Origin: Deferribacterales bacterium
GTDB lineage: Bacteria; Chrysiogenota; Deferribacteres; Deferribacterales; Geovibrionaceae
NCBI GenBank assembly: GCA_050253335.1
Contig: JBFWJG010000055.1
Span: forward strand, 1 to 13,516
Length of the DNA stretch: 13,516 nucleotides
Direction: 5' to 3'
In this document: positions 1 through 13,516 of the stretch, in pieces
Layout of the letters: each line of letters starts with the position of its first letter
How positions within the stretch are numbered: the stretch's first letter is position 1
Notes under the pieces: model-generated
What the model was told of the DNA's origin: nothing
The model's database searches: none
The model's input: the letters and a program-made list of their open reading frames with translations, nothing else
Program-made: the position numbers and the translations under genes

Positions 1-1079
1 GGCAGGAACATTTCAAAAGAGGCTACGAAGTGGTCTACGGCCCCGCGATCCTTAAATCCGATATGTGGAAGCGCTCCGGTCACTACGACAACTACGGCGA
101 GAATATGTACTTCACAAAGATTGACGATGTGGAATTCGGCATAAAACCCATGAACTGCGTCAACCATATAATGGTGTACAAGTCAGACCTGAGAAGCTAC
201 CGTGACCTGCCTCTCAAGCTTTTCGAACTCGGAACGGTTCACAGGCACGAGAAATCCGGCGTTCTTCACGGACTTATGCGTGTGCGCGCCTTCACTCAGG
301 ATGACGCCCACGTTTTCTGCACGCCGGAACAGCTTAACGATGAAATTGTCAAAATCATAGACTTCGTGACGGATGTAATGAGTGTTTTCGGCTTCGAGTT
401 TGAGATTGAGGTTTCAACCAAGCCCGAAAAATACATAGGCAGTGACGACAACTGGGAAAAAGCCACGACAGCGCTTTTCGAAGCTCTGAAAATCAAGGAT
501 CTTCCCTATCAGATTAACGAAGGGGACGGCGCTTTCTACGGCCCCAAAATCGACATTAAGCTGAAAGACGCTATCGGCCGTTTCTGGCAGTGCGCGACAA
601 TTCAGGCGGATTTCAACCTGCCCGAACGTTTTGACCTCTCCTACATCGGCGAGGACGGGCAGAAGCACAGACCGATCATGCTCCACAGAGTTATTCTCGG
701 TTCTGTGGACAGATTTATCGGTGTACTCACCGAACATTTCGCGGGCAGCTTCCCTCTGTGGATAGCGCCTGTTCAGGTAAGGGTGATGAACATCACCGAT
801 GATTCTCTTGAAATGTGCAAAAAAACGGAAGCCGCTCTCAGGGCGGAAGGTTTCCGTGTGGAAGGGGATTACAGGAACGAGAAAATCAACCTTAAAATCC
901 GTGAAGCACAGCTTGAGAAAATCCCCCACATGATTATTCTCGGCAAAAACGAAGTGGAAAACGGCACTCTCACTGTAAGGTTAAGAGACGGAGAAAATAA
1001 AAATAATCTTGATCTTTCCGCTTATATTGGTGTATTAAGAGGGCTTGACATAGATAAGTCACTTGAATTATGGAGGTGA
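1..1079 (+). CDS. thrS: Threonyl-tRNA synthetase, 3' part (5' end lies outside the window)
   Basis: The frame is open from position 3 ([14 protein letters not shown]...), so the GTG at 30 is internal. ThrRS motifs: [68 protein letters not shown], plus the C-terminal anticodon-binding domain ([11 protein letters not shown]). Confidence 0.99.
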
Positions 1080-1082
1080 GTC

Positions 1083-1622
1083 ATACGCGGCAGGCAACAG
1101 CAATCGCTCGACAGAGAAAGGATGAACGAAGAAATAACTTCTTCTGAAGTAAGGTTAATACTTGATGACGGCAGTCAAAGAGGAGTAGTACCGATAAAGG
1201 AGGCTCTGGCTCTTGCAGCCGAAGCCGGGCTTGATCTCGTCGAGGTATCAGCAAGTGCGACACCTCCCGTTTGCCGTGTCATGGACTTCAGCAAATATAA
1301 GTTCGAGAAGAATAAGAAAGATCGTGAGGCGCGCAAAAAACAGCGCCAGAATCAGATCGAAACAAAAGAAATCAAATTCCGTCCGAAGATAGAAGATCAT
1401 GACTACCAGACGAAGCTGAGGCACATCAGACGTTTCCTTGAAGAAGGAGACAAGGTCAAGCTTGTGATTCGTTTCAGAGGCAGAGAAATGATGTTTCAGG
1501 ACAGCGGAACGGAATTGTTAAAGAGAGTGACGGAGGACGTCACAGGCTTAGGAGTCGTGGAAAAGACACCTGAGATGCAGGGTCGTCAGCAGGTGATGAT
1601 CATTTCGCCTGTTAACAACTAA
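1083..1622 (+). CDS. infC: Translation initiation factor IF-3; probable ATA start at 1083
   Basis: IF3 motifs NEEI...VRLI, GLDLVEV...PPVCRVMD, KEIKFRPKI, GDKVK..IRFRGRE. SD GGAGG at 1072-1076 lies 6 nt before an in-frame ATA (1083-1085). The ATG at 1122 falls inside the conserved R-x-N-E-x-I motif. Confidence 0.95.
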   Translation: MRGRQQQSLDRERMNEEITSSEVRLILDDGSQRGVVPIKEALALAAEAGLDLVEVSASATPPVCRVMDFSKYKFEKNKKDREARKKQRQNQIETKEIKFRPKIEDHDYQTKLRHIRRFLEEGDKVKLVIRFRGREMMFQDSGTELLKRVTEDVTGLGVVEKTPEMQGRQQVMIISPVNN

Positions 1623-1639
1623 TTTTCGGAGGTAGGCTA

Positions 1640-1837
1640 ATGCCTAAGATGAAAACCCATAAGGGCGCTGTCAAAAGATTTAAAGTAACCGGCAGCGGAA
1701 AGGTTAAGTACAAAAAAGGCTTTTTGAGGCACATCCTCACCTCAAAAAGCAGCGGAAGAAAGCGCGCATTGCGCCACCCTGGCATCCTTGAAGGACAAGA
1801 CGCAGCAAATATCAAAAAACTGCTGCCGTACGCTTAA
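1640..1837 (+). CDS. rpmI: 50S ribosomal protein L35
   Basis: MPKMKTHKGAVKRFKVTGSGK...HILT; SD GGAGG upstream; canonical infC-rpmI-rplT order. Confidence 0.99.
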   Translation: MPKMKTHKGAVKRFKVTGSGKVKYKKGFLRHILTSKSSGRKRALRHPGILEGQDAANIKKLLPYA

Positions 1838-1854
1838 TGTAAGGAGGACGAACA

Positions 1855-2202
1855 GTGCCAAGAGCAAAAGGCGGGGTCAAAGCCCGCAAACGTCACAAAA
1901 AATGGCTTGAGGTCTCCAAAGGCTTTCAGGGCGCAGCGAACAATGTCTACAAAAAAAGCCGCGAGCAGGGCGAACGCGCTCTTGCTGAGGCTTACAAAGG
2001 CAGAAAACGCAGAAAACGCGACTTCAGAACTCTTTGGATCATAAGGATCGGAGCCGCCGTAAGACAATACGGCCTCAGCTACAGCACCTTCATCGGCAAG
2101 CTGAAAGAGAAGAACATCACCCTCGACAGGAAATCGCTTTCTGAAATGGCTATTAAAAGCCCCGAACAGTTTGAGCAGCTTGTTAAACAGGTAAACGCTT
2201 AG
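1855..2202 (+). CDS. rplT: 50S ribosomal protein L20
   Basis: GTG start after AAGGAGG; MPRAKGG...[16 protein letters not shown]...YSTFI...[10 protein letters not shown]. Confidence 0.99.
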
Positions 2203-2338
2203 CGATCAGACCTGTTTGAAAGCTGCTCAAAAGTAGCGAAGGCGGGTTGAACCCAACTGAGCGTGTCTGCAAAAAGACAGAATGTACTTTTTACAGCGGT
2301 AAATTAAGAGGCAGCTTGTTAAACAGGTAAACGCTTAG
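2175..2338 (+). repeat. Exact 28-bp direct repeat of the rplT 3' end (2175-2202 and 2311-2338) flanking a 108-bp insert
   Basis: GCAGCTTGTTAAACAGGTAAACGCTTAG occurs at both positions; the repeat ends exactly at the rplT TAG stop. Confidence 0.97.
2203..2310 (+). mobile_element. Structured ~108-bp insertion element, copy 1
   Basis: AGCGAAG (2235-2241), short hairpin, GAGCGTGT (2259-2266), stem CTGCAAAAAG/CTTTTTACAG around ACAGAATGT (2277-2285). Flanked by a 28-bp direct repeat. Mobility is inferred from that duplication. Confidence 0.7.
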
Positions 2339-2367
2339 TATTAAGGTTTTATCTGTAGAAGGATACG

Positions 2368-2403
2368 AAAAAGGGAAATCCTGATCAGGGTTTCCCTTTT
2401 TTT
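2368..2403 (+). terminator. Intrinsic terminator of thrS-infC-rpmI-rplT, copy 1 (bidirectional type)
   Basis: AAAAAGGGAAATCCTGATCAGGGTTTCCC followed by 7 T; the A-tract on the left gives a U-tract on the minus strand. Confidence 0.85.
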
Positions 2404-2406
2404 GTG

Positions 2407-2512
2407 TAAAAATACATGGCTGTATTTTCGCCGTGCGCAGCGAAGCCGTGTTTACCACGGCGCGAGCGTGTACAAAAATCCGACAGGACGTGCGGATTTT
2501 TGCGGCAAATCA
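2407..2512 (+). mobile_element. Structured ~106-bp insertion element, copy 2
   Basis: Hairpin AAAATACA-TGGC-TGTATTTT (2409-2428), CGCCGTGCG (2429-2437), AGCGAAG (2439-2445), hairpin CCGTG-TTTAC-CACGG, GAGCGTGT (2464-2471), stem CAAAAATCCG/CGGATTTTTG around ACAGGACGT (2483-2491). Flanked by a 45/46-bp direct repeat. Confidence 0.75.
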
Positions 2513-2518
2513 GATACG

Positions 2519-2555
2519 AAAAAAGGGAAACCCTGATCAGGGTTTCCCTTTTTTT
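2519..2555 (+). terminator. Intrinsic terminator, copy 2 (perfect 36-bp palindrome 2519-2554)
   Basis: AAAAAAGGGAAACCCTGA|TCAGGGTTTCCCTTTTTT, plus one further T. Confidence 0.85.
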
Positions 2556-2566
2556 GTGCCGGAGCA

Positions 2567-2682
2567 CGTCATTCTGAGCGTCAGCGAAGAATCTCACTGC
2601 CGCGAGCAAATCAGTTCTGTGTTTCTGAGATTCTTCACCCTTCGGGTTCAGAATGACGCTTCGACTGAGGTCATTCTGAGCG
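2567..2682. repeat. REP-like inverted doublet of the GTCATTCTGAGCG..GAAGAATCTC type, plus a partial third unit
   Basis: Left arm CGTCATTCTGAGCGTCAGCGAAGAATCTCA (2567-2596). Right arm TGAGATTCTTCACCCTTCGGGTTCAGAATGACG (2626-2658) is its inverted counterpart. A truncated GTCATTCTGAGCG follows at 2670-2682. Confidence 0.8.
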
Positions 2683-2746
2683 ATTGCTCTAATTTATATT
2701 GCCCTCTTTAGGTATTTAATATAACATGGTTCTATATGGAGGAGCT

Positions 2747-3523
2747 ATGGGCAATTCTGAAATAATCATCGAGAAAAACAATCATAAAGGCTATATCACC
2801 CTGAACCGCACTGCGGAGAACAATGCGTTCGGCATAGAGTTTGCGGTGCTCCTTAATCAGGCGCTCAAGGATTTTGACAATGATGATGAAGTCCGGGTGG
2901 TCATCATACGCAACAACGGGAAGCATTTTTCCGTCGGCATTGACCTGAAAGTTCTGGAAAGTGTTGAGGATGAAAAGCTTCTGGAGTTCATAGCCCTGAT
3001 GGATATGCATAATCACACCATTGCGAACATGAAGAAGCCGGTTATTTCCTCCGTAAAAGGTTACTGCGTGGCAAACGGCGCGGGGTTGAGCTTCGCCTGC
3101 GACCTTACTGTTGCCGCTCAGTCCGCTGTGTTCGGCACTACGGCTGTCAACGTAGGGCTTATCTGCACCGGCCCCGGCATTCCGCTGACCAAGAACATCG
3201 GCAAAAAGAAAGCGATGGAAATGGTGCTTCTGGGCGAAAGGTTCACAGCAGAGATGATGCATGGGATGGGGCTTGTGAACTGGGTTGTGCCGGATGATGA
3301 ACTGGAAAAAAAGACAGATGAGATAGCCGATGCCATAGCCGCAAAAAGCCCTCTGGCGGTTTCAGCGGGAAAAAGAGGAATCAGCGGTTCATACGACATG
3401 GGTTACCATGCGGCTATAGATAACGGAACGAGAGTTTTTGCCGAACTCTGCGCAACTGAAGACGCGGCGGAAGGGATAAGGGCGTTCCTTGAAAAAAGAA
3501 AAGCGGAGTGGAAACTGCGCTGA
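2747..3523 (+). CDS. Enoyl-CoA hydratase/isomerase (crotonase superfamily) protein
   Basis: ITLNR..NAF, FSVGIDL, KPVISSVKGYCVANG, ACDL, AMEMVLLGE, GLVNWVVP, EDAAEGIRAFLEKR. Start placed at ATG 2747 after GGAGGAG (2738-2744); ATG 2726 is the alternative. Confidence 0.92.
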   Translation: MGNSEIIIEKNNHKGYITLNRTAENNAFGIEFAVLLNQALKDFDNDDEVRVVIIRNNGKHFSVGIDLKVLESVEDEKLLEFIALMDMHNHTIANMKKPVISSVKGYCVANGAGLSFACDLTVAAQSAVFGTTAVNVGLICTGPGIPLTKNIGKKKAMEMVLLGERFTAEMMHGMGLVNWVVPDDELEKKTDEIADAIAAKSPLAVSAGKRGISGSYDMGYHAAIDNGTRVFAELCATEDAAEGIRAFLEKRKAEWKLR

Positions 3524-3610
3524 AGCAGTGTTAAGCAGGATCACTGAAGTAATAAAACTGAAACTGCCGCTGTTTTCAGGGGTTAGTTACGGATTTGTTA
3601 TGTGTCAGAA

Positions 3611-3634
3611 AGGGAAGCCGCTGCGGGCTTCCCT
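3611..3634 (-). terminator. Hairpin terminator between the convergent crotonase and phosphoesterase genes
   Basis: AGGGAAGCC-GCTGCG-GGCTTCCCT, 9-bp stem; only a short T run follows on the minus strand. Confidence 0.6.
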
Positions 3635-3681
3635 ATCAAGTTATTTAATGTAATACGGAAAATTGCCGGAATTGTATTAAA

Positions 3682-5592
3682 CTACATTCCTTTAACCACA
3701 GCGAAATAGCCGTTGTAGTTTATCACAGCCCAGACTGTGTTTGTTGCCGTGTCAACGCCCCAAGTGCCGAGCTTATCCCCTTCCTGCCAAGCGCGCTGAA
3801 CAAATGTATTGCCTCCGCCGAAATTCTGATCAACAGCATTTATCCATGTGCCGTCATCGTCATTTGTTGCGATGCCGAATTTGCCACCGGCAATCTCAGA
3901 GGAACTTACTTTTGATGAGTCATAGCTCATTGAGAGTGTAAATACATCAGTCTGTTCGCTCCCCATGGTATAAGTCATACCGTTCAGGAAGAAAATTTCA
4001 CTCAGTGAGTCCTGCGGAGTAAGCCAGCCGGTGTTTACATGAAGATTAAATCTGCGCCCGGAAGCTGTTTCCTGCTGGAGGTTGCCGTTTTTACCGTTGA
4101 TTATTTTTGCGTTGGTTCCGCCTGTGCTTGTGGAATCAACTACTGTGAGGCTGCCCCCCTGAGCGATGATATATTCTTCTCCGTTGAGGCTGTAGCCGAA
4201 GGTCTCTTTCTTGGTGAAGTTCATTGTGGGAGTGGTGGTGAAGCTGTCTTCCGTATATGCGGGTGATGAGTAGAAGTCCACGGTGACAACGGGCCCGTCA
4301 ACGGTGAAGATATAATAGCCTACGGAATAAAGCTCCTGAGCTACGTTCTTCTGCCGTATGCCTCCCCAGAGGAGTGCATCGTTTGATTTGTTGACAGGTG
4401 TAAGTCCGTATGCTGCTGCGGTGCTTTCAACATCGCTTCCCGGTGTATAGAATTTTGAGCTGTTGGAAACACAGACAAGCTGCTGAACCTTTGCAGTGGA
4501 ACCGTCTTTGGTGTAGACAAGGCTTCTGTCATGCATATGGTCGTGCCCGTTTATGTGGAAGCGCACTCCGTTTTGTTCAAGGCTGGTGATATAGTCGTCA
4601 AGGCCGGGTGAGTCAAAAGTTGTAAAATCAGGTGCGGTTACATCGTTCACAGTGTAACCGAACATATTGTCAATGTGATCCTGCGTTAGCAGTCCTTTGT
4701 GAGCAAAGCAGAATGCATGTGTGCCGGAGCTTCTGCCGGCAAGCTGTGCGTCTATCCAGCTCTGCTGAAATCTGATGGGATTTGAAGTGGTTTCAACTGC
4801 GTTTATCACGGGCGTTGTGTCGTGTGAAAGCCCGTCTTCGCCTTTGAAGTGATCAAGAAGGACAAAGCGGACATTTTCATAATCGAAAGAGTAGGAGAGT
4901 CCGGTCATGTCATCCGTTTCAGCAGCGGAAGGGCTTGAGAAGTTTCTGCCTAATGTGAATTCGTTGGTGTTTGTTCTGACAATTTCAGGCAGCCAGTTTA
5001 TGTCAGGGTTTACTGCTGAATAGGCATCAGACTGAACGGAGTAAACGTTGTGCACTCCGCCGATTGTCTGAGGAAAAAAGCTGCGGAACTGTGCAGCAGC
5101 CGCAGCAGAGTCATCATGATTTCCTCTCAGGGGGAAAAAGCCTATGCCTTCGTTATAAAGCCTCTGAGCATAACGCGCTCTTACTCCGAAACCGTCAAAC
5201 GGAGTGTAATTGACAGTTGTATCTGTTGGGACATGTTTTGCTGTGAAGTTTTGTTTGGCATCATCAGTGAGGTCGCCCACTGCCACAACAAGCTTGACTC
5301 CGTGCCTAACAAATTCGTCATTAAGGCTGTTGATTATGTCCACTGCTGTTGATGCGGGGTTTTTACCGTCATCATCTTTTGTCCACTGGGTATCGGAAAT
5401 GATGCCGAACTTCCATGCTCCGCTTGTGGGGAGTACTGCTCTGGGAGCAGCGGGTCTGTCCGGAGTATCAGAACCGGATGAACCGCCGCAGCCTACTGTC
5501 ATTCCCACAGCGGCGGCACTCATTGCCGTTGCTGAGAGTTTAAGGAACTGGCGTCTGCCCAGTCCGGTGTTCTTTTCATTTTTCTGTGACAT
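3682..5592 (-). CDS. Tat-exported (probable lipoprotein) calcineurin-like metallophosphoesterase, 636 aa
   Basis: ATG at 5592 with GGAGG 6 nt upstream. Signal GRRQFLK, hydrophobic stretch, TVGC lipobox, then a GGSSGS linker. Metallophosphoesterase motifs in canonical order: ISDTQ, VGDLTD, RGNHD, FAHK, NGHDH. Confidence 0.88.
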   Translation of the reverse strand: MSQKNEKNTGLGRRQFLKLSATAMSAAAVGMTVGCGGSSGSDTPDRPAAPRAVLPTSGAWKFGIISDTQWTKDDDGKNPASTAVDIINSLNDEFVRHGVKLVVAVGDLTDDAKQNFTAKHVPTDTTVNYTPFDGFGVRARYAQRLYNEGIGFFPLRGNHDDSAAAAAQFRSFFPQTIGGVHNVYSVQSDAYSAVNPDINWLPEIVRTNTNEFTLGRNFSSPSAAETDDMTGLSYSFDYENVRFVLLDHFKGEDGLSHDTTPVINAVETTSNPIRFQQSWIDAQLAGRSSGTHAFCFAHKGLLTQDHIDNMFGYTVNDVTAPDFTTFDSPGLDDYITSLEQNGVRFHINGHDHMHDRSLVYTKDGSTAKVQQLVCVSNSSKFYTPGSDVESTAAAYGLTPVNKSNDALLWGGIRQKNVAQELYSVGYYIFTVDGPVVTVDFYSSPAYTEDSFTTTPTMNFTKKETFGYSLNGEEYIIAQGGSLTVVDSTSTGGTNAKIINGKNGNLQQETASGRRFNLHVNTGWLTPQDSLSEIFFLNGMTYTMGSEQTDVFTLSMSYDSSKVSSSEIAGGKFGIATNDDDGTWINAVDQNFGGGNTFVQRAWQEGDKLGTWGVDTATNTVWAVINYNGYFAVVKGM

Positions 5593-5669
5593 ATATATCC
5601 TCCGCAAAATATTGCTAAGGTAATATGAAACCTCGGAATCAGAAAAATGTTGTGCATAATGATAATAAA

Positions 5670-5696
5670 TGTCAGGAAGTGTCAGGTTTTGTTAAT
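5670..5696 (-). promoter_or_regulatory. Candidate OmpR/PhoB-family operator (three direct repeats, 10-bp period) upstream of the phosphoesterase
   Basis: + strand TGTCAGG (5670), TGTCAGG (5680), TGTTAAT (5690); minus strand TTAACA-N4-CTGACA-N4-CTGACA. Confidence 0.4.
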
Positions 5697-5726
5697 GCCC
5701 ACACAGACATTTCCCAAAATAATTCC

Positions 5727-5756
5727 TTGCCATTTTGCACCTGTTTTTAATATCAT
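5727..5756 (+). promoter_or_regulatory. Candidate sigma70 promoter for pheST
   Basis: TTGCCA (5727-5732)-N18-TATCAT (5751-5756), 42 nt before pheS. pheS follows a divergent gene, so it needs its own promoter here. Confidence 0.5.
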
Positions 5757-5798
5757 GCTTGTTCTAATGATTTTGCGAAATAAAGCGGAGAACGATAA

Positions 5799-6815
5799 AT
5801 GCAGCTCGACATAAGCGGACTCGACAGTTACAGGACGGAGATTGCTCAGGCAGCCTCTCTTGATGCCCTGTATCAGGTGAAAGTGAAATATCTCGGTAAA
5901 AACGGGCTAATAAGCAACCTTAACAGACAGCTCAAGGATATATCCTCCCATGAGGATAAAAAAGAGGCGGGAACGAAAATAGGCGCCCTCCGTGCGGATT
6001 TCGAAGCCCTGCACGATGCCAGAGAGCTTGAGCTTAAAAGCGCCGAGAAAAACGCCAGACTCACCGGTGAATCTCTGGACATAACACTCCCCGGCCTTCC
6101 TTTTACATCTGGAAGCATACATCCTGTCACCAGAGTTTTTGACGAGATAGTGGATATTTTCAGCGCCATGGGTTTCGAAGTGGCCATAGGGCCGGAGGTC
6201 GAGCATGACTTCTATAACTTCGAGGCGCTCAACATCCCCAAAGAGCACCCCGCAAGAGACATGCAGGACACGTTTTACATAACAGATGAAATACTTATGC
6301 GCACGCACACTTCCCCCGTGCAGGTGCGTACAATGCTGAAAAACAAGCCTCCTGTGAAGATAATCGCCCCCGGAAAGGTTTACCGCTGTGACAGCGACAT
6401 CACCCACACGCCCATGTTCCATCAGGTTGAGGGGCTCCTTGTGGATGAAAGAACCACCTTCGGCGATCTGAAAGGGATTCTCACCGTATTTATACAGAAG
6501 ATGTTCGGCGATAACGTGCCCGTGCGCTTCCGCCCCAGCTTCTTCCCCTTCACTGAGCCCAGCGCAGAGGTGGATATGGGATGCGTAATCTGCGGAAGCA
6601 AGGGATGCCGTGTGTGCAAACAGACCGGCTGGCTTGAAATCCTCGGCTGCGGAATGGTTGACCCTGCCGTGTTCAAGCATGTGGACTATGATTCGGAAAA
6701 ATACAGAGGCTTCGCCTTCGGTATGGGTATCGAGCGTATCGCCATGCTGAAATACGGCATAGACGATTTACGCCTCTTCTTTGAGAATCACCTTAAATTT
6801 TTGAGGCAGTTTTAG
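5799..6815 (+). CDS. pheS: Phenylalanyl-tRNA synthetase alpha subunit
   Basis: GSIHP, HPARDMQDTFY, RTHTSPVQ, PGKVYRCD, THTPMFHQVEG, FRPSFFPFTEPSAEVD, CxxC-xxx-CxxC, WLEILGCGMV, GFAFGMGIERIAML. Confidence 0.99.
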   Translation: MQLDISGLDSYRTEIAQAASLDALYQVKVKYLGKNGLISNLNRQLKDISSHEDKKEAGTKIGALRADFEALHDARELELKSAEKNARLTGESLDITLPGLPFTSGSIHPVTRVFDEIVDIFSAMGFEVAIGPEVEHDFYNFEALNIPKEHPARDMQDTFYITDEILMRTHTSPVQVRTMLKNKPPVKIIAPGKVYRCDSDITHTPMFHQVEGLLVDERTTFGDLKGILTVFIQKMFGDNVPVRFRPSFFPFTEPSAEVDMGCVICGSKGCRVCKQTGWLEILGCGMVDPAVFKHVDYDSEKYRGFAFGMGIERIAMLKYGIDDLRLFFENHLKFLRQF

Positions 6816-6958
6816 AATCCCACGGAAGGGATTCCGCCGTGCGGAGCGAAGACGCACTCTGTGCGGCGCGAGCGTGTGAGTAAAAAACACAGGATGTAGT
6901 TTTTTACGAACTATTGTAAAAATAAGAGAATCACCTTAAATTTTTGAGGCAGTTCTAG
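6783..6958 (+). repeat. 33-bp direct repeat of the pheS 3' end (6783-6815 and 6926-6958) flanking a 110-bp insert
   Basis: GAGAATCACCTTAAATTTTTGAGGCAGTT[T/C]TAG with one mismatch. It ends exactly at the pheS TAG; the second copy runs into the pheT SD (AGGAG). Confidence 0.97.
6816..6925 (+). mobile_element. Structured ~110-bp insertion element, copy 3
   Basis: Hairpin GAATCCC-ACGGAA-GGGATTC (6815-6834), CGCCGTGCG (6835-6843), AGCGAAG (6845-6851), hairpin CGCAC-TCT-GTGCG, GAGCGTGT (6870-6877), stem GTAAAAAAC/GTTTTTTAC around ACAGGATGT (6889-6897). Flanked by a 33-bp direct repeat. Confidence 0.75.
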
Positions 6959-6969
6959 GAGTTAATATA

Positions 6970-9345
6970 ATGAAAGTCTGCGTAAGCTGGTTAAATGAAT
7001 TTGTAGATATATCAGGCATAGAAATAAATGACCTCTGCCACAGGCTCACCATGGCAGGGCTTGAGATCGAAGGGGTACATAAATCCGAAAGGGCTGAAAA
7101 CACCGTAGTTGCGAAGGTTCTCCACCGTGAGAAACACCCCGATGCCGACAAGCTCTCCCTTTGCAGAGTTACGGACGGAACAGAGGAATATCAGGTTGTC
7201 TGCGGTGCGCCGAACGTTGCGGCTGGGCAGACTATCCCTTTTGCCAAAATAGATGCCGTTCTCCCCGGCAATTTCAAAATCAAGAGAGCAAAAATCCGCG
7301 GAATAGAATCCTGCGGGATGATCTGCTCCGAGGCTGAACTCGGTCTGGCGGAAAAGTCGGACGGAATAATGCCTCTGCCCGAATCTCTCCCCCTCGGTGC
7401 GGACATAAACGAGATTCTCGGTCTGGGCGATACAGTGCTTGAGGTGTCCATAACTCCTAACAGGTCGGACTGCCTCAGCGTTGTGGGCATTGCCCGTGAA
7501 ATCGCCGCCATATACGGCCGCCCTCTGAAAACAAAGGAATTCAAGCTTGAGGAAACGGCTGATGCCGCTTCAAACTACTCATATGTAAAAGTTAATGATG
7601 AAGAAAAATGCCCTGTTTATCTCGGCAGGGTGATAAAAGGCGTTAAAATCGCCCCGTCCCCCCTCTGGGTGCAGAACAGACTGCGCGCCGCAGGCGTGCG
7701 CCCCATAAACAACGTTGTGGATGTAACCAACTACGTTATGTTCGAGTACGGTCAGCCGCTCCATACATTTGATCTGCGCATGATAAAAAACGGCATAATA
7801 GTCCGCAACGCCGCAGAAGGCGAAAAGCTTCTCACCCTTGATGAAAAGGAGAGGGTGCTGAAAGATTACATGCTTCTCATCTGCGATGAGGAAAAAGCGC
7901 TTGCAGTGGCCGGAATCATGGGCGGCGAACATTCGGGCATAAGTGACGACACCACGGATGTTTTCCTTGAGTGCGCATATTTCAAACCCGAAAGCACACG
8001 CCTCACCGCCAGAAGGCTCGGCATGCAGACCGATTCATCCTACAGATACGAAAGGGGAATCGACCCTGTAAACACAATCCGCATGGTAGACTACGCGGCA
8101 AGCCTTCTTGCCTCATTCGCAGGCGGCTCAGTTTGCAGGGGCGTTCTTTCCAATGACTATAAAAAAGTTACCAAGCCCGAAGTTGTGTTCACACCCGAAA
8201 AGGTAAATGCTCTCCTCGGCACAGATATAAGTACAGATGAAATGCTGAAAATCCTCGCCTCCGTGGGGATGGATGCAGAAAAATGCTCGGAAGGCTACAA
8301 AGTCTCATCCCCTTCATGGAGGGTGGACATCGAAAGATGGCAGGATGTGGCGGAAGAAGTTGCAAGGCTTTACGGCTATGACAACATCAAGGCAACCGTG
8401 CCTCTCATCCCCGCTGACAGTGACAGGCTCATGCCTCTGCTCACGCATAAAAGACTGCTCCAGAACAAGCTCGCCTCACTCGGCTTTTCCGAGGCGGTGA
8501 ACTATTCCTTCATGAGCGACAAATTTTTAAGCATCTTTGATGATAAAGAACGCTTCGTAATCCTCAAAAACCCCATTTCAGAGGATATGAACGCACTCCG
8601 CACATACGTTTTCCCCGGCGTTGTATCAACCATACTCTACAATGTAAACCGCGGAGCAAAAGCGGCTAATATATTCGAAATATCATCAGTTTACATAAAA
8701 GACGGTGAAGGCATCCCCCATCAGGAAACAAGGCTCGCCTTTGCTGTTTACGGCGGTTACTGGGGTCTCTCATGGAACACCAAGCCCGTTGAGGAAGCTT
8801 TCTACGCCGTTAAGGGCATGGTGGAAAACATTCTCGCCGGCTATAACCTCGGCAAAGTAAGCTATGTCCGTTCCGAAAGGGCGTTCATGCATCCCGGCAA
8901 ATCCGCCGAAATAATGCTGGACGGCGAATCTCTCGGCTTCTTCGGTGAGCTCCACCCCGACACTCTTGAGGCTGTGGATTCCGATCAGCCCTTATGTGTC
9001 TGCGAGATTTTCCTTGAAAAACTCCTCGCAAAAGGGCTTGATAAAAAGAAATATTCCAAGTTCTCCAAACTGCCCACAGTGTTTAAGGATTTCTCCATCG
9101 CCGTGTCAAAGTCAGTCCGCTCTGCGGATATAACAGATGCGGTATCAAAAGAGAGCAAACTCATTGAAAGCGTTACCCTCTTTGATACCTACTCCGGCAA
9201 AGGGCTTGGAGAAGACGAGATAAGCCTCGCGTTCAGAATCTTCTTCTCAGACCCTGAAAAAACTCTGACGGATGAGGAAACCAACGCCGTTCTCAGAAAC
9301 GCCATAGCAAAACTGGAAAAAGACTTCGGCGCAAGACTGCGTTAA
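6970..9345 (+). CDS. pheT: Phenylalanyl-tRNA synthetase beta subunit
   Basis: HPDADKL, VVCGAPNV, IRGIESCGMICS, ITPNRSDCLS..GIARE, NNVVDVTNYVM.EYGQPLHTFD, RYERGID, EEVARLYGYDNI, C-terminal FDX-ACB domain (KTLTDEE...GARLR). Confidence 0.99.
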   Translation: MKVCVSWLNEFVDISGIEINDLCHRLTMAGLEIEGVHKSERAENTVVAKVLHREKHPDADKLSLCRVTDGTEEYQVVCGAPNVAAGQTIPFAKIDAVLPGNFKIKRAKIRGIESCGMICSEAELGLAEKSDGIMPLPESLPLGADINEILGLGDTVLEVSITPNRSDCLSVVGIAREIAAIYGRPLKTKEFKLEETADAASNYSYVKVNDEEKCPVYLGRVIKGVKIAPSPLWVQNRLRAAGVRPINNVVDVTNYVMFEYGQPLHTFDLRMIKNGIIVRNAAEGEKLLTLDEKERVLKDYMLLICDEEKALAVAGIMGGEHSGISDDTTDVFLECAYFKPESTRLTARRLGMQTDSSYRYERGIDPVNTIRMVDYAASLLASFAGGSVCRGVLSNDYKKVTKPEVVFTPEKVNALLGTDISTDEMLKILASVGMDAEKCSEGYKVSSPSWRVDIERWQDVAEEVARLYGYDNIKATVPLIPADSDRLMPLLTHKRLLQNKLASLGFSEAVNYSFMSDKFLSIFDDKERFVILKNPISEDMNALRTYVFPGVVSTILYNVNRGAKAANIFEISSVYIKDGEGIPHQETRLAFAVYGGYWGLSWNTKPVEEAFYAVKGMVENILAGYNLGKVSYVRSERAFMHPGKSAEIMLDGESLGFFGELHPDTLEAVDSDQPLCVCEIFLEKLLAKGLDKKKYSKFSKLPTVFKDFSIAVSKSVRSADITDAVSKESKLIESVTLFDTYSGKGLGEDEISLAFRIFFSDPEKTLTDEETNAVLRNAIAKLEKDFGARLR

Positions 9346-9391
9346 AGTAATTTGGATTTTTTGATCTCAGGTTTCAGAAGTATGCAAATAT

Positions 9392-9429
9392 TTTCAGGGG
9401 AACTTTTTAGGAACAAAGTTCCCCTGAAA
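9392..9429. repeat. 15-bp perfect inverted repeat downstream of pheT (hairpin or REP-like unit)
   Basis: TTTCAGGGGAACTTT-TTAGGAAC-AAAGTTCCCCTGAAA, followed by CCCCTCAAAAACT; no U-tract directly after the stem on +. Confidence 0.75.
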
Positions 9430-9478
9430 CCCCTCAAAAACTCAGCTTCTTTTTTAAATTAATTTCGGAGGATTATAA

Positions 9479-9670
9479 GTGATTAGAGTCGAATTCAGCG
9501 ACGGCAGGGCAGAGGAAGTCTCCCCCGCTCCGCTTAAAGATATATTAAAAAAGCTCAACCTGAAGGAGTCGACCACCCTTGTGACAAGGGACGGCGAGCT
9601 TCTTACCCATGATATTCATGTTTACAGCGGGCAGACGATCAAAATCATAAACGTTGTGAGCGGCGGCTGA
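9479..9670 (+). CDS. ttuB: Ubiquitin-like sulfur carrier (ThiS/MoaD fold), TtuB-like
   Basis: 63 aa ending VVSGG; GTG start after GGAGG; its stop overlaps the ttuA start (TGATG). The symbol is assigned from context. Confidence 0.8.
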   Translation: MIRVEFSDGRAEEVSPAPLKDILKKLNLKESTTLVTRDGELLTHDIHVYSGQTIKIINVVSGG

Positions 9671-10563
9671 TGAAGTGTGTGAAATGTAAGGGCGATGCGG
9701 TGATAAACATCCGCAGAGCCAATGCCGCCTTCTGCAAAGAGCATTTTAATGAGTATTTCATTGAGCAGACACTGAAATCCATCAAGCAATATAAAATGTT
9801 CCGCAAGACAGACAAGATCATGGTTTGTGTCTCCGGCGGGAAGGACAGCCTTGTTCTCTGGCATGTGCTCCACAATCTCGGATGCGATGTAACCGGAATG
9901 TATGTTGATCTTGGAATAAACGGATATTCAGACCGCTCAAAGGATAAGGTAACAGCCTTTGCCGAAAAATTCGGGCTGAAATCGATAATAGTCGATCTCC
10001 GTGAGAAGGGGCATCCTGTTCCTTTTGCCGCCAGAAGGGCAAAAAGGGAGGACTGCGCAGTTTGCGGAACAATCAAGAGATACTATTTCAACAAAACAGC
10101 ATACGACGGCGGGTTTGATGTGGTTGCGACAGGGCATAATCTGGATGATGAATCCTCCCGCCTTCTGGCAAACATAATGCACTGGCATGATGAATACATG
10201 GACAACACCTACCCTGTGCTCCCTGCCGGAGGAAACACGCTGAAAAAGAAGGTGAAGCCCCTTGTGCGCCTCACCGAGAGGGAAACAGCGGCATTTGCCA
10301 TCCTCAACGGAATAGACTATGTCATGGAGGAGTGCCCCATGAGTAAGGGCGCAACAAGCCTTATTTTCAAGGAGGCGCTCAGTACAATCGAAGAAAATAT
10401 GCCCGGCACCGAGATTTTCTTTTATACAAAGTTTCTCGACAGGGTTAAGGATAAAGACCGCTCAAAAGCAAATCAGGAAGAAATGAAAATATGTCAGACC
10501 TGCGGAATGGAATCCTTCATGGATAAATGCACATTCTGCCGTCTGGTGGAGAAAGTTAAATGA
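9670..10563 (+). CDS. ttuA: tRNA 2-thiolation enzyme of the TtuA/Ncs6 type
   Basis: N-terminal CxxC...CxxHF Zn finger, PP-loop SGGKDS, CAVC plus EECP (three Fe-S ligands), ATGHNLDDE, KPL...ERE, C-terminal CxxC...CxxC Zn finger. The two Zn fingers distinguish it from TtcA. Confidence 0.88.
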   Translation: MKCVKCKGDAVINIRRANAAFCKEHFNEYFIEQTLKSIKQYKMFRKTDKIMVCVSGGKDSLVLWHVLHNLGCDVTGMYVDLGINGYSDRSKDKVTAFAEKFGLKSIIVDLREKGHPVPFAARRAKREDCAVCGTIKRYYFNKTAYDGGFDVVATGHNLDDESSRLLANIMHWHDEYMDNTYPVLPAGGNTLKKKVKPLVRLTERETAAFAILNGIDYVMEECPMSKGATSLIFKEALSTIEENMPGTEIFFYTKFLDRVKDKDRSKANQEEMKICQTCGMESFMDKCTFCRLVEKVK

Positions 10564-11414
10564 ATAAAATAGAATACGGAACCAACGTCATTCTTATTGA
10601 CGAGGAAAGAGGCAAGCGCCACATGACCAAGCTGCGTGAGGGGCTGCGCTTCACCACTCAGTACGGCTTCATAGAGCATGACGAAATAGTGAAAGTGCTG
10701 GACGGCGGAATAATCACCGCTTCAAAGGGTGTCCGCTACAGGGTGCTCAAACCCACTTACATCGACTACATTATGAACATCAAGCGCCGCGCGCAGATCA
10801 TTTATCCGAAAGACACAGCGGCAATGCTCATGGAGGGGGATATATACCCCGGGCTTAATGTTCTTGAGGCTGGAGTGGGGCAGGGCGCGCTTTCCATAGC
10901 TATCCTCCGCGCGCTCGGCAGGCAGGGAACGCTGACCAGCTACGAACTCCGTGAGGATTTTGCGGGGGATGCGGCAAAATTTATAGCTGAGTTTTACGGC
11001 GATGCGCCCAACCACGATATTCAGGTTCGCAACATATATGAAGGCATAGACGGTGAGTACGACAGGGTTCTGCTTGATCTGCCCGAACCTTGGCAGGTTG
11101 TTCCGCATCTTGAGACAGGGCTTCGTCAGGGCGGGCTTCTTGTTTGTTATCTGCCTACAATCCTTCAGGTTAAGTCATGCGTGGATGCACTGCGTGAGGC
11201 GGGCTGTTTCGATGAGATAAACTCTTTCGAGCTTATCAAACGCCCGTGGAAGGTGGACGGCAGGTCTGTAAGGCCTGAGATGTGGACATTCAACCACAGT
11301 GCATTCATAATAACCTGCCGCAAGGTGGAGAAAATGATGCCCAAAGTGAAGGCGGAAAAAGCTGAAGTTTCGGAAGAGCTTGAAGAAAATTACGAAATAC
11401 CCGAAGAGGAATAG
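10560..11414 (+). CDS. trmI: tRNA (adenine58-N1)-methyltransferase (TrmI/Gcd14 family)
   Basis: AQIIYPKD, VLEAGVGQGAL (SAM motif I), SYELREDF, LDLPEPW, YLPTILQV, VRPE..HSAF; ATGA overlap with ttuA. Confidence 0.93.
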   Translation: MNKIEYGTNVILIDEERGKRHMTKLREGLRFTTQYGFIEHDEIVKVLDGGIITASKGVRYRVLKPTYIDYIMNIKRRAQIIYPKDTAAMLMEGDIYPGLNVLEAGVGQGALSIAILRALGRQGTLTSYELREDFAGDAAKFIAEFYGDAPNHDIQVRNIYEGIDGEYDRVLLDLPEPWQVVPHLETGLRQGGLLVCYLPTILQVKSCVDALREAGCFDEINSFELIKRPWKVDGRSVRPEMWTFNHSAFIITCRKVEKMMPKVKAEKAEVSEELEENYEIPEEE

Positions 11415-11424
11415 AAAAGGACAA

Positions 11425-11452
11425 AGGGGCGGTGAAACGGTTTACCGCTCCT
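11425..11452. terminator. Hairpin between the convergent trmI and small membrane gene; possible bidirectional terminator
   Basis: AGGGGCGGTGAA-ACGG-TTTACCGCTCCT: 12 bp with two G-U pairs on +. T-rich tail on the minus strand (TTGTCCTTTT). Confidence 0.5.
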
Positions 11453-11711
11453 GCTGTTCCCCGCTTCGGCGAAGTTTAATCCGGTAGCCTGCCATCTGTC
11501 CTATTATGCTCATCACCAGAAACAGCGGTGCATACGCCCACGGCGTGTGCGTGCTTATCCTTATAACAGCAACGAAAACAATCGGTATATGTATGCAGGC
11601 GAACCATGGAAGCGAAAACCTTCTGGTGAAGCGTCTGAGATAACCGAACGGCAGGTTCAGAATCACCGCCGCAATACATATAAGAGCTATTATGCCTTGA
11701 ATGTCTGTCAT
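11442..11711 (-). CDS. Small hypothetical membrane protein (about 3 TM segments)
   Basis: 89 aa with hydrophobic segments separated by basic loops (NLPFGYLRRFTRRFSLPWFACIHIP); fills the gap without overlapping its neighbours. Confidence 0.75.
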   Translation of the reverse strand: MTDIQGIIALICIAAVILNLPFGYLRRFTRRFSLPWFACIHIPIVFVAVIRISTHTPWAYAPLFLVMSIIGQMAGYRIKLRRSGEQQER

Positions 11712-11799
11712 GGTTAATATATATGTGCATAATACGGATAAGTAAACGGAAATGTTGTAAATAAATGTTGCCGCGAAACACGCGGCGGGGCGGATTCAG

Positions 11800-12168
11800 G
11801 TGAAAATTCTTCTCATCGGCCTTGGCGGTTTTTTAGGAGCAGTAGCAAGATACGGAGTGTCAAAGGCTTCACTATTTATAATGGGCGGCCGTTTCCCTCT
11901 GGGAACATTCTTTGTAAACGTATCAGGCTCATTCCTCCTCGGCTGTGTTATGGGTTCGCTTTTCTTCCGGAGCACATCGGGCGAAAACCTGCGGCTGCTT
12001 ATCGGAACCGGTTTTCTCGGCGCCTTCACAACCTTTTCAACCTTCAGTGTTGAGACAATCCTGCTTTTTGACGAAGGCAGATATCTTGCCGGTTCGGCAA
12101 ACGTATTCGCAAATCTCTTTTTAAGCCTGGCTGCCGCTCTTGTCGGCATGTGGCTTGTGAAACAATAG
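11800..12168 (+). CDS. crcB: Fluoride efflux channel Fluc/CrcB
   Basis: GGFLGAVARY, FPLGTFFVNVSGSFLLG, TGFLGAFTTFSTF; 122 aa with four hydrophobic helices. Confidence 0.97.
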   Translation: MKILLIGLGGFLGAVARYGVSKASLFIMGGRFPLGTFFVNVSGSFLLGCVMGSLFFRSTSGENLRLLIGTGFLGAFTTFSTFSVETILLFDEGRYLAGSANVFANLFLSLAAALVGMWLVKQ

Positions 12169-12179
12169 GAGCATATATA

Positions 12180-13241
12180 ATGGGCGGAAGCATATTCGGC
12201 AGAAATTTCAGAATAGCAACTTTCGGCGAAAGCCACGGGAAGTCGGTCGGTGTCGTGCTGGACGGATGTCCTGCGGGGCTGGAACTCACTGAGGATGATG
12301 TGCAGATTGAACTGAACCGCCGCCGTCCGGGGCAGAGCGATGTCAGCACTCCGAGGGATGAAAAGGACAGGGTGGAGTTCCACAGCGGAATATTCGAGGG
12401 CAAAACCACAGGCCACCCTATAATGATGCTTGTATATAATGAGAACCAGAGGTCAAAGGACTACAGCGAGGTCAAGGATCTCTTCCGCCCGGGGCACGCC
12501 GATTTCACATACACTTCCAAATACGGTCTGCGTGACTACAGAGGCGGCGGCAGAAGCTCCGCAAGGGAGACAATAGGGCGAGTATGCGCCGGTGCGGTTG
12601 CCAGAAAGCTTCTTGCGCGGAAAGGGATAAGCATCACAGCCCATGTAAAGCAGGTGGGAGATGTCAGAGCCGTTGAGTTTGACGCGGACTTCATCGAAAA
12701 AAATCCGGTTAGATGCGCAGACAGAAACGTTGCGGAAAAGATGAGAAGTCTTATATTAAGTATTTCGGAACAAGGCGACTCCATAGGAGCGGTTGTTGAA
12801 GTTATTATAAAGGGTGTACCCGTGGGAATCGGCGAGCCCGTTTTCGATCGGATCGAGGCGGAGCTGGCAAAGGCAATCCTTTCAATACCTGCCGTAAAGG
12901 GAATAGAGTTCGGCAGGGGTTTTGAAGCGGCAACTCTCAGAGGAAGCGAAAACAACGATGAAATATCGAAATACGGCTTCCTTTCCAATAATGCGGGCGG
13001 AACCCTCGGCGGTATCACAACAGGTCAGGACATTGTTTTCCGTTTCCCTGTAAAGCCAGCATCATCAATAACCGTACCCAAGAAAACAATTGATCTCTTC
13101 GGAAACGAGAGGGAGATAATCACCAGAGGGAGGCATGACGCATGTGTCGCCCCCAGAGTTGTCCCTGTCGCGGAAGCCATGTCGGCGCTTGTTCTGGCGG
13201 ATATGATGATGACTGATAACGCGGGCAGGAATCTTTTTTAA
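12180..13241 (+). CDS. aroC: Chorismate synthase
   Basis: FGESHG, RRRPGQS, RPGHAD, RGGGRSSARET, NNAGGTLGGIT, RGRHDAC. True start is ATG 12180 after AGGAG (12167-12171), not 12150. Confidence 0.99.
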   Translation: MGGSIFGRNFRIATFGESHGKSVGVVLDGCPAGLELTEDDVQIELNRRRPGQSDVSTPRDEKDRVEFHSGIFEGKTTGHPIMMLVYNENQRSKDYSEVKDLFRPGHADFTYTSKYGLRDYRGGGRSSARETIGRVCAGAVARKLLARKGISITAHVKQVGDVRAVEFDADFIEKNPVRCADRNVAEKMRSLILSISEQGDSIGAVVEVIIKGVPVGIGEPVFDRIEAELAKAILSIPAVKGIEFGRGFEAATLRGSENNDEISKYGFLSNNAGGTLGGITTGQDIVFRFPVKPASSITVPKKTIDLFGNEREIITRGRHDACVAPRVVPVAEAMSALVLADMMMTDNAGRNLF

Positions 13242-13296
13242 ATTTTCTTTAAAAAGATGTTGACTTAATCCTGCCGTTTTCGTATAACAACCTTCC
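13234..13296 (+). promoter_or_regulatory. Strong sigma70 promoter, rrn P1-like
   Basis: A/T-tract UP element, TTGACT (13260-13265)-N17-TATAAC (13283-13288), then AACCTTCC. Confidence 0.85.
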
Positions 13297-13389
13297 GCTG
13301 AGAGCCGGACTTGAATGTCGCGGAGAGCAGCGGAAAAGTTTAAAGAGTTAAGTTGTTTCACAAGAGAATATGCCGCGGAAAAGGTAAGC

Positions 13390-13447
13390 AAAACTTTTTA
13401 AAAAAGTAGTTGACATCTTTAGCGGAATTTCTTATAACTACCTTCCC
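13390..13447 (+). promoter_or_regulatory. Strong sigma70 promoter, rrn P2-like
   Basis: T5A6 UP element, TTGACA (13410-13415)-N17-TATAAC (13433-13438), then TACCTTCC; exactly 150 bp after the first promoter. Confidence 0.88.
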
Positions 13448-13483
13448 TTGGTGATGAGCTTTTTGGTTTTGAGCTGAGCGGGA

Positions 13484-13495
13484 AGTTGTTTGAAA
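13484..13495 (+). promoter_or_regulatory. boxA-like antitermination motif
   Basis: AGTTGTTTGAAA, preceded by a CTTCCC...GGGAAG stem (13442-13485). A related AGTTGTTTCACA lies at 13351-13362. Confidence 0.4.
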
Positions 13496-13516
13496 GAGAA
13501 TTTTGCTGAGGGTTTT

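What the first reader, a model, noticed from the sequence alone, without database searches (positions are those of the whole stretch)
2175..6958. Family of ~108-bp structured insertion elements, each flanked by a long, variable-length target duplication
Seen: three non-coding inserts of 108, 106 and 110 bp (2203-2310, 2407-2512, 6816-6925). Each lies between direct repeats of local host sequence: 28 bp (rplT end), 45/46 bp (terminator) and 33 bp (pheS end). The three repeats are unrelated to each other, as expected for target-site duplications. All inserts point the same way as transcription and share AGCGAAG-N17/18-GAGCGTGT-stem-ACAG[G/A]A[T/C]GT-R-stem. Copies 2 and 3 also share a 5' hairpin plus CGCCGTGCG. 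Copies 1 and 2 end alike (GCGGTAAATTA / GCGGCAAATCA). No terminal inverted repeat is common to the three and no transposase, recombinase or RT is in the window. Established: most DDE IS and MITEs make short fixed duplications and carry TIRs; HUH (IS200/IS605, REP) elements make none; long variable duplications are known for IS1549/IS1634 and for target-primed retrotransposition. Inference: a non-autonomous, SINE-like or otherwise unclassified element that is recognised by structure and mobilised in trans. I do not recognise it as a named family.
Basis: partly seen in the sequence, partly recalled or inferred. Interest (0 to 1): 0.9.

Follow-up and report, generated by a model that had tools for sequence, protein, structure and literature searches.

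The report
Hairpin repeat with self-renewing gene-end copies
The three inserts are real copies of a small folded DNA repeat found over a hundred times in this bacterium, and the spare gene end beside it is likely not a frozen insertion scar but a recently working gene end that keeps being replaced, by an enzyme and route still unidentified.

Summary
Observation confirmed; interpretation only partly. The three inserts belong to a ~105-nt three-hairpin repeat with CA(N)GGA(N)G loops: 108 loci in this Deferribacterales genome, with relatives in two families of the order. Empty sites exist at pheS and rplT. But only 38 of 176 loci carry a right-hand duplicate (18-80 nt), and it is not an ordinary target duplication. 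The element's fixed 3' end joins a GA step 11-91 nt upstream (27 of 72 junctions start at GA; background 7%). The junction is shared between genomes (38 of 41 orthologous pairs), yet the duplicate follows each host's own allele (272 of 338 sites). It differs from the gene almost only synonymously (55 of 67 codons; 22-36% expected). Best model: one-sided, hairpin-guided cut-and-join adds flank-plus-element units (as modelled for REP/TnpA-REP), and loss followed by recombinational re-invasion renews the duplicate. No transposase, RT or nuclease tracks the family. It most resembles Yersinia YPAL and 'insertion with long target duplication'.

The parts
2175..2202 (+). Left repeat D1: last 28 nt of rplT including its TAG
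   Evidence: present once in run X5, which skips 136 nt here, and in G005
2203..2310 (+). Element copy 1, degenerate (first hairpin and both GGA loops decayed); present in all four genomes of the genus
   Evidence: CM 33 bits; 106/108 identical to G003, 105/108 to G002, 87/93 to G001
2311..2338 (+). Right repeat D1': spare rplT end; in G001 it carries G001's own three substitutions
2362..2406 (+). Left repeat D2: terminator-like hairpin with U-tract after rplT
2407..2513 (+). Element copy 2: hairpin 1 (loop variant), CGCCGTGCG-N-AGCGAAG, hairpin 2, GCGAGCGTGT, hairpin 3 with ACAGGACGT loop, tail ending AAATCAG
   Evidence: CM 104 bits; fold z -3.0; same 3' junction in G001-G003, arrayed in G001 and G003
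2513..2558 (+). Right repeat D2' (G2513 shared with the element tail)
6783..6815 (+). Left repeat D3: last 33 nt of pheS including TAG
   Evidence: single copy in 16 of 18 pheS-pheT junctions parsed
6816..6926 (+). Element copy 3 with both GGA loops intact (CCACGGAAGG, ACAGGATGT)
   Evidence: CM 102 bits; fold z -4.2; 99/104 identical to the copy at the same site in G003, where it is doubled
6926..6958 (+). Right repeat D3': spare pheS end with one synonymous difference (TTT/TTC), followed by the pheT ribosome-binding region

Best explanation
The inserts are copies of a ~105-nt non-coding three-hairpin repeat whose fixed 3' end is joined to a GA step a short, variable distance upstream, likely by a hairpin-guided single-strand cut-and-join enzyme acting in trans, and the spare gene end beside it is likely renewed again and again by recombination between strains. 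Shown: fixed tail; GA junctions; tandem flank+element units; new junctions at one locus in different genomes; empty alleles; duplicates that follow the host allele and differ synonymously. Inferred step 1: the sense strand, when single-stranded, folds; it is cut at GA after hairpin 3 and at an upstream GA (in the gene end, a terminator or the loop of hairpin 1); strand transfer then adds one [flank+element] unit, as in the rolling-circle-like model for REP/BIME. Inferred step 2: recombination between the two flank copies deletes a unit and restores an empty allele. Inferred step 3: a donor gene end plus element re-enters an empty or decayed allele by homologous recombination, so the recipient's working gene end is displaced to the right and becomes the 'duplicate'. 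The enzyme, and how wholly new loci are first reached, are not identified.
For: Tail conservation ends about 11 nt after hairpin 3 (223 distinct tails). Junction matches start at GA in 27 of 72 groups vs 7.4% background (p 5e-13), within four bases in 44 of 72 vs 28%, and in 27 of 36 that start with G vs 0.32 (p 1e-7). All three window junctions obey it, and several units start at the GGA loop of hairpin 1. Arrays: 76 of 115 loci in the 87% of complete G003 that was read, up to 8 copies; all 52 arrays in G000 are single-stranded in orientation. Different junctions at one locus: -67 vs -11, -51 vs -12, -51 vs -38. Same junction in 38 of 41 orthologous pairs, yet the right copy matches its own gene at 272 of 338 discriminating sites. 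55 of 67 differing codons are synonymous in 486 codons at 42 loci, against 0.22 (decay) or 0.36 (gene drift plus decay; p 1e-14), spread evenly (36 of 67 distal). At G000 C29 the right copy equals the G003 allele, including its decayed element remnant. Empty alleles. Analogues: TnpA-REP cuts at a dinucleotide at variable distance and is modelled to add units (PMC3333891 passages); Ssn cuts incoming single-stranded DNA near hairpin repeats (PMC11893778 passages).
Against: No candidate enzyme tracks the family: Y1_Tnp in 0 of 4 genomes of the genus (motif scan); small GIY-YIG only in G002 and DUF559 only in G002/G003, each flanked by other repeat families. 28 of 72 junction groups do not start at GA; some look like later decay, but this was not scored. 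GA could be two-base microhomology with the element's own CAGA tail rather than an enzyme site. 138 of 176 loci have no right-hand repeat, which the model must put down to decay, deletion or a closing element. Orthologous loci and pairs are counted per genome, so the p-values overstate. No lagging-strand bias beyond gene orientation (21:14 in convergent regions, p 0.31). Gains and losses could not be polarised at most sites.
Confidence: 0.5

Rival explanations
1. Host-only origin: no dedicated enzyme. Hairpins stall replication or protect the 3' end of incoming single-stranded DNA, two-base microhomology with the CAGA tail re-primes upstream, and ordinary recombination between strains (crossovers inside the element) plus array expansion and contraction keeps the duplicate current.
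For: No partner gene found. Junction-proximal bases are often decayed while the rest is renewed. A ComEC-type domain is in 4 of 4 genomes, but also in 10 of 14 controls. Most long target duplications in Furuta et al. were in competent species (PMC2853133 passage).
Against: A sequence-conserved tail and the same end in a second genus (G004 tail AAATCAG then A) suggest specific recognition. Matches usually begin exactly at GA rather than showing a spread of microhomology lengths. It does not explain arrival at more than 100 unrelated loci.
Confidence: 0.27
2. Classical non-autonomous transposon (MITE of an IS1634/IS1549-like or unknown transposase) that makes a true long target duplication at each insertion, after which both copies drift.
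For: Clean flank-element-flank sites with empty orthologues exist: pheS, and two G003 loci against G000. Repeat lengths vary continuously from 18 to 80 nt. YPAL is described this way.
Against: No terminal inverted repeat. 138 of 176 loci lack a right repeat. Non-duplicated filler of up to 36 nt often separates left repeat and element. Right copies track host alleles and differ synonymously. No multicopy transposase at 75% identity or more.
Confidence: 0.1
3. RNA-templated (SINE-like, target-primed) copying of a transcript that ends at the element's tail back into its own or an allelic locus.
For: Sense orientation behind genes: 40:8 and 57:16 in co-directional regions; divergent regions avoided, 1 of 72 and 7 of 115. 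Fixed 3' end, variable 5' side, co-copied upstream flank.
Against: RVT_1 found in only 1 of 4 genomes of the genus. Stems are 91-98% Watson-Crick with no clear G-U excess (58 G-T vs 39 A-C, p 0.07). Heteroallelic repeats would need RNA and DNA of two strains in one cell.
Confidence: 0.08
4. Both gene ends are used: the flank+element unit is skipped at RNA or ribosome level, so the right copy is translated and held by purifying selection.
For: Synonymous bias, including stop-to-stop changes; 43 of 58 right copies include the stop codon.
Against: The skipped unit would begin in arbitrary host sequence with no conserved 5' signal. Non-coding duplicates (terminators) behave alike. Some right copies carry deletions or radical changes.
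Confidence: 0.04

Closest known systems
YPAL / RU-2 of Yersinia (De Gregorio 2006; seen only through passages of Delihas 2008, PMC2229807)
   Same: Small non-coding intergenic repeat, internal rather than terminal inverted repeats, variable target duplications, targets at or next to dyad symmetry, empty and filled sites, transcribed with upstream genes.
   Different: 168 vs ~105 nt; duplications 3-26 vs 18-80 nt. The passages seen report no GA junction rule, flank+element arrays or allele-tracking duplicates. Sequence homology was not tested.
Insertion with long and variable target duplication (Nobusato 2000, reference only; Furuta 2010, PMC2853133 passages)
   Same: Long variable direct repeats without mobility genes, often spanning a stop codon so the gene stays whole, mostly in competent species.
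   Different: There the cargo is restriction-modification genes and double-strand breaks are invoked; here a dispersed gene-free repeat with one fixed end, a dinucleotide rule and tandem amplification.
REP/BIME with TnpA-REP (RAYT) (PMC3333891 passages)
   Same: Hairpin repeats in variable tandem arrays; dinucleotide-specific junctions at variable distance; the unit-addition model fits the arrays.
   Different: Cut site there is C|T and REPs carry GTAG tags; no Y1 transposase found in this genus; arrays here carry host gene ends.
TwoAYGGAY RNA (Rfam RF01731; bioRxiv 10.64898/2026.09.22.753630 passages)
   Same: Two GGA-bearing loops proposed as Csr/Rsm sites; tens to hundreds of copies; mobility suspected but unresolved.
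   Different: RF01731 finds nothing above cut-off in five genomes. TwoAYGGAY doublets are mostly divergent, whereas these arrays are head-to-tail; the architecture differs.
Ssn GIY-YIG nucleases with NTS/SRM repeats (PMC11893778 passages)
   Same: A hairpin repeat directs a single-strand cut at a fixed offset, including on transforming DNA.
   Different: SRM repeats are another family in this genome (window 2566-2690 resembles one). Ssn is shown to cut, not to join, and no link to this element was shown.

Membership tests
MITE of a DDE IS (incl. IS1634/IS1549-type) | Terminal inverted repeats shared by all copies | tested here: not met
   52-copy alignment: ends unrelated, only internal stems
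MITE of a DDE IS (incl. IS1634/IS1549-type) | Target duplication directly abutting both ends of most copies | tested here: not met
   38 of 176 loci; filler up to 36 nt on the left
MITE of a DDE IS (incl. IS1634/IS1549-type) | Cognate transposase with matching ends | tested here: inconclusive
   No multicopy transposase in G000 or the read part of G003; IS3-like pieces among 150 of 237 G003-only proteins scanned; their ends were not compared; 13% of G003 not read
YPAL-type repeat | TIR-less structured intergenic repeat with variable-length duplications and empty sites | tested here: met
YPAL-type repeat | Sequence homology to YPAL/RU-2 | not testable with these tools
   No YPAL sequence was obtained; the primary paper is not held
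Insertion with long target duplication | Long variable direct repeat, single in an empty allele, no mobility gene | tested here: met
   pheS 33 nt and rplT 28 nt single in empty alleles; 18-80 nt range
Insertion with long target duplication | Restriction-modification cargo | tested here: not met
   Inserts are ~105-nt non-coding sequence
REP/BIME-TnpA-REP | Y1 HUH transposase flanked by the repeat | tested here: not met
   PF01797 in 0 of 4 genomes of the genus, 29 of 68 in the phylum; motif scan negative; flanks of Y1 genes in sister genera were not read
REP/BIME-TnpA-REP | Dinucleotide-specific junctions and tandem unit amplification | tested here: met
   GA at 27 of 72 junctions vs 7.4%; 76 of 115 loci arrayed
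TwoAYGGAY (RF01731) | Covariance-model match over the gathering score | tested here: not met
   0 of 5 genomes over cut-off; no window hit
SINE-like retroelement | Reverse transcriptase available in trans | tested here: not met
   RVT_1 only in G001 among G000-G004
CsrA/RsmA-binding RNA | CA(N)GGA(N)G in hairpin loops (consensus recalled, not from a call) | tested here: met
   Hairpin 1 in 78% of 98 and 65% of 160 copies; hairpin 3 in 89% and 93%; background 2%; CsrA in 5 of 5 genomes
CsrA/RsmA-binding RNA | Expression as RNA and binding of CsrA | not testable with these tools

The most novel reading that the evidence does not exclude
A one-ended homing element: a gene-free hairpin module directs an unknown single-strand nuclease or transferase to join its tail to GA steps upstream, amplifies itself with the host gene end, and persists across a genus by cycles of loss and re-invasion that push each recipient's working gene end aside. 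Its GGA loops would serve as enzyme sites as well as, or instead of, CsrA docks. This would supply a mechanism for 'insertion with long target duplication' and for the unexplained spread of YPAL- and TwoAYGGAY-like repeats.
Probability: 0.3. Interest if true: 0.85.

Novelty: new variant of a known kind. Interest (0 to 1): 0.6.

Why it matters
How small gene-free hairpin repeats spread and amplify is an open question for REP, YPAL and TwoAYGGAY elements. This family gives testable rules: a fixed end, a GA junction, a flank+element unit, and a duplicate that is renewed from working alleles across genomes only about 80% identical. It warns that long 'target-site duplications' in bacteria can be junctions of two alleles rather than insertion scars. 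With two CsrA-type loops per copy and 100-300 copies behind genes, the repeat could also affect mRNA control (untested).

Tried and rejected
Rfam scan of the window: no real hit; RF01731 negative. Partner-gene searches: Y1_Tnp, RVT_1 (21), DUF559 (22), GIY-YIG (19), PDDEXK_3 0 of 21 (61), 23S_rRNA_IVP 0 of 13 in the family (62), motif scan (70), multicopy proteins (59), genes lying between nearby elements (60), Pfam on 150 of 237 G003-only proteins (74). None was linked to the family. One homologue sits just downstream of a small GIY-YIG cassette in G007, but that cassette has its own GTCAT-type repeats; rejected as weak. ORF-containing long copies: none among 18 (G000) and 34 (G003) orphan left halves; an 804-nt spacing in G004 is a long duplication unit, not a mobility gene. 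Viral contigs: 0 pattern hits. Pattern hits in other taxa scored at most 24 bits and lacked the hairpins. Diversity-generating-retroelement-like mutagenesis: differences are not adenine-specific. The reverse complement of the hairpin-3 loop resembles a conjugative nick motif (recalled), but junctions do not map there. Replication-strand bias: none beyond gene orientation. Sequencing runs: no RNA holder listed. Literature searches that found nothing on this family: 0 papers; nothing relevant; PMC6006769 passages held nothing relevant. Not read: G003 2.4-2.8 Mb, most G002 loci (30 of 102 pattern matches were read), and most distant homologues.
Full report
1. Observation. The window covers thrS-infC-rpmI-rplT, two extra genes, pheS-pheT and onward (names from translation). 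The inserts share the stated motifs; copies 2 and 3 fold better than shuffles (z -3.0, -4.2), copy 1 does not (z -1.5). A covariance model scores them at 33, 104 and 102 bits against 9 for the next hit. Rfam gives no real match. The filled sites recur in other genomes and in contigs of runs X2 and X3, so an assembly artefact is unlikely.

2. Family. A profile finds 181 hits at 108 loci in G000 (56 single, 52 arrays, none of mixed strand) and 0 in the reversed genome. A core pattern gives 102 matches in G002 and 242 in the complete G003, with 0 for the reversed pattern. In the 87% of G003 read, 76 of 115 good loci are arrays of up to 8. Record titles place a close relative in Deferribacterales; the genus name Geovibrio comes from earlier scan notes and was not checked. 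The model hits 15 of 15 other genomes of the family, 14 of 21 of family f7 and 0 of 31 others in the phylum; six distant loci were read, and their homologues keep the loops. Pattern hits elsewhere are chance.

3. Anatomy. Hairpin 1, CGCCGTGCG-N-AGCGAAG, hairpin 2, GCGAGCGTGT, hairpin 3 with one bulged base, and a tail of about 11 nt. In 52 copies 95.3% of cells pair and 24 of 31 pairs show double changes; 0 of 500 shuffles reach this (50 rows were chosen by a pattern, so invariant columns are partly by construction). Without selecting on loops, CA(N)GGA(N)G occurs in hairpin 1 of 78% of 98 and 65% of 160 copies and in hairpin 3 of 89% and 93%, against 2% background. This matches the CsrA site as I recall it, and CsrA is in 5 of 5 genomes; binding is untested. 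Stems are 91-98% Watson-Crick with no clear G-U excess. Copies lie behind genes in sense orientation (63 of 72 and 92 of 115) and avoid divergent regions (1 of 72, 7 of 115 vs about 20%) (my own gene calls; 22 G000 loci at contig ends left out). There is no replication-strand bias beyond that.

4. The repeats are not on every copy. 38 of 176 scorable loci have a right-hand copy of the left flank (null 0.3%), 18-80 nt long, starting 11-91 nt upstream, sometimes with up to 36 nt of unduplicated filler next to the element. Many arrays repeat flank+element and end in an element with no closing repeat (19 of 24 such arrays in G003, 11 of 12 in G001, 5 of 12 in G000). Empty sites exist: pheS has one copy in 16 of 18 junctions parsed (2 more were not parsed), including G002 at 97% identity, and run X5 lacks the rplT unit exactly. 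Of loci with an orthologue, 49 and 53 were filled in both G000 and G003, and 7 and 24 were scored empty, many of those being remnants (output partly cut).

5. Junction rule. Tail conservation stops about 11 nt after hairpin 3. Of 72 junction groups, 27 begin their match at GA (background 7.4%, p 5e-13), 44 have GA within four bases (28%), and 28 do not; among the 36 beginning with G, 27 continue with A (0.32 expected, p 1e-7). The three window junctions obey the rule, and several units start in the GGA loop of hairpin 1. Three loci show different junctions in different genomes, each at the element's tail, so the reaction has recurred in place.

6. The duplicate is renewed. In 38 of 41 orthologous pairs the junction is the same, even against a population about 80% identical, yet the right copy matches its own gene at 272 of 338 discriminating sites (47 the other genome, 19 neither). 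At rplT the G001 duplicate carries G001's three substitutions. 43 of 58 right copies include the stop codon. In 42 of them (1 skipped for a gap), 55 of 67 differing codons out of 486 are synonymous, against 0.22 for decay and 0.36 for gene drift plus decay (p 1e-14), with no polarity (a first pass on two genomes gave 20 of 32). Orthologues are counted per genome, so these p-values overstate. At G000 C29 the right copy equals the G003 allele with its element remnant. A frozen scar cannot give this pattern; the right copy was recently a working gene end.

7. Enzyme. None found. The two other repeat families have patchy partners (small GIY-YIG only in G002; DUF559 in G002 and G003) although their repeats occur in G000, so absence of a partner today is weak evidence. 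13% of G003 and 87 of 237 G003-only proteins were not examined, and genes common to the whole genus were not scanned.

8. Mechanism (inferred). A hairpin-guided single-strand cut at two GA steps with strand transfer adds flank+element units, as modelled for TnpA-REP (PMC3333891 passages). Recombination between flank copies removes units; donor gene end plus element re-enters empty or decayed alleles by homologous recombination, displacing the resident gene end. I give this 0.5; a host-only version with microhomology 0.27; a classical transposon 0.10; RNA-templated copying 0.08; use of both gene ends 0.04. How new loci are first reached is not resolved.

9. Known systems and novelty. It works like YPAL (PMC2229807 passages; primary paper not seen) and falls under 'insertion with long target duplication' (PMC2853133 passages; Nobusato 2000 seen only as a reference). 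It is not TwoAYGGAY by model, though that family's spread is also unresolved (bioRxiv passages). Ssn shows hairpin-directed cutting of transforming DNA. Searches found no description of this family; supplements were not read. The scan has noted this family four times in this genome and synonymous gene-end duplicates in other genomes; these are unchecked notes, which supplied the YPAL, TwoAYGGAY and Furuta leads. My two-allele reading was noted before seeing them. Verdict: real, a new variant of a known kind, with a junction rule and genus-wide renewal that make the mechanism testable. Interest 0.6.

Noticed in passing
window 2566-2703: A second repeat family (CGTCATTCTGAGCG...AGCGAAGAATCTC ... 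GAGATTCTTC...CAGAATGACG), 52 BLAST pieces in the genome. It resembles the NTS/SRM repeats of Ssn GIY-YIG nucleases, although G000 has no small GIY-YIG by Pfam.
   Followed up: partly
G000 C21, C32, C41, C45, C121 and others: A longer (~150 nt) sister family with the same GGA-loop outer hairpins, tail and tandem behaviour; 16 copies in G000, 4 in the read part of G003.
   Followed up: partly
L410 (G007) and L294 (G002): Small GIY-YIG genes flanked by GTCAT-type repeats; in G007 the gene is preceded by a copy of its own 3' end, and in G002 about a dozen bases of gene end plus the repeat occur on both sides. Gene-end duplication may be shared by several repeat families.
   Followed up: no
L041, L042: DUF559 (Vsr-like) gene inside arrays of CCCCCT...AGGGGG repeats in G002 and G003; such repeats occur in G000 without the gene.
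   Followed up: partly
window 9392-9429: Perfect 15-bp palindrome after pheT, of a further repeat type; G003 carries three-hairpin elements at this site instead.
   Followed up: no
window 2726-5607: An enoyl-CoA-hydratase-like gene and a 641-aa twin-arginine-signal, phosphoesterase-like gene (names by eye, not scanned) lie between rplT and pheS; in G005 pheS follows rplT directly.
   Followed up: no
L409 (G004), L411-L412 (G028), L413-L414 (G006, G010): Distant homologues keep the GGA loops; G004 has about 70 CM hits and an 804-nt duplication unit, G028 has 45 hits and 164-nt arrays.
   Followed up: partly
L118, L119 (G002): Two copies 554 nt apart in a region without a G000 orthologue, next to an ORF that looks like a phage lysozyme (by eye), so a prophage may carry the element.
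   Followed up: no
window 13259-13420: Two tandem sigma-70-like promoters at the contig end, as expected before an rRNA operon (inference from sequence).
   Followed up: no

Follow-up and report, generated by a model that had tools for sequence, protein, structure and literature searches.

A dispersed three-hairpin repeat with CsrA-type GGA loops and a selected fold in Deferribacterales

The genome of a Deferribacterales bacterium contains many copies of a repeat of about 105 bases that sits between genes, and three of these copies lie in the 13,516 nucleotide contig that was analysed here (the window). On balance, the sequence comparisons favour the reading that this is a dispersed, mobile repeat of three hairpins whose fold and A(N)GGAN loops are under selection, and which likely acts as an RNA that docks CsrA. 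The genome of the window (G000) was compared with three other genomes of the same genus (G027, G028 and G029). G029 is a single contig, and its locus counts cover 2.6 of 3.0 Mb, leaving out 2.4-2.8 Mb.

The window carries thrS-infC-rpmI-rplT, an enoyl-CoA hydratase gene, the gene for a long exported protein, pheS-pheT and further genes; thrS, infC, rpmI and pheT are what we take these genes to be from their sequence. The three copies are located at 2203-2310, 2407-2512 and 6816-6925, all on the plus strand. The copy at 2407-2512, which the initial annotation had flagged, scores 104 bits with the repeat model R1, which was built including this copy, and has folding z-scores of −2.6 as RNA and −5.0 as DNA. 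Its 5′ hairpin H1 (2409-2428) has the loop ATGGCT (2416-2421), in which GGA is changed to GGC; the orthologue in G028 retains the GGA loop. The 5′ half of the conserved core (2429-2445) forms a small CGC/GCG hairpin with one free base (2438) and includes the 5′ strand of a stem with predicted tandem G-A pairs. It is followed by the middle hairpin H2 (2445-2461), an exchangeable allele according to covariation and the comparison of orthologues, and by the 3′ half of the core (2462-2471), where 2466-2467 are paired with 2440-2441, a pairing for which other copies show compensatory changes. The 3′ hairpin H3 (2473-2502) has an AGGAC loop (2485-2489) and a single bulged base (2492), and a short A-rich tail (2503-2512) precedes the right-hand copy (2513-2558) of a flanking direct repeat of 45 bp. 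The left copy (2362-2406) is palindromic, contains runs of A and of T and resembles a terminator for rplT; this role is presumed, and the palindrome is absent from the list of our terminator scan.

The copy at 2203-2310 is degenerate and starts immediately 3′ of the rplT stop codon; the final 28 bp of rplT (2175-2202) are duplicated behind it at 2311-2338. It is nearly identical across the four species despite having no GGA loop. It also has a new 5′ hairpin and is possibly a domesticated 3′ UTR structure. The copy at 6816-6925, between pheS and pheT, is intact, and the final 33 bp of pheS (6783-6815) are duplicated at 6926-6958. This site is filled in G000 and G029, whereas G027 and G028 have one copy of the duplication and no element, that is, an empty site. 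The claim of two GGA loops per copy thus holds in the window for copy 6816 only, since the 5′ loop of the flagged copy reads GGC and copy 2203 lacks GGA loops altogether. No promoter-like site was found within 2100-2800 of the window. RNA-library contigs from two studies, which come without strand or ends, hold rplT and copy 2203 on one contig, and also other copies of the repeat.

Other features of the window were seen as well. A different palindromic repeat cluster with GTCATTCTGAG-type arms is located at 2567-2695; there are 84 such arms in this genome and 24 in the covered part of G029. At the same site G027 has one arm only, leaving about 100 bp extra in this genome. The cluster resembles Ssn-related motifs, yet it fails their published pattern. 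On the minus strand, a frame of 641 amino acids with a twin-arginine-like leader (3682-5607) has no NCBIfam family above cut-off and is presumably metallophosphoesterase-like, judging from its motifs. Two apparent tandem sigma-70-like promoters, as before rRNA operons, were recognised by eye at the contig end (13255-13450).

All stems and loops quoted in the initial annotation are present in the sequence, and its observation that the stems vary and still pair extends to the whole family. In an alignment of 148 of the 166 non-redundant copies, picked for having the 5′ hairpin, 24 of 25 named pairs show two-sided changes, which is far beyond chance as measured with a control that ignores kinship. 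Paired cells make up 91% in this alignment, compared with 60% in shuffles and 34-49% in slid registers, and the covariation score is 0.756, compared with 0.201 for shuffles and at most 0.168 for slid registers. RNAalifold recovers the same three stems unprompted. The fold consists of H1, a 7 bp stem with an A(N)GGAN loop, followed by the core with two short covarying helices, H2, and H3, an 11-12 bp stem that is capped by the second loop and has its bulge two pairs beneath it. Within the core, the CGC/GCG hairpin is accompanied by a 2 bp helix closing two G-A pairs that are predicted beneath H2. Across 554 copies, two-sided changes in these short helices were found from GC to AT in 8 copies, from CG to TA in 10 and from GC to AT in 3; one-sided changes are of the G-U type in 29 and of the A-C type in 6, counted as copies and not as events. 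The proposal that the element acts as a single strand is supported to the extent that its fold is under selection. A kink-turn was considered for the core and rejected, because the loop adjoining the G-A pairs is of the 1x2 type, where a kink-turn would have a 3-base bulge.

The interpretation of the stem changes as compensatory needs a correction. Covariation holds, but many of the changes are swaps among recurring stem alleles. The stems exist as dozens of alleles that are nearly unlinked: 74 copies contain 71 distinct combinations. G027, G028 and G029 share the H3 lineage at the flagged locus but carry other H1 and H2 stems, so that part of the apparent compensation is allele exchange. The single bulge in the 3′ stem is found in 111 of the 125 intact 3′ stems of G000; that it is always a purine does not hold, as this applies to just 83 of the 111. 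Both GGA loops are present in at least 279 of the 391 copies parsed across two genomes. The GGA loops are 5- and 6-base loops in which N is free, and strict CA(N)GGANG loops cap 97 of 112 and 99 of 125 intact outer stems in G000, and 153 of 197 and 191 of 244 in G029. The GGA loops are conserved copy by copy at orthologous loci, and also in diverged relatives with other stems or cores.

A profile search yielded 186 matches in the genome and none in its reversed sequence; 140 of the matches have the full core and occupy 91 loci. Across the genus, the four genomes have 116, 108, 73 and 247 exact cores; two sister-genus genomes have 4 and 3, and the remaining 62 of 68 genomes of the phylum have none. 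Covariance-model matches, with 57 candidates scored per genome, were obtained in 27 of the 68 phylum genomes, all within two families. Twenty stretches from five of the genomes with model matches are built alike but differ in their stems and cores, and the GGA loops are retained in most of them. Named records with the core of the repeat are Deferribacterales. Among metagenome stretches, 80 of 123 were scored, and the strong matches come from a single assembly. Viral contigs and plasmids gave no match, and phages gave one weak match of 45 bases; one candidate match lies in Mycolicibacter (L013). Two matches in Planctomycetota are chance-like, lie within coding DNA and were discarded. The initial annotation had linked the element to translation genes, but the family is not special to them.

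Related repeats were observed alongside. A second, longer family of about 145 bases has the same two GGA-loop end hairpins and a different middle; 7 of the 9 matches listed for G000 look real, and the family is located on contigs C8, C9, C21, C41 and C45. In another genome, G030, short and long repeat forms are found, often side by side in opposite orientation (L421, L423, L424, L426, L427, L438 and L439), and they adjoin a palindrome type that also occurs at 9392-9429 of the window. RtT repeats of E. coli are located between tRNA genes. Diverged copies of the present repeat lie between tRNA genes at one locus of G051 (L433), which has no match to the RtT model.

Several observations mark the repeat as mobile and tandem-amplifying, with long flanking duplications, an aspect that the initial annotation leaves out in its finding. 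Direct repeats abut both ends at 23 of 79 loci in G000 and 27 of 112 in G029, compared with 1 and 0 of 300 in the null sets. These duplications are 12-117 bp long, with medians of 39 (G000) and 45 bp (G029), and the two copies of a duplication change in concert between species, as is expected from repeated unequal recombination. Arrays are head-to-tail; mixed orientation was seen at none of 91 loci in G000 and 1 of 111 in G029. For loci with an identifiable orthologue, 46 of 58 in G000 are filled in G029 and 46 of 85 in G029 are filled in G000. Clean empty sites were rare in the automated comparison, and most of the "empty" orthologues hold remnants or other repeats. On contig C1 of G029, at about position 1,130,100, an insertion duplicated the ribosome-binding site and the first ~50 bases of the downstream gene, the mirror image of the usual duplication of a gene end.

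Junction logos revealed no sharp target motif, and the alignment of 148 copies showed no terminal inverted repeat. The Y1 (HUH) transposase (PF01797) is absent from all four genus genomes, as is each of PF01609 (DDE_Tnp_1), PF05598, PF14104 and PF01548 (IS4/IS5, IS1182, IS1634 and IS110 types), and a short GIY-YIG frame occurs in one of the four. Reverse transcriptase (PF00078) is absent from G000, G027 and G029 and present among these genomes in G028 only; a retroposon route was not borne out and may have used an enzyme that was lost or is very divergent. Over 16 genomes of the family, none of seven Pfam families tracks the high-copy genomes, and the 9 genes with copies on both sides are, by eye, ordinary cell genes. 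Since no helper enzyme was found among the seven families searched, the insertion step is reconstructed from its traces. A new copy would insert with a target duplication, so that the adjacent gene keeps its end; the duplications might then recombine unequally, which would generate arrays or remove the copy precisely, and gene conversion could exchange stems between copies.

Flanking duplications, empty sites, arrays and allele swapping are also what a selfish, MITE-like repeat without host function would show. In that case the pairing would be due to template switching, which is known to perfect inverted repeats (described in the cited part of PMC5941160), and the consensus to gene conversion. 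We regard this as very improbable, because single copies evolve under constraint. In the comparison of G000 with G029, 53 of 87 gene-pair contexts of G000 have an orthologous copy, where some contig-end contexts map onto one and the same G029 locus. Fourfold sites in the flanks differ at 5996 of 13628 positions (44%). The element was compared in pairs chosen among copies detectable in both genomes, a choice that lowers the measured divergence, and here 6 of 280 positions (2.1%) differ in the A-GGA of the loops, 47 of 1378 (3.4%) in the core and 156 of 1724 (9%) in the stems. Stem alleles restricted to a single locus differ at 25 of 304 positions (8%). Free bases of the loops differ at 45 of 110 (41%) and the free core base at 26 of 53, and the 37-49% divergence at free element positions puts the age of the loci level with that of their flanks. 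Among 96 changed pairs, 59 remain Watson-Crick, 12 became G-U and 25 are broken. Single-locus stem alleles and the loops within them diverge 5-20 times more slowly than neutral sites. Alleles confined to one locus would lack a donor for gene conversion, and template switching would not lower the substitution rate, from which we infer that selection acts on the individual copies. Core helices of just 2-3 bp covary as well, and the 53 contexts retained their copy at 44% silent divergence although recombination could remove it precisely. Although survivor bias makes the figures smaller, it probably does not account for them, given that most loci survive. The simplest reading is that each copy is under purifying selection.

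The copies are not oriented at random, as had been expected for an element read from mRNA. With gene calls from a simple in-house caller, the GGA strand between co-directional genes is the mRNA strand in 38 cases against 8 in G000 and in 53 against 17 in G029. Convergent gaps are over-represented (20 of 69 loci, compared with 88 of 721 gaps of at least 100 bp) and divergent gaps under-represented (3 of 69, compared with 200 of 721). Copies start at a sense stop codon at 22 of 91 loci in G000 and 31 of 111 in G029, and end at an antisense stop codon at 13 and 21 loci; in convergent gaps the two arrangements are about equally frequent (7 sense and 6 antisense in G000, 11 and 14 in G029). A further subset ends at a sense ribosome-binding site, 45-62 nt upstream of the start codon (16 of 91 and 22 of 111 loci), with 0 and 2 loci in the mirrored position.

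This placement at gene ends and ribosome-binding sites would also fit copies that serve their own mRNA locally in cis, whether CsrA takes part or not, and with no titration across the genome. Like YPAL, for which such roles have been proposed, they could affect the stability or processing of the transcript or regulate the ribosome-binding site that follows. Copy 2203, which lacks GGA yet is conserved in four species and shares one RNA-library contig with rplT in two studies, argues in the same direction. We nevertheless consider these roles, taken together, distinctly improbable as the full explanation. Antisense copies are as conserved between the species as the others (10 of 174 stem positions and 2 of 28 AGGA positions differ), sites are gained and lost, with the pheS site empty in two of four species, and a hairpin followed by a T run is commoner on the other strand (21-25% compared with 2-7%), which means that part of the bias in orientation may be due to polarity alone.

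The equal constraint on both orientations also bears on the nature of the folded molecule, since an RNA reading requires that antisense copies are transcribed from the other side. GGA retention is similar: 65 of 70 loops in copies antisense to both neighbours and 227 of 245 in sense copies. The fold might instead act as single-stranded DNA (or RNA) that is read by another protein, for example a mobilising enzyme or a replication or repair factor, and the likeness to CsrA sites would be convergent. The DNA fold of the flagged copy, with its z-score of −5.0, would agree with this, and G-U pairs are scarce in the variable stems (18 of 1244 and 43 of 1758 pairs, compared with 6-8% in tRNA stems). 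The core also holds GCGNAGC, a DNA mini-hairpin sequence known from PMC13037366 in the part cited here. The mini-hairpin reading of GCG-N-AGC was rejected, however, as it shows zero two-sided changes whereas the competing helices have them. Leading-strand copies occur at 72 of 111 and 54 of 79 loci, with replication strands taken from the cumulative skew of G029 and from synteny; an assignment by codon skew in the fragmented genome was discarded as unreliable, being consistent for only 34 of 53 contigs. In a logistic fit, gene direction predicts orientation (odds ratios 2.7 and 3.7, p 0.0004 and 0.0016), replication strand adds nothing significant (p 0.07 and 0.17), and the leading-strand excess loses significance when gene direction is part of the fit. 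None of the candidate proteins follows the distribution of the family, and the loop variants that are tolerated are those that CsrA tolerates. We therefore consider a DNA element read by another protein unlikely, though it is the alternative to which we give most weight.

For docking of CsrA to an RNA element, the reading that we prefer, the candidate ligand-binding protein is encoded. The genome has a single csrA gene directly after fliW, where FliW is the best family match but scores below its curated cut-off, and the csrA product keeps L4 and R44. In this respect the initial annotation, for which a lack of covariation, loss of the GGA, random orientation or a missing csrA would have spoken against its reading, stands: none of the four was observed. 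csrA was found in all 27 genomes with a match to the repeat model, but since it is present in 60 of 68 phylum genomes this co-occurrence does not discriminate. The 8 phylum genomes without csrA also lack the element, which is uninformative because their entire families lack it. On contig C1 of G029, at about 452,800, a copy abuts the csrA stop codon in antisense orientation to csrA; no full-core copy is listed at csrA in G000.

Known CsrA ligands include the CsrB repeat and the ANGGAN loop (PMC7652899, cited part). In each of the two flagellin leaders of this genome there are two CAAGGA(A/G)G sites, whose hexaloop sequence is that of the repeat and one of which lies over the ribosome-binding site; the B. 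subtilis hag leader has an arrangement of two CsrA sites with one over the ribosome-binding site (PMC7652899, same part). The flagellin genes themselves, on the minus strand of contig C10 (ends 8295 and 19667), have very long frames of 1090 and 1053 amino acids. Hairpin-embedded CsrA-type sites number 242 in the repeat family and 225 elsewhere in the genome, where control motifs number 132-178. The suggestion that the loops are placed for one CsrA dimer is supported in part: they are of the CsrA type, but they are 63-70 nt apart, at or just past the 10-63 nt over which E. coli CsrA is described to bridge sites (PMC7652899). In 17 of the 22 G029 loci where a copy ends at a ribosome-binding site, the H3 loop is 24-35 nt from a GGA there, a distance that falls within the bridging range of 10-63 nt. 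The scarce G-U pairs, the loop spacing, the loss of GGA in copy 2407 and the conserved GGA-less copy 2203 count against CsrA docking, as do the equal constraint on antisense copies and the near balance of the two stop-codon arrangements in convergent gaps.

If CsrA does dock, most copies would be transcribed on the GGA strand within mRNAs, and titration of CsrA by the repeat would be likely on top of docking. The hundreds of hairpin loops might jointly titrate a CsrA that is here of the FliW-paired, flagellin-controlling type, and CsrA could directly repress genes where the H3 loop sits near the GGA of a ribosome-binding site. We know of no Csr small RNA in FliW-type bacteria. Going further, the family might be a self-spreading, genome-wide CsrA sponge, in which two-site modules on mRNAs replace CsrB and free CsrA tracks total transcription; CsrA-clamped RNA would possibly be the insertion intermediate, with no resident transposase or reverse transcriptase. 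We regard this extension as speculative and quite unlikely. The cited part of PMC7652899 treats joint action of FliW and RNA antagonists on CsrA in any species as an open question, and PMC4333381 and a preprint (bioRxiv 10.64898/2026.09.22.753630), in the parts cited, do not settle how CsrA-type loops relate to the expansion of repeats. The family is a tractable case, as it offers natural loop mutants, filled and empty alleles, single-locus stem alleles and measurable selection per copy. Should CsrA indeed bind, this would be a case of a global regulator being rewired by a mobile repeat. The way in which copies insert, with duplications of 12-117 bp and no enzyme found among seven families, is a second reason for interest.

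A cmscan of the window and 30 loci identified no relevant Rfam family, and a literature search found no paper on this repeat. Among the known systems, CsrB/CsrC and RsmX/Y/Z have the same loop sequences, CAGGA(U/A/C)G and ANGGAN, as found here; in the cited part of PMC7652899 they are single genes with many sites from Gammaproteobacteria, whereas the present repeat has two sites per unit, at least 100 loci, mostly at mRNA ends, and a host with fliW. TD-2 (RF03162; PMC1950547) and RtT (RF00391) are described as multi-copy structured repeats with modular or covarying stems and are alike in this respect. The TD-2 model gave no match, with no control match either, and none in the window or the 30 loci; the RtT model matched none of five genomes, while the E. 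coli control matched. REP/RAYT and IS200/IS605 derivatives have a Y1 transposase and no target duplication, in contrast to the long duplications without PF01797 found here, and MITEs of the IS4/IS5, IS1182, IS1634 and IS110 types have terminal inverted repeats and a cognate transposase, neither of which was found. The pattern of the Ssn-related motifs, as given in the cited part of PMC11893778, is absent from the window, and their GIY-YIG partner would be represented by a short frame in only one of the four genus genomes.

Two systems are closer. TwoAYGGAY (RF01731), for whose loops a CsrA role has already been proposed (parts of PMC2864571, PMC4333381 and bioRxiv 10.64898/2026.09.22.753630), shares two GGA-type loops, tandem G-A pairs, a variable high copy number and a mobile-like expansion. 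According to these descriptions it consists of two hairpins on a common basal stem and occurs in divergent doublets, whereas here three hairpins stand in a row with the loops at both ends and no closing stem, and arrays are head-to-tail; the A(N)GGAN loops are also wider than AYGGAY. The RF01731 covariance model gave no match in G000, with the control genomes also silent, and none in the window or the 30 loci. Variants nearer to the family may be contained in the supplements of Weinberg 2010 and of the TwoAYGGAY preprint. YPAL/RU-2 of Yersinia, in the cited part of PMC2229807, is alike in having no terminal inverted repeats, variable target duplications, filled and empty sites, targets beside dyad symmetry and a proposed co-transcription. 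It is about 168 bp long with duplications of 3-26 bp, compared with about 105 bp and 12-117 bp (median 39-45) here; modular stems set the present repeat apart, a comparison made by description, in which that part of PMC2229807 does not mention GGA loops. By the features tested the repeat is a member of neither system, and it works like TwoAYGGAY in its loops and copy number and like YPAL in its duplications and sites.
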